From: a bacterium
GTDB taxonomy: Bacteria; UBA8248
Direction of reading: 5' to 3'
Assembly: GCA_965221165.1 (NCBI GenBank)
Contig: CBDCRP010000003.1
Coordinates: forward strand, 96,001-160,000
Length of the DNA stretch: 64,000 bases
Under the pieces are notes generated by a model. The model did no database searches. It saw only the letters and a program-made list of their open reading frames with translations, and was not told where the DNA came from. Of the stretch, positions 1 to 64,000 are shown in pieces. Both the position numbers and the translations under genes were made by a program. Position 1 is the stretch's first letter. Each line of letters begins with the position of its first letter.

Positions 1-39
1 GGATTTTGGAAGAGATTATCTGAAGCGGGGAGGGGTTTC

Positions 40-477
40 ATGAGCCCGGGTGATTTTCTCATCATTTGCGCCGCTTCTTTTCTGGCCACTTACGCCCATC
101 TCGTGTTCGCCCTGATTGCGGACAAGATTGGCATGGTGAAGCTCGACTTCGGCAAGGGCCTCTCGATGCTCCTGTTCGGGGAGGCGTACGAGGGAAAACC
201 CCCTTATGCGCTCGGCTTCATCGCCGTGCATCTGAACGGCATCATCTTCGGCTTGATGTACGCCACCGTGGGTGCGGGGTATATTTGCGGGCCGCCCGTG
301 TTTCGCGGGCTAGTGTGGGGCGGGGCGCTCTTGATTTTCTCGCAATGCGTGTTCAATCCGTTCATTACGGGTCATGGCTTTTTCAGCCGCAAAATGCACC
401 CCAGAGCATGGCAGACCGCGCTCATTGCTCACGCCATTTACGGCGGCGTGCTGGGCTGGCTCTCTCCGATACTATGA
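40..477 (+). CDS. Small integral membrane protein (~4 TM helices), function unknown
   Basis: 145-aa hydrophobic ORF with a GGAGG RBS upstream. The motifs 'HLNGIIFGLMY' and 'AHAIYGGVLG' are typical of small 4-TM DUF membrane proteins. Confidence 0.7.
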   Translation: MSPGDFLIICAASFLATYAHLVFALIADKIGMVKLDFGKGLSMLLFGEAYEGKPPYALGFIAVHLNGIIFGLMYATVGAGYICGPPVFRGLVWGGALLIFSQCVFNPFITGHGFFSRKMHPRAWQTALIAHAIYGGVLGWLSPIL

Positions 478-602
478 GATTCGGATCGTGAATACCTCGG
501 TAGTTCTAGGTCCCGATGAATGAATCAAATGGGATTTTATACGAAAGCACGAAATAAGAGTTGGCAGAAACCAGCGCTTTTGATCGGCTGGTGCCGATCT
601 AG

Positions 603-866
603 CTAGGATTCATCTTTTTTTCCGAATGCAAAACCTGCGGATGCAGCAATCACGGTTGCCGCTTCGGAGGTAAGTGCGTCATTCAAGGCGAGCAAGCCGA
701 TGATCGGCAGCGACAGTGCCAGCACCGTATAGCGGATAAATTGCCAACCGAGGCCTCCCTTGCCGCCACTTTTACTTAAGCGGTAACGGTTCAAGAGCCC
801 CCCGATCAGGACAATCGGGACCGCCGACGCGAGAATTACATTTGCGAGACAAAGCCAAGTTTCCAT
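603..866 (-). CDS. Small hypothetical membrane protein (3 hydrophobic segments)
   Basis: 87-aa ORF with clear hydrophobic helices. Codon style differs from the neighbouring genes. Confidence 0.55.
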   Translation of the reverse strand: METWLCLANVILASAVPIVLIGGLLNRYRLSKSGGKGGLGWQFIRYTVLALSLPIIGLLALNDALTSEAATVIAASAGFAFGKKDES

Positions 867-948
867 TAAGCGGCTACACCTTGGTGTCTTAGACCACCCG
901 AACCTGAGTTAGAACTGCGCGTGCCAACTAGTCCGAAGTGGTATCTAT

Positions 949-1050
949 CTAGACCAGCTCTTCGAGTTCCGCCTTGTTCGGCCGAAAACTGTGCAGCTTG
1001 AAGAGAGTGATGTTGTCCCCGTGAGCCTTCCCCGGTACCTTCTGTAGCAT
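949..1050 (-). CDS. Possible 33-aa ORF or gene remnant (MLQKVPGKAHGDNITLFKLHSFRPNKAELEELV)
   Basis: Read by hand: ATG at 1050 preceded by GGGAGATTGGAG, TAG at 949-951. Too short for the ORF track. Confidence 0.25.
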   Translation of the reverse strand: MLQKVPGKAHGDNITLFKLHSFRPNKAELEELV

Positions 1051-1148
1051 CTCCAATCTCCCGTCTTAGTGATTATAACGTAAGCATTCCGAGCGACTCA
1101 GTCAACGGAAAATGTGACCTATGTATATAATTCCCAATCAAATACGCC

Positions 1149-1988
1149 CTATCTCCTCGCTCTTCTCGTCTTGGGCGCTTTGTTCTGCGCGGCCCAGCAC
1201 TTCGCCACCTCACCGGGCGCTGCGATCCAGGCGTCTCCTTTCGCGAGAATGTGCTGGATCAGCCTTTCGAGCATCCGCATCCGGTAGTGCTGGCCGATGA
1301 CCTGGGGATGGCACATGATGTTGATGTATCCGCCTTCCTCATAAGTGCCCTCGAATTCCTCTACCCATATCGAATAAACCGACTCCGCGTCGCGGATGCC
1401 GTGGCCGAGCGGGGGATTCGTGCTGTGGGCGAAGAAGATGAAATCATCGAGGCTCCACTTGGTGGGCAACTCCACCAGGCCGCAATCGTGGTAATAGGGC
1501 CAATCGTCGTCCATCATGTTCGAGTGATACAAGAGCCCGTGTTTTTTAAGGAGGCCCATGGTGTGGACGCTCGGGTCCGCCGAGGGGGTGCGCGAGCCTA
1601 TGATTTCCCCTCCCGTATCCCGCTTAAGGATATCCAAGGCGCGCACGAGCAGTTCTTCTTCGCGCTCGGCGTCACACATCTGATAGGGCTTTTCGTGGAT
1701 GTGACCGTGGTGGCCGATTTCATGCCCCGCCTTCACGATGGACTCGGTCATTCTCGGCCATTTCTCCACCGTCCAGCTCGGGATGTAGAAAGCGCCGGGC
1801 AGGCCGTATTTCTTGAGGAGCTTGAGTATCCGCGGTATCCCCACTTTGGGGCCGTAGGCGCCCATGGAGTTGTGGATGGGGCGCCCCCCCAGCGAGGGCT
1901 CCCGGCCCATCCAGACCGTCTCGCCGTCCACGTCGAAAGTCAGACACACGGCGCATCGCGCCCCATTTTCCCATTTTATCTTAGGCAT
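1149..1988 (-). CDS. Polysaccharide deacetylase (CE4/NodB) family protein, PuuE/PgdA-like
   Basis: Motifs TFDVD, GHHGHIHE, ELPTKWSLDD and MCHPQVIG. Confidence 0.85.
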   Translation of the reverse strand: MPKIKWENGARCAVCLTFDVDGETVWMGREPSLGGRPIHNSMGAYGPKVGIPRILKLLKKYGLPGAFYIPSWTVEKWPRMTESIVKAGHEIGHHGHIHEKPYQMCDAEREEELLVRALDILKRDTGGEIIGSRTPSADPSVHTMGLLKKHGLLYHSNMMDDDWPYYHDCGLVELPTKWSLDDFIFFAHSTNPPLGHGIRDAESVYSIWVEEFEGTYEEGGYINIMCHPQVIGQHYRMRMLERLIQHILAKGDAWIAAPGEVAKCWAAQNKAPKTRRARR

Positions 1989-2027
1989 CCATTTTCCCTC
2001 ATCCTTTCTTTATAAGAAATCTTTCAC

Positions 2028-3251
2028 TCAAGAATCCGCCATCTTTATTAATGCGCGCGCCAGGACGTCGCAACCCCTGTAGGCGTCCTCCCAGTCCATG
2101 TCTTCTTCTTCGGAATGGCTCTTTCCGGCAACGCAGGGCACAAAAATCATGGCCGCGGGGCCGAGGTCGGCCACATAGCGGGCGTCATGTCCGGCGGCGC
2201 TCCACATGGAGCGATGGCTGTAGCCCGCTTCCTCACATACGCTTTCCAAGGCTTGCGACACGCCTGCGTCGAAGCGGATGGGAGTAGAGGAGCCGACGTC
2301 TTGAATCTCGATTTCAAGATTTTCCTTTTCCGCTTCTCTTTGCGCGGCTTCTTTGACGAGTTCCAGTCCTTTCTCCAATGTTTCCGGCTCGTTGTGCCTG
2401 AAATCGACTGAAAACGTCACCTCACCTGGAATGACGTTTATGGCGTTGGGCGATACGGAGATCTCCCCCACCGTAGCCACGAAATCGGGATGCAGTTTTG
2501 CGGGGATTTCACGGATTGCCGAAATGGTGCGCGCCGCGCCCACCAGGGCGTCGCGCCGCATGCGCATCGGCGTGGGACCGGCATGGTCCCGCTCTCCCTT
2601 CATGGTGACCCGGAGCCAGGTGAGGCCGTAAATCCCCTCCACGACCCCCACTTGCACCCCCTCGCTCACGAGAGCGGGACCTTGCTCGATGTGAAGTTCG
2701 AGATACGACCCGATAGGCCGGGGAACGCAGGTTGCATCTCCCCGGTAGCCGATGCGCTCGAGCTCATCCAGAAACCTGACACCTTCAGAGTCTCGCGTCT
2801 CATAAGCGGTCTCGAGCGTTATCGCGCCCGCGAACACGCCGCTTCCGAGCATGGAAGGCGGGAAGCGGGGCCCTTCCTCGTTCGTCCAGTTTACGATTTC
2901 TATCGGGCGTCTCGTCGATATATTCTTGTCGTTCAGCGTCCGGACGGCTTCCAGCGCACCCAGCACGCCCAGTGAGCCATCGAAGCGGCCTCCTTTGGGC
3001 ACACTGTCGAGGTGACTGCCCATCATGGCGGGGTGGGCGTCCTCATCCCGGCCCACTCGCCGGGCAAACATATTTCCCATCTCGTCAATTCGCAGGTCGA
3101 GGCCGGCATCGATCGCCCACGCGGCGAACAAATCCCTCGCTTGCTTGTCGGCGTCGGTGAGTGTGAGGCGATGCACGCCGCCGCCTTTCGTCGCTCCGAT
3201 ACGGGCCATCTCCTCCATGGATTGGCGAAAACGATCAGTGTTGATTATCAA
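2028..3251 (-). CDS. M20 Zn-dependent amidohydrolase (N-carbamoyl-L-amino acid / allantoate amidohydrolase family)
   Basis: Motifs GSHLDSV, GRFDG, NEEGxRF, ELHIEQGP, HAGPTPM and SAAGHDA. Confidence 0.92.
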   Translation of the reverse strand: MIINTDRFRQSMEEMARIGATKGGGVHRLTLTDADKQARDLFAAWAIDAGLDLRIDEMGNMFARRVGRDEDAHPAMMGSHLDSVPKGGRFDGSLGVLGALEAVRTLNDKNISTRRPIEIVNWTNEEGPRFPPSMLGSGVFAGAITLETAYETRDSEGVRFLDELERIGYRGDATCVPRPIGSYLELHIEQGPALVSEGVQVGVVEGIYGLTWLRVTMKGERDHAGPTPMRMRRDALVGAARTISAIREIPAKLHPDFVATVGEISVSPNAINVIPGEVTFSVDFRHNEPETLEKGLELVKEAAQREAEKENLEIEIQDVGSSTPIRFDAGVSQALESVCEEAGYSHRSMWSAAGHDARYVADLGPAAMIFVPCVAGKSHSEEEDMDWEDAYRGCDVLARALIKMADS

Positions 3252-3326
3252 TTCGAGCCCTTAGGCGTTGGTTGTGCGAAAAGAAATATACGCGGGGACG
3301 CCCGGCCAGGGACTCCCGCCGGGCAA

Positions 3327-6300
3327 TCAATTGTTAGCGACTACGATTTTCTCATAGACCTCTCTCACGAGGCCGGTGTGTTTCTCAAACAAGGCCAACA
3401 ACTTGGCATTGGCGCTTCCGTCCATATCATCCACGAAATTCATGCGGCGCGCCAACATGTCCATGGCTCGCCTCGTTTTCAGAAAAATGTTGATCGACTG
3501 CGCATTGCCGATGCGGAGACGATTCTCTACGAGGCGCAAGAAGCGGTATCCGTCGAGCAGCGCGCCGGTGTCTTCATTCGAAAGCATCCCGGCCTTATTC
3601 AGGGCCTGCAATGCAAAGTAGGTATTCGCAATCCGGAGTTCTGGATGCGCTCTTCCGTTTTTTATCAGAAGATACTGCGTCAAAAACTCGATGTCGATGA
3701 TCCCCCCGCGCCCGAGTTTAATGTCGGCGATTCCCTCATCCTCAGCGGACAGTTCGTTTTCAATGCGCCCGCGCATGTGGCGAACCTGTTCTGCGAGGTC
3801 TGCGGGCGCTTCACGCTCATATACGAATTCAGACACAAGCTCCATGAATTCCGCGCCGAACCCCTCCGATCCCGCGGCATGTCTTGACCTCGTAAGTGCT
3901 TGTCTTTCCCATGTTTTAGCGCGATTATTAAAGTATTCCCTAAAGACATCAATCGGTGCGGCCAATGCGCCTTTTGCTCCTTCGGGCCGCAGGCGCAGGT
4001 CCATTTCGTAGGTCCGGTCCCGGGAGCCTGAGGAGGACAGGCCGTCGCGCAGGCATGTGGCGACTTTGATATAGAATTCATGATTCGAGACGGATTTGTA
4101 TTCGGCGGATTTTCCATCGATTTCTCCGCTCGTATTCCCTGCCGCGCTGTAGACGAATATCAGGTCCAGATCCGAACCATAGTTCATCTCCTCGCTTCCC
4201 ATCTTGCCGAGGCCGATAATGGCGAATCGAGCTTTATCGCCCGTATCCGCTTCCATCGGTACGCCATATAATTTGAGCATCCTCTCGTGGGCGATCTCAT
4301 ATCCACTCCTCAAAGTGGCTTCCGCAAGGTGGGAGAGGGCGGAGAGAGTCTCCTGAATGTCCGCTGCCCCGAGAATGCTTCTGATTCCTATCGCGAGTTC
4401 CTCGCTTTTTTTGAGCAGGTGCAGGCGATTGAATTTTTCTTCCGCCGAGATTTGCGAGGCCGCTATTTTCTTGAGTTCCTCGGCGAGGAGCTCCTTCGGG
4501 CGCGGCTCGGAGAGGGTTTTCGTCTGAAAGAGTGTTTCCAGGAGCCCGGGCTGTTCTATCAGAACCTCTGCGAGGTAATTGCTCGAAGCGAATAATTTGA
4601 GAATGATTTCCAGCGATTCTTCCTGCTCGGCCATGAACCCAAGGATGGACTCGCGACCTCCGCCCTTTTCCACGAATTTATTGAGATGCGCAATGGCCCT
4701 GTCCGGTTCCGGGAGGTCGAGCGTTTGATACAACAGGCGGGGGAGGAGTTCGTCGAAAATCCGCTTCGCCTTGGCGCTGACGTGTTCGAGCGATGCGCCG
4801 TTTCTCAGGAGTTTGAGGTGCGTACTCACGCCTTCGGGATCCACGAAGCTGTATGAAGCCAGATCCTCTGCGGATAGTGAATCGCCCAGGGTAAGCGTCG
4901 GGGTCGGCGAGCCGCTCTCCGATTCCGTTTCTTCGTCCCCGTTTTCGCTACGGAACATGTTTTCAAAAATCTTCGATACATTGTTCTGGTGATACGTCAG
5001 GCGAGTTTTCAACTCATCGCCTACCGCGCAGTCCATCTTGCGCGCCAGCACGTTCAAACTCTTCTCGTCGGTCGGAATTTCATGCGTCTGAAGCCCGTGA
5101 GTAACTTGCACGCGATGTTCCACGTCTCTCAAGAACACGTATGCATTCGAAAGTTGATCGCATTCATGGGCGGGCAGGAGGCCGAGCGCCTCGATGATGG
5201 AGAGGCCTTGCAACGTGCTCGAGTTCTGGAGAAGCGTTTCGCGGCCACCGTAGATGAGTTGCAGGGCCTGGGTGATGAATTCAATTTCGCGGATGCCGCC
5301 CTCACCGAGTTTGACGTTCCGGGTCGCGGCGTCCGCACCCTTGAGATTTTCGTTGATGCGGCCCTTGATGCGGCCGATCTCCTCGAGCACGCTGATGTCC
5401 ATCGTCCGCCGGTACACGAAAGGACGTATCATTTTCATGAAGTCATCGCTCAACGCGGCGGAACCCGCGCAATGTCTGGATTTGATCAACATCTGCCGTT
5501 CCCATGTCTCTCCCCATGATTCGTAATAGACTTCACAGCTCCTGAGCGAATGGGCCAATGCGCCTTGAGATCCCTCGGGGCGCAGGCGCGTATCTATTCG
5601 AAACACATGGCCTTCTTCGGTGTTTTTCCCCATCAGCGATATGACACGCCTCGCCATATGTGCGGAAAATTCATAGTTGGAGATTTGTCTTTTGATTCGC
5701 CCAGTGATTGAATCCGCCACACCAGAGGTCTGTCCGTCATCCGAGGAATAAATGAACACGACGTCTATATCTGAACTGAAATTGAGTTCGAGGCCGCCCA
5801 GTTTTCCCATCCCGAGTACGCTGAACTCGGTATTCCGCCATTGCCCTTTCGCGTTCTGGTACCGGGGTTTGCCATATTTCCGCTCGAGTTCGGCCCGGGC
5901 GATTCGAACGGCCACCTCCAGGCAGGCATCGGCCAAACAGGAAAGGTTGTAGGTGATTTCCTGGAGAGATGCCCGCCGCAGCAAATCCAGCACCGCGATT
6001 CTCAGATATTCTCGCTGGCGAAATCGGCGCATGGCATTTTCCGGCCCATTCGGGAAATCCTGACCGTCGCGCACCCACCGCCACATCTCGGATACCATTT
6101 TTTCTTTTGTGCGAACGGCTTTCAATGTAGCGGGGCGTAAAAGCCAGTCGAGAAAATGAGGATGCCGCAGAATCGTTTCAATCAGAAACTGACTCCCGCC
6201 CGCCAATGAGAAGAGCTCCGCTCTGCGCTCGTCCGAGCGGGCGAGGGCTTTGAGAAGTGAATCCGGGTTGTCGCGAGTAGCCAGAATTCGCTCGAAATTA

Positions 6301-6542
6301 CTCAGAGCGCGTTCCGGATCGAATGTATCGCGCAAAGAGGAGAGCAACTGCAATAAAAATTTCGAATTGTTTCGCGGAAACGTCGGGTGCAAAGCAAGGG
6401 ACTGCAGATTTCTGGTTACCCCTATCGGGTCACTGACTCCGATTAAACCGAGAAGGTCTTTCGCCGCAGGGGTAGGGGCACCGCCCGCCAATAGCTTTTC
6501 CAAGTGGGGAAACCCCGGATGCTCGTCAATCTGACCGCTCAT
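3327..6542 (-). CDS. glnE: Bifunctional glutamine synthetase adenylyltransferase/adenylyl-removing enzyme
   Basis: Two nucleotidyltransferase domains (GMGKLGGLELNFSSDID and GLGKMGSEEMNYGSDLD), RLRPEG and WERQ twice, KLGxGGIxxIEF twice. Confidence 0.95.
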   Translation of the reverse strand: MSGQIDEHPGFPHLEKLLAGGAPTPAAKDLLGLIGVSDPIGVTRNLQSLALHPTFPRNNSKFLLQLLSSLRDTFDPERALSNFERILATRDNPDSLLKALARSDERRAELFSLAGGSQFLIETILRHPHFLDWLLRPATLKAVRTKEKMVSEMWRWVRDGQDFPNGPENAMRRFRQREYLRIAVLDLLRRASLQEITYNLSCLADACLEVAVRIARAELERKYGKPRYQNAKGQWRNTEFSVLGMGKLGGLELNFSSDIDVVFIYSSDDGQTSGVADSITGRIKRQISNYEFSAHMARRVISLMGKNTEEGHVFRIDTRLRPEGSQGALAHSLRSCEVYYESWGETWERQMLIKSRHCAGSAALSDDFMKMIRPFVYRRTMDISVLEEIGRIKGRINENLKGADAATRNVKLGEGGIREIEFITQALQLIYGGRETLLQNSSTLQGLSIIEALGLLPAHECDQLSNAYVFLRDVEHRVQVTHGLQTHEIPTDEKSLNVLARKMDCAVGDELKTRLTYHQNNVSKIFENMFRSENGDEETESESGSPTPTLTLGDSLSAEDLASYSFVDPEGVSTHLKLLRNGASLEHVSAKAKRIFDELLPRLLYQTLDLPEPDRAIAHLNKFVEKGGGRESILGFMAEQEESLEIILKLFASSNYLAEVLIEQPGLLETLFQTKTLSEPRPKELLAEELKKIAASQISAEEKFNRLHLLKKSEELAIGIRSILGAADIQETLSALSHLAEATLRSGYEIAHERMLKLYGVPMEADTGDKARFAIIGLGKMGSEEMNYGSDLDLIFVYSAAGNTSGEIDGKSAEYKSVSNHEFYIKVATCLRDGLSSSGSRDRTYEMDLRLRPEGAKGALAAPIDVFREYFNNRAKTWERQALTRSRHAAGSEGFGAEFMELVSEFVYEREAPADLAEQVRHMRGRIENELSAEDEGIADIKLGRGGIIDIEFLTQYLLIKNGRAHPELRIANTYFALQALNKAGMLSNEDTGALLDGYRFLRLVENRLRIGNAQSINIFLKTRRAMDMLARRMNFVDDMDGSANAKLLALFEKHTGLVREVYEKIVVANN

Positions 6543-6573
6543 ATGACATCTCCCCGAAATCACCTATTCCAGA

Positions 6574-7788
6574 CTAACGTATAGGATCTCCCGGATTCGC
6601 CGCCGCCTGGTGAAGCGCCGAATTCTCCTCTGTTCTGGGCAACCAAGAGAAAGCGACCAGACTTCCCATGCATGCGATGCCGATTGCGCCAAAAACGAAT
6701 TCCAGGCCATATGTATCCGCCAGTATACCCAGAAAAAACAACCCCAGGCCAACAAAAATCTGATTCGCCGTAAAAATAACGCCGACGACGCTGCCGGCCA
6801 GTTCAGGCGGACTGACCTCAAAACCGTATGCGAAGATGGCCGAGCGCATGGAGATGAGGAAAACACCAACCGATGCGATGCAAACATAGAGGAAAATTCC
6901 CGTGCCCACGTGGGGAATCATGAACATCGCGATTCCGCCGGCGGCTATCCCGACGAAGAGGATCAACTTTCGGGAAATTCTGTCGGAAAGATAGCCGACG
7001 ATCGTTTCGGGAAATATGGAGGCGGCCGAATATGCGCCCAGCGCAAGGCCTAAGGTGCTCGGCCCCACGCCGTACTTTCTCACCAGCAAAATGGGCAGGA
7101 AAATCGAGACGACGTTATGCGCCAGCGTCCGCACGCCCGAGAAAACACAGGCTCCGATCATCCCGGGGTTCTTGATAAGCGCATCCACGAAATTGCCGGA
7201 AGTGATGGCGGAACCGGGCTTTTGCTTTCCGCTGGTTTGGAAAGGCTCCAGACAAACGCACAGGAGTATGGCCGTGGCGAACAGCGGAATCGTGTTCGCC
7301 AGCAATACGCCCCGCCACGTCATTATCAGGAGCAGATAACCCGCGATGATGGGGGCGAGGGTTTGTCCCAGGTTCGCGCCCGTTCCATGCACGCCCAGGG
7401 CGAAGCCTTTGCGGTTCTCGAAGCGCATTCCCAGCAAGCCCATAGCGGGTGGATGCCAACTGTGCGTCGCCAATCCGCTCAGCCATATGATGGGGGCCAG
7501 CATGAGAAATCCCGCCGAAAAACTCGCCGCGCCGTAAAACAGCCCGACGAAAGCCATGCACCCCACCAGCAGCCATTTCCCGCCGCCGTAAGCGTCGATG
7601 ACCAGGCCCGTTCCCACGCTGCTGAAAGCGCTCATTACGGCTCTGCCCGTAAACAGAAGTCCCACCTGGGTCAGCGTGAGGCCCAGATCTTCGGCCAGAT
7701 AAGGAATGACGGGGCCCAGAACGCCCTGGAACCAGTGTTCACAGGCGTGACCGGTGGTGAGCAGGGCGAGAAGTTGCCATTTCTTCAA
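6574..7788 (-). CDS. MFS transporter (Fsr-like)
   Basis: 404 aa, ~12 TM. Motifs HSWHPPA and GYLSDRISRK. Confidence 0.88.
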   Translation of the reverse strand: MKKWQLLALLTTGHACEHWFQGVLGPVIPYLAEDLGLTLTQVGLLFTGRAVMSAFSSVGTGLVIDAYGGGKWLLVGCMAFVGLFYGAASFSAGFLMLAPIIWLSGLATHSWHPPAMGLLGMRFENRKGFALGVHGTGANLGQTLAPIIAGYLLLIMTWRGVLLANTIPLFATAILLCVCLEPFQTSGKQKPGSAITSGNFVDALIKNPGMIGACVFSGVRTLAHNVVSIFLPILLVRKYGVGPSTLGLALGAYSAASIFPETIVGYLSDRISRKLILFVGIAAGGIAMFMIPHVGTGIFLYVCIASVGVFLISMRSAIFAYGFEVSPPELAGSVVGVIFTANQIFVGLGLFFLGILADTYGLEFVFGAIGIACMGSLVAFSWLPRTEENSALHQAAANPGDPIR

Positions 7789-7964
7789 GGTTTCGTGTCT
7801 TTCATGGCGAAGTGATGGCGCGAAATAGAGACGGGAAATCCTAGCATTTTGATACGGGCGGGCATAGGCAGGGAATGACTCCTGGTTGCCGTTTCATATG
7901 GTCCGGCAAGGGGGAGTAAGTAAATTATTTGTAGCCTTTGATGAGACGGGATGGGTAAACTTCC

Positions 7965-8005
7965 GTAGGGTCGGGCATACATGGCCGCCACCTGTATGTC
8001 CGACC
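7965..8005 (+). repeat. GTAG-type REP-like palindrome
   Basis: GTAG followed by GGTCGGGCATACA-N11-TGTATGTCCGACC, immediately downstream of the dppC stop codon. Confidence 0.55.
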
Positions 8006-8008
8006 GGG

Positions 8009-8905
8009 CTATTTCCTCAGCTTGGGGTCGAGCGCGTCGCGAAGGCCATCCCCCAGCAGGTTAAAGGAAACACCACCCCCATGAGGGCCAGACCTGGAAT
8101 GGTGAGCAGATGCGGCGCCAGGGCCATGTAGGAGCGGGCGTCGGCGAGCATGGTTCCCCACTCAGGTATGGGAGGGGGCACCCCGATGCCCAGGAAGCTC
8201 AATCCAGCCGCCACGCGAATGGAAGTCGCGATCAAAAAGGTGGACTGGACGACGATGGGGCCGAGCGTTCCCGGGAAGATGTGAAAAAACAGAACGCGGC
8301 GGCTGGAGCCACCCATGGCCTGGGCCGCTTCCACGAATTCGGTTTCCTTTAAGACGAAAACCGAGCTGCGCACAAGGCGGGCGTAGGTGGGGATCGCAAA
8401 AATGCCGACCGCCAGCATGATGTTCTCCATCCCCGTTCCGATGATGGCGATGAGAAGAATGGACAACAGGATGCGCGGGAAGGTGAGCATGACGTCCACC
8501 ACCCGCATGATGAGGTTGTCTATCCACCCTCCTAGATACCCGCCGATCAGACCGAGCAGGACGCCCCCGAGCGCCGCGATAAGGACGGAGAAAACGCCGA
8601 TTAACAAGGAGGTGCGGGCGCCGTAGATGATGCGGCTCAGAACGTCTCGCCCGAAATGATCCGTCCCGAAAGGATGGGCGAGGGAAGGGTCTTTCAGCGC
8701 CTCCTGAAAATTCGCTTTTATGGGGTCATAAGGTGCAATAATGGGCGCCAACAGGGAAACGCCGATGAACAAGAAAGACGAAAACACACCCGAGCACCGC
8801 GACTTTGTGCAGGAAGAGACGGCGCAAGGTATCGGTCCACATGCCGCGAATCGGCTCGCTTTCCACTTCCGGTATGAGGGGTGCGGTATTGACGGCCTGG
8901 CTCAT
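8009..8905 (-). pseudogene. dppC: Peptide/nickel ABC permease (DppC/OppC family), orphan, with two frameshifts (~8774 and ~8068)
   Basis: HPFGTDHFGRDVLSR and EFVEAA motifs. The N-terminus (MSQAV...RRLFLHKVAVLG) and C-terminus (FNLLGDGLRDALDPKLRK) are in other frames, shifted at T runs. May be a sequencing error rather than a true pseudogene. Confidence 0.8.
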
Positions 8906-8911
8906 TCCCCC

Positions 8912-8932
8912 GACCCTCAAGGTGGGGAGTGA
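8912..8932 (+). repeat. Fragment of a dispersed repeat also present at 27928-27948
   Basis: GACCCTCAAGGTGGGGAGTGA versus GACCCTCAAGGGGGGGAGTAA (19/21 identical). Confidence 0.6.
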
Positions 8933-9108
8933 TTCCAGATAGCGCGCTGCATTGACTGCGGGCCGGAATGAGGGTGACCATTCACCACCGAAGATGACGG
9001 CCTTGATGTCGCGGGGGCTTGCGTCTTACCATGGCGTCACCATCCTGAGACCCTTGCGATTGAGCCGAGGCATCCCCCTTGCGTATCAATCCCGACCGAG
9101 GAGTTGAA

Positions 9109-10378
9109 ATGCGCAGATTGTTTTTCATCGGACAAGGTCTGGCGCTCGCTTTCATGGTGTTCGCGACTGCCGCTTTCAGCAGTGGTTTCAAATCGGGGCC
9201 ACTCGGTGCGGTTGAGATCAAGCGCGGTCAGCCGATCGAAATCCGCGTTCTCCTTTCCGATACGGTCGTGCCGTCCGTGTCCCCTCTCATTCAGACCGCC
9301 ATCGAGATAGCGGTCAAGGACTTCGGTCCCATACACGGGCGCCGGGTCTCCACCGAAACCCTCGACGAGATGTGCTCGGGCGAGGGTGGGCGCGCGACGG
9401 CTGAAGCCGTCGTTGCCGACGCGCAGGTCGTCGGCGTCATCGGCACCTTGTGCTCCGGTGCAGCGGTGGAGGCGTCGCCCGTCATCAGCAAGGCGGGTCT
9501 ATCGATGGTATCGCCGTCCAACACGGCGCCTGTCCTCACGTCCGACCTGTCCGGGAATGCCGGTCCCGACTACCACAAGGGTTACTACCGTGTTGTGGAC
9601 AACGACCTCATCGAGGCAAGCATTGTCGCGCATTTCAGCTACGATGAACTTGGATTGCGCACGATGGTGACGATCCATGACGGTGACCCGTATACCAGCG
9701 CCATTTCGAACGCTTTTGCCGTTGCTTTCAGGAAGCATGGCGGCACTGTTCCGGTCATCGCCCAGGTGGCGAAAGGCCAGACCGACATGGCCGCCGTTCT
9801 CGCCCGGTTCGAGGAAGCCGCCCCCGATGGCGTGTTCATCCCGCTCTTTCCGGCGGAGGCAACGTCCTTGATTCGACAGGCAGCCCGGCTCGGCGCCCTG
9901 AAAAGCGTGAGGAGAATCAGTGGCGCGGCCACATTGGCGGCTCAGTTTCTTGCGTTGCCCGAATCGAAAGGCGTCTATTTCACGGGACCTGATCTTGGAG
10001 ACAGCAGGAACACGAACCAGGCGACAGGCAGAAGCGCTGCGGACGTACTCACCGAGTTCAAGGCAGCCTATGGAGGGCCTCCCGACGTCCCCGTACTGGG
10101 CGCACGGCTATGACGCTACGACACTGCTACTCTCGGCCATCAAGCAGATTTCGGTCGTAGATGGGGAGACGCTGTACATCGACCGTGCGGCGCTCCGTGA
10201 CGCATTGAATCGCACCGCAGGTTTCCAGGGCATCATCGGCACGCTTACCTGCGATGACTTCGGGGACTGCGGCACCGGCCGCAGCGTGATACATCTGCAC
10301 ATGGACTCCAGTGTCACAGACCCGTCACTCCTGCCCATCGTGTACAAGGGTGCGCGGGAGTCGCACCCGCCTCAATAG
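9109..10378 (+). CDS. Branched-chain amino acid ABC substrate-binding protein (LivJ/LivK-like), frameshifted near 10075
   Basis: Signal peptide plus motifs DEMCSGEGG, VIGTLCSGA, SPSNTAP and HDGDPY. The C-terminal part (YWAHGYDAT...GTLTCDDFGD) lies in ORF 9920-10378. Confidence 0.8.
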
Positions 10379-10790
10379 GCGTATTCCCGAAGCGCACTGG
10401 AAATCGGGGTTGGGACAAGGCGATCCGAGCAAATCGAATGATGCGCCGCACACCCCGTTACGACGCTGGCCCTGCCATCGAACAGGGCCTGGAACCGGCC
10501 CTGCAAAACCGCAACCCCCTCTCTTCTCAGTCAAAATTGATCCCCCACCGGCGTGACTGCGGGCTTGCGTCCTATATCCTGGAATCAAGATCAAGATAAG
10601 GAATATCGTTCTGAATGGATGAAAATATGTAAAAATTTGCAGTAGACCGGCAAAAATACATTTTCATCGAAAATAGAAATAATTATATATTTCAATTATT
10701 TACATATAATAGTTAAAGTATACAGACAAATATACTCGCTCATTTTCTCATTTTTGTTTCTTCAAGCCCCGTATTTACCCGCATTTAAGG

Positions 10791-10819
10791 TTGACTTCCC
10801 CAGAAAATATAAATAGAAT
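10791..10819 (+). promoter_or_regulatory. sigma70 promoter for the GntR-oxidoreductase operon
   Basis: TTGACT-N17-TAGAAT, preceded by an AT-rich, A-tract region. Confidence 0.7.
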
Positions 10820-10820
10820 C

Positions 10821-10858
10821 ATTGGTAGGACAATCCCATAATCCCTTTGTAGGATAAT
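10821..10858 (+). promoter_or_regulatory. Tandem FadR/GntR-type operator sites
   Basis: ATTGGTAGGACAAT (10821-10834) and a related TTTGTAGGATAAT (10846-10858) overlap the predicted transcription start. They resemble FadR-subfamily TGGT-N3-AC boxes. Confidence 0.55.
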
Positions 10859-10895
10859 ATGCGATTCTGAGGGACGTGAATAAGAGGAACTCTGT

Positions 10896-11636
10896 ATGCC
10901 CATTGCCGGCAGACTACATACGGTAAAGAAAACACGCGTCTATGAGGCCATTGTCGAGCAACTCACGGCATTGATACTCGAAGGCGAAATCAAATCCGGC
11001 GACAAGCTGCCATCCGAACGAGAGCTGTGCGAGCAATTCGGCGTTGGCCGCAACTCGGTTCGGGAAGCCACGCGCTCACTGGAATCCGCCAGACTCGTCG
11101 AGACGAGGCAGGGGGAAGGCACGTTCGTCACGGCGCACCCGGAATCTATGATCCACATTATTTCCGAAAAAGTCTCCTCCGATGCGGAAAGCGGCATCCA
11201 CCATATTTTCGAGGCGCGCATGGTCCTGGAGCCTCAAATTGTCGCTTTGGCGGCCGAGCGTGTGACAAACGCGGAAATGAAAAAACTGGAAAACACGCTT
11301 CAGCAACAACTCGATGCGGTGGAAGGCGGAGGCCTCGGCTTAGAGGAAGACACGCAATTTCACCTGGGCCTTGCCAAGTCTGCCCAAAATGAATTTTTGC
11401 ACCATCTACTGAGTAGCTTGCTTAATTCCCTGAGTGAGATGCGCGAACGCTCGCTTCGTAATAAAAGCGTGCGCTTTCGCTCATGGGAAGCGCATCAGAA
11501 AATTCTGGATGCCATCTTGACGAAAGACAGGAATCGGGCTATTGCCGCAATGATCAGCCACCTGGTGGAGATTGAGGGCAACGAGGTCGAATCCCATCTG
11601 AATCTGGAACAGCAGGCGCATATGGAATCTGTATAA
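10896..11636 (+). CDS. GntR family transcriptional regulator, FadR subfamily (FCD domain)
   Basis: GDKLPSERELCEQFGVGRNSVREA wHTH; FEARMVLE, DTQFH and HQKILDAI. Confidence 0.93.
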   Translation: MPIAGRLHTVKKTRVYEAIVEQLTALILEGEIKSGDKLPSERELCEQFGVGRNSVREATRSLESARLVETRQGEGTFVTAHPESMIHIISEKVSSDAESGIHHIFEARMVLEPQIVALAAERVTNAEMKKLENTLQQQLDAVEGGGLGLEEDTQFHLGLAKSAQNEFLHHLLSSLLNSLSEMRERSLRNKSVRFRSWEAHQKILDAILTKDRNRAIAAMISHLVEIEGNEVESHLNLEQQAHMESV

Positions 11637-11725
11637 ATCGATTTTCGAGGAATTACGGCTTTAAGTGGAATACGCTTTAAGGAAAAAGTCCAACTTCATC
11701 AACTCCAAAGTGGGGGGTATCGAAT

Positions 11726-12913
11726 GTGAGTGTAATATCATTTGAAGTAATCTACAGAGGGATTTTTCAGAAAAGCCTTGCAGTGAAAATTTCACGGTCC
11801 TTGATTCTCGCGGCCGTGAAAGAAGGAAAGCCGGGCATCTCCTTCGGGCGCTACAGCGATTCGCCCGAGCGCAACGGAATTCCGGCCAAGCAGTTCGGCT
11901 ACATCGCGGACAACGAAGAAGAGCTCGAGTCCGTGGCTGCGCAATACGAGCCGAAGCAGGTGGATATCTCCATCTGCGTGGACGATACGCTTTGTAAGGG
12001 CGTGGAGTCCTGGGCATGGTACGGTCTTCAGCCCATCAACGCCGTCACGAAGCCCGGCGGCACGCTGATAGTCACGTCCAACCAGAAAGAAGACGAACTG
12101 GTCAAGCATATCCACCGCAGGGAAACGCCTTATAAGCTCGCGATCATCCCTGGTGAGGCGAGCTTCGCCGGCCTTTGGGTGTACAAGAACGACGGCACGG
12201 ACGCGCGCTGCCTGGGCGCGGCCCTCAAGGCCGAGCCCACCATGTGCTCCATCGCATCTCTGGAGTCGGCGATTCGCGAGAACATCGGCACGGAAACGCA
12301 CGTCGAAGCCGCGCGCGAAGTCTATGAAGACTTGCGCCCCGTCGAAATCGAACCGGGCGAAGGCAACGACGAGGTGCCCTTCACCTTCGAACTCCTCAAG
12401 TGGCACGAAATGCGCCAGGGCGTCGTCATCGACGGCGTAGGAGGCCACGAGGGCTTCAGGGGCGGCGAGGATGGTTATGAGCCGGGAAGAAACCCCTACT
12501 TCAAGAAGTGGTCGACCCGGACGATGCGCCCGGTGCTATCCTTTGACAAATGCACCAAGTGCACTCTGTGCTGGGTCGCGTGCCCGGACACCTGTTTCGA
12601 CGTCACGCCTGACGGCTTCTTTGACGCCAACATGGAAGCCTGCTGCGGCTGCGGCGTTTGTGAAGCCATCTGCCCCGTCCCAGACTGCATCACGATGGTG
12701 AACGAAGTCGTTTTCGATGAACGCGACAGCCAGTGGCAGATGTGGCAGGAGAACAAGGAAGATTACGACAAGTACATGGACGAGAAAATCAGCACCGGCA
12801 AGATAGAAGGTCGTCATCCGATCACAGGCCTTGCCGGAGCTTTTTCGGGAGTAGGCCTCGCAACGGGCCACAACCCGGAAACGGCGAAAATCAAACCTCT
12901 AAAAGATCTTTAA
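11726..12913 (+). CDS. 2-oxoacid:ferredoxin oxidoreductase fused gamma+delta subunit (oxalate oxidoreductase delta-like)
   Basis: N-terminal gamma-type domain (YSDSPER, DDTL). C-terminal 2x[4Fe-4S] motifs CTKCTLCWVACP and CCGCGVCEAICP. Confidence 0.85.
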   Translation: MSVISFEVIYRGIFQKSLAVKISRSLILAAVKEGKPGISFGRYSDSPERNGIPAKQFGYIADNEEELESVAAQYEPKQVDISICVDDTLCKGVESWAWYGLQPINAVTKPGGTLIVTSNQKEDELVKHIHRRETPYKLAIIPGEASFAGLWVYKNDGTDARCLGAALKAEPTMCSIASLESAIRENIGTETHVEAAREVYEDLRPVEIEPGEGNDEVPFTFELLKWHEMRQGVVIDGVGGHEGFRGGEDGYEPGRNPYFKKWSTRTMRPVLSFDKCTKCTLCWVACPDTCFDVTPDGFFDANMEACCGCGVCEAICPVPDCITMVNEVVFDERDSQWQMWQENKEDYDKYMDEKISTGKIEGRHPITGLAGAFSGVGLATGHNPETAKIKPLKDL

Positions 12914-12926
12914 CAGGAGCTAAACG

Positions 12927-14144
12927 ATGGCGACAGCAATCGAACAACAACAAGGTGCAGGAGTTCATCTCCTCACCGGAAGCGAGGTCATGGCTCATAT
13001 CTGCCGCCTCGCCGACGTCGATGTCATCACGGCCTATCCCATCCGGCCGTATGACACCGTGATGCAGTATGTGTCCAAATTTATCGCAGAGGGCGATTTC
13101 GACGCCGACTATATTCCGGCGGAAAGCGAGCACGGCCAGTTCGAGATCGTCAAACACGCCTCGGCTTGCGGAGCGCGGGTGTTCACGGGTTCGAGCGGAG
13201 TGGGGTGGCTCTATGCGATGGAGCCGCTCGCCGTTACGGCCGGCCTGAGACTGCCCATGGTGGCCCTGGTCGGCTGCCGCGCGCTCGATGACCCCGGCGC
13301 ATTCGGCACCGAGCACAACGACGCCATGCTCGTTCGCGATTTGGGCTGGATGATCAACTTCCCGGACACGGCGCAGGAAGTCATCGAGCTCGGGCTTCTG
13401 GCATATCGCGTCGCCGAGGACCCGAGAGTCTTTCTGCCGTGCGCCATCGCGATGGACGGAGCGTTCCTGACCCACAGCCAGGCGACCGTGCGGCTGCCCG
13501 GCCAGGATGAAGTCAACGCATTCCTGCCTCCCTACGACAGGGGAGACCTGCTCCTTCACCCCGACAACCCCATCACCATCGCGCCGCAGGCGAATGAAGA
13601 CTGGCTCATGGAAGTCAGGCGACAAAGCAGCGAAGCGGCGAAAAACTCCTATACCGTGCTCAAGGAAGCCCACGCCGATTTCAGTAAAACTTTCGGCGTG
13701 AACACGAATCCCTTCCTCGATGAGTACATGACCGAGGATGCCGACATCGTGCTTTGCGGCGTAGGAACACTGAGTCTGCCGGTGAAAGTCGCCATTCGCG
13801 AAATGCGCAAGGAAGGCAAGAAAGTCGGCATGGTTCGCCTGAAATGGTTCCGCCCCTTCCCGACGGAAGAGTTGCGCGCATCGCTCTCGCGCTTCAAGGC
13901 GGTGGGCGTCATTGACCGCGACTATTCCTTTGGTTCACCCTATCACGGTGGAATCGTGTACAATGAAGTGAAAGCCGCCATGTACGGGGCGGACAAGGCG
14001 CCTCACATGAAAGGATTCGTATGCGGCCTCGGCGGCCGTGAGGTGCTGCTCGAAGACGTCAAACAGATGGCCGACAAGGTCATTTCCATGGGTCAGAACG
14101 ACACGGCCGACAACGAAGTCGACTGGATCGGAGTGAGGGGATAA
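12927..14144 (+). CDS. 2-oxoacid:ferredoxin oxidoreductase alpha subunit (oxalate oxidoreductase-like)
   Basis: YPIRP (not YPITP), ESEH, ARVFTGSSGVG, FRPFP and GLGGR. Confidence 0.9.
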   Translation: MATAIEQQQGAGVHLLTGSEVMAHICRLADVDVITAYPIRPYDTVMQYVSKFIAEGDFDADYIPAESEHGQFEIVKHASACGARVFTGSSGVGWLYAMEPLAVTAGLRLPMVALVGCRALDDPGAFGTEHNDAMLVRDLGWMINFPDTAQEVIELGLLAYRVAEDPRVFLPCAIAMDGAFLTHSQATVRLPGQDEVNAFLPPYDRGDLLLHPDNPITIAPQANEDWLMEVRRQSSEAAKNSYTVLKEAHADFSKTFGVNTNPFLDEYMTEDADIVLCGVGTLSLPVKVAIREMRKEGKKVGMVRLKWFRPFPTEELRASLSRFKAVGVIDRDYSFGSPYHGGIVYNEVKAAMYGADKAPHMKGFVCGLGGREVLLEDVKQMADKVISMGQNDTADNEVDWIGVRG

Positions 14145-14146
14145 TC

Positions 14147-15175
14147 ATGGCGGAAACTTCTGAATACAACATCGGAACACAGGAACTTCCCTTGATGGGG
14201 AAAGTGAACGCCATTCCCCAAAAAGCGGTGGAAGAGTATTTCACCAGCGGGCACAGAACGTGCCAGGGCTGTGAGAGCGCGCTCATCATGCGTCTCATGG
14301 CCAAGGCGGCGGGCCCTCGTTCCATCATCCTGGGCAGCACGGGCTGCATGTACGTGGCGAACACCACGTACTACAGCACCCCCTGGGTGGTGCCGTGGAT
14401 GCACACGCAGTTGGGTTCCTCGGGTTCGGCCGCAACGGGAACGGCGGCGGCTCTCCGCGCATTGATGCGCAAGGGCAAGATGAAGGAAGAGCCGATAAAC
14501 GTCATCGCCTTCTGCGGAGACGGCGGCGGCATCGACATGGGCGTGTCGTCCATTTCCGCGGCGCTGATGCACGCGAAGTACAATCTGGCGATCATCTGCT
14601 ACGACAACGAGTCGTACGCGAACACGGACATCCAGATTTCGGGCGCATCCCCCTGGGGCGCCAACACGACGTTCACGCCTCCGGGCAAGAAGTTCCGTAT
14701 CATGCACGATTGCTGGAAGAAGAACATCGCCGCCATGTACGCCGTTGGACACGTACGCTGCAACTACGTGGCGACTGCGGATGCCTCATATCCCGCGGAT
14801 CTGATCGACAAGGTCCGCAAAGCCCTGGCCGTCAAGGGGCCGGCGTTCGTGCACACGCTCGACCCCTGCCCGAAGGGTTGGGACTACGACCCCTTCTACT
14901 CCCATAAACTCGGCGAATTGGCCGTGGAAACCGGATTGTTCCCCCTCTGGGAGATGACGGACGGGGCGCTCACCTATACGGGCATTTCCGCCCGTCAGGT
15001 GTATGGCAAACGCTCCCGCAAGCCCGTGCGCGAGTATCTCGAGACGCAGGGCCGCTTCCACCATTTCCTAGATGAAGATTTTGAATTCTTCCAGGGGGAA
15101 GTCGATAAAATGTGGAACGACTGGATGGTTCCCGGCGTGATTCCCTTCAAGGTGAATGACCCGAGCAAAAAGTAA
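14147..15175 (+). CDS. 2-oxoacid:ferredoxin oxidoreductase beta subunit (TPP-binding)
   Basis: GHRTCQGC, TGCMYVAN, GDGG...YDNESYANT and PCPKGW. Confidence 0.92.
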   Translation: MAETSEYNIGTQELPLMGKVNAIPQKAVEEYFTSGHRTCQGCESALIMRLMAKAAGPRSIILGSTGCMYVANTTYYSTPWVVPWMHTQLGSSGSAATGTAAALRALMRKGKMKEEPINVIAFCGDGGGIDMGVSSISAALMHAKYNLAIICYDNESYANTDIQISGASPWGANTTFTPPGKKFRIMHDCWKKNIAAMYAVGHVRCNYVATADASYPADLIDKVRKALAVKGPAFVHTLDPCPKGWDYDPFYSHKLGELAVETGLFPLWEMTDGALTYTGISARQVYGKRSRKPVREYLETQGRFHHFLDEDFEFFQGEVDKMWNDWMVPGVIPFKVNDPSKK

Positions 15176-15206
15176 GTGATTCGCCAGTACGTTCGTTAGA
15201 AGTTTC

Positions 15207-15238
15207 GGGGCGGGGTCCGAAAGGGCCCCGCTCTTTTT
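15207..15238 (+). terminator. Rho-independent terminator
   Basis: GCGGGGTCC-GAAA-GGGCCCCGC followed by TCTTTTT. Confidence 0.8.
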
Positions 15239-15275
15239 CGCTCACGCCTGAGCGCACGAATACAAAGAGACGAAG

Positions 15276-16166
15276 ATGAACGAAGTGAGGGAAACGAAAA
15301 AAGGGAAAGATGGATCTGCGATGGCGCATGTGCCCGCCGGCCCGTTCCTGATGGGTTCGGACATCGGGAACGCGGATGAGCGCCCCCAGCGCGAGGTCAC
15401 GCTCGACGCTTTCTGGATCGACAAATACTGCGTGACGAACGCGCTATACCGCGCTTTCCTGGAGGAAACCGAAGCGTTTCCCCCGCCTCCGTCATTCTCG
15501 AAAGATGATTTCGTGGGGCCGGAACAGCCGATAGTCAGCATAAGCTGGGAGGAGGCGAACGCCTACGCCCGCTGGGTGGGCAAGCGCCTGCCGACCGAGG
15601 CGGAGTGGGAGAAAGCCTCTCGCGGAACGGATGGCCGCAAGTATCCATGGGGTGAGGATGAGCCCTCCTATGAGCGAGCCGTTTACGCGAGCATTGATAT
15701 TCACCGCCCCGGAAACGTAGATGCGCACGAAGAAAGCGCCTCTCCCTACAATTGCGTACAGATGGCGGGAAACGTCTTCGAGTGGGTATCGGACTGGTTC
15801 GATGGATTCTATTACCAGACGGGTCCGTCGGAGAATCCCCGGGGGCTCGAAAAGCCGACCTTCGAGGTGGCGATGGCGCGGGTTCCCGTATTCGCCGTTC
15901 CGGGCGGGGGCACCCTGAGCATGGGTGAAGTCAAACGGGGCGAGCGCTATGAAATCTTACAGCGCGACGAGGACAGCTACAAGATTCTCTTTGGAAACAC
16001 CGAGGGCTGGCTCCCGCGCAGGGCAGGGTACGCCTGGACGGCGAAAGTCGCCCGGGGCTGCGGGTGGGATTACATAGAAGATAGCTTGCGGTGTTCGGCG
16101 AGAGAGGGTTTTGAGCCCTGGTACAAGAATTTCAACATCGGCTTTAGGTGCGCGATGGACGCGTAA
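15276..16166 (+). CDS. FGE-sulfatase (SUMF1/EgtB/PvdO) domain protein with an inserted SH3b-like segment
   Basis: VPAGPFLMGS, KRLPTEAEWEKASRG, MAGNVFEW and NIGFRC. The insert is VPVFAVPG...VKRGERYEILQRDEDSYKILFGNTEGWL. Confidence 0.85.
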   Translation: MNEVRETKKGKDGSAMAHVPAGPFLMGSDIGNADERPQREVTLDAFWIDKYCVTNALYRAFLEETEAFPPPPSFSKDDFVGPEQPIVSISWEEANAYARWVGKRLPTEAEWEKASRGTDGRKYPWGEDEPSYERAVYASIDIHRPGNVDAHEESASPYNCVQMAGNVFEWVSDWFDGFYYQTGPSENPRGLEKPTFEVAMARVPVFAVPGGGTLSMGEVKRGERYEILQRDEDSYKILFGNTEGWLPRRAGYAWTAKVARGCGWDYIEDSLRCSAREGFEPWYKNFNIGFRCAMDA

Positions 16167-16214
16167 AACCCATTTCCTTCTGAAACCGGATGAAGCGCGA
16201 CATGCCCCGGTTGA

Positions 16215-17741
16215 TCAGGCCGAAGCGCCTCTACGAGAAATTCTGAATTTGAAAATCATGGGCAGCAGCGGGATGAAGAACAGGAGGGCGGAAACCATCA
16301 TCAATGCGGCGGCTATCGGGTGGTCTGCGAAGTCGAAGAAAATTCCGGGGCTGCCGTGGCTCATGATCATGCTCTGACGGAAAGTACGCTCCGTAAGACC
16401 CCCCAGCACCAGGGCCAACACCATCGGGGCGAGGGGATAATCCAGCTTGCGGAACACGTAGCCGATCGCGCCGAAAATGAACATCAGATACACGTCGAAC
16501 ATATCCTGGGTCGGCGAGAATCCACCCACCGCGCAGACGACCAGAATTATCGGAGCCAGAATCGTCATGGGCATTCTGAGCATCCAGATGAAGAGGGGAA
16601 CGGCGAAAATCGCGACGATGACCGCCATCGTGTTCGCGATATAGAGACTCCCCGTAAGGCCCCAGACGAACTCCGCGTTTTCGACGAACAGCCGGGGGCC
16701 CGGCACGAGGCCCCACACGAACAAGGCGCCGAGCATCACCGCCGTCGTCGGGGAGCCTGGAATTCCCAGCGTCAGCATGGGAAGCATGGAGCCCGTGCTC
16801 GCCGCGTTGTTGGCGCACTCGGGCGCGGCCACTCCCTCAATGGTGCCTTTGCCGAATTCGTCCTTATTTTTTGAAAACCTCTTCGCGATGCTGTAACTCA
16901 TGAAACTCGCAGGCGTCGCGCCGGCGGCGGGAAGCATGCCGACGAAAAACCCCAAAAGAGAACCTCGCAAAATGGTGGGGGAGTATTGCGAAAGGTCCTT
17001 CAAGGTCGAGATGACCTCCTTGATGCCGAGTTTGGCCTGGTAGCGCTCTTTTGTCTTGAACCCTTCTTCCAGGGTGTAGAAAATCTCACCGACGCCATAA
17101 ATCCCAATCGCCAGGACGAGGAAATTGATGCCGTGATAAAAACCCGTAATGCCTCCGAAGATCAGGCGCGGCGAGCCGCTCACGATGTCGGTGCCGACGG
17201 TCGACATGAGCAGACCGAGCATGGTGGCGATGAGCGTCTTGAGGGGGCTTTCCCCGCCCAATCCTGCAAACGTGGCGTACGCCAGCAGCACGACGGCGAA
17301 CTCTTCGGGCGGGCCGAAACGCAAGGCGAATTCAGCCAAAGGCGGTGCGAAGAAAGTGAAGAGGACGATGGATATCGTTCCGCCTATGAAACTGGCCACT
17401 GCCGCAGTCACAAGGGCATCGGCGGCTTTCCCTTTTCTCGCTAACGGGTAGCCGTCGAAAGTAGTCGCAACAGCCGTGGACGCTCCCGGGATATTCAGGG
17501 TGATCGAACTGATGGCGCCGCCGTACATGGCCCCGTAATAGATGGCGGCCAGGAAGATAATGGCGCTGGTAGGCGGAACCGCAAATGTAATGGGCAAGAG
17601 GATGGCGACGCCGTTCACGGAGCCCAACCCGGGCATCGCGCCAATGGCGATGCCCAAAACGACGCCGAACAGCGCCATCAAAAGATTTTGAGGCGAAAGC
17701 GCAATGCCCAGACCGTAAAATAGATTTCCGAGAATCTCCAA
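16215..17741 (-). CDS. tctA: Tripartite tricarboxylate transporter large membrane subunit
   Basis: GAMPGLG, YYGAMYGGAISSI, APECANNA and LTLGIPGS. Confidence 0.93.
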   Translation of the reverse strand: MEILGNLFYGLGIALSPQNLLMALFGVVLGIAIGAMPGLGSVNGVAILLPITFAVPPTSAIIFLAAIYYGAMYGGAISSITLNIPGASTAVATTFDGYPLARKGKAADALVTAAVASFIGGTISIVLFTFFAPPLAEFALRFGPPEEFAVVLLAYATFAGLGGESPLKTLIATMLGLLMSTVGTDIVSGSPRLIFGGITGFYHGINFLVLAIGIYGVGEIFYTLEEGFKTKERYQAKLGIKEVISTLKDLSQYSPTILRGSLLGFFVGMLPAAGATPASFMSYSIAKRFSKNKDEFGKGTIEGVAAPECANNAASTGSMLPMLTLGIPGSPTTAVMLGALFVWGLVPGPRLFVENAEFVWGLTGSLYIANTMAVIVAIFAVPLFIWMLRMPMTILAPIILVVCAVGGFSPTQDMFDVYLMFIFGAIGYVFRKLDYPLAPMVLALVLGGLTERTFRQSMIMSHGSPGIFFDFADHPIAAALMMVSALLFFIPLLPMIFKFRISRRGASA

Positions 17742-17821
17742 CTCATTCAGTCCTTAGGACAAACCTTGCCCCCGTGATGACAGCGATTCCCCAAGGGCGG
17801 GCAAAGGAAATGGTTGAATAA

Positions 17822-18313
17822 TCAATTCCAGTAAAACAAGAACTCCAGATATCCTTTTGGCAGAGGGATAATCAAAAATTTTTCGAAAATGTAATACACC
17901 ACGACAGGGACGCCTATCGCTACGGCAACACTCGTCCTGAATCTGTGATGTCCCACCACGAACAGACAATAAAAGAGGAAAAGAGCAGACGAGAAATACA
18001 CGGAAATAACGGTGATCAGTAGAATCATGATCATTCCGGGAAGGCCGACACGCATCAAATCGTGCAGACCTTCCCTGCTCATAAAAATTCCTGAACCCTC
18101 GCCAGTTGATTTATTCCGGTGGGAGAAAAACAGCGATTCCAGCAATACGAGCAACGACACGCCGGCTATCCCCAAAGAGAGCCAGAAGGGGAGGAACCCC
18201 CCTCCTGGCCCTTCTTTTGGAAGAATGCCGACAGGCAGTTCCGTAGATTTCCAGGCGACGCCAAGGCATACGAGAATCAGACCAATGGCGACAATCCTAT
18301 CCGCCCGCTGCAT
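17822..18313 (-). CDS. tctB: Tripartite tricarboxylate transporter small membrane subunit
   Basis: GPGGGFLPFW and a C-terminal FLIIPLPKG; lies between tctC and tctA. Confidence 0.88.
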   Translation of the reverse strand: MQRADRIVAIGLILVCLGVAWKSTELPVGILPKEGPGGGFLPFWLSLGIAGVSLLVLLESLFFSHRNKSTGEGSGIFMSREGLHDLMRVGLPGMIMILLITVISVYFSSALFLFYCLFVVGHHRFRTSVAVAIGVPVVVYYIFEKFLIIPLPKGYLEFLFYWN

Positions 18314-18330
18314 CTAAATTCTTCTCCAAG

Positions 18331-19335
18331 CTAATTCTTCAGCAAACCCATACCCATGAGCAGCTTCTTATGCTTTGCGTCCTCGGAGGCGAAGAATTTG
18401 CCCAGAGGAGCGCCACTCAGGCAAGCGCGATTCAGGGCCTTCTTTTCCGTATAGGTTTTCCATTCCCCGGAAGCGCACAACTTGGAGAATAAATCGCTAT
18501 ACCATTTCAGGGCATCCTTGGGGATGCCGCCGGGCGCGGTGATGCTGCGCTGCATGAAATACACGAGTTGCGGCTGGCCCATTTCCTTGAAAGTAGGGAC
18601 TTCCTTGAAAGCGGGAATCCGCGCCGGGGTCAGTGCGGCGATCGGCCGCATTTTGCCGGGATAGTGCGGCAGACCCTCGGATGGGTTGTTCACCGTCGAA
18701 TCGACATGCCCGCCGGCGAGATTTTTCGCCACGGTGCCGCCGCCACGGAAGGGCACGTAGGTGATCATGCCTTCTATGCCATACGCCTGCATCAGCATGT
18801 TGGTGACGAGTTGGTCTTCCTGCATCTTGCCCGTGCCGCCCATCGTCCATTTGCCCTTTTTGGCTTTCACGGCCTTCACGAAATCATCCATATTCTTGAT
18901 GCCTGACTTCGGGTTCACCCAGAGGAGAAAGGTGTCCATGGCCAGCCGGTAGACCGGCGTGAGTTTCGTGTAGTTCACCGGCAGCTTCCTCAAGGCCGGG
19001 GTGGTGAAAAAACTGTTCAACGTGACGAGAATCACGTGCGGGTTTCCTTTTTTCGAGAGCAGATAAAGCATCGCCTCGGCGCCGGACCCGCCTTTCTTGT
19101 TGATGGGCACCAGGGGCTGGGGCGACCATTTGTTCTGCGTGACGATTTTTTGCATGAGACGGGCGATGCGGTCCGCGCCGCCGCCTTTACCCGCCATGAT
19201 GATGAACTCAATCGGCCGCGACGGCTTCCATGCCGCGAGAGCCTGTGTGGTCCCCAGCGCAACCGTGATGAATAACGTCAGCGCGAGGGTGAGGAACGGA
19301 ATAGCGCATCTCGAAACTTTCGGCGATTTCATCAT
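18331..19335 (-). CDS. tctC: Tripartite tricarboxylate transporter substrate-binding protein (Bug/TctC)
   Basis: Signal peptide, GGGADRIAR, NKKGGSG, YVPFRGGG and VPTFKE. Confidence 0.92.
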   Translation of the reverse strand: MMKSPKVSRCAIPFLTLALTLFITVALGTTQALAAWKPSRPIEFIIMAGKGGGADRIARLMQKIVTQNKWSPQPLVPINKKGGSGAEAMLYLLSKKGNPHVILVTLNSFFTTPALRKLPVNYTKLTPVYRLAMDTFLLWVNPKSGIKNMDDFVKAVKAKKGKWTMGGTGKMQEDQLVTNMLMQAYGIEGMITYVPFRGGGTVAKNLAGGHVDSTVNNPSEGLPHYPGKMRPIAALTPARIPAFKEVPTFKEMGQPQLVYFMQRSITAPGGIPKDALKWYSDLFSKLCASGEWKTYTEKKALNRACLSGAPLGKFFASEDAKHKKLLMGMGLLKN

Positions 19336-19594
19336 ATTCCCTCCTTTTTATGCTGCGGAATGCTGCGCCTGCTACAGCGAAAACGATCCCATCACCGGTT
19401 GATGATTGAAAAAACGATTTCACTACTCTTATCAACGGCGGAACGTTTCAAAAAGTACTCTTTCATAGCGGCTATGATTCCTTGCATTTTACCACGAAGC
19501 AACATGCTTCTCAACGACGCGATTTTCGACTATGACCCGTAAAATAGTGGTAATTGCATTATCAACTCCGTATGAAGCGGAAAAACGATTGCGT

Positions 19595-20038
19595 TTAAGT
19601 TTCTTCAATGTCTTCTCTCAATTCGAACTCCCTGACGGCGCGGCGAATATAGGGAGGCACCCGGACGGATGTTTGCGCTTCTTTCCCGATGATGACGTAG
19701 GCCGTCTGCGCCCTGGCGACGAAGCGCTCCGATTCCGCCTCGTAGATCTCATAATCCATCTTGATGCTCGAGTTCCCAATATCGTAAATGCGCGCGTAGA
19801 TTTCCAGGACTTCATCGAAATGGGCGGGTGCGAGAAACTGGACGGAGGCGTCCACGATGACGATGTCATACCCCCGCTCGAGCATGTCCTGGTACGAGAC
19901 GCCGATGGTGCGCAGGTAGTCCATCTGCGCGGTATCGACGTACAAGAGGTAGTTGGCGTTGAACACCACTCCCTGGAGGTCGGTTTCCCCGAAGCGCACG
20001 CGGATTTCACTGTTATAGTTGTATTCTTCTTTGGGCAT
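19595..20038 (-). CDS. Acyl-CoA thioesterase (YbgC/4HBT family)
   Basis: IRVRFGETDLQGVVFNANY hot-dog fold motif. Confidence 0.9.
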   Translation of the reverse strand: MPKEEYNYNSEIRVRFGETDLQGVVFNANYLLYVDTAQMDYLRTIGVSYQDMLERGYDIVIVDASVQFLAPAHFDEVLEIYARIYDIGNSSIKMDYEIYEAESERFVARAQTAYVIIGKEAQTSVRVPPYIRRAVREFELREDIEET

Positions 20039-20189
20039 ATGGCGGTTTTAATGAATATGCGTGAAATTCGCAAATGCGGGCTCTCATCCTGAAGCGGCCT
20101 TCGGCTTGTTCCCTCACCGGCGTCGGTTATAATAGCGCATCCCGGATGGCGGGACTTTGAATCTTCACGGCTATTCCCTGGAGTGGTTG

Positions 20190-21457
20190 ATGATCAGCGT
20201 GGAAGACGCTCAGAAATCGATACTGGAGATGATTCGCCCGATGGGGCGCGAAAGGGTGGGCCTTCTCGATTGCCCGGGCAGGGTGCTGGCCGAGGACGTC
20301 CATTCCTCGCGGCCCGTTCCGCCCTGGAACAACTCGGCGATGGACGGCTACGCCCTGCGCGCGGAAGACGTGCGCGGCGCGAGCCGCGAAACGCCAAAAG
20401 CCCTGAGGGTGTCGAGGAGATTCAGGCCGGCGTGATGGCGACGCGCACTCTCGGCCCGGGAGAGGCCATCAAGATCATGACGGGCGCGCCCATTCCAGGT
20501 GGAGCGGACGCCGTCGTGCTCGTCGAGGAGACGGAGAGAATCTCCGAGGAGGAAGTTCACGTTTTCCTCGCCGTACGCGAGGGAGAGGCCATCCGCCTGG
20601 CGGGTGAGGACGTCAAGCCGGGCGAGGAGGTTCTCTCCCGCGGCGTTCGCCTGGGCGCAGCTTCCGCCGGCATGTTGGCGAACATCGGCAGGGCGAGGGT
20701 GTACGTGCATCAAAAACCAAAAGTGGCCATTCTGGCGACGGGAGAAGAACTGGTCGATCTGGGCGATACGCCTGATGTGGGGCAGATATTCAACTCCAAT
20801 TCCTACGCCCTCGCGGCTCAGGTGCTCGAGGCGGGCGGAGAACCCGTTCTACTGGGCATCGCCCGCGATAACGCGGAAGACCTCACGCGCCACATCAACG
20901 ACGGGCTGGCCGCCGATCTGCTGATAACGAGCGGCGGCGTGTCGGTGGGGGATTTCGATCTGGTGAAATCCACGCTGGGCGGGCTGGGCAACGACATGCG
21001 CTTCTGGCGGGTGCGAATGAAGCCGGGCAAGCCGATGGCATTCGGCGTATTGAGCGGAAAGCCCGTGTTCGGCCTGCCGGGGAATCCCGTTTCCACCATG
21101 GTCAGCTTCGAGCTGTTCGTGCGGCCCTCGCTGCTGAAAATGCAGGGCCATGAGAACCTGTTCCGCACGATGGTGGAAGCGCGCCTTCTCCACCCGCTCA
21201 CGAAATCACCCGAGCGTCGCCACTATGTTCGCTCCATCGTCTACCGCGACGGGGGAGAATGGGCCGTCCGGGCGATCGAAGCGCAGGGGTCGAATATCTT
21301 GCATTCCATGGTGCGGGCGAACGCTCTGGTCGTATTCCCCGAATATGAAACCGAGCTCGCCGCCGGGGGCCGCGTACAGGTCATTCTCTTGGGGGAGACG
21401 CCCTCTGAAAAACCCGAACGCTTAGAGGCGGCCTCCCTCGAAGGCGTCCACTCCTGA
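20190..21457 (+). CDS. moeA: Molybdopterin molybdenumtransferase, frameshifted near 20410
   Basis: GRVLAEDV...NSAMDGYA in ORF 20157-20435; IMTGAPIPGGADAVV, TSGGVSVGDFD and FGLPGNPVS in ORF 20183-21457. Confidence 0.9.
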
Positions 21458-21500
21458 ATCAATTGCTTCCAGGTTATCGACTCCTTCTGGAGTGTGCCTT

Positions 21501-22122
21501 ATGAACCCCGAAAAAACGGCCAGATTGCCGTTTTCCGCCGCCATCCTGGCCGGAGGCCGAAGCCGCCGGATGGGCAGGGACAAATCCATGCTGGAGATAG
21601 ACAAGGTTCCCATCATCAGGCGCATCGCGGATACCCTGGATGAGATATTCACAGAAATTTTCGTCGTAGCGAACGAGAAAGAAGAATATGAGCGTATGGG
21701 TCTCGCCGTGGTGGGGGATATTCATCCCGGCAACGACTCGCTGGGCGGCCTCCATACGGCCGTTGCGAGCGCGGCGGGCTCGCACGTTTTCGTGGTGGGG
21801 TGCGACATGCCGCTGCTGCAACCCGCTCTCATATGCGGCATGGCCTCCCTGGTGGATGATTGGGACGTGGTTGTCCCCATCAAGGACGACTACCCCTGAG
21901 CCGCTTTGCGCGTTCTACGGAAAAAAATGCGCGCCTCATATCGAGGAATCCATTTCGAGAGGCCGCCTGAAGATGATAGGGTTTCACGAGCAAGTGCGCG
22001 TCAGGAGAGTTGAGGAGGCGACCTGGAGGGCGTGGGATCCCGAGGGGGCGTCTTTCCTGAACGCGAACACGCCCGAAGAATTCGAGAAGAATAAAAACCA
22101 TCTCTATGAGGGGAGAGCCTGA
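21501..22122 (+). CDS. mobA: Molybdenum cofactor guanylyltransferase, frameshifted near 21895
   Basis: ILAGGRSRRMGRDK and GCDMP, then EPLCAFY...FLNANTPEE in the next frame (extra C in TACCCCTGAG). Confidence 0.88.
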
Positions 22123-22581
22123 ATGAGCATTTCTGATCGAATGAATGAGCTGGGAATCGAGTTGCCCCGTGCGCCCGCACCCGTCGGGGCGTATGTTCCA
22201 TACGTCATCTCCGGGTCTTTGATGTTCATCTCGGGCCAGGTTCCAATCCGAGACGGCGCGATGATTCATGAGGGAAAAGTGCCGCTCGACGTCACCGTCG
22301 AGCAGGGGCAGGAATGCGCCGCGTTGTGTTTTCTAAACGCCGTCGCACAGGCGAAAGCCGCCCTGGGCGATCTGGAGCGCGTGGAGAGAATCGTCCGCAT
22401 GACGGGTTACGTTGCCGTTGCGGCCGATTTCACGGCTCAACCGCTCGTCGTGAACGGGGCGTCCAATCTGGCCGTCGATATTTTTGGGGAAAAAGGCAAG
22501 CACGCCAGAGTGGCGGTGGGGGTGGCGGAACTTCCCCTGGGAGCGCCCGTGGAGCTTGAGGTAATACTCGAGGTCAAGTAG
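22123..22581 (+). CDS. RidA/YjgF family protein
   Basis: PVGAYVP, ISGQVP, VNGAS and GKHARVAVGVAELPLGAPVE. Confidence 0.92.
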   Translation: MSISDRMNELGIELPRAPAPVGAYVPYVISGSLMFISGQVPIRDGAMIHEGKVPLDVTVEQGQECAALCFLNAVAQAKAALGDLERVERIVRMTGYVAVAADFTAQPLVVNGASNLAVDIFGEKGKHARVAVGVAELPLGAPVELEVILEVK

Positions 22582-22695
22582 ACCCTTAAGCGATGGACGC
22601 GCCGAAAATTCCGCCGAAAGGGGGAAGCATTTTATCCCCCCGCGCTTCCCAAGACCCGGCATCGCTGTATAATCTTCAAGGAAAACAAGCCGTCA

Positions 22696-24190
22696 TTGAA
22701 ACAACAAACTGAGGGTTCCATGATTCATCGCTTCATCCTGTCGATGCTCTTGATGTTGCTCATGGGTTCCGCCGCGCCTGCGTATGCGAACCCGGACATC
22801 GATTTCATGAAAAGAATCGAGAGGGCGTTCACCGCGATAGCGAAAGGCGTAAAGCCGACGGTGGTGAGCATACGGGTGGAGAGAAAAAAAAGGACAGCAC
22901 AGAAGAATCCCCAGTCGCCTCATCCGAACATGCCTCTGTTTTCGTCGGGTTCGGGCGTCATCATCGACCCGGCGGGATATATTCTGACGAACAATCACGT
23001 GATCAGTAATGCGCGAAGACTGCGCGTGCGCCTTTCGGACGAGTCCGCATACTGGGGGAAAGTCGTCGGCACGGATCGCTATACGGACCTGGCGCTCGTC
23101 AAAATCAATACAGATCATCCGCTGCCTGCGGCGACTTTAGGAGATTCCGACAAGGTGAAGGTAGGCCAGTGGTCGATAGCCGTGGGCGATCCTTTCGGTA
23201 TTACGAGAACATTCACGGTGGGCGTCGTGAGCGGCATCGGGCGCAGCGGCGTCGGCATCGCGCGCTATGAGCATTTCATCCAGACGGACGCCGCCATCAA
23301 CCGCGGCAACAGCGGCGGGCCTTTGGTGAACATCGACGGCGAGGTCATCGGCATCAACACGGCGATTCCGGCCCCCGGCAGCGGCATCGGATTCGCCATT
23401 CCCGTCAACATGGCGAAAGACGTAGTCAAATACTTAAGAAGAAGCGGGAATTTTCCGCGCGGGTATCTGGGCGTAACCATACAGCCGGTGAATCAGGATA
23501 TCGCCTATCTGCTGGGCCTCCCTGAAGCCCAAGGGCGCACTCGTGGGTTCATTGCTGAAAGACGGACCGGCCGAGGGAGCGGGCATCCAGGATGGGAGAC
23601 GTCATCGTCAGCCTCAACGGCGCGAACGTCCTGGATACCTCCCACCTGCAACGGCTCGTGGGCTGGACGCCGCCGGGAAGAGGCGGTAGCCGTGGAAGTG
23701 GTGCGCAGACGCCCGGATGAAGAAAATTCATGGTCAAACTGGCCCGTTTGCCCGAGCAGGAAGCCGACAGGTAGCCGGAAAGCGCGCGAAGAGTGAAGCC
23801 GATGAAGCCTGCGAAAAGCATAAAACTTACGGCATGGACCTCGAAGATCTGACCGATGCAGTTGCGCGAAGAAGAGCAACTTGCAAGACCGACAGCGGCG
23901 TATATATACGCAAGGGTGTGAAACAGGGCAGCAGAGCCTATCTGGACGGTTTGCGCGAGGGTATGGTGATACGCGAATTGACCTATCGCGCGCCCGGGGA
24001 CGCGAGAAAACGCCGGTACGCGTGCGTGATCAAGAAATTAGAAGACGTCGAAGCATTGCTGGAAAAAATCCCCGCGGGCGCGAACGTCCTGGGGCAGGTC
24101 GTGCGCGTGGAACGGAGCGTGGAGAGCGGACTTTCTTTACCGTGCTCCATAGATTTCGACGCTAACCCTAGCGGGTACCTGGCCGCCTGA
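22696..24190 (+). CDS. HtrA/DegP-family serine protease with PDZ domains (several frameshifts in the PDZ region, ~23530-24150)
   Basis: Signal peptide and catalytic motifs TNNHV, TDLAL and GNSGGP; GYLGV PDZ start. PDZ text such as GALVGSLLKDGPAE appears in alternating frames. The end coordinate is approximate. Confidence 0.85.
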
Positions 24191-24203
24191 GGAGAGCACT
24201 CCC

Positions 24204-25298
24204 ATGTTCGCAGACCAGAAGCGGACTTTTTGCTCTGTTTTTCCTGATTTCCGTCGTCTTTCCGTTTGTTTGCGGGCGCAGAGCCCCGAAACCGAGATTC
24301 GCACCCTGCTGCCGAAAGACGGCATCCCCTCCATCGATGCGCCAAAATACGCGAGCGTGAAAGATGCGGACGCGTTCATGGGGCCGGATGAGATGGTAAT
24401 CGGCATCAACATCAAAGGAGACAAGCGGGCCTATTCGGTTCCCCTGCTCAGCTCCCACGAGATAGTAAACGACGTCGTGGGAGGGAGCGCCGTCTCCGTG
24501 ACGTGGTGACCGCTTTGCTATACGGCCATCGTGTATGACCGTGACCTGGACGGCAAGAAACTCAGTTTCGGCGTTTCCGGGAAACTCTGGAAAAACGTGC
24601 TCATCATGTACGACCGCCAGACGGATTCGCTCTGGAGCCATCTTACCGGCGAGGCGCTTATCGGCCCCCTGAAGGGCAAGCGTCTCAAAACGCACCCCTC
24701 CGCCATGATGCGCTATTCCGAATGGAAACAACTCTATCCCGATACCCTGGTGCTCAAGAAAGAGGGCAGGGGGATGGCGGGCATGTTCCGCGGCCCTTCC
24801 CGGGATCCGTATGAGGGCTATTACTACAGTTCACAGACGGGCGTGATCCCCGAAAAATACCGGGATAATCGCCTGCACCCGAAAACCCTGGTGGTGGGCC
24901 TTGCGCTGGATTCGATGACAGAGAAGGGGAAAGCAATGGCCAAGGTATACCCCTTCGCCGATTTGAACCGCGCAGGCGTCGTGAACGATCGCTTCGCCGG
25001 CCGGGAGATTCTGGTTACCTATTGCGAAGGTGCGGCGGCGGGAGTAGTTTTCGATCGCGTTTTAGGCGGGAAAACGCTGGAGTTCGAGTTGATAACGGAT
25101 AGTGGCGCAAAAGGCGCCGCCGCCTGCCGGTTCATGAAAGACAAGAAAACGGGTTCGCGCTGGCAGCGCCTGACCGGCCTCGCCGTGGAAGGGCCGATGA
25201 AAGGCGCCAGATTGCGCCAGATTTCCAGTACGCTCGCGTTCTGGTTCGGCTGGAAGGATTACTATCCCCAAAGCCGTATCTATCGGCACGCGAACTAA
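24204..25298 (+). CDS. DUF3179 family selenoprotein (UGA=Sec at 24507-24509; UPLC motif)
   Basis: ORFs 24204-24509 and 24531-25298 are in the same frame and join as TW-UGA-PLCYTAIVYDR. DUF3179 motifs KDGIPSID, HEIVND, FGVSGKL, MYDRQTDSLW and FWFGW. The signal peptide (GLFALFFLISVVFPF) is in another frame. Confidence 0.85.
24522..24542 (+). promoter_or_regulatory. Putative bacterial SECIS hairpin
   Basis: ACGG-C-CAT-[CGTGT]-ATG-A-CCGT stem-loop starting 12 nt after the UGA, with a G/GU-containing apical loop. Confidence 0.6.
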
Positions 25299-25420
25299 TC
25301 GGATGGACTGAATACGTTTAAGCCGAAATAAAGCCGCATCATTCATTTACGCAGCGCGAATCCACCCTTTTCGCAAAGGCAGTTCCGCGCGCATCGCCAA
25401 TCTGGTGAGGAACCGAACAT

Positions 25421-26209
25421 TTGAGCCCCGTCATATTTGAAATCGGACCATTCGCGCTTCGCTGGTACGGCCTCATGTACGTCGCCGCCGTGCTGGTCGG
25501 CGTATGGCTGGTGAACAAGGAAGTGGCGCGGAGGAAAATGCCCATCACCCAGGATGAGGTGATGAATTTCGGCCTCCTCGTCATGTTCGCAGGGATCGTG
25601 GGCGGAAGAATCTACTACGTTCTGTTCAACTGGGAATTTTACAGCAAAAACGCCTGGGAAATGCTCGCCATCTGGCATGGGGGCCTCGCCATACACGGGG
25701 GTCTCTTAGGGGGAGTGCTGGCCGGATATCTCTACATGAAAAACCGTCCCGTTTCCAAATGGGAGTTCGCCGACGCGGTGGCGCCCGCCATCATGCTCGG
25801 CCAGGTGTTCGGGCGTTTCGGAAATTTCATGAACGGCGATGCCCACGGCGTGCCGACGAGAATGCCCTGGGGCGTGGAGTTTCCCATGACCTCCATCGCG
25901 GGCAGGGAATTTCCAGGCCAGGCGACACATCCCGTGATGCTCTACGAACTGGTTTTGAACCTCTTGTGGTTTTTCATCCTGAAGAGGCTCAGGCTCACGA
26001 ACCACAAGCCGGGGTTCATATTCTGTCTTTATTTCGTCTTGTATTCACTCGGCCGCGCCGCTGTGAGCGGTTTTCGCGCGGACAGCCTCTGGTTCGGTCC
26101 GGTTCGCGCCGCCCATCTCGCAAGCGCGCTGCTCATCGTCGCCTTCGGGGCGATCATCGTGCGATGGCGAATGTGGGAGAGGGAGGGGGGGGGTGCCTGT
26201 GATCCTTGA
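25421..26209 (+). CDS. lgt: Prolipoprotein diacylglyceryl transferase
   Basis: RWYGLMY, GGRIYYV, GGLAIHGG, GRFGNFMN and HPVMLYE. Confidence 0.95.
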   Translation: MSPVIFEIGPFALRWYGLMYVAAVLVGVWLVNKEVARRKMPITQDEVMNFGLLVMFAGIVGGRIYYVLFNWEFYSKNAWEMLAIWHGGLAIHGGLLGGVLAGYLYMKNRPVSKWEFADAVAPAIMLGQVFGRFGNFMNGDAHGVPTRMPWGVEFPMTSIAGREFPGQATHPVMLYELVLNLLWFFILKRLRLTNHKPGFIFCLYFVLYSLGRAAVSGFRADSLWFGPVRAAHLASALLIVAFGAIIVRWRMWEREGGGACDP

Positions 26210-26295
26210 ATCGAAGATAGCCGTCATTCCGGTGTCATTTCCTGCGATGAATTTCTCCGCCGTTTGGATATTCTGAAAAACAGGGGTTCATGGTT

Positions 26296-26730
26296 GTAGG
26301 GACAGGCCCCCGCGCCTGTCCAGACGAGGGACAACCACGGGGGGTTGTCCCTACGGAACCCACGCTTTCTCGATGCATCTACCGGAATCCAGTGACTTTG
26401 CCCTTATCTTTTTGCTCTGTTCGCATTATCGTTTTTCGTGGTCATCCTGCGATGTTGTTATTTTCATCGGTTCTGGATTCTGCAATCCCTCCTCGGGGTC
26501 GTCCTTGCCCCCGTGGTTGTCCTTTTTCAAGGTGGATACGATCAGGACAGGCGCGGGGGCCTGTCCCTACGAGCAATTCTCGTTTACGGGCAGGTTTTCG
26601 TTCGCTGTTCCTCGCCGATGTTTTCTCCGGCTGCGCGGGCCGCATATATGCGGCCCCTACATTCTCATTGGCAGGCATCGACGACATGTGGGCGTACACA
26701 CCGGTGGCGAACACACATGTCCGCCCCTAC
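26296..26730. repeat. Cluster of GTAG-type REP palindromes (REPIN/BIME-like)
   Basis: GTAG-GGACAGG-N8-CCTGTCC (26296-26321) and inverted GGGACAACC..GGTTGTCC-CTAC (26328-26354). An exact reverse complement of the first copy is at 26545-26570. GGGCCGCATATATGCGGCCC-CTAC is at 26637-26660, and another copy ends CCGCCCCTAC at 26730. Confidence 0.8.
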
Positions 26731-26865
26731 GAAACCCGGTAATCCCTCATTTTATTCGGAAAGATTTTCACTCGATGACGTGCTTTTATCGGGCGCTTTT
26801 GGATAAGATTGCACGGATTCCGCTATTTTCATCCAATCACTCAATGACAAACGGAGAGTACAGAC

Positions 26866-27582
26866 ATGGGATTTCGCATCGTGGATTTGTCACAAGAAAT
26901 TTTTGACGGCATGCCCGTTTATCCCGGGAATCAGAGGACGGGGGTTTTCCCCAACAAGACGCACGCCGAGACGGCCAAGGCGTATGCGAATTCGCCATCG
27001 GGCCATACCTCGACGACGAACTGCCTCATCATGAGCGACCACGGCCCCACCCACGTGGACGCCTTTTATCATATCGACAAGGACGGCGAGACTATCGACC
27101 AACTGGGCCTCGAATGGTTCTACACGGAGGCGATTTGTCTGGATTTATCCCGCTTCTGCAACACCGAGGACTGGATGGAGCCGGCGGACCTGGAAGAAGC
27201 GTGCGCGAAGGCGAACCTGGACGTGCCCGACAAGGGAACCGTTCTCATCTGGACGGGCCACTACGAGGCGAACTACGGCGGGGATTTTCATGACTGGCTC
27301 TATACGTATCCGGGCCTGAGCGAGGCGGCGATGACGTGGCTGGCGGATAAGGGCTGCATCAACGTCGGCATCGACTCGCCGAGCGTGGATTCCTCACAGG
27401 CCTTCCGGGACAAGGGCTACTGGGCGCATAAGGCGTGCCGGGAGCGGAAGGTTCTGAACGCGGAGAACCTGGCGAATCTGAAGGAAGTGGTGAACACGAA
27501 GTTCATCTTCTCCTGCCTGCCGCTCAAGATACGAGGCGGCACCGGCTCTCCCGTGCGCGCGGTGGCGATTTACCACGAGTGA
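26866..27582 (+). CDS. Cyclase family metal-dependent hydrolase (kynurenine formamidase/isatin hydrolase-like)
   Basis: DLSQ, DHGPTHVDAFYH, VGIDSPSVD, ENLANL and GGTGSPVRAVA. Confidence 0.92.
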   Translation: MGFRIVDLSQEIFDGMPVYPGNQRTGVFPNKTHAETAKAYANSPSGHTSTTNCLIMSDHGPTHVDAFYHIDKDGETIDQLGLEWFYTEAICLDLSRFCNTEDWMEPADLEEACAKANLDVPDKGTVLIWTGHYEANYGGDFHDWLYTYPGLSEAAMTWLADKGCINVGIDSPSVDSSQAFRDKGYWAHKACRERKVLNAENLANLKEVVNTKFIFSCLPLKIRGGTGSPVRAVAIYHE

Positions 27583-27609
27583 TAGCGGCACGACGAGCAA
27601 GGACGAGAT

Positions 27610-27948
27610 GTAGGGACGAATCCCTCCTCGGGGTCGTCCCTACCCCCCGTGGGTATCCCTCGTAAGGACAGGCGCGGGGGCCTGTCCCTGCGCGGCGAAG
27701 GCTGATGGCATCAATCGTGCGGCTGCCCGCATTTCGCGTTATCCCGAGTGCGCGGGAATCCCTGCGCGGGGGGCAGGGTCTTTCAGAGACGAGGAGAGGG
27801 GGAGAATCGTCCCCCCACCGCATGAGCCTTCGCCTGAAGACTCGGCTCCTGCGGTAACCCTCATTCTTCGGTCGGGGCATTTCCTCCCTCTTCGGTCGGG
27901 GCATTTCCTCCCTCTTCGGTCGGAAATGACCCTCAAGGGGGGGAGTAA
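27610..27948. repeat. Mosaic of REP copies, a 24-bp tandem repeat and a dispersed palindromic repeat
   Basis: AATCCCTCCTCGGGGTCGTCC is shared with 26483-26503, and a REP copy lies at 27666-27691. TCTTCGGTCGGGGCATTTCCTCCC is repeated ~2.5 times (27865-27923). The end GACCCTCAAGGGGGGGAGT is shared with 8912. Confidence 0.75.
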
Positions 27949-27960
27949 TGAGTAATAAGC

Positions 27961-28020
27961 AAAAAAGGTGAAAAAAGGTGAAAAACAGCGAAAATACCTG
28001 AAAATAAGTGAAAATATTTC
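27961..28020 (+). other. Six A-tracts phased at exactly 10 bp (predicted intrinsically curved DNA)
   Basis: AAAAAAGGTG AAAAAAGGTG AAAAACAGCG AAAATACCTG AAAATAAGTG AAAATATTTC. Confidence 0.75.
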
Positions 28021-28224
28021 TCTTTGTTTTTTAAGGAGTTAGGCTGTTTTTCGCGGAATCCGGCACACCTGGGCGCAGGCGTCATACATCACGCACGCCT
28101 ACCGATTGCGAACCCGGGTGCGAGCAGATACTATCAAGAACACGACATTGCCTTGAACACGGCCTGAAGGCTTGCAGAGGCTTTCTTTTGCCTCATGGAT
28201 AGTTTCGCGCACGAAGGGGCGAAA

Positions 28225-29400
28225 ATGGACTTCACTCTCACTCCCGAGCAGGAAAAACTCCAGAAAACGGCGCATGACTTCGCCGAGCAGGAAATTCGCC
28301 CCGTCGCCGCAGCACTGGACAAAGAACCCGACCCCATGAAGCGTTTCCCCTGGGACGCCCTGGAGAAGGGGAGCAAACTGGGCTTGAGAACCCTCGCACT
28401 TCCCAAAGAGATGGGGGGCGCGGGTTGCGACGTTCTCACGCTGTGCATCGTGGGCGAGGAAATCGCCTGGGGCGATCTGGGCACGGCCGTGACGTTCGAC
28501 CAGACCTGGAAGATCACCCATCTGTTCGAAAGACTGACGAACCAAGGGCAAAGAGAGCGTTATCTCAAATCTTTTCTCGAAGACCACTATTTCCATCTCG
28601 CCGTCGGGATGACGGAGGAATCGGGGGGAACCGACAACATCATCCCCTACGACAGCCCGGATGCAGGCGTGCGTACGACCGCCGTGCGCGACGGGGACGA
28701 TTGGATCGCCAACGGGAAGAAGCGATACATCAGCAACGGCGGAATCGCCAAGCTCTGCATCGTCGCCATGAGAACCGACACCACCAAAGGCGTATCCGAG
28801 GGGATGACGTATTTCATCATCACGCCCGATATGGAAGGTTTCCGGTACGGAAAAATTCACGACAAGATGGGACAGCGGCTTTCCCTGAACGCCGAGCTGA
28901 TTTTCGAGAATTGCAGGGTGCCGGATGAAAACCGCATCACGGAAGTGAATCGCGCCACGGAGGCGCGACGCATGTTCGTCCCGGGTTCGAACATAGAAGC
29001 CGCCGCCACCGTTCTCGGCACCGCAAGGGCAGCCTATGAAGACGCTTTGACACACGCCAGAAACCGGATTCAGGGAGGCAAGCCCATCATCGAGCATCAG
29101 GCGGTCGGCTTTATGCTCGCGGATTGTTTCGCCGAGTATGAAGCGAGCAGGCGATTGCTCCACTACGCCGCCTGGACGGCGGATCAAAAAGACCTCTACG
29201 ACCCCAAAATGGGTTTCATGACCAAATGTTTCGTGTCTGAATCCTCATACCGGATTGCCACGCGCGCATTGGAAGTCTGGGGCGGTACCGGTTACATGAC
29301 GGATGCGCCGATGGAAAAATATCTAAGAGACGTAACCAGTTTTCTGCACTCGGACGGAACGAACCAGGCCATGCGTATCCGCTCCATGAAGTTTTTATAG
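28225..29400 (+). CDS. Acyl-CoA dehydrogenase family flavoprotein (non-canonical active-site motifs)
   Basis: MDFTLTPEQ, MTEESGGTD, NGKKRYISNG, KMGQR, LEVWGGTGY and C-terminal HSDGTNQ. Confidence 0.9.
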   Translation: MDFTLTPEQEKLQKTAHDFAEQEIRPVAAALDKEPDPMKRFPWDALEKGSKLGLRTLALPKEMGGAGCDVLTLCIVGEEIAWGDLGTAVTFDQTWKITHLFERLTNQGQRERYLKSFLEDHYFHLAVGMTEESGGTDNIIPYDSPDAGVRTTAVRDGDDWIANGKKRYISNGGIAKLCIVAMRTDTTKGVSEGMTYFIITPDMEGFRYGKIHDKMGQRLSLNAELIFENCRVPDENRITEVNRATEARRMFVPGSNIEAAATVLGTARAAYEDALTHARNRIQGGKPIIEHQAVGFMLADCFAEYEASRRLLHYAAWTADQKDLYDPKMGFMTKCFVSESSYRIATRALEVWGGTGYMTDAPMEKYLRDVTSFLHSDGTNQAMRIRSMKFL

Positions 29401-29411
29401 CCGGAGATGAA

Positions 29412-30500
29412 ATGCCACAACTAAAAATACGCTCTCTCGAAGCCATTCCCCTCAAGGTACCCCTCAAGAAAACATTCCAGAGTTCCCTCGGCGTGTATAC
29501 CCATCTCGATGTCGTCGTGGTCCATCTTCACACCGAAGGCGGCCCGAGCGGCACGGGCTTTACGATGGGCCTGGGCGGGGAAGGCGGCGTTGCCATGCTG
29601 CCGTATATCGAGAAGGAATTGGCTCCACTGGCAATAGGACAAGACGCCTTGGCTCCAGAGGCGCTCTGGAACCGCATGTGGGCGCCAAACAAGTCGAGAA
29701 TGCGCGGGGGACTGGGTTTGTATTCCCTTTCCGCTGTAGATATCGCTTGTTGGGATATCGTGGCGAAAGCAGCCGGCCTGCCGCTCAATCGCCTGCTGGG
29801 TGGATTTCGCCAAAAATTGCCGGTTTACGGCAGCGGCGGCTGGCACACGCTCCCGGATTCCGAGCTACTCGAAGAAGCCCAGGAAGCCGCCTCGCTCGGC
29901 ATGAGCGGTTATAAACTGAAAATCGGCACGCCGCGCGACCGGGAACGCCTCGATTTCCTCAGAAAAAATATGGGCGAGAATTTTATTCTCTATTGCGATG
30001 CGAACCAGAACTACAACGTGCGCGAAGCGGTGGAAGTTTCATCCATGCTGGCGGAATACGGCGTTGCCTGGTTCGAAGAACCCGTGCTGGCCGATTGCGT
30101 CGACGACCTCGCGGAAGTGGCCGAGAAGAGCATGGTGCCCACCGCGGCGGGCGAGAACGCCTATATGCGTTGGGGATTCCGAGAGATATGCGAACGCCGG
30201 GCGGTAGGGTTTTTACAACCGGATGTTTGTCGCTGCGGCGGAGTGACGGAATTCATTAAAATTGCGCATCTCGCCGATGCCTTTAACATTTCGCTGAGCA
30301 GCCATTTGGCCCATGAATTGTCGGTGAGCCTCGTAGGCGCAACGCCCAGAGGCTATATGGTCGAATACATGGAATTTTTCTCGCCAGATGATCTCACCCA
30401 AGATTTCTCCGTGCGTGATGGACACATCAACGTACCTGAAGCGCCCGGGCATGGCGTGGAATTCACACCAGATGCTATTGAACGATACAAAATTTCCTGA
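29412..30500 (+). CDS. Enolase superfamily, mandelate racemase subgroup (probable acid-sugar/hydroxyacid dehydratase or racemase)
   Basis: SAVDIACWD, KLK, DANQ, EEP, GEN, QPD and SSH. Confidence 0.9.
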   Translation: MPQLKIRSLEAIPLKVPLKKTFQSSLGVYTHLDVVVVHLHTEGGPSGTGFTMGLGGEGGVAMLPYIEKELAPLAIGQDALAPEALWNRMWAPNKSRMRGGLGLYSLSAVDIACWDIVAKAAGLPLNRLLGGFRQKLPVYGSGGWHTLPDSELLEEAQEAASLGMSGYKLKIGTPRDRERLDFLRKNMGENFILYCDANQNYNVREAVEVSSMLAEYGVAWFEEPVLADCVDDLAEVAEKSMVPTAAGENAYMRWGFREICERRAVGFLQPDVCRCGGVTEFIKIAHLADAFNISLSSHLAHELSVSLVGATPRGYMVEYMEFFSPDDLTQDFSVRDGHINVPEAPGHGVEFTPDAIERYKIS

Positions 30501-30534
30501 ATTTTCAAGAATCACACACCTCCAGGAGATCCGA

Positions 30535-31461
30535 ATGAAACTGCTGTCCTATAATTACAGGGGCCTTGAGAGGGTCGGCGTATATGTGGGCGACAGAATT
30601 GCCCACCTGTCGCGTCTGGCCGGAATTTTAGGCAAAAAAGAACTGGCATTCGGCAGTATGATTGAACTCATAAAAGCATGGGAAACGCATTGCGATGCGC
30701 TTCATGATTTGATCGCGCAGGCGGAAGCGAATGCCGGAGATTTGGCTCCCATTCTGATGACGCCCGAAGATGTTCATCACATATCCCCGATTCCCCATCC
30801 ACCCAAACACGTCCTTTGCATGGGACTCAACTATCAAGACCATGTGAACGAGGGTTTGCAAGCCAAGGATGTACAAACGACAAAGGTTGAACTCGACCAG
30901 CCCATCTTCTTCACAAAGGCCCAGAGCACCCTCATCGGACACAACGAAGGCATACCCGCTCACCGGGTGACGGAAAAGCTCGACTATGAAGCCGAAATAG
31001 CCGTCATCATCGGCAAAAGCGGCAAAAACATACCCCAAGATGAAGTCTACGACCACATTTTCGGCTACTGTTGCGCCAACGACATCTCCGCGAGAGATAT
31101 TCAACGGCGCCACAAACAGATTTTCAAGGGCAAGACTCTCGACGGCACATGTCCACTTGGTCCATACATCGTCCCCAAAGAGGATTATGGCGACCCGATG
31201 AACCAGACTGTAAAAAGCTGGGTAAACGGCGAAGCACGCCAGGATTCAAGCACGAACATGATGATTCATGATATTCCATCGATGATTTCGGTGCTTTCAG
31301 AAGGTTTTACCCTAGAGCCCGGCGATATCTTTTTGACAGGCACACCCTCGGGCGTAGGGTATGCGCGAGAAACGCCTTCTTTCCTTACCCCGGGCGATGT
31401 GGTGGAAGTGGAAATCGGCGGCCTGGGTCGATTACGCAACCAAATTATAGAAGCGGACTAG
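30535..31461 (+). CDS. Fumarylacetoacetate hydrolase family protein
   Basis: GLNYQDH, LDYEAE, NDISARDIQ, GKTLDGTCPLGP and TGTPSGVG. ATG at 30535 follows an AGGAG RBS. Confidence 0.92.
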   Translation: MKLLSYNYRGLERVGVYVGDRIAHLSRLAGILGKKELAFGSMIELIKAWETHCDALHDLIAQAEANAGDLAPILMTPEDVHHISPIPHPPKHVLCMGLNYQDHVNEGLQAKDVQTTKVELDQPIFFTKAQSTLIGHNEGIPAHRVTEKLDYEAEIAVIIGKSGKNIPQDEVYDHIFGYCCANDISARDIQRRHKQIFKGKTLDGTCPLGPYIVPKEDYGDPMNQTVKSWVNGEARQDSSTNMMIHDIPSMISVLSEGFTLEPGDIFLTGTPSGVGYARETPSFLTPGDVVEVEIGGLGRLRNQIIEAD

Positions 31462-31496
31462 CGAATTTTGAGCGTCATAGCTGAGGAGAATGACTG

Positions 31497-31892
31497 ATGA
31501 CCGAAGAATTTTACCCTCCTGCGATTAGGCGCGGAGATACCCAATACGGAGAAGGGTACACGGAAAAGCTATTTGGGCGCCTCAATAAGCTCGACCCTGA
31601 TTTCTCTATGCTGTTCCAGCAATTCGTACATGGGGGTTTGTATGATCGCGATGTCATCCCGCACAAGACAAGAGAGTTTTGCGCCCTGGCGGCCCTATGC
31701 GTCACTGGCCGCTTTAACCAGATGCGCTCTCATTTCACGGCAGCGAGGAGTTATGGAGCAACGGATAAGGAAATCATGGAGGTAATTTTCCAGATGTCCC
31801 CATACAGTGGAGTTCCCGCTGTCTTGGAAAGCCTCCAGGTTTTTGAGGATTGGTTGGAATCGGGCGGCGCCATGACAGGATACGGGAAATAG
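31497..31892 (+). CDS. Carboxymuconolactone decarboxylase (CMD/AhpD-like) family protein
   Basis: GGLYDR..KTRE...H...GAT..EIMEV...YSGVPA. Confidence 0.85.
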   Translation: MTEEFYPPAIRRGDTQYGEGYTEKLFGRLNKLDPDFSMLFQQFVHGGLYDRDVIPHKTREFCALAALCVTGRFNQMRSHFTAARSYGATDKEIMEVIFQMSPYSGVPAVLESLQVFEDWLESGGAMTGYGK

Positions 31893-31895
31893 GCG

Positions 31896-32726
31896 ATGCC
31901 CTCCCAAGTGCACCGAGACCGTGGGTTAAAAGACAAGGTCGCGCTCATCACGGGCGCCGGAGGAGGAATAGGACGTGGCATCGCCCGGTGCCTGGCGGAA
32001 GAGGGTGTCCATTTGGCATTGAGCGACATCTCGCCACCCAGCGCTGAGGCAGCGGCAAAAGAAATGGGAGAATTAGGCGTTACCGCCATTCCATACGCTC
32101 TTGATGTGACAGATAAATGCCAATGCGTAAACATAGTAGATACAGTCGCAAAAGAATTTGGTAGCCTGGATATTGTGGTCAACAATGCCGGCGTCATTGG
32201 CGGGGCGGATTTCAAACTGGGCATGCCTCTATCCGACATCAATGAAGATGATTGGGACGACACGTATAACGTCAACGTGAAAGGTGTTTTTTTGCTCTGC
32301 CAGGCATCGCTTGAAAAGATGAAGGGGAAGGGCTGGGGGCGCATCATCAATATTTCCTCGCGCGCCGGGCGTGATGGCCGCGAAACCATACCCCATTACA
32401 GCGCGAGCAAGGCAGCGGTGATTATTTTCACCCAGGCGCTCGCGCGCGAAGTGGCCCGCGAAGGTATTACGGTGAACGCCGTTTGTCCGGGTCTGATTTG
32501 GAGCGCGATGTGGGAAAAGATAGCTACACAGCTCAGAAAAAAATTCCCAATCTTCAAAGGCAAAACGGCCAGAGAAGTTTTCGACCACTTTGTGGAGCAA
32601 ACGCCTTTAGGGATCGAGCAATCGCCCGAAGATATTGGCCGAACAGTTGCATTTTTGGCGAGCGATGATGCGAAAACTATTACAGGCCAGGCCATTCTAG
32701 TCGACTCAGGGGCTGTAATGCGCTGA
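31896..32726 (+). CDS. SDR family NAD(P)-dependent oxidoreductase (acetoin/sorbitol dehydrogenase-like)
   Basis: TGAGGGIG, NNAG, NISS, YSASK and CPG. Confidence 0.93.
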   Translation: MPSQVHRDRGLKDKVALITGAGGGIGRGIARCLAEEGVHLALSDISPPSAEAAAKEMGELGVTAIPYALDVTDKCQCVNIVDTVAKEFGSLDIVVNNAGVIGGADFKLGMPLSDINEDDWDDTYNVNVKGVFLLCQASLEKMKGKGWGRIINISSRAGRDGRETIPHYSASKAAVIIFTQALAREVAREGITVNAVCPGLIWSAMWEKIATQLRKKFPIFKGKTAREVFDHFVEQTPLGIEQSPEDIGRTVAFLASDDAKTITGQAILVDSGAVMR

Positions 32727-32888
32727 ATTTACTTTAATTGTATGCGTTGCGATATTTCATTTCAGTAACTCGTTTGACTTGTCTTTTGAGCCTTGATAGC
32801 TTGCTTGTACAGAAAAAAATTCACGGGGAAATATTGGTTTTCATTTAAATAAATAACAATTTCGGAAAGTTGCTGAGGGATACGCCTC

Positions 32889-33794
32889 ATGGCCAAGAAG
32901 TACACCGTCATGGTCATACCGAGCAACTCTAGCGGTACCCGACGCCTCAGTATAACGAGGTACATGGTGGTACTCGTGCTCCTCTGCTTTTGCTCTTTTG
33001 TCGGAATAACGCTTTACCTCGCGCAAGAGAAAATTTTATTGACGAAACATGTCTCCAAGCTCTCTCCTCTCGAACAACAAAATCAAACACAAAAAGAACT
33101 TCTTGAGAAATTCGGTACTAAACTCAAATCCCTGGACAACAACCTGATACAGCTCCGGCAACTTGAAGACCAGCTTCGCATCATGGCCTCATTAAAACCG
33201 AGCAAGCGAAAAGATAACTTAGGTGTAGGAGGCTTTTCAAAAAACGCGCTGCCTGACGACATGGAGAAACTTACACCATCTGAACAAAGATTCATCCGGA
33301 GATTAAACCGCCAATTTCAGGATATAGAAAAGCGCGCCGCCGAACAGGAAAGTGCGTTCAAAGACCTTTTGAGAGCGTTCCGCGATAAAAGTGTATTGCT
33401 CGCCCACACACCCTCTGTATGGCCCGTTAAGGGCTGGCTCTCATCCAGCTTTGGATACAGACGCTCTGCATTTACGAATCGGCGAGAATTTCATGCAGGA
33501 ATTGATGTTGTCGCAAGAGAAGGAACACCTATATTCTCTCCAGCAGATGGCCTCGTCATTGGCGTTGGAAGAAAGGGAGGGTATGGAAAAATCGTCGAGA
33601 TCAGACACATGCAGGGCATCGTGACCAAGTTCGCACACAATAGCGTTAATTTAGTGAAAGTCGGCCAACGTGTGAGAAGAGGCGATGTCATTGCCAAAGT
33701 TGGTTCCACAGGGAGATCCACCGGACCACACCTCCATTATGAAGTTCGAATAAACGGAGTCGCGATCAACCCCAGATTATACATTGTAGAATAA
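32889..33794 (+). CDS. M23 family peptidoglycan endopeptidase with TM anchor and coiled coil
   Basis: FHAGID and STGPHLHYEV; located upstream of secA. Confidence 0.92.
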   Translation: MAKKYTVMVIPSNSSGTRRLSITRYMVVLVLLCFCSFVGITLYLAQEKILLTKHVSKLSPLEQQNQTQKELLEKFGTKLKSLDNNLIQLRQLEDQLRIMASLKPSKRKDNLGVGGFSKNALPDDMEKLTPSEQRFIRRLNRQFQDIEKRAAEQESAFKDLLRAFRDKSVLLAHTPSVWPVKGWLSSSFGYRRSAFTNRREFHAGIDVVAREGTPIFSPADGLVIGVGRKGGYGKIVEIRHMQGIVTKFAHNSVNLVKVGQRVRRGDVIAKVGSTGRSTGPHLHYEVRINGVAINPRLYIVE

Positions 33795-33908
33795 ACGAAA
33801 TAACTCACTATCCCGCCTGAGATATTCGCTTTTTCTCGCTAACACACCATGATAATCTACCTGAGCGCGAAAATTGATTCGTAGGCATGAACCCCAATGG
33901 AGTGATGA

Positions 33909-36731
33909 ATGGCAGGCTCGATTTTTCAATCAAGCATATCGATGTTCAACTCTGTATTCGGGACGGCGAATGATCGCCTGCTCAAAACGATTCAACCAAT
34001 AGTAGAAGAGATTAATCGTCACGAACCACGCATTCAAGAGATGACCGACGCCCAGATGCGTGAGGAGACAGAACGCTTCAAGGAGCGCCTCGCCGCTGGT
34101 GAGACGTTGGATGATATTTTGCCTGAAGCGTTCGCTTTGGTGCGTGAAGCGGGGTGGCGTCGCCTCCAAATGCGGCATTTTGACGTTCAGCTCATCGGGG
34201 GCATGATTCTCGACAGCGGAAAAATTTCCGAGATGAAAACCGGGGAGGGAAAAACCCTCGTCGCCACGCTTGCAGCCTATTTGAATGCATTAGAGGGCAA
34301 GGGCGTACACATCGTTACTGTGAACGACTATCTCGCGAGTCGCGATTCCGAATGGATGGGCCGTCTTTTCAGGGCGCTCGGGCTCAGTGTCGGTTGTATT
34401 CAGCATGGAATGAATGATGATGCGCGCCGCCTCGCCTATGCCTGTGACATTACGTATGGCACCAACAATGAGTTCGGATTCGACTACTTAAGAGATAACA
34501 TGAAGTTCGAGCCCGGCAGTTGCGTCATGCGCGAGTTGAATTACGCCATCGTGGATGAAGTGGACAGCATACTGATCGATGAAGCCAGAACCCCTCTCAT
34601 CATCAGCGGACCGGCAGATGAAGCCACGCGCATGTATGGCGTTGTGAACCGCGTGATACGCCCTCTACTGAAAGAACAACAAGGGGTTGTTGAAGAAGAG
34701 AACGAGGAAGAAGACGATGGATATGTCGAGGGCGGCAAAGATATCGTCAGCAAGAAAAAATATGAATATCTAATCGTCGATGAAAAAAGCCGAACGGTAA
34801 ATCTAAAAGAAGCGGGCGGGCATGAAGCCGAAAAACTTCTGCGTCGTTCCGGCATCATGGGGAATGACCAAAGTTTGTATGACATGAACAGCATCACGGT
34901 GCTGCACCATGTGGAACAGGCGCTCAAGGCGCATGTCCTGTTTACCAAAGACATTGATTATGTGGTGAAAGACAACGAGGTTGTCATCGTCGATGAGTTC
35001 ACCGGACGCATGATGCCCGGCCGGCGTTTTAGCGATGGCTTGCATCAGGCGATCGAGGCGAAAGAGGGCGTCAAGGTTCAGGAAGAAAATGTGACCTTGG
35101 CGACTATCACCTTCCAGAACTATTTCAGGCTTTACAACAAATTGGCCGGCATGACGGGTACGGCGGATACCGAAGCGGCGGAGTTTAATTCGACTTACAA
35201 AATAGATGTGGCCATTGTGCCGACGAACCGTGAATTGATTCGAGATGAATATCCTGATGTGGTGTATCGCTCGGAAAGAGAAAAGATGGATGCCGTCGTC
35301 GATGAGATAATTGAATGTCACGAAAGCGGCAGACCGGTTTTGGTGGGTACCATCAATATCGAAAAAAGTGAAAAACTCGCCTCGATTCTCAAGAGAAAGC
35401 GTATTCCGCATTACGTGCTCAACGCAAAAAACCATAGCAAGGAAGCGGAAATTATCGCCCAGGCAGGGAGCAAAGGAGCCGTCACTATCTCGACCAATAT
35501 GGCGGGCCGGGGAACGGACATCCTTCTTGGTGGTAATCCGGAATTTCTCGCTTCATCTAAAACGAACACGAACGAAGGACCTGAATACGAAGAGGCGTTT
35601 AAGGAATTTCAAGCATATTGCGAAGCAGAGCATGATGAAGTGGTTAAATTGGGCGGTCTTCACGTCTTGGGCACCGAGCGGCATGAAAGCCGTCGTATCG
35701 ACAACCAACTCCGTGGCCGCTCAGGGAGGCAGGGGGATCCTGGAAGTTCTCGATTCTTCCTTTCCCTCGAAGACGATTTATTACGCATTTTCGGTTCCGA
35801 CAGAATCAAGGGTTTGATGGAAAAATTAGGCATGGAAGAAGGTGTGCCCATTGAGGCGAAGATGGTGACGCGCGCCATCGAGAATGCCCAGAAACGTGTC
35901 GAGGCGCATCATTTCGAGATGCGAAAACATCTTCTCGAATATGATGACGTGATGAATAAACAACGCGAAGTCATATATTCGATGCGGCGAGAAATTCTGG
36001 AAACTACCGATGTGATCGATCAAATCAAGGAGTTCGCATCTACGATCCTCGACTCGGTCGCCGACTTGCATTTGCCGGAGTCAGAACATTTTGAAGATTG
36101 GGATATAGAAGCATTCGCGGGCGCCGTCGAAAGCCAATATGGCATCCCCGCAACGATAGAGGGGCGGAAAATCATTTTTTCGGCTTCTGAACCAATGGTG
36201 GTGGATGTAGAAGAGGAGCCGAGAGATGAACTTGCCCACAGGGTCGATGAGCTCATCCAGGGTGTTTTAGATGAAAAATATCGTGACTTCGATCCTGAAA
36301 ATATTCTGGAACTCGCAAAACTCATTTATATCCAGATACTGGATACGCAATGGAAGGATCACCTCTCCAACATTGAACAACTCAAAGAGGGGATCGGGCT
36401 GAGGGGCTATGCACAGGTGAACCCCTTGAATGAATACAAAAAAGAAGCGTTCGACATGTTTGGAACGATGACGGAAAGAATTGAAGCGGAGACGGTTCTC
36501 TATATGTACCGGCTGGATATTTCGGATGAAGACATCGCACTGGAAGAGTCGCGACAGGAACAAGAAATGGTATTCTCCCATGCGGATGCGTCGGGGTTCG
36601 GCGACGACATCGGCGGAGAGGGAATACAAACAACCAGCCCTGTAAGACGCGCCACGCCCAAGGTCGGACGCAACGAGCCTTGTCCCTGCGGCAGCGGCAG
36701 AAAATACAAGTTTTGCCACGGAAAGTCATAG
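33909..36731 (+). CDS. secA: Preprotein translocase subunit SecA
   Basis: [38 protein letters not shown], and the SEC-C motif [14 protein letters not shown]. Confidence 0.99.
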
Positions 36732-36853
36732 CGCCGGATATCTTTGCAATAGCATCCTGCAGGCCTGTTTCCATAAAGGCGGTCATCGTTATCTTGGTGA
36801 CTTATTCGTTCAATACAAAGTGAAAAAATTTTCCTCATAATGAAGGGATAAAA

Positions 36854-37870
36854 ATGCAATTTGGCATCATGCTCAGAGGTCAATTCACCCTCGAAGATGA
36901 TATGCGGCCTCGCTTCCATGAACTGATGGAACAAGCAAGAAGAGCGGAAGAATTAGGATTCGTATCGATCACCAAGGGGAATCACTATAGCGCGTATCCG
37001 CTTCAGGATTTTCAGCAATTGCCTTTTCTCGCCCGCATCAGCGCGGAAGCACCGAAGCTGAGGCTCAATGCAGGTATCGTGCTATTGTCTCTCCATAAAC
37101 CCATGGACATGGCGGAGCAATTGGCAACGATTGACGTGATGTCAGGCGGGAAACTCATATTTGGCGCCGGGCTCGGCTATCGAGAGGTGGAATTCAGGGG
37201 ATTCGGAACAACACAAAAAGAAAGGGTGAAACGTCTCGAGGAGAATCTGGAGGCCATCAAGCGACTCTGGTCGGAAGAGAAGGTGTCGATGAAGGGCTCT
37301 CACTTCGAATTAATCGAGGCATCGTGCCCCCTAAAACCCATTCAGAAGCCACACCCCCCCATTTGGATTGGAGCCAACAGTGACGCCGGCATACGCCGCG
37401 CGGCCAGGCTGGGTGATTGCTATTACGTGAACCCCCATAATCGGCTCGACACGACAAAGCGCCAAATCGAACTTTACCGCCAGACGCTCGACGAACTCGG
37501 CAAACCTTTTCCCGATGAATTTCCAATGCGGCGTGAGGTGTTTGTCGCAACAAACCGCGCAGAAGCCATTCGGCTCAGCAAGCCCTATCTCGAGATTAAA
37601 TACCGTGAATATCACAAGTGGGGCCAAGATAAAGCCATGCCTGAAGGAGATGACGATCTGGGTCAGCAGTTTGATGATTTACTGGACAACAGGTTCATTC
37701 TAGGCTCGCCGGATGAAGTTGCAGAGGGCATGTTGGAACTGGCGGAGTTCGGCATCAATCACCTCATCATGAGCATTCAATGGCCGGGAATGCCTCAATC
37801 GCTTGTCCTGGAAACGATGCAGATGATGGCCGAGGAGGTATTTCCAAAAGTTCTGCAAGGAGTGAAATAA
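36854..37870 (+). CDS. LLM class flavin-dependent oxidoreductase
   Basis: AEELGF, AEQLATIDVMSGGKL, PPIWIGA and GSPDEV. Confidence 0.9.
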   Translation: MQFGIMLRGQFTLEDDMRPRFHELMEQARRAEELGFVSITKGNHYSAYPLQDFQQLPFLARISAEAPKLRLNAGIVLLSLHKPMDMAEQLATIDVMSGGKLIFGAGLGYREVEFRGFGTTQKERVKRLEENLEAIKRLWSEEKVSMKGSHFELIEASCPLKPIQKPHPPIWIGANSDAGIRRAARLGDCYYVNPHNRLDTTKRQIELYRQTLDELGKPFPDEFPMRREVFVATNRAEAIRLSKPYLEIKYREYHKWGQDKAMPEGDDDLGQQFDDLLDNRFILGSPDEVAEGMLELAEFGINHLIMSIQWPGMPQSLVLETMQMMAEEVFPKVLQGVK

Positions 37871-37871
37871 C

Positions 37872-39308
37872 GTGTCATTGACGCCAAATGAAGCATTGTG
37901 CCAATTTTCCCGCTCCTTGCAATTCCCGGATATCCCCCCAGAAGTAGTCCACCGGACTAAATTATTGATCCTTGATTTCATGGGAATTGCCCTGGCGGCT
38001 CGCTCCACGGAAATTGACGCGCCCCTGCGAGCCGTAGCGAATGGTATGACCGGAAGGATTCCGGACAAAGAAAACGCCTCCCATGAATTCGGCCCTTGCA
38101 GCGCGGTAGGTGAGAAAATTCGAATGCCTGCGGCAAACGCCGCTTTTTTGAACGGTGCGCTGGGGCATTCCCTGGATTTTGACGATACCCACGCGAAATC
38201 GATCGTACACACAGCGGCGCCGGTCGTACCAGCGGCTTTGGCAGGAGCGGAAGCATTCCAGAAAACGGGGCGAGATTTCATTCGAGCCTGCGTGGCCGGG
38301 TTCGAGTCGGAAATCAGGATCGGCCTAGCAGCCCCCGGCAAATTCCATGCCCGAGGCTTCCATATGACCGCAATCGCCGGATCGTTTGGCGCCGCTATCG
38401 CTTATGCCCTTCAGTGTGGATTGAGTGCGGAAAGAATGAGTTGGGCGCTTGGGATATGCGGAAGCATGGCTGCCGGGCTCTTTGAATACCTGGAGAACGG
38501 AAGCCCTGTAAAAGCGCTTCATCCGGGCTGGGCGGCACACGGCGCCATTTGTTCCACGATTCTGGCGGGCGAGGATTTTGCCGGCCCACCTACAGTGTTC
38601 GAGGGCAGATTCGGTTTGCTCAAGAGCCACCTTGGTGATGAGGAGTTCGAGATCGAAGCGCTCACACGAGGACTGGGCGAAACATGGGAAACTTTGGCCA
38701 TTGGCTTCAAGCCCTATCCCTGCGGTCATGTGATTCATGCGTTCCTGGACGCCGGACTGCGACTCAGAGACAGAGAGGAAATACATCACACGAAAATCAG
38801 AAGCCTCATATGTTACGCCGCCAAAGGGGCCATTGACCTGGTGCTTGACCCGATCGAGATGAAGCGAAAACCGCGTGGTAAATACGACGCGAAATTTTCC
38901 TTGCCGTATTGCCTGGCGAGTATTTTCGTGCGGGGCAGGTGTGGGTTGGATGATTTCGAAAAAAGCGCGACAGAAGACCCCGCGGTACTTGCTCTGGCGG
39001 ATAAGGTCTCCTTCGAGCAAGACGACACACAGGATTTTCCGAGGTTTTTCCCGGGAGTTGTAGAAGTTCGACTTGATGACGGGAGCACCTTCATCGAGGA
39101 GGAGAAACATCAAAGGGGGTGTGCTGAAAATCCATTCACGGATGACGATGTTCATGAAAAATTCAAGGACAATGCCAAGCGGAGTCTCTCGCCAGGAGAA
39201 GCAGGCGATTTCATGGCAATGGTGATGGACCTTGAGAATCTAGAGAACATGAATGCCATGGGCGAGTTGTTAAGAAAAGCAACTAGTCATCAAGCGGATC
39301 CTCGATAA
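37872..39308 (+). CDS. MmgE/PrpD family protein
   Basis: HSLDFDDTH, GFHMT, KALHPG, KPYPCG and AKFSLPY. Confidence 0.92.
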   Translation: MSLTPNEALCQFSRSLQFPDIPPEVVHRTKLLILDFMGIALAARSTEIDAPLRAVANGMTGRIPDKENASHEFGPCSAVGEKIRMPAANAAFLNGALGHSLDFDDTHAKSIVHTAAPVVPAALAGAEAFQKTGRDFIRACVAGFESEIRIGLAAPGKFHARGFHMTAIAGSFGAAIAYALQCGLSAERMSWALGICGSMAAGLFEYLENGSPVKALHPGWAAHGAICSTILAGEDFAGPPTVFEGRFGLLKSHLGDEEFEIEALTRGLGETWETLAIGFKPYPCGHVIHAFLDAGLRLRDREEIHHTKIRSLICYAAKGAIDLVLDPIEMKRKPRGKYDAKFSLPYCLASIFVRGRCGLDDFEKSATEDPAVLALADKVSFEQDDTQDFPRFFPGVVEVRLDDGSTFIEEEKHQRGCAENPFTDDDVHEKFKDNAKRSLSPGEAGDFMAMVMDLENLENMNAMGELLRKATSHQADPR

Positions 39309-40356
39309 CCGTAACGAAATCCGGCATGATGCGGAATCTTATCTCTTCTCCGACATCTATCCTCAAATTGGGTTGCACGCGCATTTTCAGCCGGTGTCCT
39401 TTGCCGATTTCATCAATTATTTCAACTTCCAACAACACGGACTGCCCTCCATAGCGAATGCTGCAAATCTTGGCTGAAAAGGGACCGTTCGGGTCAATTT
39501 CAAAACTCTCGGGGCGAATCGAGATAAAAGCATCCGTACCGAATTCAAGGTCTCTCATGGAGAGGCATGGCACGGCCCCGATGGTAGTCATCACCTCATC
39601 ATAACTGGTCGACAGAATGATGCCTTGTAAAATATTCGTCTGCCCGACAAAACGAGCGGTGAATTCCGTGGCAGGAAACTGATAAATTTCGCGAGGCGAT
39701 CCGCTTTGCTCCACTCTTCTATTTCGCATCACTAAAATATGGTCGCCCATATACATCGCTTCCTGGGGGTCATGCGTGACCATCAAGGTGGTAACGCCCA
39801 TTTGTTTAATCAATCCCAACGTATCTTCGCGCACTTGCACGCGGAGGCTGATGTCGAGTCCTGAAAACGGCTCGTCTAAAAGAAGAAGGCGAGGGAGAGG
39901 CGCCAATGCCCGAAGAAGAGCAACGCGCTGCTGTTGGCCGCCTGACAGGGTATGCGGATAGGCGTCCGTCAATTCCACGATGTCCATTTGGATCATGGCT
40001 CTTTGTATTTCGGCCAGCTTTTCGGGCGAAGGGTTATCAAGACCAAAGGTGATGTTGTGTAAAACATCCAGGTGAGGGAAAAGGGCATAATCTTGGAACA
40101 TGAACCCCACATTTCTTTCCTCCGGCGGTGTCTCGATCCCGCTCGCAGATTCCGATATAACCTTTTCGTCGAGACGAATCCTTCCGGATTGCAGCGAAGT
40201 GAGACCAGCCACCAGGCGCAACAACGTCGTCTTGCCGCATCCGGATGGCCCCAGCAAACATGCAACTTGACCCTCTTCGACCGTCAAGGACAAATCCTCG
40301 ATGACTTCTTTTGTTTCATATGAGTGCGATACATTTTCAATATCGAGTTTGGCCAT
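39283..40356 (-). CDS. fbpC: Fe(III) ABC transporter ATP-binding protein
   Basis: GPSGCGKT, FQDYALFPHL, LSGGQQQR and TOBE-like C-terminus. Confidence 0.88.
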   Translation of the reverse strand: MAKLDIENVSHSYETKEVIEDLSLTVEEGQVACLLGPSGCGKTTLLRLVAGLTSLQSGRIRLDEKVISESASGIETPPEERNVGFMFQDYALFPHLDVLHNITFGLDNPSPEKLAEIQRAMIQMDIVELTDAYPHTLSGGQQQRVALLRALAPLPRLLLLDEPFSGLDISLRVQVREDTLGLIKQMGVTTLMVTHDPQEAMYMGDHILVMRNRRVEQSGSPREIYQFPATEFTARFVGQTNILQGIILSTSYDEVMTTIGAVPCLSMRDLEFGTDAFISIRPESFEIDPNGPFSAKICSIRYGGQSVLLEVEIIDEIGKGHRLKMRVQPNLRIDVGEEIRFRIMPDFVTVIEDPLDD

Positions 40357-40370
40357 TTAGATCATGAACC

Positions 40371-42065
40371 TCATTTTTCTCCTCCGGGGCGCGCCCCTCG
40401 GATGGTGCGGCTCAAATAAATCACGGGCAACAACCCCGCCGCCACAATACTCAAAGAACCAAGGGCACTTTCTTCCAAAAGTTCATCCGAGGCCAGTTGG
40501 TGAACATGCGTGGCCAGAGTTTCAAAATTAAACGGGCGCAATATGATTGTCATCGGGAGTTCTTTCATCGTATCGACAAACACCAAAATGGCCGCCGCCA
40601 GAATACCGCCACGAATCATGGGTAAATGAATACGCTTGAGGGTTCTCATGGGTCCAAGACCCAGCGTTCGAGCGGCGCCATCCATGTTAGGCGTAATTCT
40701 CATCAGGCTGGCTTCCAACGTGCCATAGGAAAGCGCCAGGAAACGAGCCAGATATCCATAGGTAACAGCGACGATTGTGCCGCTGAAGAGCAGACCTGTG
40801 GAGATGCCAAAGGCATTTTTGAAAAATCCCTGGATCGCAACATCCACCTTTCCCATAGGGATTAGAACACCGACGGCGAGAACTGCGCCTGGAACGGCAT
40901 ATCCGATACTGGCGAACCTGGCCGCAGATTTGAGCAGCGTGTTTTCTTTTAGACGTACTCCATACGCCAGAAAAATACCTGCCGAAACTGACAGGACCGC
41001 GCCGAGTGATGACAATAACAGGCTGTTTGAAAGAATAGAATAAAAATCACGTGAAATGCTTTCCTCATAAAAACCCCAAGCGTAATAGCCCAAAACACAT
41101 GACGGCAGAATGAACCCAAACCCGATCGGCAGCACGCATAAAATCACCGCACCAAACATCTTCGCTCGCTTCAAATGATAACTTGGCAAGGCCTGGTATT
41201 TGGTGGAAGTATTATGAAACCTTTGATTGCTGCGCGATTTTCTCTCCGCCCATAAAAGAAGCAAGACAAAGCAGAGCGCGACAACGGCAAGTTGCGCAGC
41301 ACCCGACAGGTTGTTCAGGTTAAGCCACACGTCAAAAATTCCAGCCGTGAGCGTCTCCACAGCGAAGAAATCAACCGTTCCAAAATCATTCAAAGCTTCC
41401 ATCAGAACCAGACTCACACCGATGATGAGGGACGGACGCGCCGAGGGCAGGGCAATGGAAAAAAAACTCTGCCACGCGGTTTTGCCCAAAGTTCTGCTGA
41501 CCTCCAATATGCAAACTGATTGTTGAACAAAGGCGACGCGCGCGAGCAGATAGACATATGGATAAAGCGTAACCGTCATCACGAAAATTGCCCCGCCGAG
41601 AGAGCGGATTTCCGGAAACCAGTAGTCCCGACTTGATTCCCAAGCGAAGGCGCCGCGCAATAACGTCTGCACCGGGCCCGCAAATTCAAAGACGTCGGTA
41701 TATACATAGGCCACGACGTATGCGGGCATTGCCAAGGGTAAGAGCAGCGCCCATTCGAAAATTCGTCGTCCCGGGAACCGGCATAGCGTTACCAGCCATG
41801 CGGTGCCCGTCCCGATGAGCAGTGTGCCAATGCCCACCCCCAACAACAGGCCCAGAGTGGTCATTACATAGCGCGACAATACGGTCGTGAGCAGGTGATG
41901 CCAGATGTCACCACTAGGCTTAAGGGCGAGAATGCCTACCGACAGGAGAGGAGCCGCTATGAAAAATGCGAGCAGAAGGGTTCCGCCCGTCCAAAAATCT
42001 ATTTGAAACCATTTAGCCAAACGCCTCGGGAAGGCGTCTATGTTCAATCCAACACCTGCGCTCAT
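40371..42065 (-). CDS. fbpB: Fe(III) ABC transporter permease
   Basis: Duplicated permease domains: LAMPAYV, YPYVY, LNDFGTV, GYAVPG and MKELP. Confidence 0.9.
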   Translation of the reverse strand: MSAGVGLNIDAFPRRLAKWFQIDFWTGGTLLLAFFIAAPLLSVGILALKPSGDIWHHLLTTVLSRYVMTTLGLLLGVGIGTLLIGTGTAWLVTLCRFPGRRIFEWALLLPLAMPAYVVAYVYTDVFEFAGPVQTLLRGAFAWESSRDYWFPEIRSLGGAIFVMTVTLYPYVYLLARVAFVQQSVCILEVSRTLGKTAWQSFFSIALPSARPSLIIGVSLVLMEALNDFGTVDFFAVETLTAGIFDVWLNLNNLSGAAQLAVVALCFVLLLLWAERKSRSNQRFHNTSTKYQALPSYHLKRAKMFGAVILCVLPIGFGFILPSCVLGYYAWGFYEESISRDFYSILSNSLLLSSLGAVLSVSAGIFLAYGVRLKENTLLKSAARFASIGYAVPGAVLAVGVLIPMGKVDVAIQGFFKNAFGISTGLLFSGTIVAVTYGYLARFLALSYGTLEASLMRITPNMDGAARTLGLGPMRTLKRIHLPMIRGGILAAAILVFVDTMKELPMTIILRPFNFETLATHVHQLASDELLEESALGSLSIVAAGLLPVIYLSRTIRGARPGGEK

Positions 42066-42129
42066 GCCATACCAACTACCAAATTTACTTCAGACAAAAC
42101 CACCTCTTGGAACCTTTTATAAAGACGAA

Positions 42130-42179
42130 GACCCCCAAAGCCCTGTATCCATAATGAGGATATTAAGGCTTTTGGGGTC
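42130..42179 (-). terminator. Intercistronic hairpin between fbpA and fbpB (partial terminator / mRNA stabiliser)
   Basis: GACCCCCAAAGCC...GGCTTTTGGGGTC with an inner TATCC/GGATA stem. Confidence 0.6.
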
Positions 42180-42192
42180 GTGATTCTAGCAG

Positions 42193-43263
42193 CTAATTGC
42201 TCGGGCTGAAGTTATTGTAATCCACCTTGTCTACCAGTTTGGAGGCGAGGGCTCTCTTATTCGCCACCTCAGCCAAATTGATGGTATCGGCCTTGAATTT
42301 TCCCCAGGATGCAACCAATGGATGAATTTTCACGCCTTTTTTCAGTGGGTATTCATAATTCTGGTCGGCATACAGTTTTTGCGCATGTTCACCGCTCAAA
42401 AATTCGATGAGGCGAATCGCGTTTTTCCGGTTTTTCGCATGCTTGGCGACGGCGGCGCCGCTGATGTTCACATGCGTGCCCCTGTCCTTTTGATTCGGGA
42501 AAACGATGTATACCGCTTTCGCCCATTCTCTCTGAATTATCTTTTTCTTGTTTGTCGCCATTTTCGCCATGTAATACGTGTTGGCCAAAGCGAGGTCGCA
42601 TTGTCCTGCGTAAATGGCTTTCGCTTGCGCACGATCGTTGCCGCTGGGCTTGCGGGCGAGGTTGGACTTGAGGCCCACCAACCATTTCCTGGCTTTCGCT
42701 TCTCCCAAATGCGTCACTATGGAAGCGAACAAAGATACGTTGTAGACGTGTTTTCCCGAGCGCGTACAAATCCGGCCTTTCCATTTGGGATCGGCCAAAT
42801 CCTCATAGCGGGTGAGTTCACCCGGTTTTACGCGTTTTTTGCTGGCGTATACGACTCGTCCGCGCAGCGTGAGGCCGAACCAATGGCCCTCGGGATGGCG
42901 ATAGGACGAGGGGATATTCTGCTCCAACACCTTTGACTTCACGGGTTGCAACAATCCGGCCTCATCCATGTCGTGCAGTCGACCGATATCCACCGTCAAC
43001 ACCGCATCCGCTGCTCCCGGCGTCGCCTTTATTTTTTCCAGCATGCCTTTTTTCGCAAAAACGATGTTGGTCTTGATTCCGGTTTTTTCGGTGAACGCTT
43101 TCAGGATCGGTTTGATGAGAAAAGGCTGCCGGTAAGAGTAGAGGTTTACAACCTCTTCGGCGCTTGCCGTGGTCTTGCACATGGCGAGGACGGCCAGAAT
43201 GAAAAACACGGAAATTCCAAGGCATAACCTCACACGTTTTGCTTCATTCAGTACCGCAAACAT
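42193..43263 (-). CDS. fbpA: Fe(III) ABC transporter periplasmic binding protein (FbpA/FutA)
   Basis: VNLYSYR, TVDIGRL, GNDRAQ, NTYY (Tyr-Tyr Fe ligands), HVNISG and NYEYP. Start placed at ATG 43263 after a GGAG RBS. Confidence 0.9.
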   Translation of the reverse strand: MFAVLNEAKRVRLCLGISVFFILAVLAMCKTTASAEEVVNLYSYRQPFLIKPILKAFTEKTGIKTNIVFAKKGMLEKIKATPGAADAVLTVDIGRLHDMDEAGLLQPVKSKVLEQNIPSSYRHPEGHWFGLTLRGRVVYASKKRVKPGELTRYEDLADPKWKGRICTRSGKHVYNVSLFASIVTHLGEAKARKWLVGLKSNLARKPSGNDRAQAKAIYAGQCDLALANTYYMAKMATNKKKIIQREWAKAVYIVFPNQKDRGTHVNISGAAVAKHAKNRKNAIRLIEFLSGEHAQKLYADQNYEYPLKKGVKIHPLVASWGKFKADTINLAEVANKRALASKLVDKVDYNNFSPSN

Positions 43264-43358
43264 TGATTCTATCTCCTGTCCAAGGGGTGTCGGCCACATG
43301 GCCATGTTGCGTGAATTCGGCTTAAGAGCGAGCCGGGGGACAACAAATTCGTGAAAAA

Positions 43359-43913
43359 TCAAACTCGTCGTTTGGATTGCTTTATTTTTTTGGACATATC
43401 GTCGAAATCGATGACGCTGATGTCGCAATGGTAAGAACATGTCGGGCACGTATCGACGCTCTCGCACGAGCGGCGAAACTGATGGAATTTCTCCAGGATT
43501 TCCTGATTGCCGTGCTCTTCGAAAAAGCGCAGCAGATCGAGAAGCCTGTCTATGGAGTTCCCGCTCACGTAGTGCTCCATCACGCAGGCGTCGACAAAGG
43601 CTTGCTCTTCTTCCACTCCCAAAACGTCTGTGAGGAAGTGCATTAAAATAGAGAATTTGCCCGACACGCCTTTCGCCCGTTTTGCGCCTTCTTCCGTCAA
43701 GAGTATGCTTTCGTACACACGGTGAGACACTAGTCCATTCGAACGAAGCGTTTTTACAGCCGCTGAAACAGCCGGTTTCGCCACACCCAGCATGGAGGCG
43801 ATGTCCGTCACGCGCGCATAACCCTTGCTCTCCTGAAGTTCGAATATGGCGCGCAGATAATGCTCCAGGCTCGGCGAGAGGGAACCGGGGGAATGTTGTG
43901 GCTGTGGAGTCAT
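43359..43913 (-). CDS. DtxR/MntR family metal-dependent transcriptional repressor with a Cys-rich C-terminal tail
   Basis: SLEHYLRAI, ARVTDIA, FLTDVLGV and ACVMEHYVS. The tail reads CESVDTCPTCSYHCD. Confidence 0.9.
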   Translation of the reverse strand: MTPQPQHSPGSLSPSLEHYLRAIFELQESKGYARVTDIASMLGVAKPAVSAAVKTLRSNGLVSHRVYESILLTEEGAKRAKGVSGKFSILMHFLTDVLGVEEEQAFVDACVMEHYVSGNSIDRLLDLLRFFEEHGNQEILEKFHQFRRSCESVDTCPTCSYHCDISVIDFDDMSKKIKQSKRRV

Positions 43914-43967
43914 GGAATAAATCCCCTTTGGAATTGAAGGTCCTGATTGTTAAAACAAGACAATAAA

Positions 43968-44012
43968 GTTAAGTTCAATTAACAATGTTGCCTATACTTT
44001 CACGTTTGTCAA
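43968..44012 (-). promoter_or_regulatory. Putative DtxR-type operator and -35 element
   Basis: Imperfect palindrome GTTAA-GTTCAA-TTAAC (43968-43983) just downstream of TTGACA (44012-44007 on the minus strand). Confidence 0.5.
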
Positions 44013-44093
44013 GAGGTAAACAAGAAATTTTTCGAATCACGATGCGGATAATCAAGGAAGGGGTAAAACAATTTGCAAATCCTACTATCCCGA

Positions 44094-45029
44094 TTACTGA
44101 AAAAAAGGCTGAATAGCGCCCCTGGCGCCCGCCCATTGTCCTAATTCGCCCCCAAATACTTTTGATGAGCGACTCGCCTGCTCGAAAGAATTCTCCTCCC
44201 AGGCTTTCTGGGCGCTCGGGAGGAAATGCTCTTTCGCGTTCATCAGTCCTCCCGCGAGAACGATGCATTCGGGATTCAGCAAGTTCATGATGTTGGCGAT
44301 TCCGACGCCAAGCGCATAGCCGGAATTTTCCCAGATTGATTTCGCCTCATGGTCGCCGGAGCCGGCAAGTTCGGCCAAGGAGAGAGGCGATATCTCATCA
44401 GCCGACGCAACAGCGGAACCTGGATGCCGCGCCGCATAAGCCTTCGCATCTCTTTCCAGGGCCCAGCCCGAGAAGCAGGCCTCCAGGCATCCTCGAGAGC
44501 CGCAAGTGCATGGCTTACCGTTTTTTTCGATTACCATATGGCCGATTTCTCCCGCCATCCCGGATACGCCACCCCAGATCTCTCCATTCTGAATGAAACC
44601 TCCACCGATGCCGGTGCCCAGTGTGATGATGAACATGCTCTCATATCCTACGCCCGCGCCTGCGAAATACTCTCCCAGCGCAGCGGCATTCGCATCGTTC
44701 ATCATATGGATCGGGACAGGGGAGAAGGCATCTTCCAGCATGCCTAAAAGGCGAACCCCGCTTAGAGCGGGCAGGTTGGGGGAGTCAACGATTCTTCCGG
44801 CATCCGAATCCAGAACACCCGCAACGGCGACGCCGACGCCTCTTGGACTTTTATTTGAAGAGAGGGATTTTGCCGCATCCTTGAACAAATCGAGGTAATC
44901 TTCCGCCTTCCGGCACCGTTTTGTATCCAGAGAACAACGTTCTTGCAATTCTCCATCCAGGCCGAAAGACGACGCCTTGAGAAAGGAGCCTCCAAGATCA
45001 AAACCAACATAGACTTCGCTGCCGGGCAA
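44094..45029 (-). CDS. ROK family sugar kinase (glucokinase-like)
   Basis: GFDLGGS, NDANAAALGE, TLGTGIGGG and GEIGH...CTCGSRGCLE. Confidence 0.92.
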   Translation of the reverse strand: MPGSEVYVGFDLGGSFLKASSFGLDGELQERCSLDTKRCRKAEDYLDLFKDAAKSLSSNKSPRGVGVAVAGVLDSDAGRIVDSPNLPALSGVRLLGMLEDAFSPVPIHMMNDANAAALGEYFAGAGVGYESMFIITLGTGIGGGFIQNGEIWGGVSGMAGEIGHMVIEKNGKPCTCGSRGCLEACFSGWALERDAKAYAARHPGSAVASADEISPLSLAELAGSGDHEAKSIWENSGYALGVGIANIMNLLNPECIVLAGGLMNAKEHFLPSAQKAWEENSFEQASRSSKVFGGELGQWAGARGAIQPFFQ

Positions 45030-45121
45030 TGGTCAAAACCTCGGTTCAGTCGAATCGTTTCTTTTTTATCTTCTATCCAAGGGTGTTCCGCAAAGAGAAT
45101 GAAAATCTAAACAGTGCCGTA

Positions 45122-45892
45122 TTATTCGTAGGCCCGATTAGTGGAGTCGATTACCTTGGCGAGGCGGTCATATCCATCATCAGTGGAAACCCTTGAAGCC
45201 CGACCGTTGAATTCGACTTTTGCAAAATAGCTTTCCGCATCCGAAAGGGTGTCGTCCGTGTCTATCATCAATGCAATGCCATCAACTTTCGGGGCCTCGG
45301 AACCAAATACTCTTCGATAATCATCCATCACGTTGCGTTTCTCGGTTATCCATTTATCGAGGTCATCCATGCCGCTTCTGACGACGATATAATGAACCAT
45401 TGGATTCTTCCGGCTTTTGAGAATCGAACCCTCGGGCGCGCTCGTTTCCCAGACATACCCGATCAATTGGCTGTTGATGAAACTGGGAAATCGAGGGAAT
45501 ATGACATAAACACCGGCCGCCTGATCATCGGATTCGCCATTTCGTGCATCCGCGCCTTCGGGGAGTTTCGTCACTTTCCATTTCCATGAGAGAAAAGGAA
45601 ACTTCTTGAGGTCCAGCTTCACTTCCCTATGGATCGAAACGGACGCCTTTTCGCTTCTCATCCGAAGTACTTTCGCGTCCCTGTTTTCCTCCCGAACCAG
45701 TCGAATGTCGGCCTTTCCATGCCATACCTTGAGCGCCCAACCTTTTGGTAACTTACCGGATTTTTGGGGCGTTGGGTTGAAGGTGAAGTCCGTCAGGATG
45801 ACTTTCTTCTTTTGGGCGAGAGCCGGAATTGGACTTTGCAGGGCCACAAAGATCGCCAGCATGGCGAGAATGGCCACATGGACATGCCTCAT
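45122..45892 (-). CDS. DUF3047 domain exported protein
   Basis: Signal peptide, LSWKWKV, DDQAAGVYVIF, YVW, EKRNVMDDY and MIDTDDT. Confidence 0.8.
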   Translation of the reverse strand: MRHVHVAILAMLAIFVALQSPIPALAQKKKVILTDFTFNPTPQKSGKLPKGWALKVWHGKADIRLVREENRDAKVLRMRSEKASVSIHREVKLDLKKFPFLSWKWKVTKLPEGADARNGESDDQAAGVYVIFPRFPSFINSQLIGYVWETSAPEGSILKSRKNPMVHYIVVRSGMDDLDKWITEKRNVMDDYRRVFGSEAPKVDGIALMIDTDDTLSDAESYFAKVEFNGRASRVSTDDGYDRLAKVIDSTNRAYE

Positions 45893-45971
45893 AACACGAT
45901 ATCCTATGGATTTCTCGTCGGTTGGGCGATCCGTGTAGTCACGGGTAACCGATGAGATTCAAAGGCCAATC

Positions 45972-47321
45972 TTAATTCACCAACAAAATCATCAAATCCA
46001 TCACGTTGGTTCCGCTCGGCCCGGTGAATACACACGCGCGCCGTTTGCGGAAAAAATTGTAACTATCATTATTACGCAAAAAAGCGTTCGGGTCAAGTCC
46101 TTGATTTTGGCTCGTTTTTGCGGTTCTTCCGTCGACTATCGCGCCCGCGGCTTCCGTGGGGCCGTCTCTCCCATCGGTGCCCGCGGCGAGAAGACAGACA
46201 TTTTCGCAACCACGAATTTCTATGGCGAAAGAAAGAGCGAGTTCCTGACACCTGCCGCCCAAGCCGTCTCCCAATACTTGCACCGTTGTTTCTCCGCCAT
46301 ACAGCAGGCATTTCGGCGAGTGTATTTTGCGAGAATCGCCCAGAATCCTCTTCGCGTCTTCCGCGATGGATTTACCTGCCTGCCTGGCTTCGCCGCTGAG
46401 TGAAGCGGTTCGCATCTCGACAATGTAACCCTTTGATTTTGCTTTATTATATGCCGCCTGTAGGGCGATCTTGTTGTTCGCTACGACATGGTGGTTCACA
46501 CGTCTGAAAATCTTGTCCCCAGGAGCAGGGGTCTCCGGAATCTCGTGTTTGCAACCAGCCTCTATCCTTTTTCGGATTGTTTCAGGCGCCTCACGGAACA
46601 CGCCATAGCGCCGCAAATACGCTTTTGCCTCAGCGAATGTGGATGAATCGCCGGCAGCAGGACCCGAGCCAATGACGTCAAGGGGATCGCCAATCACATC
46701 AGAAACCAAAAGAACATTCATGCGAGCCGGAAAAACTTTTCTAGCCAAATTCCCGCCCTTTACACCGGATAAATGCTTCCGCACACAATTGAGAGCCTCT
46801 ATGGGAGCGCCTGCTCTTAGCAATGAAGTCGTGACGGATTGTTTGTCCGCAAGAGAAATCCCGGGCGCGGGCGCGGGCATAAGAGCGGAGCCACCGCCAG
46901 AGAGCAGAAATATCACCATATCCTCCTTGCGGGCGGCGGCGGCCCATTTTTCTATTTTTCGGGAGGCTTCCACGCCGGATATATCGGGAACGGGGTGGGC
47001 GGCTTCGAGAATTTCGACATGCCTGCATCTTTCCGCATGGCCATACCGGGTGACGACGACGCCACCCGCAATCCGATGTCCGAGGCGTCGCTCAAGCGCG
47101 CGCGCCATTTGAGAACTTGCTTTTCCCGCCCCCAGAACGATAATTCGCTCCGTTTCGTCGAGGGAAATTCTTTGCTTGCCGCAAACGAGAAACTCCTGTC
47201 CACATTCCTTCTCTATTTCCACATGTCGGCGAACAGCCTCACCGGCATGAACGGCATCGAGCCCGGCCCGGAAAATAGAGCGCGCCTCTCTCTTGAGGGA
47301 TCTTGGGCTCGTCGATTTCAT
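45972..47321 (-). CDS. Glycerate 2-kinase (MOFRL/TtuD family)
   Basis: GAGKA, AAHPVPD, LLSGGGSAL, KGGNLA, GGETTV, GTDGRDGPT and GTNVMD. Confidence 0.92.
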   Translation of the reverse strand: MKSTSPRSLKREARSIFRAGLDAVHAGEAVRRHVEIEKECGQEFLVCGKQRISLDETERIIVLGAGKASSQMARALERRLGHRIAGGVVVTRYGHAERCRHVEILEAAHPVPDISGVEASRKIEKWAAAARKEDMVIFLLSGGGSALMPAPAPGISLADKQSVTTSLLRAGAPIEALNCVRKHLSGVKGGNLARKVFPARMNVLLVSDVIGDPLDVIGSGPAAGDSSTFAEAKAYLRRYGVFREAPETIRKRIEAGCKHEIPETPAPGDKIFRRVNHHVVANNKIALQAAYNKAKSKGYIVEMRTASLSGEARQAGKSIAEDAKRILGDSRKIHSPKCLLYGGETTVQVLGDGLGGRCQELALSFAIEIRGCENVCLLAAGTDGRDGPTEAAGAIVDGRTAKTSQNQGLDPNAFLRNNDSYNFFRKRRACVFTGPSGTNVMDLMILLVN

Positions 47322-47449
47322 ATCGGCGTTTCGTCTCATCGGGAAGCGGGATAAAACATGGCCGGCGCATCGCCCTTTCCGTTCATTCCATGTACTCTTG
47401 ATTCTACATGAATTCAGATGTTCTTTCCTGAAAGAGGAACGAAGGAGAA

Positions 47450-48457
47450 GTGGTGGCAAGCGTCGGAATTATAGCAAACCCGCAATCAGGTAAAGACATC
47501 CGGAGACTGGTGGCGCTGGCAAGTTCTTTCAGCAACAACGAAAAGGTTTTGATGCTTCGCCGCGTGATGGCGGGTCTTGTCGCAATGGGCCTGGACAAGA
47601 TATTGATGTTCAACGATCTCGGCTCTTTAGGCGCCGCCGCAATAGATGGCTTTCAACACGACAACAAAACCTCGAACGCAGAACTCTTTGAAGCGGATGC
47701 CAGGGGAGAAACGGCTGACTCCACCAAAGCGGCTCACAAACTCAACGAACTCGGCGTTCGATGCATTGTTGTTCTGGGAGGCGACGGCACTTGTCGCGCC
47801 GTCGCCAAAGGGTGCGGAAAAACTCCCCTGATCCCCTTGTCAACCGGAACGAACAATGCCTTTCCCTTTTCATGGGAGGGGACCGTGGCCGGCATGGCCG
47901 CGGGTTTGTATGCGCTTCATCCCAGAGTCTATGGAAGCGAGAAAAAAGCGACGAAGCAGCTTCATGTGAACCTGAATGGTGACTCCGAAAGCGCATTGGT
48001 GGATATCGCCATCACCAAGGAATCGTTCTCCGGGGCGCGTGCAATCTGGGATGTAGGGCGAGTGGATTCACTCGCCTTGACGAGGAGTGAACCCGGGCGT
48101 TTGGGACTTTCTTCATTGGGCGCAAGTTTGCGGCCGATCGAACCATGCGAGCCCGTGGGACTGTGGTTGAAGCTCGGAGTGAATAACAAAACCAAACGCC
48201 TTCTCCTCTCTCCTGTGGGACCCGGGCAGGTTGCTTCTGCGCTCGTGGAGGAACACAAGATAGTCAAAGTAGGTGAAAGCATTCACTACCAGGCGCCCGC
48301 AGACAGGGTGCTGGCTTTTGATGGAGAGAGAGAACACGTATTGAGCAAGGGGGAGGACATAGAAATATCGTTGCGACTCGATGGGCCTGCGATATTGAAT
48401 GTTCCCGCCATTTTGAAGAAAGCGGCCATCCGCGGCGATCTGCGAACGAAGAATTGA
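47450..48457 (+). CDS. AcoX-like / ATP-NAD kinase family protein
   Basis: GIIANPQSGKDIRRLVA, LGGDGT, STGTNNAFP and AFDGERE. Confidence 0.85.
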   Translation: MVASVGIIANPQSGKDIRRLVALASSFSNNEKVLMLRRVMAGLVAMGLDKILMFNDLGSLGAAAIDGFQHDNKTSNAELFEADARGETADSTKAAHKLNELGVRCIVVLGGDGTCRAVAKGCGKTPLIPLSTGTNNAFPFSWEGTVAGMAAGLYALHPRVYGSEKKATKQLHVNLNGDSESALVDIAITKESFSGARAIWDVGRVDSLALTRSEPGRLGLSSLGASLRPIEPCEPVGLWLKLGVNNKTKRLLLSPVGPGQVASALVEEHKIVKVGESIHYQAPADRVLAFDGEREHVLSKGEDIEISLRLDGPAILNVPAILKKAAIRGDLRTKN

Positions 48458-48511
48458 TGGCATTGGCGTTCCCGCCATTCCTGCGAGAGGGAGAAATGTA
48501 TTCGAATATAG

Positions 48512-48540
48512 TTGACAAAAAAGGGCCAAGTGATTATCTT
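48512..48540 (+). promoter_or_regulatory. sigma70 promoter
   Basis: TTGACA-N17-TATCTT. Confidence 0.75.
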
Positions 48541-48543
48541 AAC

Positions 48544-48570
48544 GTGGCACTCAGCATCGTCGAGTGCCAA
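48544..48570 (+). promoter_or_regulatory. CIRCE element (HrcA operator)
   Basis: GTGGCACTC-N9-GAGTGCCAA versus the consensus TTAGCACTC-N9-GAGTGCTAA. It begins 3 bp after the -10 box, the canonical position. Confidence 0.82.
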
Positions 48571-48580
48571 GGTATTGATA
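48568..48580 (-). promoter_or_regulatory. IHF consensus site overlapping the CIRCE right arm
   Basis: Reverse strand TATCAATACCTTG matches WATCAANNNNTTR exactly. Confidence 0.5.
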
Positions 48581-48731
48581 AATAATGAATTTAACTGTTT
48601 ATCCCGTTCATCCCTGAAGTTCTCGGGATGTTTTTAAACACACAACGCCTCGGTCAACTTGATAGTTCAGGAGAGAAGAACGGCTTGGACGCCAGCGAAC
48701 AATTCGCATAGATTTTTTAAGGAGTTCTAAG

Positions 48732-49697
48732 TTGATACGAGTTGAAAACCTCACAAAATACTATGGCAATCTTCGGGGAGTGAAGGATATATCCTTCCGG
48801 GTCGAAGAGGGAGAGGTGCTGGGATTCCTCGGCCCCAACGGCGCCGGCAAATCCACGACCATGCGCATTTTGACGGGTTACATGCCGCCCAGTTCCGGCT
48901 CGGCCTGGGTGGCAAACATCAATGTTTCAGAATCGCCACTGGAAGCGCAGAAGAATTTGGGGTACCTCCCGGAAAATAACCCGCTGTACGGAGATATGAC
49001 TGCAAGAGCTTATTTGAATTTCGTAGCGTCCATGAAAGGCATGAGCGGTGCGGAGAAAGAAGCCGGCATCCAAAGGGTAATCGGCAGTTGCGGGCTTGAG
49101 GATGTCGCCAACCGCCTCATCGGCAATCTCTCGAAAGGATATCGCCAACGCGTCGGTTTGGCGCAAGCAATGGTGAACGACCCGCCTGTGCTGATTCTCG
49201 ATGAGCCCACTTCAGGTCTCGACCCGGCGCAGATCGTGGAAATCCGGAATTTGATTTCAGAACTCAAGGGCAATCGCACCCTCATCCTGAGCACACACAT
49301 TTTGCCCGAAGTGAATATGGTCTGTGACCGTGTCGTCATTATCCATCACGGCGTGGTAGCGGCCGAGGGTGCGCTCGATACGCTGGCGGCGAGCGCACAG
49401 GCGGATTCGACCATACGCGTTTCGGCAATCGGAGGCGTTGGAACTTTATCCGACAAAATGAAAACGGTATCGGGTGTTGAGCGCGTAGAACTGCTCGGCA
49501 CATCAACGGGAGAAGAGGCGCATTTCGAGGTGCACGCAAAAGGCGGCGATGACATTCGCTCCGATCTGGCCGCCGCCGTATACGCGGCGGAAGGAAAACT
49601 CACTGAAATTCGGCAGGTAAGGCTAACGCTGGAAGACCTTTTCGTTCGTATCGTCAGCGGGGAGCAAAAACACGATGAGGAAACTGTAAATGCGTAA
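48732..49697 (+). CDS. ABC-2 ATP-binding protein, GldA-like
   Basis: GPNGAGKST, GYLPENNPLY, LSKGYRQRVG, LDEPTSGLDP and STHILPEV. Confidence 0.92.
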   Translation: MIRVENLTKYYGNLRGVKDISFRVEEGEVLGFLGPNGAGKSTTMRILTGYMPPSSGSAWVANINVSESPLEAQKNLGYLPENNPLYGDMTARAYLNFVASMKGMSGAEKEAGIQRVIGSCGLEDVANRLIGNLSKGYRQRVGLAQAMVNDPPVLILDEPTSGLDPAQIVEIRNLISELKGNRTLILSTHILPEVNMVCDRVVIIHHGVVAAEGALDTLAASAQADSTIRVSAIGGVGTLSDKMKTVSGVERVELLGTSTGEEAHFEVHAKGGDDIRSDLAAAVYAAEGKLTEIRQVRLTLEDLFVRIVSGEQKHDEETVNA

Positions 49698-50466
49698 CAC
49701 TTTTTGGATATGCCGGCGAGAACTCGCCTCGTTTTTCTTCTCGCCCATCGCGTACGTGATCCTCGCGGCATGGACGGTACTGACGGGCATATTCTATTCC
49801 GGCGCATTTCTCACCTATGCCGCCGTTTCCATGCAGTTGGCCAGAAACCCCCAAGCCGCAGCGCAATACAACATCACGCCAACTTCGTCCGTTCTTGAGC
49901 CGGTATTCTCCAGCGTCACCGTCATCCTCTTGTTCGTCGCGCCATTGCTGACGATGCGTCTGTTCAGCGAAGAGAAAAAGCAGGGCACGATGGAGTTGAT
50001 GCTCACTTTTCCGCTGCGCAACGGGCAAATGTTTGCCGGCAAATACCTTTCCGTTTTATCTATCTACCTGGTCATGCTGGCAATTACTCTCGTCTATCCG
50101 ATCATCCTGAGCGCTTTCGTCAAAGTGGAGTGGACCATCGTCTCCTCCGCCTATCTCGGAATACTATTGACGGGCATGGCGTTCCTTTCCGTTGGCCTTT
50201 TGGCCAGTTCCTGGACGTCGAATCAAATCGTCGCGGCCATGGTTGCCTTTATGGTGCTTCTCGCGACTTTCCTCATGGATTTTCTCGCGGCATCGGCCAG
50301 TGCCCCTGTGGCCTCGATTCTCAGGCATCTTTCATTCGGAATGCACTTGCGAAATTCCATCCGGGGCATCATCGATACGCGCGACATCATCTATCTCGTC
50401 AACATCAACATATTATGTGGTTTTCTGGTGCTCAGATCTCTTGAATACTACAGGTGGAGAGGGTAG
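49690..50466 (+). CDS. ABC-2 permease, GldF-like
   Basis: RELASFFFSPIAY, PLLTMRLFSEEKKQGTMEL, SNQIVA and GIIDTRD. Confidence 0.9.
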   Translation: MRNTFWICRRELASFFFSPIAYVILAAWTVLTGIFYSGAFLTYAAVSMQLARNPQAAAQYNITPTSSVLEPVFSSVTVILLFVAPLLTMRLFSEEKKQGTMELMLTFPLRNGQMFAGKYLSVLSIYLVMLAITLVYPIILSAFVKVEWTIVSSAYLGILLTGMAFLSVGLLASSWTSNQIVAAMVAFMVLLATFLMDFLAASASAPVASILRHLSFGMHLRNSIRGIIDTRDIIYLVNINILCGFLVLRSLEYYRWRG

Positions 50467-50470
50467 GGAC

Positions 50471-52159
50471 TTGGAAAACAGAAATCTGTACTTGTTCATC
50501 GCCTCCGCCGCCTTATTGCTGATTGGCATCTCCGGCTGGGCCGGTCATGATCAATTCTCCGCCCCTCCGAAATGGGCTTACGCCACCATTGCCCTGGGGA
50601 TAGTTTGCTTTGTGTATACGGCATGGATTTCGCGGCGCGAACTTCAAGGCGGCATGCGGCTCCGATCCACGCGAACGGGTATACAAGTCGTCCTGATGGT
50701 CATCGTGGTGACAGCCATTTTGGTGGTCGTTGAACTCGTGAGCGTGAAACACTTCAAGCGTTGGGACATCACTCCAGGAAATTTCTTCAGCCTGTCCGCG
50801 AAAACCACAAATCTGTTAAGCAAACTCGATAGAGAAAAAAGGCGGATCGAGATCATCACTTTTGCCCGCAAGCTGGAACAACCTGCGGTAACGGAAATTT
50901 TGGAACAATATACCCGGGCATCGAAACAAGTCACTTTCCGCTTCCTGGACCTGGACGCCTCTCCACGAACAGCACGAAAATATGATGTAGACGCCTATGG
51001 CACATTGGTCGTGATTCATCATTTCAATAAAAAAGAAATCGAGAAACAGAACAAACCGAATTCCGCGGACAAAGAGAAGAAAAAGACGTTCCGCTCGGAG
51101 AAGATATTCAATCTTTCAGAAAACGCGATCGCCAATGCGATACTGAAAACCATTCAAACCGAACAAAAACACGTATATTATCTCACGGGCCATGGGGAGC
51201 GGCTTTTCTCCGGTCAAGGACGTGAGGTGATGAAGACGCTCGCCATCGGCATGAGGGATGACAACTACCAGGTGGATGAGCTTCTTTTGTTGAGAAAAAA
51301 AGGCGTACCTGAAAATACCAGCATGTTGATTATCGCGGCGCCCCAAAAAGAGCTGGAAGAAGTTGAAATCAAGTATATCGATGCTTACATCAAATCCGGC
51401 GGAAAGCTTCTTGTTTTCCTGGAACCTGAAACGAAATCGGAACGCCTGACCGCGCTCCTGGAAAGATATGGTTTCAAACTCCCTCCATCTTTTGTCATCG
51501 ATCCCGAATCGGTGCGCTTCGCCCTGGCGGGTGGAAATATAGTCACCCCGTTTGCGGTGAACTATGGGTTGCACGACATCACCAAGCAATTAAAGGGCTT
51601 GGCCACTGTATTCCCGACCGCAAGACATGTGTCCGCTACGAGCATGCCCAAGGCGGGACTGCACTCCGAGGATTTGGTGAAAACGGGAGCGGGAAGTTAT
51701 ACCGTCGAGAGCGTAACCCTCCAGAACGGTGAACTCTCCTTCGATCCCAAGACCCAAAAAGAAGGGCCCGTCCCGATTGGGGCTGCCGTCACCGTCACCC
51801 TGGATCTCTACAAACTCGCCCAGGGGCAGGGGTCTCAAGACGACGCGAAAACACCCGCGGCCGGGAAGAAAAATGAAAAGAACAACGAGGCCCGAATCGT
51901 CGTTTTCGGTGATGCTGATTTTGCGAGTGATGCTTTCATCGGCGCACAAGGCAATGCGAATCTCGCCTACAACACCGTAAACTGGCTCGGCGGCGAGAAA
52001 GACCTGATCACCATCCGCCCCAAAAGCCGTACGGGCGAACCCCTCGTATTGGCCGGGGGTGAGGGCAGGTTCGTTCACTTGTTCACCGTCTGGATGATGC
52101 CCTTGTTCATCATTCTCATCGGAGCCGCCGTCTACGTCCGGAGAAGGCAACTGCGGTGA
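50471..52159 (+). CDS. GldG-like ABC auxiliary component (GIFT/ABC_transp_aux domain)
   Basis: N-terminal TM helices, RWDIT..FSLS, YYLTGHGE, IIAAP, RIVVFGDADF, NWL and a C-terminal TM. TTG start at 50471. Confidence 0.88.
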   Translation: MENRNLYLFIASAALLLIGISGWAGHDQFSAPPKWAYATIALGIVCFVYTAWISRRELQGGMRLRSTRTGIQVVLMVIVVTAILVVVELVSVKHFKRWDITPGNFFSLSAKTTNLLSKLDREKRRIEIITFARKLEQPAVTEILEQYTRASKQVTFRFLDLDASPRTARKYDVDAYGTLVVIHHFNKKEIEKQNKPNSADKEKKKTFRSEKIFNLSENAIANAILKTIQTEQKHVYYLTGHGERLFSGQGREVMKTLAIGMRDDNYQVDELLLLRKKGVPENTSMLIIAAPQKELEEVEIKYIDAYIKSGGKLLVFLEPETKSERLTALLERYGFKLPPSFVIDPESVRFALAGGNIVTPFAVNYGLHDITKQLKGLATVFPTARHVSATSMPKAGLHSEDLVKTGAGSYTVESVTLQNGELSFDPKTQKEGPVPIGAAVTVTLDLYKLAQGQGSQDDAKTPAAGKKNEKNNEARIVVFGDADFASDAFIGAQGNANLAYNTVNWLGGEKDLITIRPKSRTGEPLVLAGGEGRFVHLFTVWMMPLFIILIGAAVYVRRRQLR

Positions 52160-54018
52160 ACCCCAAGAAAAATCTCCTATTGCTTCTCGTTTTGGTGGTC
52201 ATTGGTGGCGCATATTACGTCTACGACGTGAAATGGGCCGCCGAGAAACGTACCGCCGAGGAACAAAAGGTCAAACTCCTCAAGGGGATTGACGAGAAGG
52301 CGCTGATACGCATCGACGTATCGAAAGAAGATGAACCCTACCAGATCATCCGAACGGAGAAAGGGTGGCGCTTCGTCAAACCCGTCGACGCCGCCGTTGA
52401 TGCGGATGAGGTCGAGAAGCTCCTCGAAGCAGCGGCGAAACTCCGGGAGCGCCGGCGAATCGGAAGCGTAAAAGACAAATCGGAATTCGGAATGGACGAG
52501 CCCAGGATGAAAATCACATTCGGGCTGAAGGACAAGGACGATGTTTCCGTCGAGATCGGGGACAGAACCCCCACACGTGAATTTCGATATGCCGCGCTGG
52601 CGAAAAGCCCCGGAATTTTCACCCTCCAGCTTTCCGACATTGCCAAGTTTGATAAAACGGTATTCAGCATTCGGGACAGGTCGATCGTTCCCATTTTGCC
52701 CGAGCGCGCCCAAAAGGTGGTTGTCGAACCTCAGGATGGTGGTGGCTTCACGGTTGTTCGAAAGAGCAAAGATGAATGGGCGCTGGCGAAACCCATCGAG
52801 GACAGGGCCGACTCCATTGATTCCGAGGGCATCGTATCTACCCTGAAATGGGACAAGGTACAGAAATTCGTTGATGAAAATCCCAAGAATCTCGTACCCT
52901 ATGGTCTGGATAAACCCAAAATTACGGTGCGCATCTTCACGGAAGAGAAAGAAAAACACGAAGACGGGGTTATCCTGGGCAACAAAAAGGTGGAAGCGCC
53001 CGGACCGAAAAGCCCCCAGAAGAAACCAAAGGTTTATTATTACGCCAGGAGGCTCTCCGGCGGCCCCGTCATGCTCATCAATGAGAAAACATTCCAGGAG
53101 CTGCCCAAATCCGTATTCTCCTTGAGGCACAAGACCGTCATCGATTATGACGTCGACCACATCACCCGCCTTCTGGTTGAATCGAAATCCCAAAAACTCG
53201 ACATCGTCCGAAAGGCGAAGAAAAAATGGGACCTACGCCTCGCTGCGGCGGATGGAAAACAAAAAAATCTCACCGGCCGACACAAGCACGTGGATGACCT
53301 TTTGTGGGACATCAAGTGGAGCAATTCCATAGAATATGTGGACGCCCCCGGGGATGACCTCTCCAAATACGCCCTGGGGCGTGAAGACGGCAAGGGCGCG
53401 CCGCTTCATTACACCCTCTGGCTTAAAAAGAAAGAAGACGGGCCGCTGGAGAAAAAAGCGTTCATCATCGGGCGGTTTCTGAAGGAGAAGAAGAGGGCGT
53501 ACGGCCAAATTGAAGGGGAAAAACGCCTGTTCGCCATCAAGAAGGAAGATTATGACAAGATTACGAAAACGCCCTATTTCCTGAGTGAGCGGCGTTTGCT
53601 CCTCTACGGGAAAGACGGTGAAATCACGGAAGTTACGGCGCGATTTCCCGATAAATCCTCCATGACGGCTGAGCGCTTCGGCGAAGGGTGGCGCTTCCTC
53701 TCTCCCGAGGGGAAAGAGGCCGAACCCGGCAACGTGAATGACCTCGTAGGCGCTCTCAGGGATTTCGAGAGAGAAGGGGAGGCGGAACCGGGTGAAGCGC
53801 CAGATTTCAAAGACTTTATCGTCGAACTCTCGGGCAGGGATATCCGCCACGCGAAATGGGGGCCGTTTCTGTTTGCCGGCAAGACGGGTTCCGAGTTCCT
53901 TTATGTGAGAGAAGGCGATAAAACCTACCGCATCAAGAAGAAATACAATGAGGATAAGCTCCCTAAAGAATTGAAAGATTGGGAGAAAGAAAAAAAGAAA
54001 GAAGACGGCGCCGCATAG
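52156..54018 (+). CDS. DUF4340 repeat protein (membrane-anchored periplasmic, ~3 repeats)
   Basis: N-terminal TM and repeated W..xxP....AD / YGLDKP / LR motifs. Typical fourth gene of GldAFG-like operons. Confidence 0.8.
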   Translation: MNPKKNLLLLLVLVVIGGAYYVYDVKWAAEKRTAEEQKVKLLKGIDEKALIRIDVSKEDEPYQIIRTEKGWRFVKPVDAAVDADEVEKLLEAAAKLRERRRIGSVKDKSEFGMDEPRMKITFGLKDKDDVSVEIGDRTPTREFRYAALAKSPGIFTLQLSDIAKFDKTVFSIRDRSIVPILPERAQKVVVEPQDGGGFTVVRKSKDEWALAKPIEDRADSIDSEGIVSTLKWDKVQKFVDENPKNLVPYGLDKPKITVRIFTEEKEKHEDGVILGNKKVEAPGPKSPQKKPKVYYYARRLSGGPVMLINEKTFQELPKSVFSLRHKTVIDYDVDHITRLLVESKSQKLDIVRKAKKKWDLRLAAADGKQKNLTGRHKHVDDLLWDIKWSNSIEYVDAPGDDLSKYALGREDGKGAPLHYTLWLKKKEDGPLEKKAFIIGRFLKEKKRAYGQIEGEKRLFAIKKEDYDKITKTPYFLSERRLLLYGKDGEITEVTARFPDKSSMTAERFGEGWRFLSPEGKEAEPGNVNDLVGALRDFEREGEAEPGEAPDFKDFIVELSGRDIRHAKWGPFLFAGKTGSEFLYVREGDKTYRIKKKYNEDKLPKELKDWEKEKKKEDGAA

Positions 54019-54181
54019 AATTCGCCCACCGATAAACCCGCCTCGAGGCCCTCATCGGACTTTACGCTCTAAAATTACCGCTTGAATCCACAATCCGGCA
54101 ACAAATTATAACAATTCCAATAACAATACCTTATGTTGATATATCTAGAACTAAAATAAACTAAAATTCCGGCAGGACGGA

Positions 54182-55582
54182 TCAAAACGACTCGAAAGTG
54201 GGAGAAGTTTGCCAGCCGCCGCTTTCCTCCTCCAGGGCGTGGGCGATTCGGTACAGCCCGCTTTCACCGAAATCGGGACCGACCAGTTGCACCGCGAGAG
54301 GCAGCCCGTCTTCAGAAAAACCCCGGGGCAGGGATATCGCGGGCGCGCCCAGGGCGTTGGCCCAGCGCGTATAGCGCGTCAACGAGGAAATCAGCCCCTC
54401 CGCCTCAGAGCGCGCCTGTGCGTGAGAGGGTGCGGGAATCGGCGTCGTCGGAGAGGCCAGAGCATCCACGGCGGAGAACACCTCGCTCTCGTAGTGATGA
54501 ATCAACTCCTTACGCCTGGCGAGCGCGGCATGGTATTCGGCTCCATGAATCCCGCGCCCGGCTTCCAGGCGCGCCAGGATCTCGGGCGTCACCTGTTCCT
54601 CGTATTTCTCAAGGCGCTCGCCGTGTAGCATCAGCGCCTCGTATTTGAAAATCGTGTTGGCGAGTTCCTCGAGTTCTTCCGCATAAGGAGGCGGCATCGG
54701 AACGAGGTTCGCGCCCAGGCGCTCGAGCGCCTCGCATGCTACCCCGTAAGCCGCCCGCATCTCCTTTGAAGCGCCGCTCAACTCCGCATCTTCCAACACG
54801 CCCACGCGAACGCCCTCGATGTCCCCCTTCAGGGCATCGGCGTAGTCGGGCACCGCTCGTGTGCTCGCGCTCGCATTCTGGGGGTCCGCCCCCGCAATGG
54901 CGGAGAGCACCAGCGCGTTGTCCTCCACCGTTCGCGTGAGCGGACCAAAGGTGTCGAGCGTCCAGGAGAGCGCCATTCCTCCGTGTCGGCTCACGCGGCC
55001 ATTCGTGGGCTTCATACCAACGACGCCGCAAAACGCCGCCGGTATGCGGATGGAGCCTCCCGTATCCGTGCCGATCGCGGCCAGCGCCAGCCCCCCGGCG
55101 ACCGCGCACCCCGCCCCGCTGCTCGATCCCCCCGTGACGTGGCCCTGCTTCCAGGGGTTCTGCGGGTTTCCGAAATGCCTGTTGCGCCCCGTCGGCCCCA
55201 TGGCGAGTTCCGCCATGTTGAGTTTTCCCATGTTGACGGCGCCCCCGGCTTCAAGGCGCTTCCAGATGCTCGATACCGCATCCGGCGGAGGATCTTCTCG
55301 AAACATCACGCTTCCGCAAGTCGTGGGAACGTCCGGAATATAGCAGAGGTCCTTGTAGGCCACGGGTATGCCGTCCAGCGGGCCGAATTCATCGCCGAAG
55401 CGAAACCTGCGCTCGGATTCCCGCGCCGCCCTGCGCAACCCTTTTTCGTTGACGTGCAAATAGGCTCTGAGATGGAGATTCCATTGCTTGATGAGGGCGA
55501 GGGCGTCATCTGCGATTTCGACCGGCGAGACCTCTCCGGCGCGGTAGGCATCCCGAAGCCTCGTAATCGTCCAGTGGCTCAT
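54182..55582 (-). CDS. Amidase signature family protein
   Basis: LDGIPVAYKD, GKLNM, GGSSSG and GTDTGGSIRIPA. Confidence 0.93.
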   Translation of the reverse strand: MSHWTITRLRDAYRAGEVSPVEIADDALALIKQWNLHLRAYLHVNEKGLRRAARESERRFRFGDEFGPLDGIPVAYKDLCYIPDVPTTCGSVMFREDPPPDAVSSIWKRLEAGGAVNMGKLNMAELAMGPTGRNRHFGNPQNPWKQGHVTGGSSSGAGCAVAGGLALAAIGTDTGGSIRIPAAFCGVVGMKPTNGRVSRHGGMALSWTLDTFGPLTRTVEDNALVLSAIAGADPQNASASTRAVPDYADALKGDIEGVRVGVLEDAELSGASKEMRAAYGVACEALERLGANLVPMPPPYAEELEELANTIFKYEALMLHGERLEKYEEQVTPEILARLEAGRGIHGAEYHAALARRKELIHHYESEVFSAVDALASPTTPIPAPSHAQARSEAEGLISSLTRYTRWANALGAPAISLPRGFSEDGLPLAVQLVGPDFGESGLYRIAHALEEESGGWQTSPTFESF

Positions 55583-55616
55583 TGGCGGATTCCGCGAAAG
55601 GGCGAGGCGGGAAAGA

Positions 55617-56180
55617 TCATCCGCGTCCCGGGTAGCCCGGCGCATTGATGACGCGCGTCATCTGGTCCTGGTGCAGATAGTCGTGCGTTCCCGAGTAGAC
55701 GATGCGATCGTAGATGTTGAGGTCGCCATAGCGAAAATGCTCGTGTACGCAGCGGCTCATGTCGGTGCTCCGGTGGGGAAGCATCATCCGGTGAACCGCC
55801 TCCCTGTTGGACATGAGGGCAGCTATCATTTCACGGAATTCGCCTTCGCCCTTGGGGATGAGAAAATCGGGCGCCGGAACCCGGCCCTGCTCCCTGCGCC
55901 TGAGCGCCTCGCGGCTCATCTTCTGCGGGTTCTCGGGAGCCGTATCCCACGAGCCGGACTCCGCCGCCTCCGCGAGACTCTTTTCGATGGAGCGCGCGTA
56001 ATAATCGTCCGTCAAAAGGATGTGCTCGAGATTCTCGTGCAGGGACCATTCACCATCGGGAGGCTGCCAGTTCACGTGGGCGGGGTCGATGCCCTCCAGA
56101 AAGGAGATCAGGTTTCTTCTGTCCTCGAAAGCAGAGCCAAAAGCCTCATCGAACATTTCCTCTGGAGTCATCGTCATCAT
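55617..56180 (-). CDS. DinB family protein
   Basis: WSLHENLEH, H..YG.L and HDYLH His triad. Confidence 0.8.
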   Translation of the reverse strand: MMTMTPEEMFDEAFGSAFEDRRNLISFLEGIDPAHVNWQPPDGEWSLHENLEHILLTDDYYARSIEKSLAEAAESGSWDTAPENPQKMSREALRRREQGRVPAPDFLIPKGEGEFREMIAALMSNREAVHRMMLPHRSTDMSRCVHEHFRYGDLNIYDRIVYSGTHDYLHQDQMTRVINAPGYPGRG

Positions 56181-56240
56181 CCTTCACGTCGCGGTGGGCG
56201 AGGGCCTTTGAATTCCATCAACCATTTCCAGAAGCGGATT

Positions 56241-57148
56241 TCAGGAATCCCGCCTTGCGCCGGGAGAGCGCACCTCGATGTCCAGCCATTCTTCCCAGAG
56301 TTTGATGAGCGAGGCGTATTCATCCGCTCCGTATCCTTTCTGAATCGCCATTTCATAGACGTGATGCGTCGCGCCGGCGATGAAGGTGGGAACGCGCAGT
56401 TCACGCGCCAGCTCGAGGCACAAATCGGAATCTTTCGTGGCGAGATCGGTCGTCATCCCGGGGGTGAATTCTCCCGGCAGGATATGTTTTCTGAGCCTGT
56501 CCTCCACCTGGCGGCTGCGCCCCGAACTGACGGAGATGACGTCGCAGAGCAAATCGGGGTCGGCTCCCGCCGCGACGCCCAGGGACATGGCCTCGGTCAA
56601 CGCCGCGAGGTTCACGTGCGAGAGCATGTTGTTCACGACCTTGAACAACATGCCCATACCGGATGCGCCGCAATGAAAGATGTTCTTTCCAAAATGCGCG
56701 AGCAGGGGCTTGAGCCTTTCGAACCCCGCCTCGCCGCCGCCCACCATCAGCGTGAGGGTTCCGGCCTCCGCACCCTTTACGCCGCCGCTCACGGCGGCAT
56801 CCATCAACTCCGCCCCGTGCGCTTTCACCCGGGGGGCCAGTTCCTTGATGAGGGAAGGGGAGACGGTGCTCGTCTCCGCCAGGAGCGCCCCGGCTCGTGC
56901 ATCGGCCAGAATTCCCTCCTCACCCAGAATCACTTCGCGCGATATGTCGGGATGCGGCAAGGACGTGAATATGACCTCTGAGCGGGAAGCGACGTCCGCC
57001 GGGCTTCGTCCTGCGCGCGCGCCTTTTCTCTCGGCCTCCCGAGTGGCTTCCTCTCGAACGTCGTAAGCGGTTACTTCGTGACCCGCGCGAATGAGATGGG
57101 CGCAAATCCGGCTCCCCATCCTTCCAGGCCGATAAACCCAAGCTCCAC
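56241..57148 (-). CDS. NAD(P)-dependent beta-hydroxyacid dehydrogenase (3-hydroxyisobutyrate/tartronate semialdehyde reductase family), frameshifted near 57125
   Basis: DAAVSGG, LMVGG, KVVNN and KD motifs. The Rossmann start VELGFIGLG is in another frame, with one G missing in CTGGAAGG. Confidence 0.85.
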
Positions 57149-57197
57149 CTTTGTCTCCCCAGGGGATGCCCGATTCGCTCATCGTCAATGAATAAAA

Positions 57198-57274
<77 letters not shown>

Positions 57275-57394
57275 ACCGAAAGAAATGTTCCGCGCAAAAG
57301 GCCCGGGCACGCCCGGGTGGCGGGCCGAACCGCGCCGAATTTTCGGCGAAAGAAATATCTCAGGCTATGTAGTAAGGCTTAAGCGTGGCTTTCG

Positions 57395-58075
57395 TCAAGG
57401 GCTTCGCGTCATTGAGGCCGGGGAAATGAATTTGTCTCGAAAACGGCGATTGGTGGAAGAGGGGGAAATTCCGGGAAGGGGGGAGAAGAGGCTGGGTACT
57501 CCGAAATCGCTGCTGTGCATCGTGGCGATCCGGTGGCCCCCGGTTTTCGAAACCGTGGTGCGCGTCATCTCGCGCAACGGGACGACCTGACCGCCGACGA
57601 GTAGAAGCATTTTCCCTTTTTTGAGTATCACGGTGGTGAAATGGTTATAGGCCTTCAGGGCGAATTCAGCCCCCTTGCCGCGCAGCATTCCCGTAGGCGT
57701 CATAACGCTCAGGTTTAGCCCGCAGGAAGATTGAGCACATTTCACGGTGCCCCAGTTCAGTTTCGTCGAATACGTGCCGCCCCGCTTCAGGCCCATCAGC
57801 TTGAAGGAGGTGTTCGGTCCCAGAAGCAGCCGACAGCCCGGGCGGCGGCGAAAATGAATGAGCGCCCGAGAACTCCCGCTCGTGACGATGTGATCGCCCG
57901 GAAGCATCGAGCGTTTGCCTCTCAGAGAGACTTTTTTTCCGCGCGAAATAACAACGTGAGGAAGGCCGGATATAGCCCGCATATCGACGAGGAATCTGTT
58001 TTCCGGGGCAGCGGATGAAACCACGCACAGGGGAACGAGGTGCACTCCAAGAATCAAGATTCTAAGCCTGGTCAT
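57395..58075 (-). CDS. Exported FecR-domain protein
   Basis: Signal peptide; GDHIVT...A.I, LGPNT and VMTPTG..RG..F pattern of FecR-like beta domains. Confidence 0.6.
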   Translation of the reverse strand: MTRLRILILGVHLVPLCVVSSAAPENRFLVDMRAISGLPHVVISRGKKVSLRGKRSMLPGDHIVTSGSSRALIHFRRRPGCRLLLGPNTSFKLMGLKRGGTYSTKLNWGTVKCAQSSCGLNLSVMTPTGMLRGKGAEFALKAYNHFTTVILKKGKMLLLVGGQVVPLREMTRTTVSKTGGHRIATMHSSDFGVPSLFSPLPGISPSSTNRRFRDKFISPASMTRSP

Positions 58076-58191
58076 GTTATCCCCGTGGAGTGGCGGCGAT
58101 CCCCGAAACCGCATCTAGTTTTGTAAAGGATTTTCCAGGGATTTGCAAGCTCCCTAACTAACGGAAAAATCATGGTTTCTCGAATCCTGGA

Positions 58192-58671
58192 CTAAAGAAG
58201 CGGGCTGCGGCGCGTCGTGATGACGCCGGTTCTCATGCCCGCCGTATGCAAGCCGCCCCTCAGGCGGCCGTGTTCAATCTTCATGCACCTGTCCATGACG
58301 ACGAGAAGACCCTCGTCTCTCGCCCGGCGAGCTTCCGCCTCGTTCACCACGCCGAATTGCAGCCAGATGGATTTGGCGCCGACCGCCATCGCCTCGTCCA
58401 CCACTTCTGAAATTTCATCCGGCCTGCGAAACACGTCCACCACGTCGGGAGGCTCGGGTATCGATTCAACGTCGGGGTAGGATTTTTGGCCCAGTATCCG
58501 TTCGTATCTGGGGTTCACGGGAATCACCTCGAAGCCCATTCTTTGCAGGTAATAACCCACGAAGTAGCTGGGTCTCGATTCATTCGCCGAGAGACCCACC
58601 ATTGCCACGCGGCGATGATTTCGCAGGATATGACGAATCGTGTGCGGGTTTTGATACGCGGGAAAATCCAT
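58192..58671 (-). CDS. CoA-binding protein (YccU-like)
   Basis: VAMVGLS, RPS, IPVNP, VDVFR, WLQFG and VMDRC. Overlaps the metY stop codon. Confidence 0.9.
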   Translation of the reverse strand: MDFPAYQNPHTIRHILRNHRRVAMVGLSANESRPSYFVGYYLQRMGFEVIPVNPRYERILGQKSYPDVESIPEPPDVVDVFRRPDEISEVVDEAMAVGAKSIWLQFGVVNEAEARRARDEGLLVVMDRCMKIEHGRLRGGLHTAGMRTGVITTRRSPLL

Positions 58672-59990
58672 CACTTGCTCCTCGTCGCTGCATCGAGCGC
58701 CTGATCCAGGTCCCACAGAATATCGTCTATATGTTCGAGGCCCACCGATATCCGGATGAGGTCGGGCGTGACGTTTCCCGCCTTCATGTCCTCCTCGCTC
58801 AACTGGGCGTGCGTCGTGGAAGCCGGATGGATGATGAGGCTTTTGGCATCGCCGACGTTCGCCAGATGACTGTGCAGTTGAAGAGCGTTGATGAAGTGAA
58901 CGGCGGCCTCGAATCCGCCCCGGACGCCGAAGGAAAAAACGGCGCCCCGTCCATTCGACAGATATTTTTGCGCCTTCGCGTACTCGGGACTATCCGGCAG
59001 TCCGGGATGGCTCACGAAACTGATGCGTGCATCCTGTGCGAGATACTCGGCCACCCTCTGCGCGTTCTCGCAGTGGCGACCCATCCGCAGGCTCAGGGTT
59101 TCCAGCCCCTGAAGAAACAAAAAAGCGTTGAAGGGACTCGGACACGGACCGATGTCGCGCAGGCTCTCCGCACGCGCCTTCATCAGGAAACCGTACTCGC
59201 CGAAGGTCTCGAAAAACCGCATACCGTGATAGCCCGGCGAGGGATCGACCATGCCCGGAAATTTTCCGTTCGCCCAGTTGAAGCGCCCCGAATCCACGAT
59301 GACGCCGCCGATGCTCGTACCGTGCCCGCCGATGAATTTGGTGGTCGAATGCAGGACGATGTCCGCCCCCCACTCGATGGGGCGGCAAAGGCAGGGGGTG
59401 GCGAAGGTGTTGTCCACCACGAGGGGCACGCCCGCCTCGTTCGCGATTTTAGCCAGCACTTCCAAATCGGCGACGTTCGTGCGCGGGTTCCCTATCGTCT
59501 CGCAGTAGATGGCGCGCGTTTTATCCGTGACGGCGGCCGCGAAATTATCGCTCTTAGCCGGATCGACGAAGACCGTTTCGATACCGAGTTTTCTCAGCGT
59601 GATGTCGAACTGCGTGTAGGTGCCCCCGTAGAGGGTGGCGGCCGATACGATTTCATCCCCCGGCGCCATCAGGGTGAACAGCGCGATGAACTGCGCGGCC
59701 TGGCCCGAGGCCGTCGCCAGCGCGCCGGCGCCTCCCTCCAGAGTGGCGATGCGCTCCTCGAAGGCGCTCGTCGTGGGATTTCCGATGCGCGAGTAGATGT
59801 AGCCATAATCCTGCAGTGAGAATAGACCCGCCGCATGTTCGTCGTCGTCGAAGACGAAAGAGGAGGATTGATAGATCGGAACCGCCCGCGCCCCGGTGGT
59901 GGCGTCGGGCCGCGCGCCCGCATGGAGGGCGTTCGTATCGAAATGAAACTCTCGCGCGGCTGTTTCCTCGGGCGTGGAATTCTCGTTCAT
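58671..59990 (-). CDS. metY: O-acetylhomoserine aminocarboxypropyltransferase / sulfhydrylase
   Basis: [33 protein letters not shown] and [19 protein letters not shown]. Confidence 0.93.
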
Positions 59991-60179
59991 GCGCACTCCT
60001 CGAAACCCTAAAGTCCAAGTTTGTAATCCTTGAACCCTACAATAGCAAGCGATGCGCCCAAATAGAAGCCTCCTCCACCGGGGCGAAAATATCCGGAGGC
60101 GTTGATTTTATGCCCCCGACTGCACCATAATCGCTGTTCGTGATGACGCGCTCGCCCCGCAACCTGCACGTAAAGGTCC

Positions 60180-60935
60180 ATGGCTCGAATACTTCTTTGC
60201 AATGATGACGGCATCGACTCTGAAGGGTTGCGCGCCCTGTACGCGGCCCTTGCCCCGCTGGGGGAGTTGGTAGTCGTGGCGCCGGACAGGGAGCAGAGCG
60301 CGGCGGGACACTCCTTGAGCCTGCACCGGCCCCTGCGCATCAAGGAGTTGGAAAAAAACTGGTTCGCCGTGGACGGCACCCCCACAGACTGCGTCAACCT
60401 CGCCTTAAACGGCCTGATGAAAAACGAGCGCCCCGACATTCTCGTCTCCGGCATCAACCGGGGCGGAAACATGGGGGACGACATCACTTATTCGGGAACC
60501 GTGGCCGCCGCGATGGAAGCCACGCTCCTGGGGCTTCCGGCGGTGGCGATCTCTCTCGCCCATGAAGACGGGGAGACGCTCCTTTATGAACTGGCGGAAA
60601 AAGTTGCGCGCGCCGGTGCGAGGGAAGTATTATCCCGGGGACTGACGCCGGGCGTTCTGCTGAACATCAACGTCCCGAACATTTCCCCGCAAGAGTGCCG
60701 GGGAGAGAGAATCACCCGCCAGGGCAAGCGCATTTACGAGGAAGCCGTCGTGGAGAAGATCGACCCGCGCGGGCGCGAGTATTACTGGATAGGGGGAGGC
60801 AGCCTCCGGTGGGAGAAGGAACCCGACACCGACTTCGAGGCCGTCGCCGCGAAGGAGGTTTCCATCACGCCCCTGAGGCTCGACCTGACGGATTATGACG
60901 CGATGAAAGGGCTGGAATCTTGGCGATTTCATTAA
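60180..60935 (+). CDS. surE: 5'/3'-nucleotidase SurE
   Basis: NDDG, GTPTDCV, SGINRG and YSGTVAAA. Confidence 0.96.
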   Translation: MARILLCNDDGIDSEGLRALYAALAPLGELVVVAPDREQSAAGHSLSLHRPLRIKELEKNWFAVDGTPTDCVNLALNGLMKNERPDILVSGINRGGNMGDDITYSGTVAAAMEATLLGLPAVAISLAHEDGETLLYELAEKVARAGAREVLSRGLTPGVLLNINVPNISPQECRGERITRQGKRIYEEAVVEKIDPRGREYYWIGGGSLRWEKEPDTDFEAVAAKEVSITPLRLDLTDYDAMKGLESWRFH

Positions 60936-61600
60936 ACGGAAGACAGGAGAATCGCTGGCGGCACGCGCGCGAGGAGATGGTGGACAAGCAGATCATCGCC
61001 AGGGGCATTTCGGACGCCCGCGTGCTCGAGGTCCTGCGCGAGGTGCCGAGGCATCATTTCGCGCCCGATATATTTCAGGAAGCCGCCTATGCCGACAAGG
61101 CGCTGCCCATCGGACACGGGCAAACGATTTCCCAGCCCTATATGGCGGCCGCCGCACTCGAGGCCCTGGAACTCAGGGGCGGGGAGAAAGTGCTTGAGAT
61201 CGGAGCGGGTTCGGGTTACCTTACGGCGCTTCTCGGGAAGCTCGCCGGCTCCGTCCGCGCGATTGAAAGGGTGCCCGAGTTGTCGGTGCAAGCCAGGGAG
61301 CGGCTTGATTCTTTCGGCCTGACGAATTATATGCTCTGGACGGCGGACGGCACCTACGGCTGGCCGGAAGAAGCGCCCTTCGACGCCATCGTCAGCGCGG
61401 CGTCCGCACCTCGCGTTCCGGCGCCGTGGATGGAGCAACTCGCTCCCGGCGGCCGCATCGTCATGCCCTTGGGAGATGGGGAGAAGCAAACCCTCGTGCG
61501 ATTCCGCGCCACCAAGACGGGCGAAATGCTCGCACCCGAGGAGTTGATGAACTGCGTTTTTGTGAAATTGGTGGGAAAATACGGATGGGAGACACCATAA
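60920..61600 (+). CDS. pcm: Protein-L-isoaspartate O-methyltransferase
   Basis: [17 protein letters not shown] and APFDAI; conserved surE-pcm order. Confidence 0.95.
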
Positions 61601-61636
61601 GAGGGTGGTGAATCCACCGTTTCACGAGACTTGTGT

Positions 61637-61713
61637 CGGGGCGTAGCGCAGCCTGGTAGCGCGCCTGCTTCGGGAGCAGGAGGCCGGAGGTTCAAATCCT
61701 CTCGCCCCGACCA
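61637..61713 (+). tRNA. tRNA-Pro(CGG)
   Basis: CGGGGCGTAGCGCAGCCTGGTAGCGCG-CCTGC-TTCGGGA-GCAGG...GGTTCAAATCC...CGCCCCGACCA. Confidence 0.95.
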
Positions 61714-62017
61714 TTTTTTTCATACCCTCACGAGAAACAACTCCGGATTCGCGATGCAGTTCGGCGCGCAGCAAATCTGTCGCAGGGTCTGGGAGGCGCC
61801 GGCATATATATCATGTAACACTTGAACTATTTAAGGTATATCATAAAATATATATTATTCAATATATCATATAGATACATGGATAATATCATATATTACT
61901 TTAGTTATATTATTTTCACTATTCACGATCTGCTGAAACCAATATACCATTGCAAAATGAAGGATGCGCCTACCCGATTTCCTGCTGAGAAAGGCACGGC
62001 CTTCTTGCGCAGCGGAT

Positions 62018-62048
62018 AAAAAAGAGGCGCCCCCGGCGGGACGCCCCT
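62018..62048 (-). terminator. Rho-independent terminator of the truncated metY
   Basis: Minus strand AGGGGCGTCCC-GCCG-GGGGCGCCTCT-TTTTT. Confidence 0.7.
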
Positions 62049-62075
62049 GTTTCGTGTCTCTTGCGTTTTACGACA

Positions 62076-62642
<567 letters not shown>

Positions 62643-62787
62643 TCACCTTGACGGGGATCTTCTGAAGCAGTTGACCCGGAGTGGCTCCCGGCCCGAAGAT
62701 AGCCCGCTGAATCCGGCGTTATATCTGCTCGAAAACGGCGAGGGGAAAACTCGCCTCATCACCTAGAGGAAAGGAGAAGGTAGCGGC

Positions 62788-63975
62788 ATGAGACGACAGG
62801 CTTCGCGCGCGAATCAGAACTGGATTTTCGATAATTTTCTCAAACTCTCCGATAACGAGGACGTTCTCCACCCCGGCATCATGGGTACGCGCTATGAAAG
62901 GGGTTTTCGCCATCAGGACCTCCAGGCGGTCTACACGAAAGTCTCGGGCCGTCGCTCCATCCCTCTGTTGTGGGGCAAACAGGCCGCCTTGCAGGAGAAG
63001 AAAGCGGCCGCGGCGGCCGAAGCGGGAAACCACGTTACCGCCGCCATGCACTACAACCGCGCGGGCCTTTGCTACGGGCGCGGCCAGCACCTCATTCCCG
63101 TGGATGGGCACCCCCGGAAGAAGGAATACTACGCGGGCGTCTCGCGCTGTTTCGACAGAATGCGCGAGATCAGGGGCGGAGACATTCAAAAACACCAGGT
63201 GGAATTCGACCCCGGCAAGAATGCGTACTTCTATTTCTGGCCGGCGGAGGGAGAGGGGCCCAAACCCACCGTCCTCCTCATCCCCGGCATGGACATGATC
63301 AAGGAAGACGGGCTTTTGCCCTACAACAACTGGTTCCACGCGCGCGGCATGAACTTCGCCATCATGGACGGCCCGGGGCAGGGCGAGTGCAACATCAACC
63401 AGGTGTGGGTGGATCACACCAATTACGCGCGCGCGGGCAGCAGGGTCATCGACTGGCTCACCGGGCGCGAAGAGGTGGATTCATCGAAAATCGGCATCAT
63501 GGGCATGAGCATGGGAAGCCGCTGGACGGTGGAAATCGCCGCCCAGGATGCGCGCGTCAACACCGTCGTCGGCCAGATGGCGAACGTGGGGCCTTCGGAC
63601 ATCATCTTCGACCAGGCCCAGCCCAACTTCAAGAGAATCTACATGTACATGACGAACATCCTCGATGAGGATGCGTTCGACGAATTCGTCGAGGAGCGCG
63701 ACAGCATCTGGCTGTCCCTGGTGGGCAAGATGAAGTCGAACTATCTGCTCGTGGCCGGCGACATGGACGAACTTTGCACGCCGGACGACATCGGCGTGTT
63801 CTTCGCACACCTCACGTGCCCGCGCGAGCTTTGGCTCTATGAGGGCGTTTTCCATCCCATGGGCGAGGTGGCGGCGGACATGTACCCCGCCATCGCGGAC
63901 TGGATGCTGCATACGCTGAATAACGGTCTGCCGGCGGATCACGACAAGAAGGTCGTCGTTCCCGAGGGAGGATAA
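62788..63975 (+). CDS. Alpha/beta hydrolase, FrsA / 2,6-dihydroxypseudooxynicotine hydrolase-like
   Basis: PGMDMIKE, DGPGQGE, nucleophile elbow GMSMG, GDMD and FHP. Confidence 0.85.
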   Translation: MRRQASRANQNWIFDNFLKLSDNEDVLHPGIMGTRYERGFRHQDLQAVYTKVSGRRSIPLLWGKQAALQEKKAAAAAEAGNHVTAAMHYNRAGLCYGRGQHLIPVDGHPRKKEYYAGVSRCFDRMREIRGGDIQKHQVEFDPGKNAYFYFWPAEGEGPKPTVLLIPGMDMIKEDGLLPYNNWFHARGMNFAIMDGPGQGECNINQVWVDHTNYARAGSRVIDWLTGREEVDSSKIGIMGMSMGSRWTVEIAAQDARVNTVVGQMANVGPSDIIFDQAQPNFKRIYMYMTNILDEDAFDEFVEERDSIWLSLVGKMKSNYLLVAGDMDELCTPDDIGVFFAHLTCPRELWLYEGVFHPMGEVAADMYPAIADWMLHTLNNGLPADHDKKVVVPEGG

Positions 63976-64000
63976 GGCGCACTCACAGGCGTTCGAATGC

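Follow-up and report, generated by a model that had tools for sequence, protein, structure and literature searches.

Organization of the operon

The window analysed here is a 64,000-nucleotide stretch of a bacterial contig, and all positions count from its first letter. Between positions 10791 and 15234, a promoter-like site, a GntR/FCD regulator gene, a gamma-delta fusion gene, the alpha gene, the beta gene and a strong terminator follow one another in that order (Table 1). The preliminary description of this DNA had proposed a self-contained operon running from regulator to terminator, and the open reading frames, the domain matches and the hairpin confirm it. The placement of the promoter is suggestive only, because such sites are no more numerous in the region (3) than in shuffled sequence (2.5).

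Just ahead of the regulator gene lies a direct repeat of TKGTAGGAYAA, a candidate operator. This motif has two matches in the window against 0.04 expected. Among 167 loci, 15 have one match each, approximately 2.1 kb upstream of alpha and directly before the regulator gene. The repeat may resemble the operator consensus of the FadR subfamily. The regulator's nearest NCBIfam models are NanR, LldR and PdhR, and it scores below the cut-off of every one. Naming its ligand from solved relatives was dropped, as these are too distant.

Contigs from all four RNA libraries (three studies) cover gamma-delta, alpha and beta, although such contigs are no proof of transcription. They leave positions 10700–11460 without cover, which carries no weight for or against.

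Table 1. Features of the operon and its flank
Feature	Position	Strand	Remarks
Promoter-like site TTGACT-17-TAGAAT	10791..10819	+	10/12 positions match; upstream of regulator gene
Direct repeat TKGTAGGAYAA, two copies	10823..10857 (copies 10823-10833, 10847-10857)	+	Candidate operator for the GntR/FCD regulator
Regulator of the GntR family, FadR subfamily, 246 aa, with FCD effector domain	10896..11636	+	GntR 83 bits, FCD 91 bits
Gamma-delta fusion, 395 aa	11726..12913	+	Divergent domain III, 2x[4Fe-4S] ferredoxin domain, 65-aa C-terminal tail
Two CxxCxxCxxxCP motifs of gamma-delta	12551-12586 and 12641-12676	+	
Alpha subunit, 405 aa	12927..14144	+	POR_N + PFOR_II; 5c4i_A, E 1e-96; OOR alpha 364 bits (cut-off 500)
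YPIRPYD	13035..13055	+	Arg40 = OOR Arg31; Asp43 clade-A specific (OOR Thr34)
Switch loop RALDDPGAFG	13278..13307	+	Arg118 = OOR Arg109; Asp122 for Pro113; Ala125 for Asp116
Beta subunit, 342 aa	14147..15175	+	TPP_enzyme_C; 5c4i_C, E 3.8e-84; OOR beta 339 bits (cut-off 590)
Beta YDNESYANTDIQ	14600..14635	+	Asp161 (nt 14627-14629) for OOR Gly145, two residues past Asn143
Intrinsic-terminator-like hairpin and T-run	15207..15234	+	Operon end; 12-bp hairpin, 9 GC
FGE-sulfatase-domain protein, 296 aa	15276..16166	+	Neighbour past terminator; PF03781, 156 bits
TctA 16215-17741, TctB 17822-18313, TctC 18331-19335	16215..19335	-	Convergent; tripartite carboxylate importer, candidate substrate supply

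The subunits resemble oxalate oxidoreductase

POR_N, PFOR_II and TPP_enzyme_C domains, together with the ferredoxin domain, place the enzyme in the OFOR (2-oxoacid:ferredoxin oxidoreductase) superfamily. Among solved structures and curated families, oxalate oxidoreductase (OOR) is nearest to all three subunits, the best match of each being the Moorella thermoacetica enzyme (PDB 5c4i, 5exd, 5exe; NF045790–NF045792). Like Moorella OOR, the operon encodes three subunits, with alpha and beta accompanied by a single chain that carries domains III and V. The motifs in common are YPIRP (Arg31), Arg109, YDNESYAN, GHRTC, GCMYVANT and those of three [4Fe-4S] clusters. In beta, the TPP motif reads GDGGG...YDNESYAN, and the cysteines of the proximal cluster lie in GHRTCQGC, GCMYV and PCPKGW. 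The TPP motif and every cluster cysteine motif that we checked are retained.

The gamma-delta chain is longer than that of Moorella OOR (315 aa) and weakly similar to it, aligning with 5c4i_B over residues 9–330 at E 2.6e-19. A Pfam search of this chain at E≤0.001 returned Fer4 families only, and the gamma domain had no match. All three subunits miss the NCBIfam OOR equivalog cut-offs (alpha 364.4 versus 500 bits, beta 339 versus 590, delta 95.6 versus 230).

A fixed change in the switch loop

In OOR, Arg31 and Arg109 hold the two carboxylates of oxalate, and Asp116 sits on the mobile switch (or 'plug') loop. Aligning the window proteins with the chains of 5c4i revealed that both arginines are retained, as Arg40 and Arg118, while the loop reads RALDDPGAFG instead of the RTLDPPGDFG of OOR, replacing Pro113 with Asp and Asp116 with Ala. 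Thr34 has become Asp as well. In beta, YDNESYANTDIQ aligns with YDNESYANTGIQ of OOR, so that NTD stands in place of NTG and Asp replaces Gly145. The proposal that the switch-loop Asp is replaced, with new Asp residues at alpha-113 and beta-145 in OOR numbering, therefore holds in the alignment. Arg31 and Asp116 have been named as central to the OOR mechanism (PMC5020499).

The preliminary description also took the remodelled active site for a trait of this enzyme. The alteration is real, but it marks a large family, in which it is fixed, and is not peculiar to this organism: YPIRP and RALDDPGAFG, both exact, occur in 120 of the 120 best homologues listed. We refer to the family of the window enzyme as clade A, and to the soil OOR-type operons (loci L081–L160, alpha 86–98% identical to the protein P0130) as clade B. 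The Asp116 position is Ala in all clade-A sequences examined. Fixed differences between clades A and B occupy 23 alpha positions, of which 20 also differ from Moorella OOR in a by-eye reading. Acidic, His and Trp residues are among the clade-fixed novelties of alpha and beta.

A sister clade of oxalate oxidoreductase

A quick IQ-TREE analysis of 65 alpha subunits resolves clades A and B as separate sisters (support 98 and 100) within a YPIRP group (support 100). The Moorella sequence is not among the tree rows, and clade B is linked to it through P0130, which scores 511.7 bits on 5c4i_A. The preliminary placement of the enzyme inside the OOR clade thus gives way to a sister position, neither nested on the alpha tree nor above the NCBIfam cut-offs. 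By its sequence, the operon enzyme is a member of a large, undescribed sister group of Moorella OOR. Relatives are encoded in at least 500 of 576 pattern-matched stretches, and in the literature searched we found no paper on such an OOR sister clade.

The source names of the homologues read 'pyruvate ferredoxin oxidoreductase', and the PorA and PorB models do match, at 327 and 279.5 bits. However, an ordinary pyruvate (or 2-ketoisovalerate) ferredoxin oxidoreductase (PFOR) is very improbable here. The Por models score lower than the OOR models and fall short of their own cut-offs (550 and 405), alpha has Arg where YPITP has Thr, and the tree separates the YPIRP group from the 27 YPITP-type rows at support 100. 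PorC-type subunits carry a glycine-rich loop, and the gamma domain, which has no Pfam match, lacks such a loop by eye. The archaeal-type four-subunit PFOR (PorABDG; PDB 9bt4) is the second-best structural relative, with fold and cofactors in common. Unlike the window enzyme, it has YPITP, no second arginine and separate gamma and delta subunits, and it uses CoA; the window alpha scores 205.6 bits against it and 327.2 bits against OOR alpha. The earlier view of an OOR-related enzyme that is not a PFOR is upheld by these comparisons. A review of PFOR diversity lists OOR as a member of the family (PMC13768988).

Across 139 loci with paired subunits, each alpha loop type always comes with the same beta type, NTD or NTG, and RTLDPPGDFG is paired with NTG in 70 of 70 clade-B loci. 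This covariation reflects one ancestral split rather than repeated events. Two apparently mixed motif pairs were rejected as hybrids, as their loci hold both operons.

The two clades share the YPIRP group, a regulator family, OxlT-type and PanE-type neighbours and sometimes a genome or a locus. They differ in more than the retained RTLDPPGDFG and NTG of clade B. In that clade, gamma stands alone as a 216-aa protein, 48 of 55 loci encode delta as a fusion with a GltD-like NAD(P)-binding protein (610 aa), and 30 of 55 have a CDC48-type AAA ATPase upstream. Clades A and B occur together in 2 of the 10 clade-A genomes tested and side by side in four metagenome loci. Their coexistence hints at non-redundant roles.

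Gene context of clade A

Clade-A operons share with the soil OOR-type operons a context of GntR regulator and OxlT-type transporter. Within 7 kb, an OxlT-type MFS gene was found at 29 of 72 clade-A loci and at 18 of 55 clade-B loci. On TIGR04259 (cut-off 335), representatives reach 527.6 bits next to clade A and 483 bits next to clade B. One OxlT beside clade A keeps seven of the nine oxalate-binding residues described for this transporter (PMC10070484), including Arg272 and Lys355, and the other two are aromatic swaps. The same source describes the basic residues as conserved throughout the OxlT family, so that their presence is no proof of oxalate.

At 20 of 72 clade-A loci, the window among them, TctA/TctC takes the place of OxlT. 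The preliminary description had suggested that the convergent TctABC supplies the substrate, and the adjacency itself is conserved across at least three lineages. Outside the window's lineage, it recurs at a Rhodospirillaceae locus (L045) and, with TctC alone, at L046 from Myxococcota. Among solved TctC proteins, the nearest reach at most 90 bits; we dropped naming the TctC ligand from such distant relatives. The FGE-sulfatase gene past the terminator adjoins 18 of 72 clade-A loci and, in the gene-order maps, is confined to the window's own lineage. In three genomes that hold two or three A-type alphas, the second A-type units retrieved (four loci) each consist of regulator, gamma-delta, alpha, beta and OxlT.

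A homologous regulator precedes 57 clade-A and 39 clade-B operons. Identity between A and B regulators has a median of 46% and a maximum of 90%, and the pair inside locus L158 shares 64%. On their tree, A and B regulators are interleaved, with five label changes, at least two of which are forced by the starred branches. These sequence comparisons place the A and B regulators in a single family.

Also near clade-A operons are genes for PanE-type reductases, AMP-forming CoA ligases and class-V aminotransferases, at 8, 7 and 3 of the 72 loci, respectively. Published work identifies panE2 as an oxalyl-CoA reductase and FAT2 as an oxalyl-CoA synthetase (PMC12686821). The three neighbour types would match a route from oxalate through oxalyl-CoA and glyoxylate to glycine.

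The enzyme might instead serve mainly a reductive or anabolic reaction, or a substrate unrelated to oxalate, with the transporters adjacent by accident. Neither OxlT nor Tct lies near 23 of 72 clade-A loci, and the host genome has no recognisable oxalate pathway. We regard such a role as unlikely, given that regulator, OFOR and carboxylate transporter are repeatedly linked in different phyla.

The host genome and its phylum

In keeping with the preliminary description, the host is not an acetogen. Unlike in Moorella, a cytochrome oxidase (COX1) is present, and acetyl-CoA synthase (CdhC) was not found in the host genome. In the same genome, tblastn with the clade-locus proteins gave no OxlT homologue, and oxc and frc had no match above cut-off; the host thus shows no independent sign of oxalate use.

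The enzyme is encoded in 39 of 51 genomes of the host phylum and in 22 of the 29 high-quality ones, so the gene is near-core in this phylum. A second copy in the host genome (C2:1-5504) has 92–96% DNA identity. We rejected it as a paralogue and read it as a strain or assembly duplicate, because the other 38 phylum genomes with a match show one each.

Oxalate or another anionic substrate

Our preferred reading, which we put at roughly 55%, is that the operon product is an oxalate:ferredoxin oxidoreductase that depends on TPP and [4Fe-4S] clusters but not on CoA, has its acid residues arranged differently and belongs to a distinct and widespread sister clade. The clade-A enzyme probably still oxidises oxalate in aerobic marine and soil bacteria. 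In the proposed mechanism, a small dicarboxylate, most likely oxalate, would first be imported, by the neighbouring TctABC in the window's lineage and by an OxlT-type MFS transporter in Acidobacteriota and Myxococcota. The GntR/FCD regulator may sense this substrate and dissociate from both TKGTAGGAYAA copies immediately downstream of the promoter. Arg40 and Arg118 would hold the substrate at the TPP site; two decarboxylations would release 2 CO2, and the three clusters would relay two electrons to ferredoxin. Clade A lacks the mobile Asp116 of the OOR 'bait-and-switch' loop, and other acids fixed in the clade (alpha Asp122, alpha Asp43 and/or beta Asp161) may take over its electrostatic role.

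Several observations count against oxalate: the loss of Asp116, the 23 fixed alpha differences, the missed equivalog cut-offs, the coexistence of A and B, and a host in which OxlT, oxc and frc had no matches. In a competing possibility, clade A would form a new class of CoA-independent OFOR by its substrate, a different small anionic 2-oxoacid or an analogue of oxalate (glyoxylate, oxamate, mesoxalate, oxaloacetate or similar). Clade B would be the true oxalate enzyme, both working side by side in the same clusters and one pathway. The loss of Asp116, the missed cut-offs and the newly fixed acidic, His and Trp residues of both subunits fit this possibility, as do the coexistence of the two operons, each with a regulator of its own, and the pairing of the enzyme with a TTT system, not OxlT, in the window's lineage. 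The aminotransferase and PanE-like neighbours would suit glyoxylate metabolism too.

On the other hand, the arginine pair that holds both oxalate carboxylates is invariant, and Arg31 would be dispensable for a monocarboxylate such as glyoxylate. The interleaved regulators also speak against a separate substrate. Meanwhile, the electron-output subunits differ, a ferredoxin-type gamma-delta in A and a GltD-like NAD(P)-binding fusion in B, which by itself could explain why both enzymes are kept. The preliminary description had left open a relocated acid or a different substrate. Between these, gene context favours oxalate with a different acid arrangement, because OxlT-type transporters with the oxalate-binding residues adjoin clade A at least as often as the OOR-type operons. 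We hold a new substrate to be the less probable of the two.

Implications

To our knowledge, one OOR has been studied biochemically, and it comes from an anaerobic acetogen. The sister clade described here lacks the switch-loop Asp, and aerobic or facultative bacteria carry it in hundreds of genomes. Nature has thus supplied a 'D116A' experiment that bears on the bait-and-switch mechanism. For environmental oxalotrophy, a 2024 review gives oxc, frc, oxdC and oxlT as markers, and OOR is not used in that set. If clade A oxidises oxalate, CoA-independent oxalate oxidation would be widespread in soils and marine symbioses, by a route so far unsurveyed. If clade A instead represents a new substrate class, that class would be near-core in a marine phylum, some of whose members live with sponges, and frequent among Acidobacteriota and Myxococcota of soils.

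Relationship to oxalate oxidoreductase

Among PDB chains, the oxalate oxidoreductase (OOR) of Moorella thermoacetica is the top phmmer match of all three subunits: alpha with 5c4i_A (E 1e-96, 327 bits), beta with 5c4i_C (E 3.8e-84) and delta with 5c4i_B (E 2.6e-19). The Methanosarcina-type PFOR 9bt4 ranks second. The alpha motif YPIRP aligns to YPIRP of OOR, and Arg118 occupies the position of OOR Arg109. In contrast, the loop reads RALDDPGAFG instead of RTLDPPGDFG, changing Pro113 into Asp and Asp116 into Ala, and beta YDNESYANTDIQ aligns to OOR YDNESYANTGIQ, with Gly145 replaced by Asp. PMC5020499 assigns binding of the anionic substrate to Arg31, within YPIRP, and describes Arg109 as the conserved arginine; in its account, Arg31 works together with Asp116 in a bait-and-switch mechanism that involves movement of a plug loop. 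Thus the motifs noticed in the preliminary description (YPIRP kept, Asp116 lost, NTD in beta) are correct, and the altered residue is one that this source calls mechanistically important.

The NCBIfam OOR equivalogs are the best matches yet remain under cut-off (364 vs 500, 339 vs 590, 96 vs 230). An alpha tree of 65 sequences (IQ-TREE quick search, PMSF model, SH-aLRT support) contains a single YPIRP group (SH-aLRT 100), with 27 YPITP-type rows outside. The group comprises clade A, the window type with RALDDPGAFG and beta NTD (22 rows, SH-aLRT 98), clade B, the soil OOR type with RTLDPPGDFG and beta NTG (15 rows, SH-aLRT 100), and the protein P0129. The enzyme is like an OOR relative, but it scores under the cut-offs, lacks Asp116 and branches outside the OOR clade. 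The core of the earlier idea, that the active site of an OOR relative has been rewired, stands; the placement within the OOR clade does not, since the tree separates clade A from clade B.

Distribution and covariation of the motifs

We searched a set of 5.8 billion proteins, and the best 120 homologues listed (64–95% identical) all carry YPIRP together with RALDDPGAFG (120/120). Among the names given for their sources are Nitrospinota, Tectomicrobia, NC10, Acidobacteria, Myxococcales, Armatimonadota and Binatia. Of 150 cluster representatives (50% identity), 26 have LDDPGAFG as the loop, nine LDPPGDFG and one DDPGNFA; 86 are YPI(T/S)P types, 25 are without the region and three are YPIRP fragments. 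The single DDPGNFA protein, P0129 (414 aa; FPIRP ... RALDDPGNFAMEW), is a third loop type of the YPIRP group, on a branch of its own outside clades A and B.

The loci retrieved were 80 of the window type from genomes and 80 of the OOR type from metagenomes; the query for the latter was P0130, an alpha scoring 511.7 bits on 5c4i_A. With the window (161 sources), RTLDPPGDFG is paired with NTG in 70 and RALDDPGAFG with NTD in 69, and one or both motifs are absent in 20, mostly because the partner gene is absent or truncated. Two seemingly mixed pairs were rejected as hybrids, as each locus contains both operons. The covariation is complete; it represents one ancestral split, so that covariation alone does not prove compensation.

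Of the alpha positions fixed within each clade (at least 97%), 23 differ between clade A (187 distinct sequences) and clade B (81 distinct sequences) (window numbering, A residue first): D43T, F72L, E73S, H77G, W94V, V103P, V115I, G116A, A119T, D122P, A125D, N131T, A163G, L181V, T182S, S184I, H211D, A219G, E224P, W226Q, D330E, R331T and D332N. By eye, Moorella OOR has the clade-B residue at 20 of these 23 positions, so clade A has gained several acids (D43, E73, D122, E224, D330, D332, beta D161) and lost Asp116. In beta, 43 positions are fixed differently, but the B sample is narrow (minimum identity 81%), and we give weight only to those that Moorella shows as well, such as S34P, Q40A, E43G, S44P, M48Y, R58N and D161G.

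Operon organization and putative regulation

Features of the operon and its 3' flank (window coordinates)
Feature	Position	Strand	Basis
Promoter-like site TTGACT-17-TAGAAT	10791–10819	+	sequence scan
TKGTAGGAYAA, two copies just 3' of the -10 element	10823–10833 and 10847–10857	+	pattern search
GntR/FCD regulator gene	10896–11636	+	ORF and family assignment
Gamma-delta chain, 395 aa, divergent N-terminal domain and two CxxCxxCxxxCP motifs	11726–12913	+	ORF, family and motif search
Alpha subunit, POR_N and PFOR_II	12927–14144	+	ORF and family assignment
Beta subunit, TPP-binding domain	14147–15175	+	ORF and family assignment
12-bp hairpin with T-run, terminator	15207–15234	+	sequence scan
FGE-sulfatase-domain gene, beyond the operon terminator	15276–16166	+	family assignment
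TctA, TctB and TctC genes, convergent to the operon	16215–19335		family assignment

The promoter-like site and both repeats lie in a 330-bp AT-rich intergenic region (10560–10890) 5' of the regulator gene; the genome averages about 57% GC. TKGTAGGAYAA has two matches in the 64-kb window against 0.04 expected, and it occurs once each in 15 of the 167 fetched loci, invariably directly 5' of the regulator gene. We read the pair as a candidate operator of the GntR/FCD regulator; it may resemble the FadR-subfamily operator consensus.

Further upstream, a Peripla_BP_6 periplasmic binding protein gene (9079–10378, +) stops early (profile positions 17–276 of 343), and an overlapping 152-aa ORF in another frame would provide the missing C-terminus, so the gene may carry a frameshift or be a pseudogene. 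In gene-order maps, neither this gene nor the lone ABC permease at 8017–8787 (-) has a counterpart at the same place in the closest relative (L001).

Gene neighbors and candidate oxalate transporters

ORFs of all loci were clustered, and neighbors within 7 kb of alpha were called by blastp (E<=1e-20; query coverage and identity no lower than 60% and 35%, respectively) in loci whose flank reached 4 kb or more on one side.

Gene families near alpha
Family	Clade A	Clade B
OxlT-type MFS	29/72	18/55
TctA / TctC	20/72 each	not among families found (55 loci)
FGE-like	18/72	not among families found (55 loci)
PanE-like reductase	8/72	11/55
AMP-forming CoA ligase	7/72	1/55
PEPCK	4/72	2/55
Class-V aminotransferase	3/72	1/55
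GltD-like NAD(P)-binding protein fused to ferredoxin delta domain	not among families found (72 loci)	48/55
CDC48-type AAA ATPase	not among families found (72 loci)	30/55
Neither OxlT nor Tct nearby	23/72	

The FGE-like genes, 3' of the terminator, all come from the window's lineage in gene-order maps; weak relatives of the window's protein include EgtB, SenA and PvdO.

MFS representatives beside clade A (527.6 bits) and clade B (483) exceed the cut-off of 335 for TIGR04259, 'oxalate/formate MFS antiporter'. One clade-A neighbor, aligned to OxlT 8hpj_A (204.5 bits), retains Gln34, Tyr35, Tyr124, Tyr150, Arg272, Trp324 and Lys355, while Tyr328 becomes Phe and Trp352 becomes Tyr. PMC10070484 names these nine as oxalate-contacting residues and describes the two basic ones as conserved family-wide, so the retained residues support oxalate but do not decide. 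Two or three A-type alphas occur in three of ten clade-A genomes searched, and four second-copy loci retrieved from these each contain regulator, gamma-delta, alpha, beta and OxlT. The class-V aminotransferase, AMP-forming ligase and PanE-like genes upstream in some loci would fit a route from oxalate through oxalyl-CoA and glyoxylate to glycine (enzyme names from PMC12686821 and PMC13409138).

Host genome

The host genome (3.69 Mb, three contigs, 96% complete, 8.5% contamination) encodes a haem-copper oxidase subunit I (504 bits). CdhC was sought there and not found, and neither oxc (best 195 vs 739) nor frc (best 301 vs 504) rises above cut-off. CaiB/BaiF-type CoA-transferase paralogues are numerous there, with 26 matches to the frc model, all under cut-off. 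By tblastn, neither an OxlT homologue nor a clade-B alpha was found in this genome.

Only two OFOR alphas in the host genome match the OOR model at E<=1e-10: that of the window and a second copy, which sits terminally on contig C2 (1–5504; L161) together with the preceding gene, the regulator, gamma-delta and a partial beta. It shares 92–96% DNA identity over 5.5 kb with window 8912–14458 (alpha protein, 98%). Given the contamination, and with one match apiece in the other 38 matching phylum genomes, we take this copy to be a probable strain variant or a duplicate from assembly. Clade-A alphas (E<=1e-120) occur in 39 of 51 genomes of the host phylum, including 22 of 29 high-quality genomes, and in 13 of 15 genera. 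Metatranscriptome contigs from four runs of three studies (one labelled 'sponge metagenome') cover gamma-delta, alpha and beta, some pieces being 99–100% identical, which is compatible with operon expression but no proof of it.

Possible roles of the two clades and proposed function

Clade-B operons (L127:4490–8209 and 47 other loci, e.g. L088, L119, L167:1818–9065) have a separate gamma of 216 aa, and a GltD-like NAD(P)-binding flavoprotein of 610 aa (NF009410, 516 bits) carries their delta ferredoxin domain at its C-terminus; a CDC48-type AAA ATPase usually precedes them. Such operons seem to encode an NAD(P)-linked oxalate oxidoreductase, of which we found no description in the literature searched.

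The regulators of A and B operons form one family, interleaved on a FastTree tree, where the A/B label changes five times and the starred branches require at least two changes; in locus L158, the A-linked and B-linked regulators are 64% identical. A clade-B alpha 88% identical to P0130 also occurs in two of ten clade-A genomes tested, and A and B operons adjoin in four metagenome loci. This coexistence suggests different roles. Clade A might act on a different small anionic 2-oxoacid, which we consider less likely than oxalate; the electron-output subunits, ferredoxin-type in A and an NAD(P)-binding fusion in B, offer one explanation for the roles that needs no change of substrate.

No paper on clade A was found in the literature searched, supplements and subscription papers lying outside that search. 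The most likely function of the clade-A enzyme is CoA-independent oxalate oxidation, in which the electrostatic 'switch' would be provided differently than by Asp116. In the window's lineage, the substrate would enter through the TctABC importer, and the GntR/FCD repressor would control the system.

Follow-up and report, generated by a model that had tools for sequence, protein, structure and literature searches.

We found that a four-gene operon encoding a GldA/GldF/GldG-like ABC system and a DUF4340 protein lies behind a near-consensus sigma-70 promoter and a CIRCE-type inverted repeat, and that this operator is under purifying selection across a clade of Nitrospinota. Based on this comparative evidence, HrcA/CIRCE control of the operon is a well-supported prediction. 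Our overall reading, to which we give a probability of roughly 0.7, is that a CIRCE element lies across the promoter start, that the operon is repressed by HrcA and induced by stress, and that its products form one inner-membrane complex. To our knowledge, no GldG-type ABC system with a DUF4340 partner has a known substrate. An HrcA operator ahead of the four genes would be the first regulatory clue to the role of the system, and it makes an orphan transporter a stress-response component that can be tested.

Promoter, operator and genes

The features discussed here are listed in Table 1; the window is the whole 64-kb stretch of DNA that was analysed. The −35 and −10 hexamers are separated by 17 nt and form the near-consensus promoter (48512-48540; promoter scan score 10/12), after which 3 nt (AAC) lead into the operator, GTGGCACTC-N9-GAGTGCCAA. 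The first-pass annotation had described a promoter followed after 3 bp by an inverted repeat, and every element of that layout was found in its place. Compared with TTAGCACTC-N9-GAGTGCTAA, the operator has three mismatches, none of them in the GCACTC/GAGTGC core. It is the sole CIRCE match in the window when up to three mismatches are allowed (the expected number is 0.01, and one match was reached in 1 of 100 shuffles), and its perfect core is likewise unique there (0.13 expected). Several features that mark a member of the CIRCE regulon are present: a 9-bp inverted repeat, a 9-nt spacer and a position just past the promoter on the same strand.

Next to the operator is a conserved AT-rich block (GGTATTGATAAATAA...), in which TTGA is invariant (21 of 21 aligned relatives). 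The same annotation had also reported an "exact IHF consensus" overlapping the repeat. This is indeed present, on the minus strand at 48568-48580, but the motif carries little information: the window holds 5 matches where 1.65 are expected (6 of 100 shuffles reached 5), and the TTR part of this one is the CAA of the CIRCE arm.

A 161-nt leader separates the operator from the ABC gene. The permease gene overlaps the ATPase gene by 8 nt, the real start of the GldG-like gene is the TTG at 50471, 4 nt past the permease stop, and the DUF4340 gene overlaps the GldG-like gene by 4 nt. This four-gene order is identical in every related locus that spans all four genes. Coordinates, overlaps and Pfam domains thus bear out the earlier description of four tightly coupled ORFs, the coupling being translational, and the remark that no gliding or T9SS genes lie nearby agrees with our comparison of the 58 window ORFs with Pfam, which gave no match to a Gld, Spr or Por family. 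The Pfam scan of the ORFs also found no hrcA, groESL or dnaK in the window.

Table 1. Positions of the promoter, operator, leader and genes in the window.
Feature	Position	Strand	Remarks
−35 hexamer TTGACA	48512..48517	+	identical in 21/21 aligned close relatives, identity 1.00
−10 hexamer TATCTT	48535..48540	+	TATTTT in most relatives; mean pairwise identity 0.87
CIRCE-type operator	48544..48570	.	over predicted transcription start
Conserved AT-rich block	48571..48590	+	directly 3' of operator; holds IHF-like match; identity 0.79
5' leader	48591..48731	+	hairpin and T-run 48609-48635; conserved blocks; RBS AAGGAG 48719-48724
ABC ATPase, GldA-like, TTG start	48732..49697	+	Pfam ABC_tran
ABC-2 permease, GldF-like	49690..50466	+	Pfam ABC2_membrane families
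GldG-like auxiliary membrane protein, 562 aa	50471..52159	+	PF09822, DUF7088, weak IFT52 GIFT
DUF4340 protein, 620 aa, membrane-anchored, three DUF4340 stretches	52156..54018	+	PF14238

The predicted complex and its possible role

In the mechanism that we propose, the 27-bp repeat would be an HrcA site over the start of a strong sigma-70 promoter that serves the leader and the four genes. In unstressed cells, GroEL-assisted HrcA would sit on the operator and repress the operon; when GroEL is titrated by misfolded proteins, the activity of HrcA would be lost, and induction of the operon would accompany that of the chaperones. HrcA binding and stress induction are proposed here by analogy, on the assumption that the repression logic set out in the part of PMC3842655 available to us applies to this operon. 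Because the operator is conserved, the signal that switches the system on would be the accumulation of misfolded protein. As for the repressor itself, supplementary file 8 of PMC10203281 contains an hrcA gene cluster (GC_00000562, K03705), and the reconstruction, in the portion of that work at hand, puts hrcA in the Nitrospinota ancestor; the supplements of two Nitrospinota genome papers hold no mention of hrcA.

A GldA-like ATPase dimer and the GldF-like permease would power a periplasmic assembly of the GldG-like and DUF4340 proteins, and the four proteins are most likely united in a single inner-membrane complex. The DUF4340 protein matches PF14238 at 164 bits (Pfam gathering cut-off 25) in 3 stretches, and its AF2 model (pLDDT 87.3) starts with a helix at the N terminus and continues with beta-rich domains that are repeated. 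A search of the PDB with this fold returned weak PCNA/DnaN clamp matches alone (best E 1.4e-5, TM ≤0.13), and an Atlas search with one DUF4340 repeat reached a best score of 0.85, with unnamed clusters and no lead. The AF2 model of the GldG-like protein has a mean pLDDT of 51.7, which is too low for a fold search. The first-pass annotation had proposed modelling the complex. The predicted pairing of the GldG-like protein with DUF4340 residues 1-330 did score above controls (0.45 vs 0.02 for the best control), and three runs share at least 52% of contacts with a partner pLDDT of at least 78, but it supports contact between the two proteins only weakly: in the calibration, 116 of 157 solved complexes came up to the mark, as did 2 of 215 mismatched pairs, and among those that did so without exceeding 0.60 were only 18 solved complexes but both of the mismatches.

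We infer that the complex contributes to envelope maintenance under heat or proteotoxic stress. The nearest solved relatives of the ATPase are the lipid-exporting ABCA1, ABCA4, ABCA3 and ABCA7 (E about 1e-66) and NosF (7e-41), so export of a lipid or glycan, or mechanotransduction, fits at least as well as the handling of proteins. No solved chain in the PDB shows detectable similarity to the permease. IFT52 and OST48 domains are linked to sugars. The GldG domain is related to both in Pfam.

The first-pass annotation had gone further and suggested that the complex is a periplasmic machine for protein quality control, a chaperone, extractor or exporter. As a class I heat-shock effector driven by ATP, it would use its periplasmic GldG/DUF4340 arm to remove, refold or export damaged envelope proteins. 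We consider this speculation unlikely. It would suit an operon in the misfolding regulon, the groEL gene that adjoins the operon in one relative (L037, below) and the large periplasmic assembly, but none of the domains found here has a known role in protein handling, the closest solved ATPases move lipids or drive NosD, and the kinship of the GldG domain is with IFT52 and OST48. Moreover, HrcA regulons elsewhere consist essentially of chaperones (PMC545781, in the part available), so membership in the regulon would name the inducing signal rather than the substrate. We rank lipid or glycan export or extraction, or a NosDFY-like mechanotransducer, above the handling of damaged proteins. If the quality-control proposal were true, the HrcA regulon would reach beyond cytoplasmic chaperones and take in the cell envelope, and a widespread orphan ABC family would have its first function.

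Expression data from other bacteria lend weak support to a stress link. According to Table 1 of PMC9679693, in the portion at hand, four of four strains of Leptospira borgpetersenii have more of an ABC_transp_aux protein at 37 °C than they do at 29 °C; the difference is 0.21-0.86 abundance-score units on a scale that is not stated, and GroEL, DnaK and HSP90 increase in parallel. For Synechococcus PCC 7002, the genes listed as induced at very high CO2 include one for a DUF4340 protein as well as clpB and hspA (PMC12789804, also available in part); that paper has 0 occurrences of hrcA and CIRCE. In the accessible portions of the literature on Nitrospina hrcA, DUF4340, GldG and HrcA regulons, we found no report of a link between HrcA/CIRCE and GldG/DUF4340, and PMC1664576 holds nothing relevant on GldG and heat shock.

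Operator conservation and alternative readings

Related loci were collected with the closer DUF4340 alignment; the distant DUF4340 alignment had no sufficiently conserved stretch. This yielded 38 loci, 33 of which contain the region upstream of the operon and form the assessable set. Counting sites with up to four mismatches, we found CIRCE at the equivalent position in 20 of the 38 loci, that is, in 20 of the 33 assessable Nitrospinota loci. Each of these has exactly one site, from which it is 148-197 nt downstream to the ABC start codon, and the core is perfect in 15 of them; shuffling the loci in blocks (20 shuffles) gave a mean of 1.55 matches in 618,687 nt. The relatives' sites carry one to four mismatches, with ten loci within one mismatch of the universal CIRCE consensus, and the window's operator, with its three, exceeds most of them. 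The layout of promoter and CIRCE is repeated in L020 and L035. In the protein tree (L037 as outgroup; L016, L021 and L035 left out by a coverage filter), a clade without CIRCE separates the lineage of L020 from that of the window; the tree also labels L026 "none", although the contig of this locus does not extend into the upstream region.

The other 13 assessable loci lack an intact CIRCE. The site is missing from nine (L024, L025, L028, L030, L031, L032, L033, L036 and L037) and decayed in three (L012, L015 and L029), and in L008 the arms are changed and the spacer is 10 nt. This suggests that the control is dispensable in many relatives. We found no comparable inverted repeats that might serve as replacement operators in the CIRCE-less lineages. 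Neither of two distant plasmid-borne operons has CIRCE, in a cross-phylum comparison that is very small (two records for GldG-like, none for DUF4340).

Chaperone linkage was found once. In L037, a deep-branching relative, 110 nt lie between the end of groEL (Pfam Cpn60) and the ABC gene, and this spacer has a long G/C hairpin, so that co-transcription of the two genes is at most putative; the region upstream of this groEL is off the contig, and the remaining related loci contain no chaperone genes. The first-pass annotation had placed the operon in the protein-misfolding regulon and had proposed a scan of orthologous operons for CIRCE and neighbouring chaperone genes. The conserved operator, its free spacer and the groEL of L037 are in keeping with that placement, but its generality beyond part of the Nitrospinota did not hold up.

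Could the promoter and CIRCE be a relic of an upstream chaperone operon such as groESL, with no useful regulatory role today? The position of groEL directly before the operon in the outgroup, and the loss or decay of CIRCE in 12 loci, point in this direction. A neutral relic, however, would decay evenly, and the 21 aligned close relatives have a mean pairwise identity of 0.83 in the left arm and 0.95 in the right arm vs 0.41 in the N9 spacer and 0.53 in the intergenic DNA upstream of the promoter; the −35 hexamer is also invariant. We regard a functionless relic as improbable, and an origin as a relic would in any case be compatible with a site that works now.

Equally improbable, in our view, is that the promoter and CIRCE mainly drive a short leader RNA ending at 48609-48635, with the ABC operon expressed from elsewhere or by read-through. 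Terminator-like hairpins were called at 48613-48627 and 48695-48707, and the hairpin and T-run at 48609-48635 could end some transcripts ahead of the ABC gene. The leader is also conserved (identity 0.69 among relatives), with some blocks near-invariant; conserved blocks include GTCAACTTGATA at 48653-48664 and AACGGCTTGGA at 48679-48689. Against this, the hairpin stems are of 5-6 bp, and a structured-RNA reading of the leader and repeat was rejected (fold z-score −0.78, covariation not above shuffles). The leader matches no Rfam family at E up to 10, with one chance match of 14 bits, and the window has nothing beyond two tRNAs. From the operator to the ABC gene, the promoter scan gave just one further match; this one, at 48732-48759, starts at the ABC start codon and thus lies inside the gene. 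Leader peptides were also rejected; the frames of the 27-aa and 23-aa ORFs are not preserved in relatives.

Finally, it is very improbable that the palindrome merely resembles CIRCE and is a site for another regulator, a sigma-54 element or an RNA or DNA hairpin: TGGCAC does occur in the window copy, and both arms are symmetrically changed in L008 and L020, but ten loci lie within one mismatch of the universal consensus, TTAGCACTC is the left arm in twelve relatives (ten match it exactly and two begin with C instead), which leaves no TGGCAC there, the GC dinucleotide is off sigma-54 spacing on both strands by eye, and 12 of 21 sequences have an A opposite a C, and so no pair, at the third position of the arms, which, with covariation not above shuffles, fits recognition of half-sites by a protein rather than a hairpin.

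Comparison with known systems

NosDFY is our model for an ATP-driven periplasmic machine that can work without moving a solute across the membrane. The system described here shares with it (PDB 7o0y and related) a NosF-like ATPase, the ABC-2 type and a large periplasmic partner; unlike NosDFY, it has no NosD-like beta-helix, no nos genes and a permease without a PDB match. In NCBIfam, three of the four proteins find their best match in GldA, GldF and GldG (TIGR03522, TIGR03518 and TIGR03521) of the Flavobacterium gliding-motility transporter, and both systems combine an ATPase, an ABC-2 permease and a PF09822 GldG-type auxiliary in one operon. However, the scores are far under the equivalog cut-offs (ATPase, 309 vs 402.6 bits; permease, 129 vs 288.5; GldG-like protein, 72.7 vs 389.85), there is an extra DUF4340 gene, the phylum is different, and gliding/T9SS families are absent from the window.

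Systems of the GldG type with DUF4340 span several phyla: in the sources as available to us, they occur in Nitrospinota, Bradyrhizobium, SAR11 (PMC13712998) and Verrucomicrobium (PMC12283558). Bradyrhizobium plasmid p195_1 has the same order of ABC ATPase, permease, Gldg family protein and DUF4340, but its DUF4340 gene has 528 nt, compared with three stretches in 620 aa here, and there is no CIRCE upstream. The SAR11 DUF4340 protein (OG1814) is predicted to be an ABC subunit, and a complex is predicted (PMC13712998); in Verrucomicrobium, the DUF4340 domain is reported as essential (PMC12283558).

The closest regulatory parallel is the HrcA/CIRCE class I regulon, including groESL and hrcA-grpE-dnaKJ, of Bacillus subtilis, Geobacter and Desulfovibrio, which has the same 9-bp repeat, 9-nt spacer and sigma-70 placement. 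Table 8 of PMC545781 gives the arm variant found here (cTgGCACTC-N9-GAGTGCcAA) as that of the D. vulgaris groESL CIRCE; the same paper, in its available part, gives groESL as the HrcA regulon's sole constant member. The known HrcA/CIRCE targets are chaperones, whereas here the putative target is a membrane ABC system and the link is confined to part of one phylum. The operon would thus be a new regulon member within a known regulatory system, and a rare conserved non-chaperone target of the most conserved heat-shock operator in bacteria.

Promoter, operator, and operon in the window

A base-for-base reading of positions 47800-49000 agreed with the first-pass annotation, which had described a promoter followed by a CIRCE-type inverted repeat (CIRCE is the operator of the class I heat-shock repressor HrcA, normally found at chaperone genes) ahead of a four-gene ABC operon. 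The promoter scored 10/12 in a consensus scan. The repeat has three mismatches to TTAGCACTC-N9-GAGTGCTAA, all outside the GCACTC/GAGTGC core, and it is the single CIRCE match at ≤3 mismatches in 64 kb (0.01 expected); the perfect core is also single in the window (0.13 expected). PMC545781 (Table 8) lists the same G/C arm variant for Desulfovibrio vulgaris, at its groESL CIRCE. The IHF-like match assigned to this region does exist (48568-48580), but the motif occurs five times in the window versus 1.65 expected, so the IHF-like match alone says little.

Features of the window
Feature	Position	Strand	Remarks
-35 TTGACA	48512-48517	+	sequence reading; 17-nt spacer to -10
-10 TATCTT	48535-48540	+	sequence reading
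CIRCE-type repeat GTGGCACTC-AGCATCGTC-GAGTGCCAA	48544-48570		starts three bases past -10
Leader block ATTGATAAATAA	from 48571		directly after CIRCE
Leader 6-bp hairpin with T-run	48609-48635		
Leader block GTCAACTTGATA	48653-48664		
Leader block AACGGCTTGGA	48679-48689		
ABC ATPase	48732-49697	+	
ABC-2 permease	49690-50466	+	8-nt overlap with ATPase gene
GldG-like protein	start placed at TTG 50471	+	4 nt past permease stop, behind GGAGAGGG motif
620-aa protein, three DUF4340 stretches	52156-54018	+	4-nt overlap with GldG-like gene
tRNA gene	57201-57274	-	Rfam
tRNA gene	61637-61710	+	Rfam

The operator and the ATPase gene are separated by a leader of 161 nt, which includes the ribosome-binding site AAGGAG and for which we found neither an Rfam match nor covariation. 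Its stretch 48571-48689 holds blocks conserved as strongly as the operator.

The four genes downstream of the leader are coupled, and the next gene, encoding an amidase, is convergent. The best NCBIfam families of the first three proteins are GldA, GldF, and GldG, with scores far under the equivalog cut-offs; therefore, "Gld-like" is accurate, and the proteins do not qualify as members of the Bacteroidota gliding system. The larger ORFs of the window include no gliding or T9SS family, as first described, and no chaperone gene or hrcA. Among solved proteins, the ATPase is most closely related to ABCA lipid exporters (E ~1e-66), to NosF (7e-41), and to a Thermotoga ABC protein. Sequence search finds no solved relatives for the permease or for the GldG-like protein, which contains PF09822 and DUF7088 and weakly matches IFT52 GIFT. 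The DUF4340 protein model is confident (pLDDT 87.3), with an N-terminal helix and then a string of beta-rich domains, and a structure search of the PDB yields no informative neighbor. Because of the gene coupling, the four products are likely one machine; complex prediction of the GldG-like protein with DUF4340 residues 1-330 lends this weak support (score 0.45, best control 0.02), with 0.45 falling in the range where calibration flags passes as unreliable.

Elsewhere in the window, positions 58671-59996 encode a full-length member of the Cys/Met PLP-enzyme family. A 184-aa ORF (62076-62630) matches this family over its first part alone and is possibly a fragment of a gene.

Conservation and distribution of the operator

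We found 55 relatives of the DUF4340 protein in databases; those with names are listed as Nitrospinae/Nitrospinota, "Tectomicrobia," one distant Deltaproteobacteria entry (27% identity), or unclassified "bacterium." A genome scan yielded 38 related loci (given L numbers here), all in Nitrospinota-type genomes. Loci spanning the region share one gene order (NAD-kinase/lipid-kinase-like gene, intergenic region, ATPase, permease, GldG-like, DUF4340), with L037, where the upstream gene is groEL, as the sole exception.

Scanning all 618,687 nt of these loci at ≤4 mismatches gave 20 CIRCE matches in 20 separate loci, one each, all intergenic and 148-197 nt upstream of the ABC start codon; block-shuffled loci gave a mean of 1.55. 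The core is perfect in 15 of the 20, and ten have ≤1 mismatch to the universal consensus. Since five loci (L022, L026, L027, L034, and L038) stop short of the upstream region, the count is 20 of 33 assessable. When the window is aligned with the 20 relatives closest to it, mean pairwise identity is 1.00 for the -35 hexamer, 0.87 for the -10 hexamer, 0.83 for the left arm, and 0.95 for the right arm, with 0.41 for the 9-nt spacer between the arms and 0.53 for intergenic DNA upstream of the promoter. This is the signature of a selected protein-binding operator. The repeat does not fit an RNA hairpin: the third arm position places A opposite C in 12/21 sequences, and covariation is not above shuffles.

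The expectation that orthologous operons carry CIRCE holds for those 20 loci, but the other 13 of the 33 lack an intact site. The window's clade comprises the window plus 20 loci, and 17 of these loci keep the site, while L012 and L015 have decayed copies. In the L008 operator (L008:6228-6511), both arms are changed symmetrically (GCGCTC/GAGCGC) and the spacer is 10 nt long rather than 9; in its sister L013, the arm change is confined to the left side. The L008 operator could have co-evolved with the repressor, or it could be on the way to being lost. Among the 13 assessable loci outside this clade, L020, L021, and L035 have CIRCE with 1-2 core mismatches, and L020 and L035 share the window's promoter layout. 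L029 keeps the promoter with a decayed repeat; at L024, L025, L028, L030, L031, L032, L033, and L036, CIRCE is missing, and our search found no replacement palindrome.

We built a quick maximum-likelihood tree from the four proteins concatenated (32 rows, with L037 as root). In it, low-GC Nitrospinaceae without CIRCE, whose intergenic region is compact (~110 nt), form a clade that stands between the CIRCE-bearing window clade and the L020/L029 pair. The pattern reads most simply as earlier gain of CIRCE and later losses, with uncertainty in both the rooting and the long branches. Upstream of the ABC gene, the low-GC Nitrospinaceae loci L028, L030, L031, and L033 have a TTGCAA-N17-TATTTT promoter and no operator, which looks like stress control lost in streamlined genomes. 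The hoped-for rule across phyla did not emerge: neither of two distant plasmid GldG-type operons (Bradyrhizobium and Subdoligranulum), a very small sample, has CIRCE.

The gene neighborhood is also partly shared. The upstream block in the window (44094-48457: ROK kinase, DUF3047, glycerate-kinase-like [DUF4147/MOFRL], and NAD-kinase/diacylglycerol-kinase-like genes) is syntenic in the divergent loci examined (L024, L029, L031, and L036); pyruvate kinase replaces the glycerate-kinase-like gene in L024, and L029 has no DUF3047 match listed. Downstream, L024, L029, and L031 have a convergent DinB_2 gene; L036 lacks it and has a malate/L-lactate dehydrogenase gene after the operon. At 60180-61600 in the window, surE precedes a gene for the protein-repair enzyme protein-L-isoaspartate O-methyltransferase, and this pair is also near the operon in L031.

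Chaperone linkage and putative HrcA control

L037 diverges most among the relatives, and its complete groEL (Pfam Cpn60, L037:19-1763) stops 110 nt short of the ABC gene. The groEL linkage raised in the first-pass annotation is thus found as adjacency, but not as co-transcription. Because the contig begins 18 nt before groEL, groES and any CIRCE are out of view. The groEL-ABC spacer contains a run of ~21 G and a long G/C hairpin or inverted repeat, either real or an assembly artefact.

Our search of a literature library returned no paper joining Nitrospina and hrcA, and hrcA was not found in the available supplements of two Nitrospinota genome papers. An hrcA gene cluster (K03705) does appear in supplementary file 8 of PMC10203281, which supports HrcA at the phylum level, not for this organism.

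HrcA is described as repressing at CIRCE in a GroEL-dependent manner, with relief as non-native proteins build up (PMC3842655). By analogy, HrcA would repress the operon at its CIRCE, this repression would depend on GroEL, and accumulating non-native proteins would lift it. Two reports agree weakly in direction with such regulation: in 4/4 strains, a Leptospira ABC_transp_aux protein is given a higher abundance at 37 C than at 29 C (PMC9679693), and a Synechococcus DUF4340 gene is placed among stress-induced genes, alongside clpB and hspA (PMC12789804).

A protein quality-control function is possible, as one among several possibilities; the kinase-like neighbor of the operon has a weak "putative lipid kinase" match, which may hint that the role is related to lipids. 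Altogether, the original observation is confirmed, and the comparative evidence makes the proposed HrcA/CIRCE control of the operon, limited to part of Nitrospinota, well supported. We file the operon as a new target of a known regulatory system.
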